From: Cyanophora paradoxa CCMP329
Taxonomy: Eukaryota; Plantae; Glaucophyta
Assembly (NCBI GenBank): GCA_004431415.1
Contig: QPMI01000061.1
Span: 90,243 to 154,242 of the forward strand
Length of the DNA: 64,000 nt
Direction: 5' to 3'
Part shown: positions 1-64,000 of the stretch, piece by piece
Numbering within the stretch: the stretch's first letter is position 1
How the letters are laid out: the number at the start of each line of letters is the position of its first letter
Position numbers and translations under genes: made by a program
The notes under the pieces: model-generated
What the model was told of the DNA's origin: nothing
Databases searched by the model: none
What the model saw: only the letters and a program-made list of their open reading frames with translations

Positions 1-579
1 CACGTACAGGTTTGCCTCCACACCGAGCTCCCTGGCAGCCATGAGATGCCTGCGATCGGACGAGATGGCGATTGTGCGTGGCGGAATTCGATGCCGCCTC
101 CCATCGGCTCGCACCTGAAATCCGCAGACCTTGTCGTTCGCTCGCGCATCCAGCGGGGTCACACGGCACAGGGAGGGCCGACCCCCGCCCACGCCGCGGA
201 AGCGCCCGACCACTCCCACTGCGACGCGACCCTCGAGCGGTGCGCCATGCCACGCCGCGACGCGCCTCCGCTCTCGCTTAAAAGCTCTCAGGCGCTTCCA
301 CATCCCGGGCCTCTCGAACGCTTCCTCTGATGACGTCCTTTACGCAAATCTCCGCTTCGGCGCGCTCTGCCCCGCGCGGCATGCAGAGCGGCTGCGGCTG
401 ACCCCACCCGCGCAGGGATCCTGGAGGTGCACATCCCGAAGGCCGAGCTGATCGCGCGGCGGCCGGGTGCAGCGGAGGCGGCGGCGGCGGAGGCGCCGCT
501 CTCGGAGAAGGCTGCGGAGGACGCCATCCGCGAAGGCATCCTCTGCGACCCCGAGGCCGTCGTCGACAAGTACGCGTAG
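1..579 (+). CDS. Small heat-shock protein (HSP20/alpha-crystallin domain), 3' part, spliced
   Basis: Exons read VCLHTELPG...ERRFHIPGLSNASSDDVLYANLRFGILEVHIPK, matching the HSP20 pattern ELPG...RxFxLP...AxLxxGxLxxxIPK. Stop TAG at 577-579; the 5' end is outside the window. Confidence 0.65.
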
Positions 580-702
580 GCCCCGAAGGCCTCCCGAGCC
601 GGCGGCCGCCACGCCCGCCGCAGTGCGTGCTTCGCTTCGCGGGCCTCTCCCCTGTAAATATGCTGCATCGATGCATTGCACATGGCGCGAAGCCTGAAGA
701 AA

Positions 703-3700
703 CTATCCGACGCTGCCGCGCCGGTTGCCCCCCGAGGAGCCCGGCTGGGAGAGCGGGACGCTGCCGCGCCGCCCGGCGGGGTCCTTCTTGGGCGTGGAGG
801 GCTGTTCGCCCGAGGCCCAGGGGGGTGCTTCGCGGGCGGCCGGCGTGCCGGCGCCGCCGCTGCCGGCGCCGGCGCTCTGGGGCCGGGAGCCGCCGGGGGG
901 CGTGGGGGCCTTCGAGGGGGCCACGGAGGGGCCCTTGGAGGCGGCGGCCCTCTCCGCCCACTGCGTCCACTCCTGCGGGGCCCGGCCGCTCAGGGGAGAT
1001 GCGGGGCGGGGCGGGGCGGGGCGGGGCGGGGCGGGGCGCGGGGGCGGGCCTGCATGATGGCGACGAGGAAGATCTCGAAGGGGACGCGCCCGACGAGCTT
1101 GGCGTGCACGTCCCGCCGCCCGATGTTCCCCAGCTGCTTCGCCTTCTCGATCAGCGGCTCCAGCAGCTGCGGCCTCCGCTTCATGAAGAGCCTGCGGGGC
1201 GCCCTCGGCGACGGCCGGCCCGGCGCCGGCAGCAAGGCGGGGCGGGGCGGGGCGGGCCTGTTGATGAGCTTGACGGCCTGCGTGTAGGCGATGGTGCAGC
1301 CGCCGGGCTTGCCGAACTCGCTCCAGAAGCGGTTTGTTATGGCGTTCGCCGCCGCCTCGTTGCTCCCGGCCTCGTCCCGGATGAGCACCGTCAGGATCCC
1401 CAGGCCCTGCCCCCGCCTCAGCGCGGGGCGGGGCGGGGGCGGGGGCGGGGCCGGCGCGCGCGCCTCCAAGTAGATGTCCAGCGCCTCCGTGTTCTGCACC
1501 TCGACAAGCCCTGCCCCGCCCCGCCGTCAGGCCCCCCGAGGCCGCCTCGGCGAGGCCCCGCCCCGCCCCGCCCCGCCCTGCGCGCACCGCACATCTGGCC
1601 GACGACGTAGACGCGCCAGTCCTTCTCGCGCTCGCGCCAGAGGGTGACGGCGAGCTTGCGGAGCCAGTCCTCGGCGAGCTTCCGCAGCCCGTACTTGTTG
1701 AGCATGAACGAGCAGACGTACTCGGCCATGACGTCGCGCGCGCGGCCCCGGGCCGCCTCGCCCCCGTCGCTCCCGTTCACCGCCGCGCCCGCGATCGCCG
1801 CCGCCATCGAAGGCTCGCCGAGGCGCGCCGCGAAGATCTCCGCCGTCAGCTGCCCCCGGCCCCGCCTCGGCGAGCGGCCGGAAGGCGTAGAGGGAGGGCG
1901 CGCACGGCGTAGAGGGAGCCGATGGTGACGCCGCGCTCCCCCGCCTGGACCGTCCCCGCCAGCGCCGCCCCCACGCTGCCCCGCCCTCAGCGAGGCGAGG
2001 AGGAGGGGGCGGGGGCGGGGGCGGGGGCGGACAAGTCGTCCCAGACGCGGGGCACGGAGGGGGCGCGCTGGGCGACGGCGATGCGGCGGAGCCAGGCCGG
2101 CTGCCCCTCCCCCGTCGCCACCGCCCGCCCCGCACCCTCGTCCCAGAACGCGTCCACCACCTGCCCCCGCGTCAAGCGCGCAGCGGCGCCGGCGGGGCGG
2201 GGCGGGGCGGGGCGAAGCGGCGGGCCTCGTCCGCTTCGCTGTAGGCGTTGCCCTGCAGGTCCGTCCCGTTGAGCGTCTGCGTCCCGTGCTCGCGCACCTC
2301 CCGCGCCCCCGCCCCGTAGCCGGCCCCGCCGCCGCCGCCGCCGCCCCGCTTGGCCGCCTTGCCCTTGCCCTTGCCCTTCGCCGCCTTCCGCCGCTTCTTC
2401 TTGCCGCCGGCCTCGCTCCCGTCCGCCTCGCCGTCCTCCCCCTCGCCCTCCTCGCCCTCCTCCTCGTGCGCCTCGTCCGCCCCCTCCTCGTGCCCCTCCC
2501 CCTCCCCCTCCCCCTCCGCCATCGCCGCCTCCGCCGCCGCCGCCTCCGCCGCCGCCGCTTTCGCCGCTGCCGCCGCCTCCGCCGCTGCGCCGAGCTCGGG
2601 ACGCTGGCCGGGGGGGAATGCGGAGGGGGGCGCGCGCGGACCGTCGGCCTCGGCCTGCTCGCGCTCGAGCTGGGCCATGGCGGCCTGCAGCTCGGGGTCG
2701 AGCCCCGCGCCCTGGGAGGACGAGGCCGCCGGCCGCGACGGGGCCCGCGAGGCCCCGCGGGAGGCCCCGCGCGAGCCGGTGCCGCCGGCGCCGCCGCCAC
2801 CCGCTGGGGCGGGGCGGTCGCGGAGGGAGCGGGCGGCGTCGGCGGCGGCGCGCTCGGCGGCGGCGAGGTCGGCGACGAGGCCCTCGACCTTGAGGCGCGC
2901 GTCCCGCACCTCGCCCTCGCCCCCGCCCAGGCTCACCGCCAGCAGGTACTGCACGTCCTCCAGCCGGTCCCGGCACGACGCCAGGAACTCCGTCCCCACG
3001 CTCCCGTCCTCCCCCACCATCCCCACCAGCTCTGCCCCCACGTCAGCCGCGCGGCCGGCGGGGGCGGCGCGCGGCGCGCACCCTCCTGCACGCGGAGGCG
3101 CTTGCCGGTGATGGAGTACGAGTGCTTGAAGCTCGCCCGCTTCTTCGACGCGTTCCGCGCCCCCGCCTCCCCGCCCGCCCCCTCCTCGCTGCCCGCCTCC
3201 CCCGACGCCCCCGCCCCCGCCGCTGCTGCCGCCGCTGCTGCCGGGAGGCGGCCCGGGCGCTCGTGGCGCCGCTGGGGGCGGCGGAGGGGTCGGCGAGCTG
3301 GATGCGCCGCATCGTCTGGTTGCGCGGCGTGGGCCCGGCGCCCTCCCCCGGGGCCCCGCGCCCCGAGGCCGGCTGCGCATCGCCCGCGGGCGCGTCGCCG
3401 CCCTCGGGCTCGGCCTCCCACCCCTCGCCCTGAAGGTCGATCTGCAGGTCCTCCGCCGCCCCCTTGATGATCTTCTCTGCGCGCGGCCTCGGCGGCGGCC
3501 CGGCGCATCGCGCGGGGCGGGCGGCACCCATGGCCTGGGCGTCGGCGCGGAGGGCGGGGACGTAGGGCCCCTGCGCGGGCGCCAGGGTCCCCTTCATGTG
3601 CGACACGACCTCGAGGAGGCGGACGAGCTTCACGCGCAGCTCCGCCTCCACCTGGGGGGCGGAATCTGGGCGCGCGCGGGAAGGGAGGGGAAACGCGGCC

Positions 3701-5311
3701 TCGCGCGGGCGGGGACCTCGAGGTTGCCGGCGAAGAAGCGCGGCTGCTGCTGGGGCCGGAGGGCCTCGGGGAGAAGCTCCTGCATCCACTCGGTGGCGAG
3801 GTGGCGCCGGGAGCGCGCCTCGGGGGGCGCCATGGCGGAGATCTCCCCGAAGAACTCCCCCACGTACTTCTCGACCCGCTCCAGGGTCCGCCTCAGGTCC
3901 CCCGCCCCCGCCGCCAGCAGCCGCTTGAAGAAGGACCCCGCCTCCTCCAGCCGCTCGTCCACGAAGCCCTTCAGGTCCGCCGCCTCCGCCCCCGCCGCCT
4001 CCGCCGCCGCGGGGGGCGCGCCGTGCAGCCCGCCCGGCGTCGTCGACCCCGCGCGGCGCAGCGCCGCGTCGACGTCGCGCTGGCGCTGGAGGCGGGCGAT
4101 GATGCGGCGCAGGGCGGCGATCTCGGCCTCGAGCTTGGCGCGGCGCTTGGACTCGTTGTACATGCGCCAGCCGTGGAAGGCGGCGACCTGCTCGACGACG
4201 CCGTTCGCCTGCTGCACCTTGCTCATGTACACCTTCTTCACCTCCCGCTCCCGCTCCAGCAGCCCCTTGATCTGGTGCATCAGGCACTCGTTCTGCCGCC
4301 CCGTCAGCGCCCCCGCGGCGGCCGCGGCGCGCGGCGGGGGCGTCACCAGGGCGAAGAAGGGGATGCGGCGCTGCTGCTCCTCGTGGCCGGCCTCGCCCCT
4401 CCACGGCGGCGCGTAGTTCGCGAAGCACGAGAGCATGATCTCCTCCTTCAGGCGCCGCAGGAGCACCCCGTACCGGTCGAAGACCCCGCACAGCTTGTCG
4501 AAGATCTCGCAGCACGCCACCGTGCGAAAGTCTGCGCCCCGGCTCAGCCGCCGAGGGAGCGACGCCAAGAGAGTGCGCGGCGCACAGTTGGGGACGCCGA
4601 GGTGGCGGCTGCGGTCGATGATGTGCGCGAGCTTCATCTCCGCGAAGAGCGCCAGGGAGCGGTAGTCGCCGCTCTCCTTCTGGAAGCTGGACCACCAGTC
4701 CGCGAGCAAGATGCGCTCGACGTACGTGTACTTCTCCACGTAATCGACCGTCTCCTCGAGCCCCGTGGCGAAGGAGCGCGCGTCCTCCTCCTCGCTCGGC
4801 CGGTGCGCGCCCTCCTCCTCCCCCTCCTCCCCGTGCGCGCCCCGCAGCAGCTTCGCGTCGAGCCGGAAGTTGCCCCGCTTCGGCAGCGGCGTCAGCGGCA
4901 GCTGCCGGCGGCGTCAGGGCGGGCCGCTGCGGGCGCCTGCGGGGGGCGGCGCGGGTGCGGCTTGCGCGCCTGCAGGTGCGTGCGGTTCACGAGGCCCGAC
5001 GGCCCGAGGCCGAGCTCCTCGAGCATGTCGGGGCTCAGGAGCTGCAGCGCCGCCATGTCCAGCCCCGGGACGTGGTCGGGGAGCGGCCGCGGGCTCGTCA
5101 TCCCGAGCTTGACCTTGTGCAGGGCCGGGCGCGGAACGTGCAGGTCCCCGCCGCTGGCGACGCCTGCATGGGGGCCCTTCGTGGTCGCGCCCCTGACCTT
5201 AGGCAGCATTGCGGGGACCTGCGCTCGCTCCAGTCAGCGACGGCCGGAAGGTCCCTCGAGGTTGCGCTTCGCATGCCGGCCATTCGCATGCCGGTCAGGT
5301 GCGCTCCGCAT
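703..5311 (-). CDS. Large spliced coiled-coil protein, TSNAXIP1-like (possibly flagellar); ends approximate
   Basis: Coherent exons FRTVACCEIFDKLCGVFDRYGVLLRRLKEEI, coiled coil AKLEAEIAALRRIIARLQ, and AEYVCSFMLNKYGLRKLAEDWLRKL, which resembles TSNAXIP1-family segments. Family call is by resemblance only. Confidence 0.45.
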
Positions 5312-5467
5312 GATATCATAGCTATCATAGCTAAGCTTTCTGTGCTCACCGACGCGCGAAGGGGATTGCCGCGCTGAGGTGGCGGCTGCGGGCCGGGGCT
5401 CGGCATGTTCGCGCGCAGGGGCTGTTGTGTCAAAGCGCTATGCAAACTTCCACCGCTTGCACCCCCT

Positions 5468-5536
5468 GGTCTCCTGGTCGTTCTGCGAGCCGCGCTGCAA
5501 ACTTCGGTCTCCTGGTCGTTCTGCGAGCCGCGCTGC
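5468..5536. repeat. 31-bp direct repeat, two copies, in a divergent promoter
   Basis: GGTCTCCTGGTCGTTCTGCGAGCCGCGCTGC at 5468-5498 and 5506-5536. Confidence 0.9.
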
Positions 5537-5677
5537 GCTGAGGCCCCGTAATCGCGTAGCTATGCTCTCCTCATCGTCTTAAACGCATTTCCAGATGCTC
5601 GTCGTTGAGGCTATATGTGGCTTGAAGCTTGGGCTTGGAGTCCAGCTCGCAGCTTGTGGCTTGTGGCTTGTCGGACG

Positions 5678-8600
5678 ATGGCGGACGTCCCGATGGACCC
5701 CGACAGCGTCGCGCAGATCCTGCGCTCGCTGCTTGTTCCGGATACATCGGTCGTCAGCGCCGCGGAGGAGCGCATCAAGAAGGTCGTCAAGCAGCCGGAG
5801 TGCGTCGGGGTCCTCTTGCACCTCATCCAGGCATGCCCCGAGCCCCAGGCGAGCCTCTTTCTGCCCGACCCGCCCAGCGCGCACGGAGCCCGGGCGCTGC
5901 CGGCTCGCGATCGTCCCCGCCGCCGGCTCACCTTCCCACCCGCGGTGCGCGCGAGCAGGTCCGGCAGCTTGCGGCGGTGATGCTCCGCAAGAAGATTGCC
6001 ACGCACTACGGCCGCATCCCCGCCGACCTGCAGGCCTCCGTCAAGACCGTGATGCTCGAGAGCATCGTGAAGGAGCCGCAGTGCGCTGGCCGAACGCCGC
6101 CGCCGCGAGCGCGCGAAGTCTAATTCGCGGCGCCCGCTCGCAGGAGCCTGGTGCGGCGCGCCGTATCGAACGTGGTGGCGGCGCTGGCGAAGCTGCTGGT
6201 CCCGCCCGGGCAGTGGAACGAGCTGCTCGTGTTCCTGCACCAGTGCTCGCAGAGTCCGCAGAAGGAGCACCGCGAGGCGAGCCGCCCGGGGCGTGGTGCC
6301 GCGCCCGCGGCGGCGGCTCACGTCGGCGGCGCAGGCGGCGATGCTACTGTTCAGCACGCTGACGGAGACGATCGGTGACACGCTGCGGCAGCACTTCGAG
6401 ACGCTGAAGAACGTGTTCGCCACCGGCCTCGCTGACGCCGAGGCCTCGGTCCGCGTCGCCGCCCTCAAGTGCGCTCGGCGCCCAGAGCGCGCGCGCGCGT
6501 GCAACCTCCGGCGCTCACGCGCCGCAGGGCGGTGTCGGCGCTGGTGCAGTGGATCGAGAACGAGCAGGAGGCGGTGCGGGGGCCGACCCCCGGGCGCGCC
6601 CTCTGCCGCGGCCCGACGCGCGGGGCGGGGCGCAGGGGATCTTCGGGCAGCTCATCGTGCCGATCGTGACGGTGGTGCGGCAGTGCCTGGCGCAGGGCGA
6701 CGAGGACACCGCCATCAAGGCCTTCGAGATCTTCGACGACTGCGTCGAGCTCGTGCGCGCCGCCCCCCGCCCCCCGCCCCCGCCCCCCGCGCCGCCCGCC
6801 GGCCGCTGAGCGGAGCGCAGGACGTGGCGGTCCCCGTGCCGCTGCTGGTGGAGCTCATGCTGGAGGTGGCGCGCAACGCGCAGCTCGAGCTGAACACGCG
6901 CGAGAAGGCCCTCAACTTCGTCTGCTGGGTCGCCCAGTTGTGCGCCCGGGCGCCGCGCGCGGCGGGGCGGGGCGCCGGTGGCGGCGGGGCTGACGGGGGG
7001 CGGGGGCAGCAAGCCGAAGGTGCTGACGAAGAACAAGGCGCTGGTGCAGGCGACGCTGGAGACGCTCTTCCGCATGGCCGTCGAGCCCGAGGACGACCCC
7101 TCCGACGCCGACGAGCTCACCTCCTACAAGGCCCGCCCCGCCCCGCCCCGCCCCGCTCCGCGGCCCCGCTGAGCGCGGGGGGACGCGCAGGTCGGCTGCC
7201 AGACGGTGGACGCCCTGGCGCAGTGCCTGCCCCCCAAGCACGTCTTCCCCGCCGTGTGGGAGTTCAGCAGCCGCGCCTGCGCCTCCCCGCACCCCGCCGA
7301 GCGCCGGGCCGGCCAGATCATCCTCGGCGTCGCCTCCGAGGGCTGCCGCGAGGTCATGCGCGTGCGCCCCCGCGCCGCCCCTCGCCCGCCCCCGCGCGCG
7401 CCGCCCGGGGGCGTGGCTGAGGAGGGGGGGCAGGACAAGCTGAACGAGCTGCTGCCGGTGGTGTACGCGGGGACGACGGACGGGGAGCTGCACGTGCGCG
7501 AGGCCGCCTGCATCGCCCTCGCCCAGTTCGCCGAGTTCCTCCAGCCCGTGAGGCCGTCCCCCGCCTCGCCCCGCCCCGCCCCGCGCCCCGCGCCCGGCAG
7601 CTGACCGCGGGGGTGCGCGGGCAGGAGATCTTCGAGCACCACGCGAACCTGATGCCGGTGCTGCTGGGGCTGCTGCAGGACGCGCGCGAGGTCGTGCAGG
7701 AGAAGACCTGCTACGCCCTCGACGCCCTCTGCGAGAACATGGAGGCCGACGACATCCGTGCGGCCCCCGCGCCCCGCCCGCGCCCGCCCCGGCGCCTCGC
7801 CGACGGGGCGGGGGGCAGTGCCGTACCTGGGGACGCTGGTGGAGGCGCTGATGCGGCTGCTGCACCACGGCAAGGGGAACGTGCAGGAGATGGCCGTCTC
7901 GGCCCTCGCCTCGCTCGCCTCGGCCGCGGAGGACAAGTTCGCGCCCTACTACGCCGCCGTCCAGCAGACCATGTCCGCCCTCATGCGGCTCGCCTCGGAG
8001 GACAAGATCACGCTGAGGGCGCGCGCAACCGAGTGCGCCGGCCTCGTCGCCCTCTCCGTGGGGCGCGCGGTGTGCGGCGGGGACGTGCCGGGGCTCCTGG
8101 CGGCGACGCTGCAGAACATGCAGTCCGTCGACTCGAACGAGCTGCGGGAGCTCTCCTACGGCCTCCTGCAGAACGTCTGCCGCCTCCTCAAGGAGGACTT
8201 CGCGGCGTACCTCCCCACCGTCGTCCCCCTCGCCATCGCCTCGTGCGAGTCCGAGGACGGCATCGTCAGCGGCCCCGACGAGGGCGACGACGACGACGAC
8301 GACGACGCCCCGGTCCGCCTCGCCCCGCGCCCCGCCGGCGCGGCCGGGCTCGCCCGCTGACGGCGCGCAGGGGCGGGGCATCGACTCGGACGACGAGAAG
8401 GACGACCGGCCGCGCTCGATCTCGGTGCGGACGGCGTGGCTGGACGAGAAGGCGGCGGCGGCGTCGGCGCTGGGGTGCTTCGCCGAGTGCACGGGGGCGC
8501 TGTTCGCGCCCTACGTGGAGCGGTCGGTGAAGACGCTCGTGGACCTCGCCAAGTACTTCCACGAGGACGTGCGCGGCTCCGTCATGGGCTCCCTCTACTG

Positions 8601-10049
8601 GATGGCCGTCGTTGTCCACGAGACGTGCCCGCCGGCGCACCCGCGGCCCCCCGAGGAGCAGACCGTCCGCAAAATGCCCTTCAAGGGGGGCGACCCCGCC
8701 GCCGCCGGGCCCTCCCTCATGCCCACCGACCGGCCCAAGTACTGGGCGAAGAACCGTCCCGAGACGTGGGGCCTCTCGGAGCAGGCGGCGCAGTGCGTGG
8801 CCGCGATCCAGGGCCCGTACCTCGAGGCGCTGGAGGAGGACGACGACCGGGACGTCGTGCGCACGGCCTGCGAGGCGCTCGGCGACCTCGTCCACCACCT
8901 CGGGCCCGCCGCCGTCCAGCAGTGCATGGAGCGGCTCGTCTCGGCCCTCGTCACGCTCCTCAAGCGCAAGGCCCCCTGCCAGGTCTACGAGGAGGAGGAG
9001 GAGGAGGGCGAGCACGCGCACGCCGGCGCCAGCGCACCGGACGCCGACGAGCGCGCCGGCGCCGACGAGAGCAACGACGCCGGTCCGCCCCGCCATGCTC
9101 CGCCGCCCCGGGCGCTCGCTCGGACCTCTGAGCGGGGCGCAGAGGAGGTGCTGACGGACGCGGTGTGCGAGTGCGTGGCGGGCCTGGCGAAGGGCCTGGG
9201 GCCGGCCTTCGCGCCCTTCTACGCGCAGCTCTTCCCCCACATCATCAAGTACTCGCGGGCCTCGCGCTCGGCCCAGGAGCGCGTGATGGCGATCGGGAAC
9301 TGCGCGGAGGTGTGCAACTTCCTGCAGTACGCGTGCGAGCCGTACGTGCAGCGGGTGGCGGAGGCGGCGGTGCGGGGCCTGCGGGACGAGGACGAGGGCG
9401 TGCAGCGCAACTCGGCCTACTGCGTGGGCGTCCTCTGCGAGCACGGCGGGGCCGCCGCGCAGGCCCTCGTCCTCCCCGCCCTGCAGGCCCTCCACCCCCT
9501 CTTCTCCAAGCCCGAGGACAAGGCCGTCACCGACAACGCCGCCGCCGCCGTCGCCCGCATGATCCTCGCCCACCCCGCCACCGTGCCCCTCCCCCAGGTC
9601 CCCCCCGCCCCGCCCCGCCCCGCCCCGCCCCGCCCCGCGCCGCCCCGGGGGAAGCGAGGGGCGGGGCAGGTGCTGCCGGTGCTGCTGGCGGCCCTCCCCC
9701 TCAAGTCGGACCGCGACGAGGAGCCCGTCGTCTACCGCGCCCTCCGCGCCCTCTACGACTCCAAGAACCCCGCTGTGCGCCATGCCCCGCCCCGCCCCGC
9801 CCCGCCCCGGCCCCGCAGCCAGCCGGCGGGCCTCACGCGCGGGGCGGGCAGCTGGAGCCGTGCTTCGAGCGGGTGCTGGAGGTGCTGGGGGAGGGGGTGG
9901 CGTCGGGGCAGAGCTCGGGGCCGGTGCGGGCGCAGGTCGCCGACTTCGTGCGCGCCGTCGTCGCCCAGCACCGGGACGCCGTCGCCCAGATGCTCCCCCG
10001 CCTCTCCTCGGGCCAGCACCTCGCCCCCTTCCTCGCCGGCCCCGCATAG
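5678..10049 (+). CDS. IPO4: Importin-4 (importin-beta family, Kap123-like), multi-exon
   Basis: IBN_N start QILRSLLVPDTSVVSAAEERIKK...VRQLAAVMLRKKI. HEAT repeats include VREAACIALAQFAEFLQP, EKTCYALDALCENM, VRTAWLDEKAAA, DNAAAAVARMI and LPLKSDRDEE. Confidence 0.9.
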
Positions 10050-10239
10050 CCCTCCCCTCCCCGTTTGAATTCACGCGATTGCACGGGACGCTCTAGCTAT
10101 GACTCGCTTCGAGCCCAGGCAACGCCCGCCGTACATCCGATATCCGTCGAATCCCCAGACTTGCAACAGGTTAGGGGACTGAGCGCTCCCGCTCCAAAGC
10201 AAGGCCGCGGGCAAAGGCTCTTCAGGTTAGGTACGATTA

Positions 10240-12302
<2,063 letters not shown>

Positions 12303-12378
12303 TCAGGCCAGATCAGTCCAGCGAGCAGTCAGGGAGTGCAGCGACTCCAGAGCGGATCGCAGCGGCGCCGCTGTCCGG

Positions 12379-15300
12379 ATGGCGGAACTGGATGGCGGGC
12401 GCGATGGCGTCGAGGACACGTCTAGATCTTGGATTTTGAGAACCTCAAGACTCCTTAGGAGAGCTGCAGAGAAGGCGCATGCTTTGCTGATAGAGCCGCA
12501 TGCGAAAGTCTCCAAGGTTTGCTTGGCAGAGAGTCGCCTATGGCCGCTCCCAACTCTCCCAACTGCATACGTGGTCTGATCGGAGTGCAGGATGAGAAAA
12601 CCCAGCTCCTGGCACAGTCTCTTTCAGTTGCGATCCTCTTCAGTCTCCCCTTCAACGTCGCCTGGATCGCCCCCATCTGGAGCAGGGAACGATGCCGGTG
12701 CGCTGCATAATCTAGCCGCTGCGCCAGCGCCGTGGCCGCGCTGGCAGGTGTCAATTGCCCAGCGGCGCTGCTGACGGCCCGCCGTGCAGGCTCGCGCTGG
12801 CGCACGTCATCGTCAACCTCGCGTGCTTTATTCTGTCGCGTACGCGGCACGTCATGATCGCAGTGTACCTATGGCCTGTTCTCCTCTTCCTCACGGAGCT
12901 GCTCGACCTGTATGCGCTACATGCGCTTGGTGATTTCTCAAATAAATGAGTTTGAACTGGACTGCTTAAAACCCATTGCAGATACCCACATTACCTTCGT
13001 CTTTTTAGTAGTTCTTCTGCAGCTTGTAATCTTCATTTTGCCTGTGATTTTTTCAGTGCGCCACCCGCACGCCCGTCTCCCGCTCGCCGTCCGACGGCCG
13101 ACCGCCGCCCGCCGGCAGCTGCTCTTCCTCGCCTTCGCGACGGTGCTGCTGGCCCTCGCGGAGCGCTTCGGCGCGCCCTTCGGCATCAGTCAGTATGATT
13201 GGTGCGCCCGCGCTCTGCTCTCCCGCCCGCCCCGCCGCCCGCCCGCCCCCTTGACCCGCCCGCCGCGCAGGTGGTTCTGGTGCGGCTTCGGCGGGGCCGT
13301 CCGCCTGGGGTCACCCCCCTCGGCCTCACGGGCAGGGCGGGGGCGGGGGCGCAGGTACGCGTTCGCGGTGCTGTCGAGCTTCGGGGTGGCGGCGTACGTG
13401 GCGGGGCGCGAGCGGCGGGCGGTGGCGCTCGTGGAGGACGCCCTCGGCGTCCTCAAGGAGGAGACCAACATGAAGACGCAGTTCATCGGTGCGCAATCCC
13501 CCGCACCGAGCGACCGCCCCCGGCCCTGGCGGCCCCGGCGCCGCGGCGGCCGAACCTTGCTTCGGGCCGCACGCACAGCTCACGCACGCTTGCAGCTAAT
13601 GTCTCGCACGAGATGCGCACCCCGCTCACGGGTGCGGTGCGTGCTTGCGGAGGCGCGTGCGGTGCTGAGGCTCCTGCGGCAGCGGTGTGCGGGGCGGCGG
13701 AGCTGCTGCGGGAGTCCGGGCTGGACGAGGAGCAGGCGGAGCTGGTGGGGATGATCGAGAGCGCGGCGGAGGGCGCCGTCCGCCTCGTGACCTCCATCCT
13801 GGACTACTCCAAGCTCGCCGCCGGCGTCATCGAGCTCAAGGAGGAGCTTTTCGACGTCCGGTGCGCCCCCGCCGGCCCCGCGGGGCGTGCGGAGCGGCCC
13901 GCGCCTCCCCCGCCCTCGACAGTCTCTGTTACCTGCTCTGCCCCCTCCCTCTCTCTATGCGATCCCCCGGCGCTGCACTGCTGAACTGGGGCCTGCAGGG
14001 ATCTCTTTGAAAACTGCGTGGGGGCCATCTGGCCGGTGGCCCGCCTCAAGGCGCGCCCGCCCCGCCCCGCCCCGGCCGGCCGCGCCCCGCGGCTGAGGCC
14101 GCTGGCAGAACCTCTCGGTGGACCTGCTGATCGACTGCCCCTTCCACGAGCCGCACGTCGGCGACACGGGCAAGATCCGCCAGGTCCCCGCCCCGCCCCG
14201 CCCCGCATCGCACCCGCCCCGTCGTCTCTCCGCCGCTTGAGCTGCTGGGGGCAGGCTACTTTTAACTTCTTGAGCAACGCCATCAAGGTCAGCGTCGCGT
14301 CCAGCTGCTTTCGTCCCCCAGACTGCTCTCTTCCAAACTGCTTCGTCCAACCTGGCCCCTCCAACCGCGTTCAAACCTAGCCCGCCTAATTCAACCCCGT
14401 CCAACTTAGCCCGCCCAACCTAGCTCGTCCAGCCCCGTCCAACCCGCAGCCGCCGCTCCCCCATCCCCCCGCCGCCGCCCCTGACGCGCCCTGTCGCCCC
14501 GCAGTTCACCCAGCAGGGCTCCATCGAAGGCGCGCCCGCTCCCCCGCTCCTCCGCCCTCGCGCCGCCGCCCCTCACGCGCCCCGGCGCCGCGCAGTGAGC
14601 GTCTTCGTCACGCCGGACCCTCCGGTGAGCGGCGGGCGGCCCCGGCGGGCGGCGCTCGCTCGGCCTCGCCGCTGACGCGGGGGCGGCAGCGGCGGCGGTA
14701 CCACGTGCTGGAGGTGCGGGTGCGGGACAACGGGCCGGGCATCCCCAAGGACAAGATGCAGCTCCTCTTCCGCAGATTCATGCAGTCCGCCGCCCCGCCC
14801 GCCCCGCCCTGCCTCGCCTCGCCCGGCCCTCGCCGAGGGCGCCGGCCGGCGCAGGCTGCACGACGCGATGACGGGCAAGGTCCAGGGGACGGGCCTGGGC
14901 CTCGGTGCGCGCCGCGGGGCGTTGAGCTGCTCCCCGCCGCGCCTTAGCTCGGGGGGCAGCGATCACGAAGTCGCTGGTGGAGGCGATGGGGGGCACGGTG
15001 TGGGTGGAGAGCGCGCAGGACCCGCTGCAGCACGGCTCCACTTTCGGCTTCCGCCTCCCCCTCCGCCGCAGACCCGGCCCCGGCCCCGGGCCCCTCGCCG
15101 CCCCGGGCGCCGCGGGGCGCCGCCCCTCGATCTCGCTCTCGGGGCCGGGGGCGGGCGAGGGGGAGGCGTCGCCGCTGGGGGCCCCGGGGGGCATCCCCTC
15201 GTTCACCGCCTCCGAGGGCCCCGCGCCCCTGGCGCAGGGCGAGGAGGCCCGCTGGCGCCGCCGCTGGAGCGCCGACGGCAGCGCCGCCCCGCCGGCCCCC

Positions 15301-17286
15301 GCCCCGCCCCGGGGAGGGCGACGGCCCCGCCGCGTCCGGCGAGGAGGCGCCGCCCCGCCCGCCCACCTTCCTCCGCTTCCCCGCCGACGACGAGACCGAG
15401 GAGTCGTGCGGCGAGGGCGAGGCGGGCGGCGAGGGGCCGCGCGGCGCGGAGCACTTGCTCGAGGCGCCGCCCTCGCGCAAGGACAGCGAGTCGCGGCGGC
15501 CCTCGGTGCACGCGTGGGGCACGCACCCGCCCCGCCGCGCCGGCCACCCTGGGGCCCCGAGGAGGGCGGCGCCGGGCGGGCCCCTTGACGCCCTTCGGGC
15601 ACGCCCACAGCAGCCCGGGGCGCCCTGGGAGAGCCCCGGCTCCCCAGCTCGGGCGGGCAGGCCGGCACGCCGGGCGGGGCCTCGCGGGGCCGCGTGCGGG
15701 CGGCGGCCGGCTCGCTGGCGTCGGTGCGGCGGGCGGGGCGTGGCTGGGGCGCGTGCTGCGGGGGGGCGCGGGGAGCCCCGCCTCCTCCTACTCCCTCCGC
15801 TCCCTCGAGAGCGACGGCGCGGGATCGCCGCCGGGCACCCTCCCCGCCCTCCCGCCCTCTCCCGGCCGCCATCCGCGAGGGCGGCCTCCCCGCCCGCCGC
15901 CGCCCCGCCGACGTCGCCCGCCGCGCCACCGTCGCCTCCCCGCTCGCCCCGCCCTCCGCCTTCGCCGCCCCGCCGGCCCCGCCGCCGCCGCCGCCGCCGC
16001 CGCCCGCTCCGCCGCCATCGGCCGCCGCGCCTCCACCGGCACTTACTTCGCCCGCACCGCCGGCGGCCCCGCGGCGGCGCTTGCGGCGTCGGCGGCGGGG
16101 GCGGGGCGGGCGAGGGGTCGCCGCCGGGCCGCGCGTGGTGAACCGGCCCGCCTTTTCCCTGACCGTCCAGACGAGCTTCGACTCGAGCGGCTCCTCGGCG
16201 GTCGCCGCCCTGCGCCAGGCGGCGGCGCTGCTCGGGGCGCCCGCCCCGGGAGCCCGGGGGCCCGCCGCCGCCCTCGCGCCGGCCCTCGCTCTGCCCCGTC
16301 CACCCGGAGCCCGGCGAGGGCGAGGGCCACTCCCCGGCGCTCCGCCCGAGAGCCCCGCCCCGCGCCCCCGCTCCCCTCGCCGGCCCCCGCCGCCACCCTC
16401 GCGCCCCCGGAGGCGGCGCCGCGCAGCGGCGGCGCCGCGACGCCGGCCCCCTCCGCCCCCTCCGCCCCGCCGCCGCCGCGGCGACGGGCCCCTCGGAGCG
16501 GGGCCCGGCAAAGCCGACCCCGCCGCCGGGGGCGGGGGCGGGGCGGGGGGGGCGGTGGCGGGTGCTGGTGTGCGACGACAACGAGTTCAACGTGCGGATC
16601 GCGCGGAAGATGCTGGAGGCGCTGGGCTGCGAGGTGGCGGTGGCGCGCGACGGGCAGGAGGCCGTTGACCTCTTCGCCGCCGGCGCCCGCCTCGATCTCG
16701 CTTTTCTGGACCTGCAGAGTCCGCCCCCGCCTACGAACCCACTCTCGCTCCTCCCCACCGCAGCCCACCCGCGCCCCTCGCCCCCCGCAGTGCCGAACAA
16801 GAGCGGCCTGGAGGCGGCGGCGGAGATCCGGGCGATGGCGGGGCCGGGCGGCGGGGCGGCGCCGCCGCTGCTGGCAATCACGGCGAACGTCTCGGAGGAG
16901 TGCCGCGCGCAGTGTCGCGCCGCCGGCTTCACGGGCTTCATCGGTCCGCCCCCGCCCCCGCGCCCCCCCGCCCCCTCGCGCCGGCCCCTGGCGAGCGGGG
17001 GCGGGGGCGGGGCGCAGGCAAGCCCTTCAAGAAGAGCGACCTCGCGTCGGCGCTGGACCGCTTCTGCCGGCCCCCGAGCCCCGAGCCCGGCCCCGCCCCC
17101 GGCCCAAGAGCGCCACCCCGGGGCCCCGCCCCGCCGTCGTCCCCGCGCCCGCGGCGGCCGGGGCCGGGGCCCCGGTGCGCATCGCCGGCGTATCCGTCCC
17201 CGAGTCTCCCTCCGCCTGCGCCGCCTGAAGCCGCGGGGGCACCGCCCGCGCGCGCCCGCCGCCCCTCGTGCCACAGTCTCTTTTGA
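12379..17286 (+). CDS. Membrane-bound hybrid sensor histidine kinase (TM region + HisKA + HATPase + receiver)
   Basis: H-box ANVSHEMRTPL, N-box FNFLSNAIKFT, G1 VRDNGPGI, G2 GTGLGLAITKSLVEAMGG. Receiver VLVCDDNEFN...LDLQMP...AITAN...KPF. Several hydrophobic N-terminal exons. Stop lies at 17228 or 17286. Confidence 0.92.
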
Positions 17287-17855
17287 TCAGACGCGCTTTC
17301 GCGTACTTCGCGGCTGCGTGCCTCCACCGTTGCTTGCAATTGCAGGTTAGTTCCTGCCAACGACTTCGGACGCTGTGCATTGTGAGATTGTTTTGAATGC
17401 CGTAGTGTATCTCTAGATCTAGCTATAGGTGAGTAGCCTAGTAGGTAAAAAGCTCGGCTGATGTTTCGTTTCCTGCCGAAGTGCCTTCGATTTGCCGAGA
17501 TGAGGCGCACTGCGCAGACCGTTGAACGGCCTTCGATCGTTGTCGATCGCCAGCCTGGCAGATCGCTTTCAAATCATTGAATTTCGCATGGGTAGTTAGT
17601 TTCAAGTTTCCCCAGCACTGTCACACTGTGACAGCGCGCGCGGCGCGCTTCTGCGCAGTCTCGAAATTTTCGATTTTCTGACTCCCGCGGGCCGAGTCCC
17701 GACTCCCGAGTTCCGAAGCTCCACAGCCGGCACTCTAGTACAGAACTGTCACTAAATAGTGTGTGACTCCTAGTGCTCCGGGCCCGAGTCCGGGGGGCTC
17801 CTCAGGTTTGATACGATTGCAAACTATGATTTGGCAACTTGCCAACGGCCACGGG

Positions 17856-20800
17856 CTAGGAGAGGAGGCGGACGCGGAAGACTCCGGGCTCGGGCTCCGA
17901 GAAGGGCAGGGCGCGGCCCTTGAGGAAGGCCTCCACCTGCCCCCGCCCCCGCCCCCGCCCCGTCAGTCACGTCGCCGTCGCCCGCTGAGCGCTCCCCCCC
18001 GCCCCTGCCGGCGGCGCACCTCGGGGCGCAGGCGCGGCCGCAGCCCGTCGCTGTGGTTCCCCGCTCCCGCGATGATCGTCAAGAACCGACCCGGCGGCGG
18101 CGGCGCTGCGCGCGGTCGGCTCGGCGGGGCCCCCGAACAGGGGCACGGGGGCAGGGGACCGTCGGGCGGGGGCGCGGGGGCGAGGAAGGGGTGGGCGGCG
18201 AGCTTGGCGGCGGCCTCGCGGCAGTGGAGGCCGTGCAGGTCGAGCGTCTCCAGATTGTCGAGCGCCGCGTTCCTGCCCCGCCCCGCTCGAGCCCCCCGAG
18301 GCGCCCCGGGCGCAGACCCGCGCACCGGGCGGCGAAGAGGGCGTCGGCGGCGGCGCGGTGCAGCGCCGCCGCCCGCTCGCCGTGCGCGGCGGCCTGCGCG
18401 GGGTGAGGGGCCGGCGAGACGTCGGGGGGCGGGGGGCGGGGCGGACGCGGCGGGAGAGCTCGGCGGCGAGGCGGCCGCTCCCCGCGGCGAAGGCCCTCGC
18501 CGCGCTCTGCGCGAGCGCCACGTGCCGCCTCTGCTCCCCGTCCGCACCCGCCCGCTCCCGCCCGTACACCCGCCCTGCAGCCGCCCGCGTCGGGCGGGAG
18601 GGGGCCGGCGCGGGGCGGGGCGGGGCGCACGCCAGCCGAGCTCGTCGTCCGCGGCCGGCGCGTCGGGCGCGTGGAGGCGGCGCCCGAGGCTCGGCAGGCT
18701 GAACTCGCTGCGCCAGTCCAGCCCCGCCTCCCCGCGCCGCCCGCCTCGGGCCGGGCGCGGGGAGCGGCGGCGGGCCGGGGCGGGCGGGGGCTGGAGGGAG
18801 GCGTCGAGCTCGCGGCGGGTGGGGAAGCTCTGGCGGAGGAGGGCGGCGGCGGCCGGCTTGTCGCCCTCGCAGGCGACGAGGGCGGCCTCGAGGGCCTCCG
18901 CCTCGGCGCTCGGGAAGCTCTCCGCGAGGTCCGCCAGCTTCATCAGCCGCAGCAGCCTCTCGCCCCCGCCCCGCCCCCGCTCCTCCCGCCCCCGCCCGCC
19001 CCGGCCCCGGCGGCGGCGGGGCGGCGGGACGGCGAGGGCGTCCCGCGGCGCGCGGGGAGGCGGCACGAGGCCGGCGGCGGCGGCGCCGCCCCGACCGCGG
19101 GGCTCGCCGGGCGCTCGGCGGCAGTGGCCGGCGAGGCGCGGCCCGAGGGGCCGCGGGCGGGGGCCAGGGGAGGGGGGACTGTGGGCGCCGTGGCGGGGGC
19201 GGGGCGGGGGGTCGGCGAGGGCGAGGGTGAGGGCGAGGGCCTCAACGGCCGCCTCCACGTCCCCGCGTGCTCCCGCAGCGCCCCCGCCACCGCCTCGGGG
19301 CCACCGCGGGGAAGACCGCCTGCAGGAAGCGCGCGGCGTGCGCCTCGAGCTCGGCGCGGGGCGGGGGCGGCGGCGGCGGCGGGCGCGGGGCGGGCGCTGC
19401 ATGGCGGAGTACTTGGACTCGAGGAGGGCGTCGTCCTCGTCCCCGAGGAAGGCCGCCGAGGCGCCCCCGGCGGCGAGGAAGGCCTCCGCCTGCTCCCGCC
19501 AGAGCTCCTCCGCCGCCCACGCCGCCTCCACCAGCGCCTCCTCGCCCCACCCGCTGTAGTCCGACCCCGACCCCGACGCCGCCCGCCCCGCGGCGACCCC
19601 GGCGAGGCGCTCCGCGACGACCCCGGCGTCCCCGCGCAGGCCGCCGCGGCCCCCGCCCGGCGCCGCCGCCCAGGCCGCCCAGGCCGCCGCCCCGCCCTCG
19701 CCGTCCGAGTCCTGCAGGACGGCCGCCGCCGCGGAGCGGGCCACGGCGGCAGCCGCCTCGCCGGCGGCCGCCTCGTCCAGCGGGGCCGGGGCCGGGGCCG
19801 GCGCCGGGCGGAGCACGGCGATGCCGCAGAGGGCCGAGACCGAGAGGAGCGCCTCGTGGCGCGCCTCGACCGCCTCCCCGCGGTACACGAACTGCGCCGC
19901 CCGTCGCCCGGCGCGCGCGGGCGGGGCGGGGCGGGGCGGGGCGTGCGGGGCGGACCTGGAAGGCCGGGGCAGGGGGAGGTCGGGGCGCAGGCGAGGGCGC
20001 GGCGAGCGTCCGCCAGGTATCCCTCGGCAGGCAGGCGCAGGGAGCCCACGCGGCGCGCCCCGCCCCCGCCGGCCCCACGAACACCTCCAGCTCCTCCTCC
20101 GCCCCGCCCCCGACGGCCCCGCAGGTGCAGGCGCGGCCGGCGCGGCCGGCGGGCGGCGTGCGGCGGCGGCCTCCCGCGGAGCTCCCCTGGGGCCGGTGGC
20201 GGCGCGGGCGGCGGGAAGGGCGGCGCCAAAGGCGGCTGCGCCACCCAGACGTTCCAGGGAGGCCTGCGCGGGAGCTCATGCGGGAGCGAGGAGAGAACGC
20301 GCGTGTCGCCGGCGGAGCTCAGCGCACCACCAGCCCCGGCCGGGCCCGCCTTGACGCGCGGGGCGGTGGGGAAGGCTCCCTGCCGGCGCCCCGAGGGGCG
20401 ACTCGGTTCTCCTTGGATGCGGCGGCCCGGGTCCGTTGGCGGCGTGCACGTGCGGATGCGGCGATGCGCGGTGCACGCCGTTTGCTTGAGGGAGGCCTGG
20501 CGGGGCCGCTGGCGGGGCCGCTGGCGGGGCCGGCGAGGACGCGCGCAGGAAAGGGGGCCGGTAGGGTTTCGGTGCCACTTGCTGCTGTGGGGCTACTGGG
20601 ACCGACGTTAGAGCGATGGCCTGCGCGTGAAGAATCTTAGTGCAAGGTGATATGCGGGGGGGGCGGCGTGGCGTTTCGCACCGGTCTGAATTGTGGGTCC
20701 GGCGAGCGGCTGGGAGATGCGGCGGCAGCTCCGCGCGCAACATCTCCGTTGCTTAAGGCTTTGGCGAAGGAGCGCGGCTGGGCCGCTGCCGGGCCCGGCG

Positions 20801-21094
20801 CCGCGGAACGAGGCGCTGGAGCTGGCCCGGTCGCGGTTGGCGGGACCTCTTCGCTCATGCCCAGAAGCGTTGTGATCGCGGCGTTAAACGAGCCTCCAGA
20901 GATCTCCCAGATGGTGGTAAGGACTTCGGGATCTGCAGCGCGGCGCACGTGGCCAGAATATCAATTTCATGGGCAGGCACTCGCGCAGAGTTAAGATAGC
21001 TTAAGAAGAGCATCTAGATAATGCCAGAGCTATCAATGCGCTCACCGTAGTTCGGGAACATCTCCTTCAGCTTTCTCACCTCCGACGCTGCCAT
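17856..21094 (-). CDS. CUE-domain + DUF1771 + Smr endonuclease (Cue2/NONU-1/N4BP2-like architecture)
   Basis: N-terminal CUE LKEMFPNYDPEVLTTIWEISGGSFNAAITTLLGM and second CUE-like LAESFPSAEAEALEAALVACEGDKPAAAALL. DUF1771-like helices AARAFAAGSGRLAAELS. Smr TLDLHGLHCREA...IIAGAGNHS...EPGVFRV. Confidence 0.82.
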
Positions 21095-21233
21095 TGCGCA
21101 AGTAGCTTCGGTTGCGACTGGAAGACGGGTTTTCGCGGCGGTCTGCAGTGTGGAATTGGTGGCGCGGCGAACGTGAGGGGGGTACACGGTGTCCAGGCAG
21201 GGTTCATAGGAGCGGAGCTGCCACAGCGGCGCG

Positions 21234-22782
21234 ATGCTGCACCTGCGCTCGCTGGCCCCACTAGCGGCTGGCTGGGCCCGGCAGCAGCCTGCCCTCTTGA
21301 GGATCGCAGCACCGCCGGTTCCTCGGTTGCCGGCCCAGCATCACTGGGTGCAGCAGGCGCGCTGGGTCACAACGCCGCAGCCGCCGAAGCCGATCTCGAT
21401 CGTCGACATCCAAGACCGGAAGCGGAAGGGCGTCCCCATCACGATGGCAAGCGCTGCCGCCGCCAGCCTCGCGCATGTGCGCGTTCGCGTCGTTGACGTA
21501 TGCGACCGCTCGCATCGCCTGCAGGTTACGGCGTACGACTACCCGTCGGCGGTGCACGTCGATTCAGCCGGCTTCGACATCCTGCTCGTCGGCGACTCGG
21601 TGGGGATGGTGCAGCTCGGCTACGACACGACACTGCCCGTCACGATGGACGAGATGCTCCACCACTGCCGCTCCGTTGCCCGCGGCGCCCGCCGGCCTCT
21701 GCTCGTCGGCGACATGCCCTTCGGTGCGCCGCCCCCCGCCGGCGGGCGCGCTGCCGCGCTCAGGCGGGGGCGGCAGGGAGCTACGAGGTCTCCGAGGACG
21801 ACGCCGTGCGGAACGCCATCCGGTTCCTGAAGGAGGCCCGCCGCGCAGCCGCGCCGGGGGCGCCGGCGGGGGCTGAGGGGGCGCAGGGCGAGATGGACGC
21901 CGTGAAGCTGGAGGGCGGCGTGGCGCGGGCGGCGACCGTCGCCCGCGTCGTCCGCTCCGGCGTCGCCGTCATGGGCCACGTCGGCCTCACCCCGCAGTCC
22001 ATCAGGCCCGCCCCGCCCCGCCCCGCGCCGCGCCGCCCGCGCCGCGCAGGGCCCGGCGAGCGGGGCGCAGCGTGCTGGGCGGCTTCCGCTCGCAGGGGCG
22101 GAGCGCGGCGGCGGCGAAGCGGCTGCTGGACGACGCGCGGGCGCTGCAGGAGGCGGGGGCCTTCGCGGTGGTCGTCGAGTGCGTCCCCGAGGGCGTCGCC
22201 CGCGCCATCACCGCCGCCCTCGAGATCCCCACCGTCGGCATCGGCGCCGGCGCCGGCACCGACGGCCAGGCCCGCCCCGCCCCGTCCCGCCCCGCCCCCT
22301 CTCCACGCCCCCCGCCCGCCGCTGAGGGCGGGCGGGGCAGGTCCTCGTGTACCACGACCTCGTAGGGCTCTACCAGCACCCGCACCACGCCAAGGCCGGC
22401 CCCGCGCCCCGCCTCGCCTCGCCCCGCCGGCCCCGGGTTTGAGGCGCCCCCGCGCAGGTGACGCCCAAGTTTAGCAAGCGCTTCGGCAACGCGGCGGCCG
22501 CCATCCAGTCCGCCCTCGAGGCCTACCGGTCCCCTCCCGCGCCGCCGCCCGCCCCGCTGCCGCCTCCGCCTGAGGCGCCTCGTGGGCGGGCGGGCGGGTA
22601 GGGCGGAGGTCGTGGGCCGGAAGTTCCCGTCGGCGGAGTACTCGCCCTACACGATCCCCCAGGAGGAGCTTGACGAGTTCCTCGCCTACGCCGCCCGGCC
22701 CCCGCCCGGCCTCGCCCCGGCCCCGCGCCCCGGCCCTGGCCCCGCCGCCGGCACCCCGGACGAGACGATCAAGGTCTACTAG
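21234..22782 (+). CDS. panB: Ketopantoate hydroxymethyltransferase, mitochondrial-type presequence
   Basis: [65 protein letters not shown]. The N-extension is Arg-rich and lacks acidic residues. Confidence 0.97.
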
Positions 22783-22994
22783 CTGCAGCCGCAGCCCCAG
22801 GGATCCGGAGGGCTCGCCGCGCACCGCCGCGCTCCGCCCGCGGCACGCGCCCGCCATCCTTAAGCTTGCGCTTCAGAAATTCCATTCAGCGAATTAAGCT
22901 TATTAATGAGAGAAACGACCGGACAATATAGGCGCCCGGTCGCGGCCAGGAGGCAGAGGGCAGCATGGAGTGAGCATGCAGAGCGCTGCGGCTG

Positions 22995-23375
22995 TCAGAA
23001 ACAGTCGTCCACGCTCTCCCACTTGTGGCACCACAAAGCCTCGTCCGCCGCGACGCACTCTTCGCACATCACCCAGCCGGGGAACCAAACAGAGGCGCAG
23101 AGCTTGTTGCTCTCGTTGTCGCCTTCGCCGCACTCGTCGCAGACGAGCTCCTCCTTCCAGGACTTGCAATTGCGAGCCCCGCGCCCGCGCCCGCCGCGCC
23201 GACGTGAGCGCTTGGGCTTCGCGGTCGTCGATTGGCCATGGCCACCCCTCGCCACGGCCGGCGGGGCATCGCACGCCGCGCGCGCGGTAGGCGAATTATT
23301 TTTGACAGGTTCTCCCGCGGCCGTGGCCTGCTGCGCCGGCGCCGCATTCGTCGAGATCGGAGAATCAGAGCTCAT
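22995..23375 (-). CDS. Small Cys-rich hypothetical protein (two CxxC pairs)
   Basis: 126-codon ORF with LVCDECGEGDNESNKLCASVWFPGWVMCEECVAADEALWCHKWESVDDCF. Non-low-complexity composition; ATG follows an AT-rich tract. Confidence 0.5.
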   Translation of the reverse strand: MSSDSPISTNAAPAQQATAAGEPVKNNSPTARAACDAPPAVARGGHGQSTTAKPKRSRRRGGRGRGARNCKSWKEELVCDECGEGDNESNKLCASVWFPGWVMCEECVAADEALWCHKWESVDDCF

Positions 23376-23666
23376 GTTTATAAATTAGACGCTAGCTAGC
23401 GCTGTCAGGCTGCAGACCGGCTGCTTTAGGGGGTATGCGCATGCGTATACGTACGTACGCGGATCAATTGCAAGCGTTATCCGTTAAATGAGACCATCAA
23501 GCGAAAGATCTACTGGCTGCATCCGCATCTGCAGCGCTCGTGGCCATGATCATGATTTACAGGGCAGGCTGGAGAGTACAAGGGGCCGCGCGGGGCGGCC
23601 GGGAAAAAAGCCTGCGGGGGAAAAGCGGTGGCTGAAGAGGGGGGGCTGTACAGGGGCGGGGGGCGC

Positions 23667-24983
23667 TCATATGCGGGACGAGACGACGACCTCGCGGGGG
23701 AGGAGCATGAGGAGGGACTCGAAGGCGGCCTGCGGGGGCCCTCAGCGCCCGAATTCCAAGCGACGAGGAGGGCGGCGCGGGGGCCGGCAGACCCGGAGCC
23801 GCTCGGCGTCCTTCGACTCCAGCGTGAGGAGGACCTTCACCCCGGGAGGCCCGTCTACGGGGTACGAGCCCAGCCGCACGTCCCGGTGCCGCTCCACTGA
23901 GCCCGCGGCCCGGTCGAGCAGGGGCCGAGGAGCGCGGCGGGGGTACGCGGACCGGCCTCGTGGAGATAGGCGGCGATGGCCGACTCGGGGGCGCTAACCT
24001 CCACCTGCGCCGTCAGGAACGGCGTGCTCCGGAACTGCCCGGGGAGAAGGTCGGCACGGGGTACAGAACAGGGGGCGGGCGGGGAGGGAGGGACGGCGGA
24101 CCGTCTCTTTGAAGGTTTCAAACTTGGCCTGGAGGAACTTGGGTACCCCCGGAAAAATGTACACGTTTTTTACGTGAAGGAACGGCCAAGGCACGCCCTC
24201 CTTGCGCAGCAGCGCGTAGCCCTCTGCGGACGGTCATCAGTCGCCCGGCGCAACGCGAGCTAAGAGGCGCCTCGGTCCGCGCACGAGGGAAATCGGCCAT
24301 TTTGAGAACGTACCTGCGTACGAGTCAGCGGGGCGGTCGAGGATGGGGCGCGCGCGCGACGGACTCGTTACAGTCCTTGCCTGCGGGGCGCTGGCGTAAG
24401 CGGCTGCCCGGGGTTTCACATGAGGGGCCGGCTGCGAACCGTACGTGTCCTTGAGCATCGCCTGGTGGCCAGGCCGGGACGGAGGGCGGCTCAGTCGTCA
24501 ACGGCGCGGGGGGAGGGGTGGAGGGGAGGGGGATGGGGCGGCACCTCAGTCGCAGCGTCCCGCACAAGCGGAACTCCGAATGCGCGAGCAATGGCCGCCA
24601 TCGTCACGTCGTCGTGCGTCGGCCCCACACCGCCGCAACAAAGAACGTAGCTGTGAGCCGAGCTCGCCGTTCGGATTTCAGCAGCTATTTGATCGACATC
24701 GTCTTCTAAGAAAGCGATGCGCCGTGTCGCCACTCCGAGAGCACGAAGCTCCTTGACCTGGGAGGAGCGCGCGCCGGCGAGCGATCGGCGACGCCGGCGA
24801 GGGCGGTGGAGGAGCGCACGAGGAAGGACGAATTCAAGTCCGCAACCGAGCCGGACAACAATTCACTGCCTGCGGTCGATCATTGGACATGCACGCGTAC
24901 GCGCAAGCGGCCTCTCCCACGCGCGAACCGATAATAACAATAGCTGCAGACGGAGTTGCATGTGCGTACCGAAGCTGCGGCAT
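23667..24983 (-). CDS. Stand-alone molybdopterin-binding/CinA-N domain protein (FAD diphosphatase/Fpy1-like)
   Basis: Spliced MPQLRYAHATPSAAIVIIGSELLSGSVADLNSSFLVKELRALGV...GGVGPTHDDVTMAAIARAFG...KNVYIFPGVP...ESAIA...LGSYP. Confidence 0.85.
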
Positions 24984-25142
24984 GCGTGTACCGAAGCTGC
25001 GGTAGCCGCAGGCCTGCTCTTACTGAATTTGCCGTACCCCTGCTGCGAAGATCAACCGGGCGCTTTTCAGCCGGCGCACATGCCCAAACCTGAACACGGC
25101 TTCAGCGAATAGCTAGCAGCCGCGTGCTTCGCTCACTCGCGA

Positions 25143-27101
25143 ATGGAGCTCCTCAAGGCGGTCGAGCAGAGCGCCGATGAGGAGCTCAAGCAGCAGTTCA
25201 TGAAGACCATGACGCTCGTGGGACGCTGTATCGCGCTCTTCGGGTGCGGCCGGATAGGAGCGCCAAGCGCGACTGAACCGCCCGCTCACCCGATGCCGCG
25301 GTGCGCAGCTTCGACGGCATCTCATTCAGCTTCAACGGCGGCAAGGACTCCACCGTGCTGCTTCATGTGCTGCGGGCGGCTATCGCACAGCACCTGGCTC
25401 AAGCAGCACCGAATGGGGGCGCGGTATCCGCGGAGGCCACAAACGCCGCGCTGCGACGCGTTCGATTCGTCTACTTCAACTCTGCGAACATGTTCCAGGA
25501 GATCCACGAGTTCCTCCAGCAAACCAGCGAGCTGTGCGCCGTGCTGCGATCTCCCCGGTGACCCGACGCGCGCTGGCTGACGTGACGCGCGCTGTGCAGC
25601 TACGGGGTTGAGATCAAGTTCTTAGATGCCAACTACAAAGCCGGTCTGAGCGAGCTGATTCGCGAAAGCAAGGTCAAGGTCATCTTGATGGGGCAGCGGC
25701 AGGGCGACCCTGGCGCAGGTGACCGCGCCAACTGCTCCTTTCAGATTGTTTTTTATTGAAGTGCTTTCCTTTTCTCTTGCCTCGCAGTGAACCTTGAGCA
25801 CTTTTCCCCGACGGACCCCGGGTGGCCCCCGATCATTCGTGTGAACGCCATCCTGGACTGGACCTACGCCCAGGTGTGGCGCTTCCTCGTCGACTTCAAG
25901 CTGCCCTACTGCTCCCTCTACGACCGCGGGTCCGCCCCGGGCTTCGCGTCGCGCCCCGCCGGGCGGTGCGAGCGGGCGGGGGCAGGTACACGTCGATCGG
26001 GGGGCAGCTGGACACGCTGCCGAACCCCGCGCTGAAGAACGCGAACGGGACGTTCAAGCCGGCGGCGGCGCTGGAGGACTGGTCGCAGGAGCGGGCGGGG
26101 CGCATCGCCAAGAAGCCGGCGCCGAGCCCGACGCCGCCCTCCTCCTCCAACTCCTTGCCCTCCATGTCCCCCTCCGTCTCCTCCTCCTCGCTCAGCGTCC
26201 TCTCCGTCTCCAACGGTGCGCCCCCCGCGAGGCCCGCCCTCGCCCCCCCTGATCCCCGCCCCGCCCCGGCAGCGCCGGGGGGCGCCCCGAGGAGCCACCA
26301 GGCGGCCGGCATCATCATCATCGGCGACGAGATACTTAGCGGCAAGGTCGTCGACGCGAACGGCCCGTTCCTCTGCCGGGAACTGCGGTGCGGGGGGCCG
26401 GCGAGGGGGCGCCCCGCGGGGTGTGACCGGGGGCGGGCAGGGAGCTGGGGATCGGGGTGCGGCAGCTGGCGGTGATCCCGGACGAGCAGACGGCGATCGC
26501 GTCGCACGTGGCGGCCTTCGCGCGGCAGTACGACCTCGTCTTCACCACGGGCGGCCTGGGCCCCACGCACGACGACCGTACCGTCGCCGCCCTCGCCGAG
26601 GCCTTCGGCGTCCCCGTCCGCCGCGACCCCGCCCTCGCCGAGGCCGTCGCCGCCTTCTACGGCCCCGCCTGCACCGAGGCGCACCTCAGGCAGGCCGACG
26701 TCCCCGACGGCTGCCGCCTCCTCGCCGTCCCCAGCGTCCCCTTCCCGACCCTCGTCATGAAGAACGTCTTCGTGCTGCCCGGCATCCCCGAGTATGTCCG
26801 CCTCAAGATGGGCCTCCTGCGGGAGGAGCTGCGGGGCCACCCCTTCGCCCTCCGCAAGCTCTTCCTGGACCGCGGCGTGAGCGAGGGGGCCGTCGCGCAC
26901 CTCCTCGAGGAGACGCAGGCCGCCTTCCCCGGGGTCAAGGTCGGCAGCTACCCCTTCCTGGAGCGCGACTTCAGCGTCGTCGTCACGCTCGAGGGGAGCC
27001 TGCGCGACGAGGAGGCCGTCGAGCGCGCCGCCCGCCACCTCGCCGCCCGCCTGCCCCCGGGCGCCCTCCTCCGCACCTCCTCCGACAACCTCCCCTTGTA
27101 G
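25143..27101 (+). CDS. FLAD1: Bifunctional FAD synthase (PAPS-reductase-like FMN adenylyltransferase + C-terminal MPT-binding domain; plant-type order)
   Basis: [30 protein letters not shown]...RVNAILDW...[13 protein letters not shown]...ERAGR, then [16 protein letters not shown]...[11 protein letters not shown]...VGSYP. Confidence 0.93.
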
Positions 27102-27269
27102 CTCCCGCCCCGCCCCGCCCCGCCCCCGCCGCCCCCCGCCCCTCTCAGCCCCCCTATCGTGCTCTTTCCGTTGTTTCAACTAGTGGCCTACACGAGCCGA
27201 GGCGTTGCTGGAAGCGGGTGGCGACGGGAAGGGGCGAGTGGGGAGGCGAGAGGCCGCGGAAGGAGGCGA

Positions 27270-28130
27270 CTAGTCCGCGGGGCGGCAGACGGTGAGCGGA
27301 AGCGAGCCGCCCGGCGCCGCCTCGAGCTCGAGCGCGCCGGCCAGGCGCGCGGCGGGGCCCAGGGCGTGCTCGCCCCTGCGGATGGCGTCGGCGGCCGCCC
27401 GCGCCACGCGCCGCGCGGCCGCGCCGCCGGCAACCGCGAGGGCCTCGAGCTCGCCCGCCGGCGAGGCGGCGAGGTGCACGTCGCAGGCCGCCTCCGCGAC
27501 GGCGCCGGCGGCTCGCGCCGCGTCCAGCAGCCGCCGGTCGAGCGAGAGGAAGACGGCGGCGGCCGAGGGCGGCGCGCCGGCAGCCGCCGTGAGCGCCGCG
27601 TGGAGGGCCCAGAGGACGAGGTTGTCGGGCTGTATCCGATCCGGCACGGGCACGCAGAGGCGGCCGGCGCCGGCCGGGGCGTGCTCCAGCGCGGCGGCGC
27701 AGACCTCCAGCGCAGGGCTCACCGCGTACAGCACGAGGGCGCTCTCCTGCACGAAGGAGTGCTCCACGAGGCGCTGCAGCCGGTCCGTGACGTCCGCAGC
27801 GCCGAGCAGCGAGTACACGAGGCGCGGGGCCCGCGCCGCCCGCAGCGCCCCAGCCGCCGCTGCGATCGCAGAGGCTGGGACGGAGTTCCGTCCCAGAGGC
27901 ACGATCTCATCCGCCGCAGCCTGCACGCCGCCGCCGTCCGCGCTCCTGATGATGCTGGGGACGCGGGCGCGGAAGCTGCCCTCGCGGAAGTCCTCCGGCG
28001 AGACGCCGCTGTCCGAGCGCTCGGCGCTGCCGGCCACCTGCAGCGAAAGCTGCAGCGAGACGGCCAGCACGAGCGCCAGCGCCGCCGCTGGCCGGGCCGG
28101 TCGCTCCCACGCCGGCCGGCCCGCGCGCAT
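27270..28130 (-). CDS. Hypothetical Ala-rich protein with N-terminal signal/anchor, apparently intronless
   Basis: Open frame from MRAGRPAWERPARPAAALALVLAVSLQLSLQVAG through non-repetitive sequence to a stop at 27270. It fits the divergent-pair pattern with NFRKB. Confidence 0.55.
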   Translation of the reverse strand: MRAGRPAWERPARPAAALALVLAVSLQLSLQVAGSAERSDSGVSPEDFREGSFRARVPSIIRSADGGGVQAAADEIVPLGRNSVPASAIAAAAGALRAARAPRLVYSLLGAADVTDRLQRLVEHSFVQESALVLYAVSPALEVCAAALEHAPAGAGRLCVPVPDRIQPDNLVLWALHAALTAAAGAPPSAAAVFLSLDRRLLDAARAAGAVAEAACDVHLAASPAGELEALAVAGGAAARRVARAAADAIRRGEHALGPAARLAGALELEAAPGGSLPLTVCRPAD

Positions 28131-28284
28131 TAGCCTGGGAGAGCCTCGGTGCACTTCTCGCTGCTCTGGGGGCTCTGCGTGGCTGCTAGCTGCAAGGTGA
28201 AATGACCAAGGGAAAGGGATCGAATCCGGCAAGGGTTCGATTGGGGACACCGGCTTTCCCGCGTCGAGCCTGGGCTTTCCCGCG

Positions 28285-31200
28285 ATGGACCCGCGCCCGG
28301 CGGACGAAGCAACGCCAGCGGCATCGCAAACAGCTCAAGGAGGTCGCCTGTCGATCGGCAGCCTGCTTTCGCCCGCGCCGAACGAGGATGCGGCCCCGTC
28401 GCAGGTGCGGGTTGCATCGAAAGCCTCTGCGCAGGATGCAGCGCCGAAGCTCGCGGCGCGCGCTGTTCGAAATCGACGCCACCCGCAGGCGGAGCCCTTT
28501 AGGCGAGTGCCCAACATCGTACAGTCGCCTTCTTTGATGGAGCGGTTCAGAGCGGTTCCCGCGTCTCCGTCGAGTTCGTCACGGGACTCGGTCGCGGAGC
28601 GCCAGCCTATGGGATCGCCTACTTCCATCCGCCCCTGGGAGAATTCATTCCAGAGTTCCAGCCCGTCGCATTCGCCGCGCCAGCACGCCTCTGCCCCGGC
28701 ACAGTTGGCCTCCAGCACGCCTCCCGCCACCTCGCCGGGCGCATCGCCACGCGGCCCCGCTCCCGCCATTCCACCGGCGGCGCACGCGCAGCAGCAGCCA
28801 GAAGCAATGGAATTGTCGCCGCGCTCCGGAGCATCTCCGGCACCGCAGCAGGAAGCGGATCGCCCGGCCCCCGTCGGCGCGGCCAGCGCCGCCGCGGCCC
28901 CCGACCCCGCGCCTCCCGCCGGCCAGCAGGCGATCCCGGGAGCGGTCTTCGTTGCGGCGCGCCCCACGGGGGCGGCCCTGTGTGGGCGGCGGGGGCGGCG
29001 GAGGGGGGTCGGGGCGGCGCTCGCCGGGGAGGCGATGGCGGAGGACGGCGGCGAGGCGGAGCGCGGGAGGAGGGCGGCGAGGCGGCGGCGGCCGCGGCCC
29101 AGGGCGACGCCGAGGCGGGCGAGGAGGAGCCCGGCCGCGACGCCGAGGGCCCGAGGAGGGGCCGACGCGGCCCGCCGGGCGCCGGCGCGAGGCGGGGCGG
29201 CGGGGCGCGGAAGAGCAAGAAGAAGAAGAAGAAGGGGGAGGAGGACGACGAGGACTTCGATGAGGCGGCCGAGGCGCGCAAGGCGGCCGCCAAGGGCCGC
29301 GCGAAGAAGGGCGGGGGGCCGGCGGGGGCGCCAAGGGGGCGGGGCCGGGGCGGTGGCCGCGGGTGCAGATGCCGCTGGCGTGCCTGCTGGTGGAGGGCCC
29401 GGAGGACGCCGGCCTGCTCGAGAGCAGCGAGGAGGAGCCGGCGGCGCTGGCCTACTGGTCGGGGCAGGGCCCGCCCGCGGGGCCCGGCGAGGCGGGCCGG
29501 CGCGGGTCCTGGTGGAGGGGGCGCTGCTCGAGCTGCCCGCGAGGCGCTCGCGCTGCCCGACCTCGCCGCCCTCCTCACCCCGGAGCTCTGGCGCGAGCTC
29601 TCCGAGGAGGAGCGCGCCCGCCTGCGGCCCCTGCTGCCCCCGGTCCCCAGCGAGCTCCGCGCCGCCCAGCGCGCCGCCGCCGCGCACCTCGCCGCCGAGG
29701 CCGACGCGGGGGCGGGGCGGAGGGCGGGGCGGGGTGGGAGGAGGAGGGGGGCGCTGCGGGAGGGGCGGGGCGGGAGAAGGACGCGCTGGCGGAGCGCTTC
29801 CTCGCCTGCGACGAGGACCTCTTCTTCGGCCACCCGCTCCGCTCCTTCTGGGCCGCCCTCCGCCGTCCGCCCCCCGCCCCCGCCCTGCCCCGCCGGCGCC
29901 GGCCCGTGACGGGGTGCGGCAGGCGGGAAGTACGCGCCGGAGGCGGTGGCGCGGCAGCAGCGGCGGCTGCAGCTGCGGCGCGCCGCCCACGTCCGCTCCC
30001 TCCGCTCCTTCCACGACAACCTCGTCCGCCCCCGCCCCCCCGCCTGCCCCGCCCGCCCGAGCCGCCCTCCGCAGGTCCGCCGCGTCGTGCAGGCCCGCCG
30101 CACGCGCTTCGCGGCGCTGCAGGGGCCGGCGGGACCGCCGCCGTACGAGGCCTCCTCCTCGCTCGCCCCGGCGGCCCCTGGGCGGCACTGCAGGCTCCGC
30201 CGAGGCGCAGGGGGAGGGGGCGGTGCCGGCGCGCTACGTCCCGTGGCGCCCCTGCGGGCCGACCTGAAGGCGGCCCTCGTCGGGCGCGCCCCGCCGCGCC
30301 GCACCTTCGACGCCGCGCCCCTCGCGCCGCCGCCGCCCCGCCCCGCCCCGCCGGAGGGGGAGGAGGAGGGGCGGGGAGGGGGCGCGGCGGAACCCGAAGC
30401 GGCGGGCGGTGGCGAGCCGCGCCCTCGACGACTTCGCCACTGGGAGCTCCTCGAGGCGCAGGCCCCCAGCCGGGCCCCCCGCCCAAGAAGGCCACCCGCC
30501 CTCCGCCCCGACGGCCCGGGGGGCGGCGCCCACCGCGGGCCCCCTCGGCGGCCCCTCGGCGGGGCGGGGGCGGGGCGGGGACGGGTCGCTGCCGGCGTGG
30601 GCGGTGCCGCTCGGGGCGCGCGAGCCGTTCATCACCGCCGTCCTCCACCGCCTGCGCGACGTGCCGGACCGAGCGCCGGCCCCTCCTCGCCGCCCTCCGC
30701 GCCGCCTCCGCCGTCGCCTCCTCCGCCCCGCAGGCCGCCGGGGCGGGGCCGGGCAGGGTGCGGGGCCGGGGGCGGGCGGGGAGGCGGAGATGGAGGCGCC
30801 GCTGCCGCCGCTGGAGCTGCCGGCGAGCCTCGCGCGGGCGGCGAGCCCGCCTCGTCGGGCCTCCCCTCGCCCCGCGGCCCGCCGGCCGCGCTTCGCCCTC
30901 CCGCCCTCGCCGACCCCACCCTCCCGCCCCGCTCCTGCGACTTCGCCGTGCGCACCCCGCCGCCCCGCCCGCCCCGCCCGCCGGCCTCCGGCGCGACGCG
31001 CGCGCAGGGCTGCTGCTGGTGCTGCTCGAGGTCGGCTCGGCGGCGGAGCTGCTGCCGGCGGCCTGCAGCGCGCGCCACCTGCTCTCCTCCCTCCTCCGCT
31101 TCCTCGCCGACCCCAGGGGCCCTTCCCGAGCCCCCGGCGCCCCCCGCCGAGCCCGACGCCCGCCCCGCGACCGCCCCTCGCCAGTCCCGCCTCCGCCCCC

Positions 31201-33732
31201 ACCCCGCCCGCCATCCCTTCGCCCCCGCTCCCCTCCAGCCTCCCCGGGCAGCTCCCCGGGGCCTCTGCGGCGGGCCCGGGGCCATCCCTGCGGGCGGCGC
31301 CCCCGCGGCGGCCGCCCGGAGGCCTCGCCAGCGCCGGGCGCCCCTCCCCCCGCCGGGCCGTCCCGCATCAGCCCGCCACGGCCGGGGCCGGAGTCCCGCT
31401 CCCGCTCCCCCGCAGCCCGGCGCAGCGCCGCTGCCGGCGCGCTGTCCCCGACGCCGGCCCCGTCGGCGCCCGCAGCTGCAGCGGCGCCCGGGCCCGCCGG
31501 GGGGCCCTCGGCGGGGCCTGCGGGGCGGACGTCGGAGGGGTCGGTGTCGGGGGCGCTGGGTCGCGGGGTGGCGGACCCGGGCCCCGTGCCGGCGGCCTTC
31601 GAGCCCTGCCTCCGCTTCGACGAGGAGAAGCAGGTCGCCACCTGGCTCTCCCCCCTCCCGGGTGAGCCGCCGGCAGGCCCGCCCCCCCGGCCCTCGCCCC
31701 CCTGACGGTGGGGCAGGGGAGGCGGGGCCGGCGGGGCCGCTGGCGGCGATGGAGGAGTACTTCCTCGCAAAGTACGCGAGCCGGCTCCCGGCGGCGCAGC
31801 TGGAGCGGGCCTTCAAGCCAGCCTCCAAGTCGGTGCTGAGCATCCGCCCGAGCTCGCCGGAGACGGTGCAGCTCTTCCGCGCCCAGGAGCGCGAGCGCTT
31901 CCTCGCCCCCGACGCCGGCTTCGTCTACCGGTGCCCCCCGCCCCGCCCCTCCTTCCCCCCGCGCCCCGCGCGAGTCGGGACCCGCAGCATCAAGGGCCTG
32001 CGCGCCTCTGTCGCCCCCATCAAGCGCAGTGCGCCCCGCCCCGCCGCCGCCGCCGCGCCGAGGGCCGCTGAGGGGCGGGGGCGGGCAGCGAGCGGGACGG
32101 GGCGGGTGCGGGAGCACATGCTGCTGCGGGCGGAGCGGCCGCCGCACGTCACCCTCCTCGGCCTCGTCCGCGACGCCGCCGCCCGCCTCCCCGACGGTCC
32201 CGCCCCGCCCGCCCCGCGCGCCCCGCGCCGGCCTCACGGGCGGGGGCGGGCAGGGTTCGGGACGCGGGCCGACGTGGCGGAGCTGCTGCGGGACTCGCAG
32301 TACCTCATCGAGGAGGCCGTGCGCCCCGCCCGCCCCGCCCCCCGCCCCGCCCCGCCCCGCCCTGCGCCTCACCGGCCGGGGGCGGCGCAGGGGGCGGCCC
32401 TCGTGCACCAGGCCGTGAGCGGCGCCCTCGACCGCCTCCACTACGAGAAGGACCCCTGCGTCAAGGCACGCCGCCCCGCCCCGCTGGCCGCCTGCTGGGC
32501 GGGGCGCTGAGGGGGGCCGGGGGCAGTACGACGGGGAGCAGAAGCTGTGGCACTACCTCCACCGCGACCGCGACCCCGCCGACTTCAGTGCGCCGCCCCG
32601 GCCCCGCCCCCCTGCCCTGCCCCGCGCGGCGTCCGCGAGCCGGCGGGGGCGGCGCAGCGATGGAGGGACAGGTGGCGACGCGCGGGCCCCGCGCCAAGCA
32701 GGAGCACGCGGCCGAGCCGGCGCCCCGCCCCGAGCCCAAGCCCCGCAAGAAGAGCGCCAAGGCCGCCGCCGCCGCAGCTGCTGCTGCTGCAGCAGCAGCG
32801 GCAACAGGCGGCGGTAGCTCGGGCGCTGCTCAGGGCCCTCCTCCCCGCAGGGCCCCCCGCCCCGGGCCTCCCGTCCCTGGCGCGCCCGTCCCGCTCGCCG
32901 GCCCCGCCGGCCTGCCCCGCCCTGGGCCGCCCCAGCCGATGGTGCGTGCGCGCGAGGGGCGCCGGGGCGGGCGCTGACGGGGGCCGGGCAGGGGCAGGGC
33001 CGGGCCGGGGCTCCCCTCGGCAGCCGCCGTGCACGCTGCCACGACCGGCGGGCGGCCCTACCCGCCCGTGCGCCCCCGCCCGCCCGCGCCCCGCCGGCCT
33101 GATGGGGCGCAGGGCCAGCCCTTCGCCCGCCGGGGCCCCGGGGATGCAGCGCCCGGGGGGCCGGAGGGCCCCCGGCGCGACTTTCGTGCCCCGCGCGTGC
33201 CCTCGGCGGTCGCCCACTGGGGCCCGGCGCCGTGCCCGCCGCGGGGCGCGGCCTGCCCGTGGCGGGGCGCGCCCCGTGGGGCCCCTCCCGGGGGCTCCCC
33301 CGCCGTACCCTTGGGCCGGCCAGCTCCCCATGCCGGGCGCCCCGCGCCGCTTGCCGGGCCCCCGCGGCCCCCGGCGTGCCCCTGCCCCGGGCGTCCCCCG
33401 CCCCGATGATGGGGGCGCGCGGGCCCATCCCTCCCCACTACGGGCCCCCGCAGGGCCCTCCTCAGGGGCCCCCGCAGGGCCCTCCGCAGGGGCCCGTCAT
33501 GCCGCCCCCGCCCCCGCCGCCAGGGGCCCCGGGGGGCCCGCCGAGCGCTCCTGTGCGTCCTGGCCCCTCCCCGCGCTCCCCTCGCCCACGGCGCCCGCCT
33601 GACTCGGCGGCGCGCGCCGCAGGTCCTCACGTCCGTGTCGCCCTTCCCGCCGGGGCCGCAGCCCCCGGTGGGGCCCGCCCCGCCCCCACAGTGAGAGGGC
33701 AGCGCCAGTGCCGATTGTCACTGATCCGCTGA
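28285..33732 (+). CDS. NFRKB: NFRKB (INO80 complex subunit; DEUBAD + winged helix); 3' end approximate
   Basis: DEUBAD-like LAALLTPELWRELSEEERARLRPLLP and LFFGHPL. Signature FRAQERERF...HVTLLGLVRDAAARLPDG...GTRADVAELLRDSQYL...VSGALDRLHYEKDPCVKYDGEQKLWHYLHRDR. Confidence 0.92.
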
Positions 33733-34506
33733 GCTGTGTATCGAAAAGAGAAGCCCCGCGGCTCGCGAGGTGTGGTCCGCGGGCCCGAGGGCCCGGCAGA
33801 CGCTGCGCGAGTCCCACGGGGCCCGGGGGCGGGGGCATCCGATGAGCCAGCCTGGCAGGCCTAGCCTAGTAGGGCTTCCGATGCCTGAAGCCTTGTCTTC
33901 CAGGCTTGATCATGACTCTCCGAACTTCGGAAGTTCCGAACTTCGGAAAGTTCAGTTTCAACGGTTTGCCAAGTTAAGGCTCTGAACTCGGAAGGCTGAA
34001 TTCATGCTCAACTTGCCAATTGCAAGCCTTGAAGCCTCGAAACCTGAAGCCTGCCAGGCTGCAGTTGGTCATGGGCTTCAAGGCATGAAGCTTAAGCCCG
34101 ACACAACTGTTCGACGCCCCCACCGCGGCGCACGTGCGAAGGTCGGGCCCCAGGGCCCCCGGCCCCCCCCTGGAGAGCCGCGGGCCGCGGGGCTTGAAGC
34201 TTTGACTGCCGCCGTGTCACGGTGTGCAGCGGAATTCTAGCTGCCAGCTGCTGGCTGGCCCAGTGGGGCCTTTTATTCGCGTGACAGCCCGGGCCGGCGG
34301 GGCGTCGGCGCAGCGCCCGGCCACGTGCGGCCCCACGCGGCTGCTGTCAGCAGCAAGGACCAGCCTCCGTGAGCAATGGCAGCGCTCTTGAAAGAAGTTG
34401 CGTTTGAAGCGCACACTCGCTTCGGACAGAAAAAGCGAATGGGGAAAAGGGGGGGAGGGGATGGGAGGGGGTGCTGGGGGAGGCGGGGCCCTGCGGGGCC
34501 TCGCGC

Positions 34507-37500
34507 CTACGAGCGGGCGGCCTGGAAGCGGCGGAAGATGTCGGCGAGGTTGACGCGGCCGTACGCCGACATGGCGACGTAGCGCGCGGCGGTCGCCCGC
34601 AGCGCGTCGTAGGCGCGCTTGTCGGCGAAGTGGAGGCGCATGTCGTCGGGCACGCCGGCCGCCGCCTCCTCGTTGCGCTTCCGCGCCGCCTCCAGGCGCT
34701 CGGCGGCCTTGGCGACGTCGAAGAGGCGTTGGAAGTAGAGCAGCTGCGTGTAGAGCTCCCCCGCCGAGTACTGCGCCCCGCCCCGCCCCGTCAGGCCGGA
34801 AGCGGGCGAGGCCGGCGTGCGGGGCGGAGCGGGCCTCCTCGACGAGGTGGTGCCGCTCGGGGTCGCTCGGGCAGGCGGGGAGGCCCCGCCGCAGCTGGCA
34901 GCTGCGGGCCCGCGCCGAGCACTCCGCCTCCGCGCACTTCATCCACCCCTCGTAGTATCGCTCGATGTGCCGCCCGATCGACCGCACGAGCTGCACGGGG
35001 CGCCCCGGTCGGACGGGCGGCGCCGAGGGCGGGGCGGGGCGGGCGGACCGCGTTCTCGATGGCGGGCTGGCCGAGGGCCTTCCCGCAGTGCCCGCAGCAC
35101 AGGTGGCCCAGCGCGCTGAAGGGGTACCCGTGCTCGAGCTTCTTCGCGTCCCCGTCCGCCACCGAGATGCTGTACCCCGCCGGCAGCCGGTAGATGCCTG
35201 CGGGGGCGTGAGGGGCGGCAGCAGGGGAGGCGGGGGGGCGGGGTGGTGACCGGGGACGGGGGCGGAGGCGGCGCAGGCGGTGCACTTGACGCGGAGGGGC
35301 TCGCAGGCCTTGAACTTCTCGTCCTCGTCGCAGCCGGCGGGGGCCGCCGCCTCCGCCGCCGCGTACTTGAACTTGCTCCCGTCCATCCCCAGGCACTCCG
35401 CGATCATCCCCGCCCCCGTCCCCTCGATCGGCTCGCACAGCCGCGCCACCGGCGGGTGGATCTGCGACTGCATGTACCACCCGTAGTCCGGCTGCGCGAG
35501 CGGCCCCGGCGGTCAGCGCGGGGCGGGCGGGGAGAGGGGGGCGGGGGAGGGGCGGGGCGGGCCTTGAGGCCGCCTTGGGAGCGGAGGACGGTGTCGAGGG
35601 CGTAGGCGCGCTCCGAGAGGCTCGCGTTCGTCGTCCCCGTCGCGCACACCACGTACTGTCCGCCCCCTCGGCCCCGCGCCCCGGGGGCGAGGGGAGGGCG
35701 GGGGCGCGCGGGGGCCGACCTGGATGATCTCGCCGGCGCGGAGGGCCTTGCCCTGCGCCATCAGCTGCTTGGCGACGGCCACGTGCGGCAGCTTGTTCGA
35801 GTCCGGGTACTCCTCCGGCGCCCGCGTCAGCGACTTGCTGATCGCGAAGAGCCGCACGTCGTACCTGCCCGCCCCCGCTCGCTCGAGCGGCGGGGCGGGG
35901 CGGGCGGGGGCGGGGGCGGGGCGCACGTCTCGGCGTCCATCTTCTCCTTGACCTCGCGGAGGTAGGCGTGGATGTCGGCGACGATGTCCTCGCACGTGCG
36001 CCGGCGCGCCTCCTCGCCGCCGGCCCCCGCCTCGCCCTCCGCCTTGACCGCCACGTTGTCCCGCTGCGGGGGCGGCGGGGGCGTGAGGGGCGGCCTCTCC
36101 TCTCGGGGCGCCCGGGGGGCGCGGCGCAGGGCCGGACCTGGAGGATGAAGCCGAGGACGCGGCGGCCGATCGCGACGGAGAGCGGGCACCAGTCGCGCCG
36201 CACCAGGTCCAGCCCCTTCTCCTCCTGCTCGTACACCAGCGCCCCCGAGCGCGACTCCGCCACCTGCCCGCCCTGCTCGGCGCCGGGGCGGCGGGGCCGG
36301 GGCCGGGGGGGGGGCGGGGGGCACCTTGAGGGCGGCGTACTTCTTCTTGCGGAGGAGGAGCATGCGGGCGAACATGCCGTCCAGCTCGATCTCCAGGTGC
36401 CGGTACAGCTTGTTCACCTCCTTCTTGAGGCGCTGGCCCATCTCCTTGGCCTTGGCGACCTCGGTGAGGTGCGTGTGGATCATCACCGAGTCGGTGTCGC
36501 CGTAGATGACCTCCAGGCCGCACGCGCCCTGCGCCACGTCGACGGCGCGCTGCAGCGTCTCGCGCCCCTGGGCCGTGATGAGCTCCGCGATCGGCTTGGC
36601 GTAGAAGCGCGAGTGCCGGAAGCCCAGGCAGCCGTACATCGAGTTCGCCGTCAGCTTCAGCGCCTTCTGCCGGATGTCTGCCCGACCCGCACGTCACGCG
36701 CCACCGCCGCCCAGCCCCGTCGCGCCCCGTCCAGGCTCGCGCGCACCGAGCTGCTGGAGCTTGTGGGGGTCGGACTCGCCCTTGATGAGGGCCTTCACCT
36801 GCCGCCGCCGGTCCACCAGCACGCGAATCACGCGCGGGAGCACCCCGGGCGGCGCCTCGGCGCCCGGCAGGTCCGGCAGCGTCGAGACGCTCGCCGCCCC
36901 CGCCTCGCCGCCCTCCCCGCCCTCCTCCTTGACCGCGCTGCAGAGCTGCCGCCGGACCGTCGTGAAGCAGATGTTGTACTCCTGGATGATGGAGGGGTAG
37001 AGCGAGTTGAAGTCGAGCAGCAGGACGAGCTTGTCGTAGAGCCCTGCCGGCGCCCCGGGGGCCCCGCTCGGCCCCGCCCCCGCGGGGCGCGTGGCGAGGG
37101 CCCCGGCGCACCCCGCTTGGGCTCCAGCACGAGGCCGCCCGCGTACGCCGGCTTGCGCTTCGCCTTGCCCGACGCCGCCGCCGCCGCCGCCGCCCCGGCC
37201 TCCGGCTCGTCATCTGCGGCACGGCGCGGCGTCGGCCGGGGCGGCGAGGGCGGCGGGGGAGGGCGCACCGTCCTCGTCGGGGCCGGCCTGCTCCTCCTCG
37301 TCCTCCCGAGGCTCCTGCTTCGCCTTGCCTTTGGCCTTGCCCTTGCCCGCCGCCGCCGCCGCCTTCCCCTTCATCTCGAAGGCCGAGTACTGCCGCCCCG
37401 TCAGCGCCGTGCGGCGGGCGTGCCGGGCGTGCGGGGCGGCGCGCCTTGTCAGGGACGATGTACTTGAGGGCGTGGAACTCGTGGAGGAGCAGGTACTCGT

Positions 37501-40500
37501 TGCGCTCGGCGCGGGCCCCGTTGAGGGAGCGCGCCCACAGGTTCCCCGCCAGGTTCGTCAGCTGCTTCGTGAGCGGCACAACCTGCTGGAGCAGGTGAGC
37601 GGGAGGGGCGGGGCAGGGGGCGGGGGCGGGGCGGGGGCGCGCCATGAGCTGGAACATGAGCTGCATGGCGAGGTAGGCCGAGTGCTCCGTGTGCCGCAGC
37701 AGCTTCACCAGGTCTGCCCCGAGGCTCGCCCCGGCGCGGCGCCGCGGGACGGGGCGGGGCGGGGCGGGCGGGCGGACTCTCGGAGGTGTCGAGGTGGGCG
37801 GCGACGTCGCCGGCGTCGAGCTCCTCGAGGGTGATCCCCTTGTCGATCTGGCTCCGCGCCAGCGTCCCCAGGTCGTACGTCTTCTCCCGCAGCAGCTCGC
37901 GCGCCGAGTTGTACGTGTCGCAGATCAGCCGCCCCGCCGTCGCCACGCGGATCGCCCGGAAGCTGTCCTGCCCGCCGTACCGGCCCTCCGCGTTCATGCG
38001 GGGCACGCTGCTGCGCTTGAGGCGGCCGAGCTTGGACCACATGGGGACCTTGTTGGCCGCCAGGCGGTGCAGCAGCACGTCCAGGTCCACCTCCTGCACC
38101 CGGTGGCCCTGCCCGCCCCCGCGTCGGGCCCCGCGGCGGGGGGCGCGGCGGGGCCCGGGGGCGGGCGGACGACAAGGATGTCGGCGTCGGCCTGGTGCAT
38201 CTTGACGAGGAGCAGCGAGAGGAGCGCCCGCTCGCTCGCCTCGACGGCGACCGGCATCTTGCGGTCCCCGAAGGCCTGCCGCGCGTCCATCGCGAAGGGG
38301 CAGAAGTCGACCTTGCGGACGACCGCGAAGGACCAGGTCTTCTTCTCCGAGGCCGGCGGCGTCGGCCCGTCCGCCCGCACTGCGCCCGGCCAGCTCCCGT
38401 CAGCCGCCGGGGGCGGGCGGGGGGGCGGGGCGGGGCGGGGCGGGGCGGGCCGTCGGGGTGGACGATGCCGTGGACCATGACGACCTCGGCGACGCGCGTC
38501 TTCGGGTTCATCACCGTCTTGATGGAGAGGGAGAGGGCGGTCAGCGCCGGCGTCTCCAGGTCGCCGTCGCTCACGACGCTGATGCTCTTCACGTCGTCCA
38601 CGCGCGCCTCCAGCTTGCACCAGCTCGTCGGGGACGTCGCCGCCTTGACGTTCTCGATGCGGATCCAGCCGGGGCCCATGAGCTTGCGCTTGAGGAGGAG
38701 GTTCTCGAGGGCGGAGGTGCGGGTGCCGAAGACGCGGGAGAAGGTCTTGCCGGAGAAGCCCTCGGGGAGCGGGGCGAACTTCTGCGAGCAGCGGACCTTG
38801 ACGTAGTACACGGGCCGCCGCGGCACGCCCTCCTCTTCGAAGGCGTAGTTGCGGAGGGCCGGCTTGAGGCCGGCCTCCTTGATGCCGGCCCGGTAGAGCA
38901 AGTCCGACACCTCCCGCGCCACCGTCCCCACCTTCTCCAGCGCGTCCTCGTCCCCCTCTGCACCCGCCGCTCGCCTCGGGGGCACGCGGGGGCGGGGGAG
39001 GGGGGGCGGGGGGCGTGGCGGGGGGCGGACCGTCGGCGAGGTACTCCTCGCGGGGCAGGAAGAAGAGGTTGCGGACGGTGCCCTCGACGATCACGCAGCA
39101 CGAGACGAACTTGTCGCCGCCCTTGGGCTTCACCTTCCCGAACAGGTACACACGCCCCTGGTTCACCTCCTTGTCCTCGATCGCGTCGATCCAGTACATC
39201 TGCCCCCCGCGTCGGCCGCGTCGGCGGCGGCGGGGGCGGCGCGCGGGCGGGGGCGGGCGGGCGGGGGGACCTTCATCGAGCCGTCCTCCTCGATGGGGAG
39301 GTCGGTCGGCCCCGCCGCCGCGCTCTCCCGCGCCGCTGCCCCGCCGTCAGCGCTGGGGCGGGGCCGGGGAAGGAGGCGGGGCGCACCCTCGGGCTCGGCC
39401 GGCGCGGCCTCGGGGCCGCCCTCGCCGAGCATGCGGTAGCCCGCCGTGGCGATGCTCGCCATCACGAGGGAGGCGGCGCCGCGCTTGGCGGCCCCCGCGG
39501 CGGCCCCGGTCTTCGCGGCGGCGATGAGGTCGCCGGGGGAGGTCGGGGAAGTCGGCAGGTCGGCCGAGGGCGAGGCGGGCCCCTCGGGCGAGGTGAAGCC
39601 CTTCGGGGGGAAGCTCGGCTGCGACGGCGGCGGCGAGGTCGGGCCCGCATCCCCGCGCGAGCTCGCCGACCCGGAGCGCGCCGTCGTCCCGTCCACCTTC
39701 GGCGCCCCCGCCGATGGCGGGCTCAGCGGCTCGTTCCCCCACGGCTCCGGCGCGTCCGGCATCGCCGTGTCCTCGAACTCGTCCGCCGCCGCCGCCACCC
39801 GCACGGGCGCCTTGCCCTTCGCCGCCGCAGCCGCCGACACCGGCGGCGTTGCCGGCCGCTCCTCAAACTTCTTGGGCAGCTGCGCTGCGCGTCGGCGCCG
39901 GCGGCGGGCACGGGGCGCGGGCGGGCGGGGAAGGTCGCACGGGGGCCTTCACGGCGGATGCGGGCGGCGCGGCCTTCGGAGCGCCGAAGAAGGGCTTCTT
40001 GGAGGCGGGCGCAGGGGCGTCGAGTGGGCCGTCCAGCTCGGCAAGCATAGACTCCAGCATCTTGTCCGCGTCCGCCCCACCCGCCGGCGCCATCTCTTTC
40101 CGCTTCGCACCGAAGCCCATCACCTGCGCCTGCTGAAGCGTCAGAGCCCCTGTGAGCACGCTGCCGCAGGGCAGCGTCGGCGCACCTGCGCGGAGGCGGC
40201 CGGCTTGAACACGGCCGGAGCGGGGCGGGGCTTGTTGGCGCCACCTGCACGCCGGCGTGAGGTGCGACCGGCGGTGCGGCGCATGCAGCGAGCGCTGCCT
40301 GCGCACCCATGAAGAAGCTCTGGATCTTCTTCTCGGCGCCACCGGTGTCCGGCTTCTTGTCCTTCTTCTCCTTCTTGGCGTCCGGTTTGCCTTTCTCTGC
40401 GCAGGTGCCAGCAGGCGTTGAGCGCGTGCTCATCTCTGAGACGATTGGACGATTGCAATGCCGATCGCTGCGCACGCGGGGCGGGCTCGTCCTCCGGCTC

Positions 40501-40901
40501 CTCGTCATCGTGCTCCGCGGTCTCCCAGTCCACCTCCTCGCCATCGTCGCAGTAGCCGTGCTCTGTATCAATGCTCACATCGCACACACGCTTGCGGCCC
40601 GGCCCCAGCGCCCGGCTGGTCGGCCGCACCGTCGTCGACGACGAACTCCTTGCCGCGCTGGCGCTTCAGCTCCTCGTACCGCTTCTCGTCCACCACATCG
40701 AAGATTGCCTCCTCTTCCTTGCACTACACAGCGTACGCCGCCAGGGGCGCTCAGCTGGGCGCGGGCGATTCGAATTTGAAGGCGCACCTCGAAGGTCTGT
40801 GTGCGCTTCGCTAGACCGGAGCGCACTGCCTGCAGCTGCTCGAATGTCGAGTTGTTCTTGTTGCGGCGAGAGGCGGCCGCCGCCCTCCCGTTCTCGCGCA
40901 T
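34507..40901 (-). CDS. POLA1: DNA polymerase alpha catalytic subunit, multi-exon
   Basis: Pol-alpha N motif FVVDD...[13 protein letters not shown]...[80 protein letters not shown], and C-terminal Zn fingers. Confidence 0.98.
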
Positions 40902-40996
40902 CGCGTGTGTGGCGGGAGCTAGAACTCCTTCCCCCCCACAGGGGTACGTCTCCATCCAGTTAACCGTGCCGCCGCCGGCCCCGGAGGCACGTCGCA

Positions 40997-43900
40997 ATGG
41001 ACGCGCATTACAAGCTCTCCGCCGAGCTGCTGCCCAAGCATGAAATGGACGTGCGCACCACCCGGCGCCGAGCTCCTCGCTTCAGCCGCGGCCGGCGCCC
41101 CGCAGCATAGCCGCATAGGACATTCGAGGGGCTCCGCGAGCACAGCGTGGTCCTTCGCGCCCGGCGGCGCGTCGCTCACACGCGCCCTCAGGTTCGCAGC
41201 GTGTGCGCGCTGCTGAACGGCCAGGTGGCCACGGCGTCACGCGACCGCACAGTCAAGGTGTGGAGGCGCACTTGCGCGGGCGCGGGCGCCGCCGCGTGGG
41301 CCGCGATGCCGCGTACGAGCGCGGGCGGGCCGCTCATGGGCACGCGCAGGTCTGGGCGGTGGTGCCGGACGCGGAGGGGAAGGAGCGCGCCTGGACGGAG
41401 GTGGCCGTGCTCACGGGCCACGAGCACTTCGTCTCCTGCGTGGCGGAGGTGCCGCGCCCGGACGGCGGCCCAACCACGCTCGTCTCCGGCTCCCACGACA
41501 AGACGGCCATCGTGTGGGAGGGCGACCGCATCGCCCACGTGCTCACCGTGCGCGCCGCTGGGCGCGACCGCACGCCCGAACCGCGCGGCTGCGACCGCAT
41601 CTGACCGCTGCGCGGGGCCGGCGCGGCGCAGGGCCACGAGAACACGGTGTGCAGCATCAGCGCCGCCTCCACGGGCGTCATCGTCACGGGCTCCTGGGAC
41701 AAGTGCGCTGGCCGCGGGGGCGGCGCGCGGGGCGGGTGGCGCGGTTGACGGGGCGGGGCAGCACGGCGCGGGTGTGGGTGAACGGGCAGTGCAAGCACGT
41801 GCTGCGGGGCCACGAGGCCGCCGTCTGGGCCGTCCTCGCCCTCCCCGACGGCGACGTCATCACCGGTGAGGCGGCCCCGCCGGCCGCGCTCTCGAGGCGG
41901 CGGGGCAGGCTCGAGGCGGCGGGGCAGGCTCGGCGGACCGGACGATCCGGCACTGGCGGGACGGCAAGCAGGTCCACCTCTTCCGCGGCCACGAGGGCAA
42001 GCCCGCGCGCTGGCCGGCCCTGCCGGGAGCGCCGGGGCTGAGGCGGGGGCGGCAGACGTGGTGCGGAGCATCGCGGCGGTGCCCGGCCTCGGCTTCGTCT
42101 CCTGCGCCAACGACGGGCCCGCCCTCCCGCCCCTCTCCCCTCCAGCGGGGGCGCTGAGGGCGGGGCGGGCAGGACGGTGCGGCTGTGGGCGATGTCGGGG
42201 GACCTGCTGCAGACCATCCCCGCCCACGACTCCTTCGTCTACCAGGCCCGCCCCCCCGGCCGCCTGGGGCGCTGCCGCCGCCACGGGCCGCGGCGCTGAG
42301 GGCCGCGCAGGTGGCGGTGCTCGCGAACGGGCAGTACGCGACGGCCTCGGAGGACAAGTCCGTCAAGATCTGGCGCCGCGGTGCCACCTCCCCGCCCCGC
42401 CGCCCCCCGCCCTGCCCCCGCCTCCCTCTGACGGGGCGGGCGGGGCAGACGGGGAGTGCGTGCAGACAATCGCGCACCCCGGCGTGGTCTGGTCGGTGGC
42501 CCTGCGCGGCAACGGCGACCTCCTCACGGGTTCCTCCGACGGCGTCGCCCGCGTCTGGACGCGCGAGGCGGCGCGGGCGGCCGGCGAGGAGGCGCTCGCG
42601 CAGTACGACGCGCAGCTCGCCTCGCAGACGGTCTCCAAGAAGATGATCGGGGACATCGACCTCGCCAAGCTCCCCGGCCTGGACGCCCTCGCCACCCCCG
42701 GGCGGACCGACGGGGAGACGAAGATCGTGCGGAGCGGGGAGGGCGCCGAGGTGCACAAGTGGTCGAACGCGGAGGGCCGCTGGGTGAAGATCGGGGACGT
42801 GGTGGAGGGGGCGGGCGAGGGCCGCAAGAGCTACCTGGGGAAGGAGTACGACTTCGTGTTCGACGTGGACCTGGGGGACGGGGTGATGCGGAAGCTGCCG
42901 TACAACGCGGGGGAGAACCCCTACGCGGCCGCCCAGAAGTTCATCTCCGACAACGAGATCAGCCAGGAGTCCGCCCCGCGCCCCGCGCCCCGCGCCCTCC
43001 CCTTTCTGAGCCCTGCCGCGGCAGCTTCCTCGAGCAGATCGCGCGCTGGATCGAGCAGCAGGCGGGGCCCGTGACCCTGGGGCAGGGCACGCCGGGCGCC
43101 GGCAACGTGGACCCGTACACGGGGAACCAGCGCGAGTCGGTTCCCGGCCCGCCGCCCCGCATGGGCCGCGCCGCCGACCCCGGCCGCCGCAACTTCGACC
43201 CCTACACCGGCAACCAGCGCGAGTCCGACGGGCCGGCCTTCCCCGCCCCGGCGCCCCGCTCCTCCCCGCCCGCCCCCGCCGGTGCCCTTGCGCACCCCCT
43301 GCGCGCCCGGGCCCTCGCTGACGGCCGCGCTCGCAGGGGCGGCGCGGGGCCCGAGCCCCATGGAAGTCACGCCGACCGCGGGGCCGGCGGTCGAGCCCTC
43401 CCCCTACCGCCACTTCCCCCGGGCCCGCCCCCTCGCCCGCCCCCCCTCGCAGCGCCGCGCCCTCGAGCCTCGTCCCCGCGCAGACGGCGTACCTGCCGTT
43501 CGACACGGCCAACTTCGCCGGCATATCCAAGAAGGTGCGCCGCCTCCTTCTCTCGCGCTCCGCCCCTCGAGCGCGGGGGCGCAGCTGGCGGAGTTCAACG
43601 GAGCGCTGGCGGCGGACGCGGCGAGCGCGGGGCAGGCAATGGACGCCAAGGAGCAGGCCGCCCTGCAGCGCGTGCGCGCCCCGGCGGCCCCGGCCCCGCC
43701 CCTCCTCGCCCGAGCGGGGGCCGCCCGGCAGGTCGTGGAGACGCTGCAGCGGACGCAGTTCTACCACGCCACCTCCTTCCAGCCCTCCGACTACTACCTC
43801 GCCTCCAAGCTCCTCCGCTGGCCCGCCGACAAGCTCTTCCCCGGTGGCCCCCGGCCCGGCCCCGCCGCCCGCCCCCCGCTGAGCGGCGCCGCAGTGCTGG

Positions 43901-44646
43901 ACCTCTTCCGCATGTGGATCGTGCACCCGGCCGCCGCGCAGGCCTTCGCCACCGAGCCGACCCTCCAGCCCGCCCTCCAGATCGCCATCCAGGCCCGCCC
44001 GCCCGCCCGCCCGCCCGCCGGGCCCCGCGCCGGCCCCTCACGTGGCGCAGGCGGCGCTGACGAACGCGCCGGGGCCGAACCGGCTGCTGGCGCTGCGCGC
44101 GCTGAACAACCTCTTCGCGTGCGGGGCCATGCGCCGCCGCGCCCTCGCCCCCGACGGCCCCGTCCGCCCCGCCCCGCCCCGCCCCTCTCCCTCGCCCGAC
44201 GGGGCGGGCGGGGGCGGCAGACGGCGATCTCGGGGGTGCTGGACGAGCTGGCGGACCTGCAGCGCTCCGACAACGCCAACCTGCGCAACGCCTACGCGAC
44301 CCTCCTCGTCAAGTGCCCGCACCGCCCCTCGCCCGCCCCCGGCCCCCGCCTGAGCTCGCGGCGGCGGGGCAGCTACGCGGTGGGCCTGCGGGAGCAGGGG
44401 GCAGCGCCCGAGGCGACGGCGCAGGTGCTGAGCTCGCTCTCGGAGCTGGTGCAGGCGGACGCCGACGAGGAGGTGCTCTACCGCTCGCTCGTCGCCCTCG
44501 GCACCCTCGTCTACCGCAACCCCGCGGCCGCCCAGCTCGCCTCCGACCTCGGCCTCCCCGACGCCCTCGCCGCCCGCGCCCCCGCCCTCGCCGCCCCCCG
44601 CCTCGCCGAGGCCCTCGCCGAGATCCGCAAGGAGCTCAAGCTCTAG
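40997..44646 (+). CDS. PLAA: Phospholipase A2-activating protein / Doa1-Ufd3 (WD40 + PFU + PUL)
   Basis: WD repeats ATASRDRTVKVW, VSGSHDKT, VTGSWDK, GHEAAVWAV. PFU YLGKEYDFVFDVDL...KLPYNAGENPYAAAQKF. PUL LLRWPADKLFPVLDLFR...EVLYRSLVALGTL. Confidence 0.96.
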
Positions 44647-44699
44647 CCGCCAGTCGACTCCCTCTGAACTGTACACACGAGGAGACGCGACACCGCCGC

Positions 44700-45618
44700 C
44701 TAGAACTTGGCGCCGGGCTGCTGCGCGCCGGAGAAGAGCCCGGGCGCGGCCTGCTGGGGGGGCGCCTGCGCGAACGCCGCCGCGTCGTCGTCGACCTTGA
44801 CGACGAAGATGCCTGCGCGGCGCGCGCGAGCACGTCAGGGGGGCGGCGCGCCCGCCCCGCGGCCGCCGCCGCACCGAGGAGGCCCAGGGCGATGGCGATG
44901 GCGCCGACCAGGTAGCTGCGCGGCGAGAGGCGGTCAGCCTAGCAATTCACGGGCCGTCACCTCTCTTCCCGCCGCTCAGAACGCCCACGGCAGCCGACGC
45001 TCTATCCACGCGCCGCGAAAGAGAACCAAACCGCGGCGGTGCATGCCAGAGTCAGCGGCACAACGGACTCACCCCCAAGGCCGCAGGAGACCTGAAGAAA
45101 GAAAACAAACAAGCGCCGGGCGTCAGAGGCGGGATGGTCGTCGGCGGGATACGGCGGGCGCACCGAGTGCGAGGGAGCCGAAGAAGAGGATCGTCGCCGC
45201 GCGTCCGAAGGAGCGCTTAAGGAACGGGAGGTACTTCTGCGGTCGGATCGCGTCGGCATGGTCGGCGCGCCGCCCGATGGGGCGTACGAACCAGAGTCCA
45301 GTCTAGCTTCGAGAACTTGAGCTCGGAAACGAAGATGAGAATGCCCGCGGGAATGATATAAAGAGAGAGGATGAAGTCGAGGACCTAGGACGCGCGGGAC
45401 GTGAGCCGGGCGGGAGTTGGCGGGAGGTTGGCGTACATTGATGTTGGTCACGACGCTAAGGACCGAGAAGACGCCGAACACTGTCAAGCCGAGGCCAGTA
45501 ATCGCACAGGCGCCTGCGGACGGGCGGCCGTCGGGCGGGGATCCATGCGACAGCCTGCGGGCACGCGACTCGTCTGCTCACCCTGATATAGCTGTTTAAT
45601 TGCTCCCATTGCGGTCAT
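44700..45618 (-). CDS. COPI-associated Golgi membrane protein (TVP15-like)
   Basis: Spliced MTAMGAIKQLYQGACAITGLGLTVFGVFSVL...DFILSLYIIPAGILIFVSEL...KYLPFLKRSFGRAATILFFGSLAL...YLVGAIAIALGLLGIFV. Four TM segments and the YxxFLxxxxGR motif. Confidence 0.75.
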
Positions 45619-45804
45619 CTTTGCGGAAAGGCGGAGAAGCGCGTGGACTTCGCACGACTACCCGTGCCGGGATTCGTCCCCCCTCTGCTTGTCTTGTTGT
45701 TTTCGAACCAGGAGCTCCAGCGAGCTGCGTGAGATCCGTTCGGAATCACATCAGACCCTTCGATGCCTCGATCTTGACCTGCCCGGCGAGAGGCGCCAAA
45801 CTCG

Positions 45805-47753
45805 ATGGACCTCGCGAGCGCGGTCCTCGGCGCGCTGCGGGGCGTGGTAGAGCCGTCGTACGGCCCGCTGGGTGCGTTGCATGCCGCCCCGGCGTGCCGG
45901 CAGCTCTGAACGCGCGCTTGCGCAGGCCTCGACGCGATGCTGCTGTCGTGCGCGAACAAGGTCCTAGTCACGAACAGCGGCGCTCAGATCCTCGAAGCGC
46001 TCGAGATCCGTCACCCGTACGGGAAGGTCCGCCGCGGCTCCGCGGCCTGGCGCGTTCGGAGCGCTGAGCGCCGGCGGCAGGTGGCGCTGGACGCCGTGCG
46101 GGGCCAGGCGCGCGAGCACGGCGACGGCTCGACGGGCCTGCTGCTCATGGCAGCTGCCGCGGCCGAGCAGCTCTCGTCCGAGGCGGCGCGCACGGTGGAC
46201 CTCGGAGGGACCGCCCTGCAGCGCCGCCTGCGGGTCACGCACGCGCTCGGGAGGCTCCTCGGCGGCGAGCTCGCGGAGCACTTGGCGCCCGCTCTCCGCT
46301 CCCAGGCGCGCCGCCCGCCCGACGGCCCGCCCAGCGCCCCTCCGGCTGACGGGGGCAGGCGGGGGCGTGCGCGGGGCGGGGGAGGCGCGGGAGGCGGTGG
46401 CGAGGACGGCGCTGGCGGGAAAGATCGGCGAGCGGGCGGCGGACGTGCTCGCGCGGCTCCTGCTCGAGGCCGCCGGCCCCGGGGCCGCCCCGGGCTCCGT
46501 GCCCCCCGTCGTGGCGGCCCCCGGCGCCCCTGTCGAGGCCTCCCGCCTCCTCGACGGGTACGTCGTCGAGGGCCGCCTCACGGCGCCCGGCGGGCGGCCC
46601 CCGGAGGGACCCGTGCGAGTCGCCGTGTACTTGTGTCCCCTCTCGGCGGCGACGCGGCCCAAGGGCGCCGGCGGCTTCTCGGGCGCGGGGCGCGTGGTGG
46701 CGCGGACGCGGGCGCAGTACCAGGCGGCGCTCGGGTGGGCGCCGAGGGGGCGGCGGCGCGGCTGGAGGAGGCGGCGGGGGAGGCGGCGGGGGCGCTGGCG
46801 GAGGCGGGGGCCGGGGTGCTGGTGAGCACGGAGGAGGTGACGCCGGCGGAGCGGGACGCCCTCGCGCGGCGCGGCGTCGCCAGCGTCCAGTGCGCCGAGC
46901 GCGAGGACGCCATGGGCCTCGCCGCCGCCCTCGGCGCCCGCCCCGTCGCCCAGCCCGGCCCCGCCGCCGCCGCCGCCGCCGGCCTCGGCGCCCCGGCGCG
47001 GGTCCGGCAGGTCGCCCTGGGCCCCCGCCCGTGCGTCCTCTTCGAGGCCGGCGCGGGGCGGCCGGCCGCGCGGGCGCTGCTCGTGCGGGCGCCCACCGAG
47101 GGCCTCGCCCGCCAGTACGAGGGGGCCCTCCGCCGCGCCGCCCGCGCCGTCGCCTCGGCCACCGCCGGTGGGGCCGTCCCCGGGCCGGCGCCGCCGAGCT
47201 CGCCCTCCACTTCGCCTGCGAGGCCCGCGCCGCCGCCCTCGGCCGGGGCGCCGGAGGCCAGGAGCCCGACCCGCCCCTCGCCGCCGCCTGGCGCGTCGCC
47301 GCCGCCGCCGCCCTCGCCCCGCCCCGCGCCCTCTGGGCCGCCGCCGCCCCCGCTAGCGGCGCGCAGGCCCCGCGCTCGAGCTTCCCCCACGTGCTCCCCG
47401 TGCTGCGGGCGGCGCACGGGGCCGGCCGCACCGCCGTCGGCCTCGTCTCGCCGCTGCACGCCGCGTGGCCCGAGCGGATGGACTTGGAGGGGGCGGGGGC
47501 CTGCGGGCGCCCCGGGGCCCCTCCTCGTGGCCGACGCGGCGGCGGCCGGCGTGCTCGAGGCCCTCGAAGCCAAGTGCGCGCCTCGGGGCCCCGTGCCCCG
47601 CCCCCGCGCTGAGGCGCGCTGCGGGGCGCAGGCTGGGGGCGCTGGAGCGCGCGCTCGCCCTCGTGCACCAGCTCGCCCGCATCGAGTTCATCGTCCCCGC
47701 CCGCCGCCCGGGGCCCCGCGGCGCCCTCGCTCTCGGTGCCCCACCGCGCGCAC

Positions 47754-47789
<36 letters not shown>

Positions 47790-47932
47790 CCCCGCCCCCT
47801 CTCACCGGCCCCAGACCCGGGCGCCGTGCCGCGCAAGGGCGGCTGGCGGCGCGGCGGGGGCGGAGGCGGCGGCTCCCCCGCGGGCTCGGGCTCGGAGGAC
47901 GGCTCGGATTCGTCGTCGGGGACGGCACGTGA
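45805..47932 (+). CDS. Divergent group II chaperonin-like protein (BBS10/MKKS type); 3' end approximate
   Basis: LRGVVEPSYGPLGLDAML...VLVTNSGAQILEALEIRHPYGKVALDAVRGQAREHGDGSTG, SRLLDGYVVE, LLVRAPTEG, GVLEALEAK...ALALVHQLARIE. Too divergent to be a CCT subunit. Confidence 0.75.
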
Positions 47933-47974
47933 CTCGGGCCCGGAGAGGCGCCAGCGCGGCGCGGAGGAACAGGC

Positions 47975-50694
47975 TAGGGGCGGGGCGGGGGAAGTCGAGG
48001 ATCTCGAAGGGCTCGTCCTCCTCCATGAACGGGTTCCGCTTCGCGAACCTGCGCCCCCGCCGCCGGCCGTTACGCCCCGGCCCCGGCCCCGGCGCCGGCG
48101 CGGGGCGAGCGGGGCGGGGCGGCGCACCGGTCGTACACGATGCGCTTCACCTGCGGCGATGCGCGGCCGAGTCGGCGGCCGACGGGGCGCACGGCGCGGG
48201 GCGGCGGCGCACCTTGGCCATCGCCTCGGCGGTGTGCACCGTCTCCCGGAGGCCCAGCCGCCGCATCTCGTCCCGCAGCTGCCCCGGCCCTCGGACCCCG
48301 CGCTGCGCGGGGCGGGGCGGGGCGCCGGGGAGGGCGCACGTCCAGGGCCTTGTCGACGAGGCCGGATGTGGCGAACGCTGTTCGCGGCCCCCGATCGGAG
48401 GCGGCCCCGCGGCGGCAGCGGAGCGGTGGAGGTACCGCTTATGAGGATGTTGTAGGTGGACTCGTCGGGCTTGAGGCCGGCGGCGCACATCTCCTCCTTC
48501 GCCGCCTCCGCCTGCGCCCCCCGCCGCCCGGCCTTGGTCGCCACGCCCCGCGCGGGCCGCCCGGGGCCCCCTCACCAGCACGGGGTAGTTGCTCCGAACG
48601 TAGACGTTCATGAGGACGCTTCGCGGGGCGCGCGTCGGAGGGGGCCGCTGGGCGGGGGCGGGGCGGGCGGGGGGAGGGGCGGACTTGTAGAAGCGGACGT
48701 TGGGGGCGACGCCGCGGGCCTGCATCTCGCCCCGCACCGCCTCGATCTCCGCCAGGCGGCCCTCCCGCCCCAGCGCCGCCACCGCCACCGTGTACGTCAC
48801 CTGTGCGCGGGCCGCCCCGCCTCGAGGCCAGGCCAGCCGCCGGGCGGGGCGGGGCAGGCGGGGCGCACGATGTCGGGGGCGAGGCCGGCCGCCTCGATCT
48901 CGCCCTTCACGGCCAGCGCCTCCTCCACGCGCCCCGCCCGCGTCATCCGGTCGATCTGCGCCACGCATGCACCCCTCAGGCGCGCTCGGCCCGGGGCGCG
49001 GGCGCCGGCCCCGCGCACGAGCATGTTGTAGAGGGAGAGGGTGTGCGGCACGCCCCGCTCCCGCATCTCCGCCCTGCGCCCGGGGTGAGGCGAGAGCGGG
49101 TCGGGGCGAGCGGGGCGGGGAGGTGCGGGGGCACCGGAGGGCGGCGATGCGGTCGAAGTCGTCGGCGCGGGCGAGGGCGTTGACGAGGTGGGCGTAGGTC
49201 GTGGCCGAGGGGCCCTCCCCCGCGTCCCCCGTCTCCGCCGCCCTCCCCTCCATCTCCTCCTTCACCTGCCGCCCCCGCCGCGCTCGAGCCCCCGGCCCCC
49301 TGCCGCCCGCTGCGCGCCGGGGCACCTGGAAGGCGCGCTCGAGCTGGCCGCCGCGGCAGAGGGCGTCGATCAGCACGTTCCACGCCCGCTCGTCCCGCGC
49401 CATCCGCCTGCGCGCCCCGCCCCGCCGCTCAGGGGGGGGGGGAGGAGGGGAGGGGGCGGGGCGGGGCCCACTTGGCGTCCATCTCGCGGAGGACGGCCTG
49501 CGCCTCCGCCACGAGGCCCTTCCTCGCGTATCCCACCATCTGCGCCCCCCGCGCACCTCAGCCGCGGCCGCGTCCCCCGGCGGCGGGCCGCCCGCACGAT
49601 GCTGGTCTGCGGGGCGGGTGAGGCGGGGGGCGGGGGGCGGGGGGCGGGGCGGGCACGAGGTGCTTCTGGTTGAGGGGCAGGCCGAGGGCCTCCATCTCCT
49701 TGCGGGCCATCTCGATCATGTCCACCATCCCCAGCCGCCCGTACGCCGTCAGCAGCAGCGAGTACGTGTACCCGTCCGGCGTCAGCTCCGCCCCGCGCGC
49801 CGCGTTCCGGTCCCGCATCTCCTCCCAGAAGGTCAGCGCCCTGCCCCGCCCCGGCCCCCGGCTCGCCGCCCCGCCCCGAGCGCCGGCCGCCGGGGCGGGG
49901 CGGCGCGCGCACTCGGCCGGCTCGGAGCGCTTGAGGAGGGAGGAGAGGACGGAGTTGTAGAAGAGGATGGGCTGGGGGACGTCCATCGCGGCCAGCAGCT
50001 CCCGCGCCTCAGCGTCCATCCGCGCGTCGAAGAGCCCGCGGATCAGCAGGCCCCACGCTTGCGCTGCCCCCGCCCCCCGCCGTCACCCGCGCGACGCCTG
50101 CGTGCGCGTGCGGGGCGGGGCGAGATCGACGCCGCTCACCGTCGGGCTTCACCTCGCCCTCTCTCCGCATCTCGTTGAAGATCTCGAGCGCCCGCGCCGC
50201 CTTCTGGTTCCGCAGCAAGCTGGAGATGACGCGCGAGTAGCCGGCAATGTCCGAAGGCCGCGTGCGCTTCGTCGACTTGGCGGGGCTCGCCGGCCTCCCG
50301 CGCGGCGAACCCGCAGCTGCTACGACCAGGCTTGCGGCGCGCGGAGCTGCAGCCTCGAAGCACACCCTTCGCTGGCAGCTAGGAGCCTCGATCTGTACGC
50401 GATTTCCATGAAAGGATGTACGAGCTCCGCTCGCGCCCTGCGTTCCGGGCGTAGTTAGTCGCGCGCGCAAGCTGGCACTCAGCGTTTGATCTTTTCGACC
50501 GGCGCCGCCGGGACAGACAAACGGCGCCGATAGTACCAGGCTCTGCTAGGCTAATCCGCGCAACCGTCGAACTGCTCGCGCACCTGGAGGCATGGGCGTA
50601 CATCGCAGATTGCGCAAGGTGGCCGCCGCTGCGCGTGCGCTGCGCCCTGAACAACTTGTACTGGAACAGCCGCTAAAGCGAACGAGGCCTGCAT
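47975..50694 (-). CDS. Pentatricopeptide-repeat (PPR) protein, probably plastid-targeted; 3' end approximate
   Basis: Many PPR motifs: DIAGYSRVISSLLR, TPDGYTYSLLLTAYGRLG, ERAWNVLIDALCRGGQLERAFQV, PSATTYAHLVNAL, APDIVTYTVAVAALGREG, KPDESTYNILI. N-terminus MQASFALAAVPV...SFHG. Confidence 0.9.
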
Positions 50695-50786
50695 CGCGGC
50701 TGCTTGCCGGCTTTGCAGGGTGCGGCACTGTACCCCGCGCAGGACTATTCCCCGTCGACCCTCTCCTCCTGCTGCAGCTGACAGAG

Positions 50787-51724
50787 ATGGCTCCGACGCT
50801 TTCTCCAACTCTGTTGCTAACTATGTGGCGTGATGACAAGGTCCGTTGGAGTCTGCCGTCGTGTGTCCACCGCTCACCGCTGCGCAGCCGAACGCAGTGA
50901 TTCCGATCATCCACGTAGTTTCCTTCGCCTTCGCTGCAATGGGGTGCGCGGCAGCCGTTGCCGCCGCCTCCGCCTTTGAACTAGGCAACGCCTGCCGGAG
51001 CCCTCGAGCGCCCGGCCTAGAGCGCTACTTTTCGCCTTCTTCCAGTCGCTCCAAACACGCGCTTCTTCCGCCAACCACTCGCCCGCAGGCTCGGAGCACT
51101 GCCTATCGGCAATCAGGACCCCATCTACGAGGTCCCTGGCGAGACCGTCGGCATTCACTGGTTCGTTCTCATCTTCTGCATCGCCATCCACGTCATCACG
51201 GCCTACGGCTCGACGATGCGGCGCCGCGACGTCCTCCTCATCGCTCAAATCTACACGAGCATCGCCACCGCGCTTCTCGTCGCCTGCTCGCACATCATCA
51301 TTACGCGGACAGCGCGCTGCCGCTCCTGCCCCGTCACGGTAACGGGAACGCGCCCTCCTCTTGGTACCTTGAGGCTGACCCTGAAACAGGTATACCTGCC
51401 GAGCCAGGGTCTCTACAAGGCACGCCGCCCTTCGCTTTTCTTTTTCTCAGGCTCCGCTAACCTCTGGGAGCAGCAACAGCCCTGCCCGCCCTTCGAGTCC
51501 TCGTGCCGGAAGAGCGCGGGGACTTTCATGTTCGGCGCCCTCTTCATGATCCTCTGCCAGGTCCGCGCGCCCGGCTCTGGCGTGCGATTCGCGCGGCTGA
51601 CGTCGGGCTGCAGCTCGCGTCGATCATCACCATCGCGGACCGCCGGGAGACGATGCGCGGGGAGGCCCCCGTGCGCGCCAGCAGCGCCGGCTGGAACACG
51701 ATGAACGTGAAGACGCCCCTGTGA
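50787..51724 (+). CDS. Hypothetical four-TM membrane protein, spliced
   Basis: Exons VIPIIHVVSFAFAAMGCAAAVAAA, IHWFVLIFCIAIHVITAYG, VLLIAQIYTSIATALLVACSHII and GTFMFGALFMILCQLASIITI join through plausible introns to a stop at 51724. Confidence 0.65.
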
Positions 51725-52121
51725 TTCCTCCATTCCGTCCGAGTAGCGTATGTACCAAACCTTTGTACAAATCCGTATTTTCAGCACCGCGGCCGCCGCA
51801 GCGCTCTGCACCTGGCGCCCACACCGGCAACCATGCGGCCGCACCGTTTTGGGGAGAATTTGAAGCGAGCCCCTGCGTGTGCGCGCGGCGAGCACGACAG
51901 ATTCTCCGCACGCACTTCTCCCGCATGCAACAGCTCTAGCGCTAGCGCTAACGAATACATACGCCTCCCACACTGGCGCTTGCTGCCGGCGCCACCCCCC
52001 CTCTCGAGCCCCAACCTCGCAGCTGCCCCGAGCGCCAGCGTCGACGTCTCCTCATCTCAATAGATGCAGAGGGTGCCGGGGCAGCTGCTGGCGGGCGGGC
52101 GGGGCGGGGGCGGCGGGGCGG

Positions 52122-55100
52122 CTACTTGCGGATGCAGTAGGAGTTGCCGGAGGCCTCGAGGAGGTCGCGGGCGACCATGCCGTTGAGCATCCCCTGCAGC
52201 TCCGTCGAGGTCAGCGCCGTCGTCCCCGAGAGCATCTTGAGGATGTTGTGGATGCGGTCCAGCGGCAGCCCGTCGGCGTAGCTCCGCAGCAGCCCCAGCA
52301 CCAGGCTCTCCTGCACCCCGGCCTCCTGCTGCCGCAGCGCCGCCGCGCTCGTCACCGTCTCCCCCTCCTCGCCCTCGTCGCCCCAGCCGTAGGCGGGGCC
52401 CTCCCCGGGGCCCTCCTCGTGCGCCGGCGTGCCCGGCGGGGCGTGCTCCACCACCTCGTAGAGGTCGCGCGCGCCCGGCACCTCGCGCAGCACGCCGGAC
52501 CCGATCCAGAGGCCGAGGCGGCGGCGCACGGCGTCGGGCTCGGCGCCGACGGCGTCGGCGAGCTGCTCGAGGGAGCGCTGCGCCGCGCCCGGGGCGGCGA
52601 AGGCGTGGACGATGGCGGCGTGGAGCGGGGGGACGGTGAAGGAGCGGGTGCGGCCGTCCTCGAACGAGAGCTCCAGGGTGACGGCCCCCAGGGAGCCCTT
52701 CCACCGCAGCTCCCGCGGCGTCTTCAGCTCCCGGTACGCCCGCGCGTACCGCTCCAGGCCCCTGGCCCCGCCCGCCCCGCTCGCACCCGCCCCCGCGGGG
52801 CAGGAGGGGGGTAGGCGCGCACTCCTGGACCTCGGGGGGCAGGGTGACGTCCTGGGACTGGACGGGGGGCCAGAACTCGGCGGAGATGATGGTGGCGTCG
52901 AGGTGGGGCGGGGGCGCCGCCTCCGTGGCCTTGAAGTCGTGGTGGATGCTGGCGTTGACGCGGCGCGAGTCGAGGACGTCCTTGAGCATGATGTCGCAGG
53001 AGTGGAGCGGGGCCTCCCCGAAGCGCAGCTTGAGGAGCTCCACGTTGGCGAGCTCGCGGTGCGTCTCGTAGCTCGGCGCCAGCAGCAGCCGCTCCGCCAG
53101 CATCACACGGTACTCCTTCACGAACACCTGCGCCCCGCCCCGCCCCCGCGCTCGCCACGCCCCGCGGGGGCCCCGGCAAGGGAGCGGCGGGGCGCCGGCG
53201 CGCCTCGCGGGAGCCGTAGATGTTGACGAGGGTGCCGACGACGTCCCAGCGCCGCCGCGAGCGCGAGGGGCGCGCTGCGGGGCGCGGGGGTGAGGCGGGG
53301 GCGGGCGGGGCGGGCGGGGGCGGGGCGCACTGGGGTCGGCGTCGACGGGGTCGGGGAGCCAGGGGAGGGGCCCCTCGTCCCCGGACTCGTCCGAGTCCGC
53401 CTCGTGCCCCGCCCCCGCCGCCCCCGCCCCCGCCCCCGCCCCCGCCCCCGCCCCGTCCGAGAAGAGGTCCTGGCTCCCGTCGTCCAGCAGGCTCGTCAGG
53501 ATGCACCGGATCGTGTCCTTCCGCTGCCTGCGCCCCAGCTCTCAGCGCGGCGGGGCGGACGGGTAGGGCGGGGCGGGCGGGGTAGGGGGGGCGGGCCGCA
53601 GGTAGGCCTTGACGGGGTCGGCGATGGCCTCAAGCAGCACGCCCGACGGGTCCAGCACCCGCAGCGCCTGCGCAGCGCCCTCAGCGCCCCGCCCCGGCCG
53701 CGAACCGGCGCCCGGCGGGCCTTGATCGTGGAGACGAACTGCACGATGATGTCGACGGTGTTCGCCCCCGCGTGCAGCAGCCGCTTGCTCAGCCTGCGCC
53801 CCGCCCTCAGCGAGGGAGGAGGAGGATGTGGGGGCGGGGCGGGGGCGGGGCGGGGGGCACGAGGCGCGGAGGGAGGCGATGAGGCGGGGCTGGAGGTCGG
53901 TGACGCGGAGGCAGGCGCGCAGGTCGCGCAGCGCGGGCAGCGACTCCGGGAAGTCCGTGATGATGTCGAAGAGCTCCGAGATGCTGCCGCCGGCTCAGCG
54001 AGGCCCCGCGGCCCCCGAGGCGCCCCCGCTGGGGGACGGGGCGCACCGGAGCTGCCCGAGGGTCTCGTAGACGAAGAAGCGGAGGCGGGCGCGGGACTCG
54101 CACAGGGGCGCCTCGGAGGCGAAGGGGGCGCCCCGGGGGCGAGCGAGGGCGGCGTGGAGCCAGGGCCAGAGGGAGCGGTCCACCCAGCGGAGGAGGCGGG
54201 GCAGGGTGCGCGCCTCGAAGGCGCCGCGGGCGGGCCCGAGGATGCGGGCCTCGACGCGCTCGTAGGCGGCGTCCCCCGCCACCTCGTGCAGCAGCGCGCC
54301 CAGGCCCAGCTCGTGCACCTGCCCGCAGAACGCCCCGAACGCCTCCCACGCCCCCGCCTCCCCGCCCTGCTCCGCCCCCTCCGCCCCCTCCCCCTCCTCG
54401 CCCTCCTCCTCGCCCTCATCCTCGGCCTCGGCCTCCTCCTCGCCCTCGGCGTCCTCGCCGGCGTCCTCGTCGTCGCCGCCGCGCTGGAGGCGCGCCTCGA
54501 GCTCCGCCTCGTCCACCATCTCGTACGCCTCCCCCGCGCCGGGCCCCGCGCCCTCCGCCCCTGCCGCACCGCCCCCTCGGCCGCGCCCGCCCGCCGCGCT
54601 GCCGGGGGCGGAGGGGCCGCACCGGCGTCCTCCATCTCGACGGCAGAGGAGCGCGGCTGCTTGCCCAGGGAGCGCAGGCGGCGGAGAAGGAAGTGGGAGA
54701 GGGCCGACCGCAGCCGGCTCGGCGTCTTCGCCGCCCACTGCGGACACTGGCTGAACAGCACCGCGCGGAAGCGCGCACGTAGGCGTTCGGGCAGCGGCAT
54801 GCCCCTGCGCGAGCGCCGCGGCCGGCCGCGCGTTAGCTAAGGGGGCGGGTCGGCGATAGGATCGCGCACCCGTCCTGCTGGCCGGGGCGCTCGTGCAGCC
54901 ACGATGCGACGCGTATGACGTTAGATACCGACTCGTGCAGCGCCCGGAACGCCGCGACGAGCGCTCCGTCGGCCGCCGGCGTCGCCTCCTGCGCCGCATT
55001 TCAAAAACGAGCGCCGGCCGGGCGGCGGGGAGCGCGCCTGGCAGGCGGCCATGTCGCGCCAGAATACCGGAGCGATGCTATCCGCAAAGTGAGCCTGCGC

Positions 55101-55380
55101 GTTCTCTGCAGGGGGCTCAGCACGAGGCGCTGTTCGCGGCGCGGCGGAAGCACCGAAGAACCAGCCCTCAACTAGGTCTTGCAGCCCGCTATCGTAGAGC
55201 ACCCTGATGTGTCCTGCGCTTGCGCGCTCACTGGGAGGCTCAGCGCGCGGTTGGCGACAGCAGACCTTCCAGCCCGGCATCGGGCGAGCGGACGCGCCCA
55301 GCGGCAACGTCCGCCACGCGACCGAGCCAAGCGCTCGACGAGAGAGCTGCGAAGGCAGCTTCTGCCTGCGCGACGCTCAT
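52122..55380 (-). CDS. ANAPC2: Anaphase-promoting complex subunit 2 (cullin-like)
   Basis: LFDIITDFPESLPALRDL, RLLHAGANTVDII, LRVLDPSGVLL, RKDTIRCI, WLPDPVDA, LVNIYGS, FVKEYRVMLAERLL, ELLKLRFGE, IISAEFWP, LPLDRIHNILKM. Start approximate. Confidence 0.96.
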
Positions 55381-55458
55381 CGCATGGACGCGTTGCACTG
55401 TACCCGGCATCGGCTCGACCTCCCATCTTCTTCCTGAAAAGTGGCTGCGGGCCCAGCG

Positions 55459-56897
55459 ATGTACGCGTTTGGAGCGATACGAGCAATGTCGTCGGTGCGT
55501 GGAGACGCGCGGATTGCCGGCTGCCCCGTGACGTCTGCGGACTTGACTGGTGGCGCAGATCGCAGGCCGCCCAGTCGGTCTCGCGCATGTGCGGCGTTTC
55601 GCAGATTCAGCCGAGGCGCCGGGCTTCAAGCTGCCCAAACTTCTCGGCGTCGTGGGCGCGGGGCAGGTGGGCGCCTGCCGTCGAGGTACGCCGTCACGAG
55701 AGCGTCCGAGCGAGCCGGCGTGCGCAGATGGGCTCGGGCATCGCACTCACCGCCGCGAATGTCGCCGAGGTGCGCCGGGCGCCGCAGTGCGCGCGCGCGC
55801 CGCCTCCGCCGAGGGCGCATGCATATGCATGCACTACGTATACACTCTGACAGGTTTGCTCTGACAGATCCCCACGGTGATTTACGACGCGTCCGAGGCG
55901 GCCCTGACGCGCTCGCGGGAGCTGCTCGAGAAGGAGCTCAGCAAGCGGGTAACGAAGGGGAAAATGTGTGGGGGGTACCCCGTCTTATCTAGACGGATAT
56001 ACATATAGCCGCCGGTCTGCCTCTGAGGGGGCGGGGGCGGGGTGGAGGACGGAGGCGGGGCGGGAGGCTGTGCTGGGGCGGCTGAGGTTCTCGGGGGCGC
56101 TGGAGGCGCTGGGGGAGGCGGACTTCGTGGTGGAGGCGATCTCGGAGGAGGCCGCCCTCAAGCAGGCCCTCTTCGCCCGCCTCTCCGCCCTCACCCGCCC
56201 CGCCGCCGTCCTGGCCCGCCCGCCCCCCGAGGCCCCGCCCGCCCCGCCCCCCGCCCGACTCGACGCGCCGCAGGCCTCGAACACGTCGAGCATCTCCATC
56301 ACCAAGCTCGCGGCGGCGACCACCCGGCCCGAGGTGCGCGCGGGGCCCGCGCCGCCCGAAGCCGCCTCGGCCCGCTAACCGATCGATGCGGCGGCTCAGA
56401 GCGTGATCGGTGAGCCGGCCAGCGGGCTCGGATCTGAGGCGGGGGCTCGTGAGCGGGGGCCTCTGAGGGGGCTGGGGTGCGGGGGGCCCCGGGCGCAGGG
56501 ATGCACTTCTTCCACCCGGTGGCGGTGATGCCGCTGGTGGAGATCGTGCGCGGGGCGCAGACGGAGGACGCCACCCTCGCCCGCACCACCTCCCTCGCCC
56601 TCGCCATGCAGGCACGCCCCCGCCCCGCCCCCCGCCCCGCCCCCCGCCAGCTCAGCCCCGGCGCCGCCGGCGAGCAGAAGCAGGTGACCCACGCGAACGA
56701 CTCGCCGGGCTTCATCTCCAACCGCATCCTCATGCCGTACAGTGCCGCACCCCTCCCCGCCAGCCCCCGCCCCTCCCCCCCGCTCATGCGCCCGGGCGGG
56801 GCGGCAGTCAACGAGGCGGTGTTCGCGCTGATGGAGCGCGTGGGCACCGCCGCCGACATCGACGCCACCATGAAGCTCGGCACTAACGCCCGCACCG

Positions 56898-56928
<31 letters not shown>

Positions 56929-57288
56929 CCCCGCGTGACGGCGGGCGGGGCGGGGCGGGCAGGTGCCGATGGGCCCGCTGGAGCTCGCCGACTTCATCGG
57001 CCTCGACACCGTCCTCCACATCCTCAACGTCCTCCACTCCCGTGCGCCTGCCCCGGGCCCCGCCCCAGTCCCGGGCCCCGCCCTCCCGCCCCCTGCTGCT
57101 GCTCCTCATGATCACTCCCCCGCGCAGAGATCGGCGACCCGAAGTTCAGGTGAGCGGGCTGGCCATATGCATGGGGGCCCGGGGGAGCATCGGCCCTCCA
57201 TCTACATCTCGCCCGATGCCACCCCACCCTCTACCCCCCGGCCCCTCGCACCCCCCACCCGCCACGCCCCTCTCTGAGGGGGCGAGCA

Positions 57289-57329
<41 letters not shown>

Positions 57330-57451
57330 TGCGCCCTTGGGCGCCTCCGCCCGCCCCCGGCCCGCCCCCCGGCCCCCGAGCTGACGCCGGGGCCCCCAGG
57401 CTGGGGCGCAAGGCCGGCCGCGGCTTCTACCTCTACGGGGCAGCCAAGTGA
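55459..57451 (+). CDS. 3-hydroxybutyryl-CoA / 3-hydroxyacyl-CoA dehydrogenase, mitochondrial-type presequence
   Basis: GVVGAGQMGSGIA, DFVVEAISE, ASNTSSISIT, GMHFF, DSPGFISNRILMP, PMGPLELADFIGLD, GWLGRKAGRGFY. Confidence 0.95.
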
Positions 57452-58029
57452 CGCCGCCCCGGCCGATTGGCGACCGCCCCCGGTCGATCGCGAGGCCGCT
57501 GAGGCCGCGGCTCCCGCTGCGCATTCCGGAGTCACTGAGTTCCGCATGTACACGTACTCTTTGCCCCGCGGGGGCCGGCGCCCGGCCCGGCCTTGGCCCT
57601 CTGTACATGTGCAGCCTGGCAGCAACACTCTGTCTGCCTGCACGTGAATTGCCACGTTCATCCGTTGAACGCTCACCGGGTCACGGGTGGTTCGATCATT
57701 GAATCGCAAAACATGAAAGAGAAAAGGAACATTAACACTGTCACAAGTGTGACAGCGGATCGGGTTCCCCGCCGGACAGACTAGCCAGGGCCTAGTAGCA
57801 CCGTCCGATCACAGTGCCACGGTGTCGCAGTGTTCTACGGTACTACTAGCTATAGGCTGCGCGTACAGTTTGCGCACATTGACCCAATGATAATTATATA
57901 GGAGGGCCATCAATGGGCCAAACGCGAAAAGGCAACTCCGAGAGCTCGAGACTCGGAAGTGACGCTTGGATTGCGGAGGTTCTTATAACCTCCGGGTCAC
58001 AGCTGGGGGGTACCGTAGACGAGGCTGGT

Positions 58030-58120
58030 GATCACCATGATCGCGACGATCGCGATGACGATTCCGATCACGACGATCGCGAAAACGAGACGATCGCGAC
58101 CATTTTCGATCGCGATTTCG
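58030..58120. repeat. Cluster of five GATCGCGA motifs
   Basis: GATCGCGA at 58039, 58048, 58075, 58092 and 58108, plus GATCAC variants. Confidence 0.85.
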
Positions 58121-58275
58121 GGGAGGGGGTCCATTTTGGGCCGGGGTAGAGAAAATAAATGCGAAAAGGCCGAAAAGTGCGTTTTTCACGCGTGAAATCG
58201 ATCGAAAACGAGGGTTCGAATCCCGGGTCCGGATTTGGACTTGGGCAAAATCTCGAGTCAAAATGGGAGAAAAAT

Positions 58276-58340
58276 GGGACCTGGGACTTGGGACTTGGAC
58301 TTGGGACTTGGACTTGGGACTTGGGACTTGGGAAGAGTTG
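58276..58340 (+). repeat. (GGGACTT)n cassette, copy 1
   Basis: About 7 GG(G)ACTT units ending in GGGAAGAGTT. Confidence 0.95.
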
Positions 58341-58433
58341 GAATCAGAGTCTAGACTCAAAAGCGGGGAAATTTTCGGACGGGGAGAAAAATGTCAGGCA
58401 ATCTCTATTACGATTTCCCCTTTGAGTTGCATA

Positions 58434-58744
58434 TGGCATTCGAGAGGCTGCGCGAGTTCTGGCGCTGGCACCTCACAGGACATGACATCCCCGACGTAAC
58501 ACCAGAGCCCAACTTACAGGGCGTGCTTGAAGTCATCCGTCAATATCCGCGTCGATTCAATGAATGGATTGAGTTCCACGCAACGAACCGTTTCCAGAGT
58601 CTCCCCGAGGCCATACGCGAAAATTTCGTGAGGCTGGTGGGGCCAGGCTACGACAACCCTAACAATCATAGACCACGCCAGCTGCGTGACGCGCGAAGCT
58701 CGAAGCGACCGCAGTCTTTTCCGCAGGGAATTGAGAGAGGATAG
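58434..58744 (+). CDS. Hypothetical intronless protein in the element
   Basis: MAFERLREFWRWHLTGHDIPDV...; about 100 aa, protein-like composition, no recognisable family. Confidence 0.4.
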
Positions 58745-59193
58745 ACGGAGGCTTTCAATGGGGCTCCCGCAGATTGTGAGGGGTACAGCCCGGATTACGA
58801 GACTTACCAAGAATTGTACGGCTTCGAAAATCCCTTTGAGAGGGTACTACCAGGGTGAGGGGCCAGGGGGGCCCCTGAGGGTGTACCCCGGCCCGAGACT
58901 CGACCTTCGGCGGACGCACTCGGGCGATTTCCGTCAGGCCGGCTCCCTTTTTCTGCCTTCGGCCAACGCTAAATTTGGCTTTTTTCAGGCCAGTTGGCAA
59001 CGTTTTCCGTTGCGAACTAGACCGCGAAAAAATCGCCCACAAAACCGCGGTCCGCCGCCATTTTGGCTCACTCTTGAAACGGGTTCGCCGCCTTCTCTCA
59101 GCCCAAGGAATCCCGCCTCTCCGAATTTTCACAAGTCCGCTCTCTCAGTCACCTCACGTTTTGCCTTTGCTGATCTCTCTTCCCTTTGCGCAG

Positions 59194-60244
59194 ATGTCGA
59201 TTCCCTCTGAGCTTGTCGAGGACCTTGCCAAGGCCCGTGAGATGTGGGCTAAGTCCCGCGATTGGCCTACCCGTGAAATGGAGAAGCGTGCCCGCAAGCT
59301 GGGGTACCTCTACCAAGCTCACAGCGGAGAAGGCTTCCATACCATCAACCTCAACTTTGTATCCACCCTTCTGCCCAAGTCCAAGCAACCCAAGCCCGAG
59401 CCCAAGCCCGAGCCCGTCGACGTGCCCCCGTCCCCGGCTGGGTCAAGACTCCCACTGGCTGGGCGACCCCAAGCTTTTCGCCGAGTCTGCCGCCGAGACG
59501 CTCGCCTGGGCCTATCCCCTCAAGTCTTCACGAATTCCCCCCTCCGTCATCGTCGTCATCTGCCCCTCAGCCCGTCGCCGAGCCCGCTCCCGAGCCAGTC
59601 GATGACGCCGAGTCCGAGGCCTCTGACGCCGAGTCTGACATCAACGACTTTATCGACTTTGACGTGCCGATTCCATACGACTCTGAGTCCTCTTCCGACT
59701 CTGAAGGCGACAACGAAAACCCGACTCGCAAGCGCCGCATTATCAAGACCAAGTCAATCGTCAAGAAGAAGTTCATGGAGACCACGTCATTCACCGACAA
59801 CTCCGAGCGAGTCAAGAATCCCGCCAAGGAACACGAAAAAGACTTGAAGATCGGCGCTGGCATTGCCCGTTCTCGCGTCACGTCACACTTCAGCAAGCGC
59901 CTGACTCAGCACGTCAAGACCATTGAGAAGCGCATCATCGCCAAGCGCGAAATGGCCGAACTCCGGCGCAAGTTGCGTCACGAGCGCCTTCTTCGTCGCG
60001 AGATGACGCTGGCCAAGATTGCCGAGCGCAAGAAGAAGGAGCAGCGGAACTTAGGGCGCGCGTCGAGGCTCAGCAGCGGCGCGAGGCAGAGGCGGCAGCG
60101 GCCTTGGCGGCGCAGCGCGAGCAGGAGCGGCAGGACTTAGTGCAGGCAGCGCAGGCCCTTCCCCGCATTCCCCTTAAGTCCGCGCCCGAGGCCCCGATTG
60201 ACTTGGTTTCCGATGACGATGATTCTGACTTTGAGATGCTGTAA
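59194..60244 (+). pseudogene. Frameshifted ORF: basic/acidic coiled-coil protein with C-terminal SIM-like IDLVSDDDD
   Basis: MSIPSELVEDLAKAREMW... continues across frames as PEPVDDAESEASD...RKRRIIKTK...KIAERKKKEQ...APIDLVSDDDDSDFEML*. Codon usage stays consistent across the shifts. Confidence 0.6.
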
Positions 60245-60315
60245 ATAGTATTGCGTCATTCCATTGTACATACTTGTAAAAATTGGCCGACTATTCAGTT
60301 ATGACTTGGCGCGAT

Positions 60316-60420
60316 CCTGGGACTTGGGACTTGGGACTTGGGACTTGGGACTTGGGAAGAGTTAGACTCAGGGTCTGGGCCCAGACTTTCTCTGGATCTG
60401 AGAGTTTGCCGTGCCAAGTC
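60316..60420 (+). repeat. (GGGACTT)5 cassette, copy 2 (left arm of an inverted pair)
   Basis: CCT(GGGACTT)5GGGAAGAGTT...CCAGACTTTCTC..GATC...CAAGTC. Confidence 0.95.
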
Positions 60421-60643
60421 CCTAACCACCGGGCAGACATGTAGAGGGGTACGGAAATCTGCATATGACGTTTCTGGTGACATTCCAGGTGAGATTTCAA
60501 GCGAGGTAGAGTCTGAACTGGTGTACGACTTGTAGCATGATACTGGACATGAAAGCTCACGAGAGTATGCAACCGAAAACGGATGTGAAGAGGGGTAGGA
60601 GTTTTCGTGTGAGATGTCGAGAGAAGGAGGGTACGAGATGGGA

Positions 60644-60717
60644 TACGAGTAAAAAAGACTACGAGTAAAAAAGACTACGAGTAAAAAAGAGTATGAGGAG
60701 TGGTAGGAGTAAAAAAG
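60644..60717 (+). repeat. 16-bp tandem repeat TACGAGTAAAAAAGAC, three copies plus a partial
   Basis: Copies start at 60644, 60660 and 60676; a further GAGTAAAAAAG lies at about 60707. Confidence 0.9.
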
Positions 60718-60736
60718 TCGGTAGAAAAACTCACCT

Positions 60737-60845
60737 GACTTGTCTGACAAATTTCTGATCCTGGAGAAAGTCTGGCCGGGACCTGGGTTTCAACTCTTCC
60801 CAAGTCCCAAGTCCCAAGTCCCAAGTCCCAAGTCCAAGTCCCAGG
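60737..60845 (-). repeat. (GGGACTT)n cassette, copy 3, inverted (right arm)
   Basis: Reverse complement reads CCT(GG[G]ACTT)6GGGAAGAGTT...CCAGACTTTCTC..GATC...CAAGTC. Confidence 0.95.
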
Positions 60846-60866
60846 TTTTTCTGAACCTAGGGCAAA

Positions 60867-61228
60867 ATGGCCCTGCTCCGGTGCACCGACTCGCAAGACG
60901 TCGCCTACAACGTCCTGGTCAACTCGGACGTACCCCGAGTGCCTTGGAGTTTCCCTGGAGAGTGGACAGGGACAGGGTGAGCAAGACGTTTGGAGGGCGC
61001 AAGCACTACCTCTCCCAACTGATCCTCGGGAGTCGCCACGTGGACGCTACGTGGAACACATCAACGGCAACCCGCTGGACTACAGGAGGGAGAACCTGCG
61101 CTGGCATCAATGTCGGATATTCGCAAGAAGAGGAGGGGGTACGCCAATTTACAGGAGAAGAGCGAGGAGATTCGGGAGATGATGAGGCGGCACAGGCGCT
61201 AATGCAGCTTAGCCAGTCTAGACGCTAG
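60867..61228 (+). pseudogene. HNH endonuclease (HNH_3 type), frameshifted
   Basis: CAAAATG start MALLRCTDSQD..., then FPWRVD...KHYLSQLILG, and after a shift near 61030 PRGRYVEHINGNPLDYRRENLR, matching VxHINGxxLDNRRENLR. Confidence 0.8.
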
Positions 61229-61326
61229 TGGTGTGAATCTTGGTGTCGTACTCGCGACCAACCGTTTCCCAGGCCACGTAAACTCGGCTCCGGCGCCTGG
61301 CGCTGTCGAGTTGGTAGTCGCAGTCG

Positions 61327-62018
61327 TTAGTCCGCCTCTGCCTCAATTAGTTCGGCCATGAGGTAGAGCCCACGACCATTCCAGAGGTAGGCATTCCGGC
61401 GATGTTGTTGTACAATTGAAAGTGAATTTGTGAAGAGGAGCCGGGGCCAGACCTGGGTACGGGGATTCGAGGCGCCGTATGAATAATCGGTACCGAGGCG
61501 CCGCCCGTGGTGGCATTCGTCATCATCTCCTTTGCGGTCATCTTCCAGAGGTTGTACATCTCAAAGGGAACGGCCTGCGTGGTCTTGTGTGTGGCATCGA
61601 TGAGGGCGCCATCTAAATGCGTTTTGATGTTCGGATTCGCACCATTCCCGAATTTGCGAGTGAGGGCGGTGTTACGGTGAACTTGAGTCGAGCACGCGAA
61701 TGGCGGGCCGATCAGGCACAGAGGCTCTATCTTTTTCAGGAGGCCCGAGAGCCAGAGCGCCTCCGCCTCATCCGCGCTCACGCCCGAGTCGATGTCAAAG
61801 TACACGTACACGGAGCAGGAGGCGGATTCTCGAAATCGTTGGAGGTGACGCGCAACATGACGGGATTCTGGACCCTCACGGTGAGCGGGGTGGCGTAGTT
61901 TCCGTCCCACTCCACCTTGTCCGTCCTGCGTTGGCCACGTTCCCAGCGTTGCCGTAGAAATCGGGACGATCGAGCCGGCAGACACGGTCTTCACGATGGT
62001 GGCCGAGGTGGTCGGCAT
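61327..62018 (-). pseudogene. Element ORF A (about 230 aa, frameshifted), paralog of ORF B
   Basis: AAAATG start MPTTSATIVK...; segments VRVQNPVMLRVTSNDFENP, VYFDIDSGVSADEAEALWLSGLLKKIEP and LYLMAELIEAEAD*. Confidence 0.6.
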
Positions 62019-62027
62019 TTTGCGACC

Positions 62028-62714
62028 TCAAATGAGAAAGATTATCCGTGAAAGAGGGTGATGTCGCCACGCATGTTCATGACGCGGGCCCAGGCACAGA
62101 GTCAGCGTCGGTGCCGTACGCGTAGGAAATCGAGCACTCACGCAGCTCCGCGCAGAGGCTGGCGCCGTGCTGAGTGGGCTGGTCGGCGGCGTAGGAGAGG
62201 GGAAGACCTGAACCTGAAAAAGGTGAAGGGAAGCGGGGTAGAGTCGAGCCGCGTGGGTTGCCGCCCGTGTAGAGGGCCCCCAGGGTCGCGGGACTTGGAT
62301 TGAATTTCGTGAAGAGCACGTCGCCCTTGAGCGTACCCTCATCTGGTAAGTTCCCGTACCCGGAAGATTCGAAGAACTGGGGTACCGGTTCACGGTGGGG
62401 CCGTACCCCGTCTCCCTGAACTTGACCTCGAGACAGCGCAAGACGTTGGCAGTGGCCGTGGCAGGTGCCACCTTTTTCACGAGTCCTGATTCGTGCAGCA
62501 GCTCGATAACCTCTGCGCTGAGGCTCAGAGGGTCGAAGAAGAGCTGGTAGAATAAATCTTGGGCGTGGCGTAGGCGTTCTGAACGACCTGAATCACGACG
62601 GGATTCTGCAGAAAGACGTCGACGTAACTGCCGGAGGGTATGCGTGCGAAATCCTTGGTGTTGTTGCCAACGTCAAGTGAGCCGCTGAGGGTCTGGTTAC
62701 CAGTTGGAAGTCAT
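62028..62714 (-). pseudogene. Element ORF B (about 220 aa, frameshifted), paralog of ORF A
   Basis: Segments VFLQNPVVIQVVQNAYATP, LFFDPLSLSAEVIELLHESGLVKKVAP and SLCAELREC. 3' end approximate. Confidence 0.6.
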
Positions 62715-62751
62715 TTACCCGGGGCAGATATTTTTCGGATCGTAGAGGAAA

Positions 62752-64000
62752 ATGCCCGCTTCGTATTCGTGAAAAAGCAGGTGGTGCAGGCTCCGCAGTA
62801 TGGCGTGGAGCCGATCTCGCTGACTGTGGGCAGGCCCCAGGTGCGATCGGGCTCCGTGCTCAACAACGGAACAGTACGTACGGCTTTCAGCTGAACTGGG
62901 TCGCGGTCACCAACGCCGTCAAGTACAAGGTGTACAGGGCGACCAGCATCAACGGCCCTGGGATCTCGTGCCACGGTGAATGCGCCAACCGTCACCTACA
63001 CGGACTCTCCCTTTAGTTTTGGGGGCCCAGCGACTCTACCGCGTGGCGGCGGTTCGCGAACAGGCAGCAGCAGCACGGGCTCTGATGGCAAAGCCCCGCC
63101 CACAACCTACGCACAGTCGCTTCTCTACACCCACGAGGGTGCCATGAGCAATACATTCTCTTCCAAGGCATAGGCGGCTTCAGCCCGCAGATCGAAGCCT
63201 ACACCACGCTCACGACCGCCACGGCCCAGACTACGGCGATTTTATTGCCGGGGCGGCCCGCGTCTTCGGGCTTCCGAAACCCGCCATAGTCGTCACAATC
63301 AACTGGGTGGCCATGGAGGGCGCGGACTCGATTCGAATTTACAGGAACGGTACGCCATCGATTTGCGAGCAGTGCCCTGTCTACCTCGTACATTGACGAT
63401 AGCACTGCTCTTACGTGGGGCACGGAATACTCTTACCAGGTGGGCCGGCATCGTGGGCGGTGTCGAATACGACAAGTCCGATCCGCCTCCTGGTCTGGAC
63501 TATGCCAAACGCCCCCACGAACGTGACGGCATCAGCACCCAACGACCAGCAGCAGCCTGTCAGCCTCAGCTGGACTGCGTCCACGGGAGCGACGGGATAC
63601 AAGATTTACAGAGACGGGGCCTACCTCACAGACTCCGCGACCAACTCCTACAGCGACACGACCACCGTCTGGGGTACAGGTACGAGTACCAGATCTCCGC
63701 GACGAACACGGGAGGGGAGGGGCCGAAGAGTATTGCGGCGTACGTCACCACGGACCCGGGGGCGCCCACTGGGCTCACTGCAACCCCCGCGCGGGGGCAG
63801 CACAGCCTGTTGTGCTCGAGTGGTCGGTGCCGGTGACGGGCGTCACCGTCTCCTACAACATCTACAGGGGTGGCGTGTTCCTTGCCAGCGACACGAGCAG
63901 CCCCTTTTCGGACACAACGACCGTTTACGGAACCACTTACACTTACACCATCAAGGGCGTCAACCAGATCGGCGAGGAAGGCCCTCAGTCCTCGTCTGCC
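62752..64000 (+). pseudogene. Multi-fibronectin type III repeat protein, intronless, frameshifted, 3' end outside the window
   Basis: At least four FN3-like units across frames: LNWVAVTNAVKYKVYRATS...TYTDS, INWVAMEGADSIRIYRNG...SYID, LSWTASTGATGYKIYRDG...YSDT...YEYQISATNTGGEGPKS, and SYNIYRGG...FSDT...YTYTIKGVNQIGEEGPQS. Confidence 0.85.

What the first reader, a model, noticed from the sequence alone, without database searches (positions are those of the whole stretch)
57850..64000. Edge of an unclassified endogenous virus-like element inserted after a housekeeping gene block
Seen: after the HBD gene the host signature (CCCCG/GGGGC introns, extreme GC) vanishes. It is replaced by tightly packed ORFs with AAAATG starts: an HNH_3 nuclease, two paralogous ~225-aa proteins, a tandem-FN3 protein and repeat cassettes. 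Established: free-standing HNH genes and FN3 fibre-like proteins are typical cargo of DNA viruses, and Polinton-like viruses, NCLDVs and mirusviruses occur integrated in protist genomes. Inference: this is the left end of such an element. Its class cannot be assigned from this window.
Basis: partly seen in the sequence, partly recalled or inferred. Interest (0 to 1): 0.85.

Follow-up and report, generated by a model that had tools for sequence, protein, structure and literature searches.

The report
Left end of algal endogenous virus
This is the left end of a multi-gene DNA element repeated roughly twenty times or more in a freshwater alga's genome; it is likely one of the integrated Polinton-like viruses already catalogued in that species, and its broken genes are probably sequencing errors rather than decay.

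Summary
The junction is real. One single-copy contig in each of 3 of 3 DNA runs crosses from the spliced host gene into a repeat that starts at about 57,895-57,900, not at the GC drop near 57,600. The adjacent contig has about 21-24 times single-copy depth. Near-identical gene models lie on 43 contigs of the glaucophyte Cyanophora paradoxa, often in the same order. The element genes are broken mostly by single-base deletions with almost no substitutions, which points to long-read errors. Published surveys list 366 capsid genes and 156 Polinton-like elements for this lineage, 40 with HNH_3. No capsid, ATPase, polymerase or integrase lies in the window, so class membership is untested. Extras: the fibre-like gene has a constant FN3 stalk with different tips in different copies. 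The paralog pair is about 260 aa, not 225, and is unresolved: low-confidence folds resemble T7/giant-virus ssDNA-binding proteins, language-model features resemble phage cement proteins. Verdict: real, probably a member of a known kind, modest interest.

The parts
55459..57451 (+). Host 3-hydroxyacyl/3-hydroxybutyryl-CoA dehydrogenase-like gene with short GC-AG and GT-AG introns (start approximate)
   Evidence: Sequence (motifs recalled); spliced RNA contigs in run X15
57452..57894 (.). Host 3' UTR and single-copy intergenic DNA; holds the GC drop but is not part of the repeat
   Evidence: Single-copy contig 56,969-57,924 in 3 of 3 DNA runs; RNA contig 57,455-57,620; GC 0.53 in 57,601-57,894
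57895..58260 (.). Left terminus of the multi-copy element, probably part of a terminal inverted repeat (inferred); first base between 57,895 and about 57,900
   Evidence: Unique contig ends 30 nt after 57,894; contig from 57,961 has depth 1545/2064/2123 against 72/97/90; another single-copy contig carries 57,895-57,955 internally with 4 differences
58275..58359 (+). First cassette of a 7-bp tandem unit, upstream of the first ORF; role unknown (promoter or origin element is a guess)
58391..58858 (+). Small ORF (117 aa, then an in-frame stop and about 37 more codons); no family hit
59194..60244 (+). ORF-A, 351-aa charged protein with acidic linker and helical C-terminal half; 5 single-base deletions in the window; function unknown
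   Evidence: 346 identical, 0 substitutions against intact P0050; 21 gene models
60317..60845 (.). Second and third repeat cassettes, an inward-facing 90-nt inverted pair (77% complementary) around 342 nt that holds a decayed reading frame and a 16-bp tandem
60867..61202 (+). Small HNH endonuclease gene, split over three frames
   Evidence: HNH_3 E 1.4e-4, below cut-off; 4 PHROG HNH families; frames
61218..62018 (-). Paralog 1, about 266 codons, 11 frame breaks; predicted T7 gp2.5-type ssDNA-binding OB fold or a virion cement/minor capsid protein (unresolved)
   Evidence: folds 53, 61, 62, 70, 107, 116, 123; Atlas 125, 136
62060..62714 (-). Paralog 2, frameshifted, end approximate
   Evidence: fused gene model P0032 shows the same paralog 2 then paralog 1 order in another copy
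62752..64000 (+). Fibre/spike-like gene, about four FN3 repeats, runs off the window; 14 frame breaks
   Evidence: 402 identical, 2 substitutions against P0076; PF00041 and PHROG tail hits

Best explanation
This is the left end of a dispersed, multi-copy, intron-free gene block integrated behind a spliced host gene, and it is likely a recently inserted, essentially intact mid-sized DNA virus of the Polinton-like kind reported in Cyanophora. Shown: real junction, sharp shared terminus, about 21-24 near-identical copies of the terminal stretch (about half as many elements if it lies in a terminal inverted repeat), conserved order ORF-A, paralog pair, FN3 gene, and intact versions of ORF-A and paralog 1 elsewhere in the species. 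Inferred: an element-encoded integrase (retroviral-type in 85 of 156 glaucophyte elements) inserted it through terminal repeats; it sits silenced by CpG methylation, as repeats and viral genes do in this species; on reactivation it would make double-jelly-roll particles from capsid and ATPase genes beyond 64,000. The FN3 protein would be the attachment fibre, with tips exchanged between subfamilies by recombination. The HNH gene would be a selfish or packaging-linked nuclease. The paralog pair would most likely be T7-type ssDNA-binding proteins for strand-displacement replication (about 0.5), with a virion cement or minor capsid role close behind (about 0.4). The frame breaks are probably uncorrected long-read errors.
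For: Junction, terminus and depth. Family and order: 28 contigs with paralog-family models, 21 with ORF-A, 13 with named FN3 models, union 43; ORF-A within 2 gene numbers of a paralog model on 11 of 21 contigs; FN3 next to either on 8 of 13 (one of these contigs may be the window's own locus). Errors rather than decay: 0 substitutions and 5 deletions in ORF-A; 2 substitutions and 14 breaks in FN3; near-identical copies break at different places; host tubulin and polymerase alpha exons read through by eye; CpG observed/expected 1.04; the same artefact is described for endogenous viruses in PMC10120064. Prior catalogue: 366 capsid hits in two unnamed clusters; 156 elements, 139 with packaging ATPase, 40 with HNH_3. 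Viral character of the cargo: PHROG tail hits to E 7e-24; both the fold searches and the Atlas return viral proteins for the paralog.
Against: No capsid, ATPase, polymerase, integrase, second terminus or target-site duplication was seen; the window ends first and no genome is held. None of the 6 capsid-bearing contigs named in the supplement rows I saw is among my 43 contigs, although 6 of 366 is a small sample. The only element stretch laid against reads (57,895-58,260) shows no indels, so the error reading of the frame breaks is not directly shown. The first ORF has an in-frame stop and the inverted pair encloses a decayed frame, so some real decay exists. The paralog evidence conflicts: models have mean pLDDT 47 and 44, Z only 4.2-5.2, and there is no acidic tail, while 24 of 30 named Atlas hits are Bbp16 clusters.
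Confidence: 0.7

Rival explanations
1. The element is an endogenous mriyavirus-related virus (small relative of giant viruses, 35-45 kb) that replicates with an HUH endonuclease and a T7-like ssDNA-binding protein, not a classical Polinton-like virus.
For: Mriyaviricetes-related regions are reported embedded in a glaucophyte assembly (bioRxiv 10.1101/2025.04.19.649669). Gamadviruses carry a T7-like SSB (PMC11253617). Only 2 of 156 glaucophyte elements match the MCP-POL capsid profile, and 6 listed Cyanophora capsids have giant-virus capsids as best HHpred hits. Top fold matches of paralog 1 are viral SSBs.
Against: None of the mriyavirus core genes is in the window. The SSB call is weak. The catalogued glaucophyte elements mostly carry a retroviral-type integrase or a B-family polymerase, which is the Polinton-like pattern.
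Confidence: 0.13
2. The element is the end of a giant endogenous virus (Nucleocytoviricota) or of a fragment of one.
For: Giant endogenous viral elements are reported in C. paradoxa (PMC12344493). Fold hits include African swine fever virus CP312R and unnamed giant-virus proteins.
Against: About 21-24 near-identical copies of the terminal stretch and 43 dispersed contigs fit a mid-sized mobile element better. No giant-virus marker in 6.1 kb.
Confidence: 0.07
3. It is a capsid-less transposon or non-autonomous derivative that carries virus-derived cargo and is moved in trans by an autonomous element.
For: No autonomous machinery in the 6.1 kb seen; an internal inverted cassette pair and a decayed frame; a short terminus remnant elsewhere in the genome.
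Against: Intact 351-aa and 252-261-aa versions and long fibre genes are kept across diverged subfamilies, which suggests selection on virion-type genes; relatives occur in two environmental records (P0010, P0012).
Confidence: 0.08
4. It is an assembly chimera or contaminant.
For: Dense frameshifts confined to this block.
Against: 3 of 3 DNA runs bridge the junction with 0 differences; 14 listed DNA runs hold 61-68% of the words of 56-64 kb (3 of them laid).
Confidence: 0.02

Closest known systems
Endogenous Polinton-like viruses of Cyanophora paradoxa / Glaucocystophyceae (PMC10120064; PMC12220804)
   Same: Same species as the near-identical gene models; dispersed multi-copy, lower-GC, gene-dense insertions; HNH_3 in 40 of 156 elements; fibre genes with lectin-type tips; artefactual frameshifts in long-read assemblies.
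   Different: Capsid, ATPase, integrase and both termini not seen here. A text search of PMC12220804 found no fibronectin or SSB term. Whether this copy is among the 156 is unknown.
Mriyaviricetes, family 'Gamadviridae' (PMC11253617)
   Same: Small double-jelly-roll viruses with a T7-like SSB (PEV_26); related regions reported in a glaucophyte assembly.
   Different: Here two tandem paralogs; no HUH, VLTF2/3, RuvC or capsid in the window.
T7 gp2.5 / Enc34 / DUF2815 / ASFV CP312R single-stranded DNA-binding proteins
   Same: Top four VIA matches for both models, aligned over 118-142 residues of the core; phage SSB at E 4e-4 in BFVD.
   Different: Z 4.2-5.2, rmsd 4.2-5.7, 5-12% identity; no acidic tail, low charge; no profile similarity to gp2.5.
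Bbp16-like phage proteins (PF21190; recalled as the jelly-roll cement protein of phage BPP-1)
   Same: 24 of 30 named Atlas feature hits, score 0.90-0.91, 185-189 shared features; small-residue-rich composition like the fibre; next to a fibre gene.
   Different: Family carried by only 21-37% of cluster members; 170-190 aa against 260; no profile similarity to Bbp16; my models matched OB folds.

Membership tests
Polinton-like viruses | Double-jelly-roll major capsid protein | not testable with these tools
   Window ends at 64,000; no genome held; no related loci retrieved
Polinton-like viruses | A32-like packaging ATPase | not testable with these tools
   No hit in 93 frames of the 6.4 kb seen; rest of the element not available
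Polinton-like viruses | Integrase (retroviral-type or tyrosine recombinase) and a polymerase or primase-helicase | not testable with these tools
   As above
Polinton-like viruses | Single-jelly-roll minor capsid protein | tested here: inconclusive
   The paralog pair is a candidate: Atlas points to Bbp16-like proteins, low-confidence folds to OB folds
Polinton-like viruses | Terminal inverted repeats | tested here: inconclusive
   One sharp terminus shared by many copies; the other end is not in the window
Polinton-like viruses | Target-site duplication; 14-40 kb length | not testable with these tools
   Needs the right end
Polinton-like viruses | Dispersed multi-copy integration with GC shift and dense multi-gene content | tested here: met
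Mriyaviricetes | Mriyavirus capsid, HUH endonuclease, VLTF2/VLTF3, RuvC | not testable with these tools
   Not in the window
Mriyaviricetes | T7-like SSB (gamadviruses) | tested here: inconclusive
   for; against
Giant endogenous viral element (Nucleocytoviricota) | Length over 100 kb with core genes (PolB, RNA polymerase, VLTF3, capsid) | not testable with these tools
   Window ends; copy number argues against it
T7 gp2.5/Enc34-type SSB | OB fold with the family's helix and hairpin insertions | tested here: inconclusive
   Best Z 5.2, rmsd 4.2, 118 aligned; Z 5.2, rmsd 5.1, 130 aligned; models pLDDT 47 and 44, built from overlapping alignments
T7 gp2.5/Enc34-type SSB | Acidic C-terminal tail (recalled feature) | tested here: not met
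   3 acidic and 2-3 basic residues in the last 25 of 6 of 6 family members counted
Bbp16-like cement protein (PF21190) | Sequence or profile match | tested here: inconclusive
   Atlas features 0.90-0.91; no Pfam hit in 16 members; hhalign E 0.41 with a shallow profile, Neff 1.5
HNH_3 endonuclease (PF13392) | Pfam gathering score 24.8 | tested here: inconclusive
   21.9 bits on a frameshifted fragment; 4 PHROG HNH hits
Fibronectin type III repeat protein (PF00041) | Pfam gathering score 25 | tested here: met
   28-39 bits in 8 of 8 full-length or partial sister copies scanned

The most novel reading that the evidence does not exclude
These Cyanophora elements are a distinct lineage of intact, recently mobile integrating viruses between Polinton-like viruses and giant viruses: they carry a duplicated giant-virus/T7-type ssDNA-binding protein, a giant-virus-like capsid, and a fibre whose receptor tip is swapped among resident copies, which would make the genome a library of attachment specificities and offer the first inducible DNA virus of a glaucophyte.
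Probability: 0.2. Interest if true: 0.7.

Novelty: new member of a known kind. Interest (0 to 1): 0.36.

Why it matters
Endogenous Polinton-like viruses in protists are well known and this lineage is already catalogued, so the edge itself is not surprising. Three points have value. The copy looks intact and recent, which makes it a candidate for induction in a culturable alga. The fibre has one stalk with several tips. If the paralogs are T7-type ssDNA-binding proteins, they would tie these elements to mriyaviruses and giant viruses: my searches and term searches in PMC12220804, PMC10120064 and PMC11161782 found such proteins described for mriyaviruses and giant viruses but not for Polinton-like viruses. 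That library omits most subscription papers.

Tried and rejected
No relatives with context: viral contigs (none; 120 one tblastn match but no locus; 19 none), metagenome contigs, annotated phages; the prokaryote genome collection was not scanned (not run). PHROG and Pfam give no family for the paralog; a BLF1 hit at E 0.06 in 1 of 16 members is noise. PDB sequence search with the paralog profile gave only a designed repeat protein. PDB Foldseek gave no match at E 0.001. No jelly-roll capsid protein was recognised in the top 50 VIA rows of either model; with such models this does not exclude the fold. hhalign against Bbp16, T7 gp2.5 and BPP-1 Bbp40 was insignificant (E 0.41, 0.45, 0.58). P0033 and P0035 are repeat-driven false hits. 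Expression: no RNA holder is on record; six guessed-RNA runs share 25-28% of the words but only one was laid, on 55,500-58,260, where it covered host exons only; this says nothing on element genes. Telomere reading of the cassettes: canonical plant/animal telomere motifs are not enriched and the repeat continues for 6 kb of genes. Decay by CpG loss: not seen. Earlier scan notes: nothing on this genome or sequence; one search listed 8 notes on other genomes that do not bear. The SSB paper by Kazlauskas and Venclovas was not held and is known only as cited in PMC11253617.
Full report
Observation. GC is 0.75-0.80 up to about 57,600 and 0.44-0.70 (mostly 0.50-0.62) beyond; only 1 of 191 host 300-nt windows is as low as 0.55. 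The host side is an intron-rich housekeeping block (importin, tubulin, polymerase alpha, APC2 and others, 119 of 219 long frames scanned). The last host gene ends at 57,451 and RNA contigs confirm its introns. The block after it has six reading frames, three tandem-repeat cassettes and an inverted pair. Every long frame is broken. HNH is a sub-threshold but repeated hit. FN3 is solid on sister copies.

Junction and copy number. I laid three DNA runs and one guessed-RNA run on 55,500-58,260 (4 of 24 listed runs). In 3 of 3 DNA runs one contig of single-copy depth (72, 97, 90) covers 56,969-57,924 (57,923 in one run) with no differences. It crosses the last exons, the GC drop and the first 30 letters of a repeat. 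The repeat therefore starts at 57,895 or a few bases later. The next long contig, from 57,961, has depth 1545, 2064 and 2123, that is 21.5, 21.3 and 23.7 times. This is a rough count from contig means and covers one sequence variant; variants with 1-4 differences are also deep. So the insertion is real and multi-copy, and 57,600-57,894 is host DNA.

Host and family. A fragment of paralog 1 found 14 proteins of 48 candidates: the window's own, 11 EukProt models and two environmental proteins. Cluster look-ups name the EukProt models as Cyanophora paradoxa. ORF-A found 9 clusters of 554 candidates, 21 models. The FN3 fragment found 18 of 111, 17 of this family. Named models fall on 43 contigs. 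ORF-A is within two gene numbers of a paralog model on 11 of 21 contigs and the FN3 gene is beside either on 8 of 13. One fused model shows paralog 2 directly before paralog 1 in another subfamily. That the window is from this species is an inference from 96-100% identical proteins; one listed contig may be this locus.

Breaks. Against intact P0050, ORF-A has 346 identical residues, 0 substitutions and 5 single-base deletions, four of them at C or G runs. Paralog 1 has 11 breaks and 4-5 apparent substitutions, three of them beside one break. The FN3 gene has 402 identical residues, 2 substitutions and 14 breaks. Sister copies break elsewhere. Decay would give substitutions first, so this is the pattern of unpolished long-read consensus in repeats (inference). 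PMC10120064 describes the same artefact (part 2 of 7 of the text read). The published assembly of this species used PacBio RSII reads (PMC6704402, passages).

Fibre. Sister models share about four FN3 repeats and differ at the C-terminus. P0088 ends in a fibrinogen/intelectin-like domain (PDB E 9e-4). P0085 ends in a domain matching a PHROG virion structural protein (E 1.3e-6; LamG-like by eye). The window's subfamily ends in a glycine-rich-type domain (by eye, recalled pattern, no family hit). ORF-A also has alternative N-termini. These are automatic gene models, so fusions are possible. A constant stalk with exchanged tips is how phage and adenovirus fibres vary (established knowledge).

Paralog pair. 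Two AlphaFold models (mean pLDDT 47 and 44; overlapping alignments, so not independent) rank the same four chains first among 48,161: T7 gp2.5, DUF2815, Enc34 SSB and ASFV CP312R (Z 4.2-5.2, rmsd 4.2-5.7), followed largely by other OB folds. BFVD gives an unnamed protein at E 1e-4 and a phage SSB at 4e-4 (similar). The tool warns that Z under 8 may be a common arrangement. Against this, the Atlas feature search with the environmental relative P0010 returns unnamed phage proteins at 0.93-0.94 and Bbp16 clusters in 24 of 30 named hits. The family has 44-46% small residues, 7% basic residues and no acidic tail, and it lies next to the fibre. Profile comparisons decide nothing. I put SSB at about 0.5 and a virion cement or minor capsid protein at about 0.4.

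How it probably works. Shown: integration, terminus, copy number, gene order, intact sister genes. Inferred: integrase-driven insertion through terminal repeats, silencing by methylation (repeats and viral genes are methylated and silent in this species; PMC12344493, passages), and particle formation from genes beyond the window. A helper giant virus is possible by analogy and is untested.

What is known. PMC10120064 (passages, one part of the text, supplement rows) lists 366 capsid hits for C. paradoxa in two unnamed clusters (272 and 94). PMC12220804 (passages, supplement parts 1 and 33 of 46) counts 156 glaucophyte elements: 139 with A32 ATPase, 85 with retroviral-type integrase, 49 with organellar/viral B polymerase, 97 with a minor capsid, 40 with HNH_3, and only 2 matching its MCP-POL profile. 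A bioRxiv preprint (passages and section 10) reports mriyavirus-related regions in a glaucophyte assembly. PMC11253617 (passages and section 5) gives gamadviruses a T7-like SSB. PMC8502044 (one passage) notes adintovirus-like proteins in this species. PMC11161782 and bioRxiv 2026.08.29.747986 (passages) added nothing. I could not link this element to any catalogued capsid.

Verdict. The element most likely belongs to a kind already reported for this alga, and no defining viral gene could be tested. New details are the defined terminus, the evidence that the copy is intact, the exchanged fibre tips and the unresolved SSB-like pair. Interest 0.36.

Noticed in passing
window 55,500-57,451: Many host introns start with GC, not GT; RNA contigs confirm at least two GC-AG introns in this one gene.
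   Followed up: partly
window 57,895-57,955: A single-copy 8,148-nt contig in 3 of 3 DNA runs holds this terminal stretch internally with 4 differences: a lone terminus remnant elsewhere in the genome.
   Followed up: no
window 58,730-58,858 and 60,540-60,650: The tail of the first ORF and the frame inside the inverted pair share glycine/tyrosine/glutamate-spaced repeats, both with an in-frame TAG at a similar place; possibly a duplicated, decayed gene or a read-through stop (by eye).
   Followed up: no
window 60,317-60,845: Two cassettes face each other as a 90-nt inverted pair around 342 nt; could be a small nested element or an invertible segment.
   Followed up: no
window 59,160-59,194: ORF-A lacks the AAAATG start and follows a pyrimidine tract ending in CAG, like a splice acceptor; a 5' UTR intron is possible.
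   Followed up: no
P0045, P0047, P0043 against window 59,194-60,244: ORF-A copies keep the C-terminal two thirds and exchange the N-terminus; the C-terminus ends in a short hydrophobic-acidic motif like a SUMO-binding motif (recalled).
   Followed up: no
window 58,039-58,100: A 27-bp tandem rich in one palindromic hexamer lies 150 nt inside the terminus; candidate origin or binding site.
   Followed up: no
window 13,199-17,347: A host histidine kinase with a response regulator domain.
   Followed up: no
L001:35559-36107: The unannotated BPP-1 gene bbp40 begins with a motif I recall from Enc34-type ssDNA-binding proteins, and hhalign paired it with the first strand of the paralog family, without significance.
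   Followed up: no
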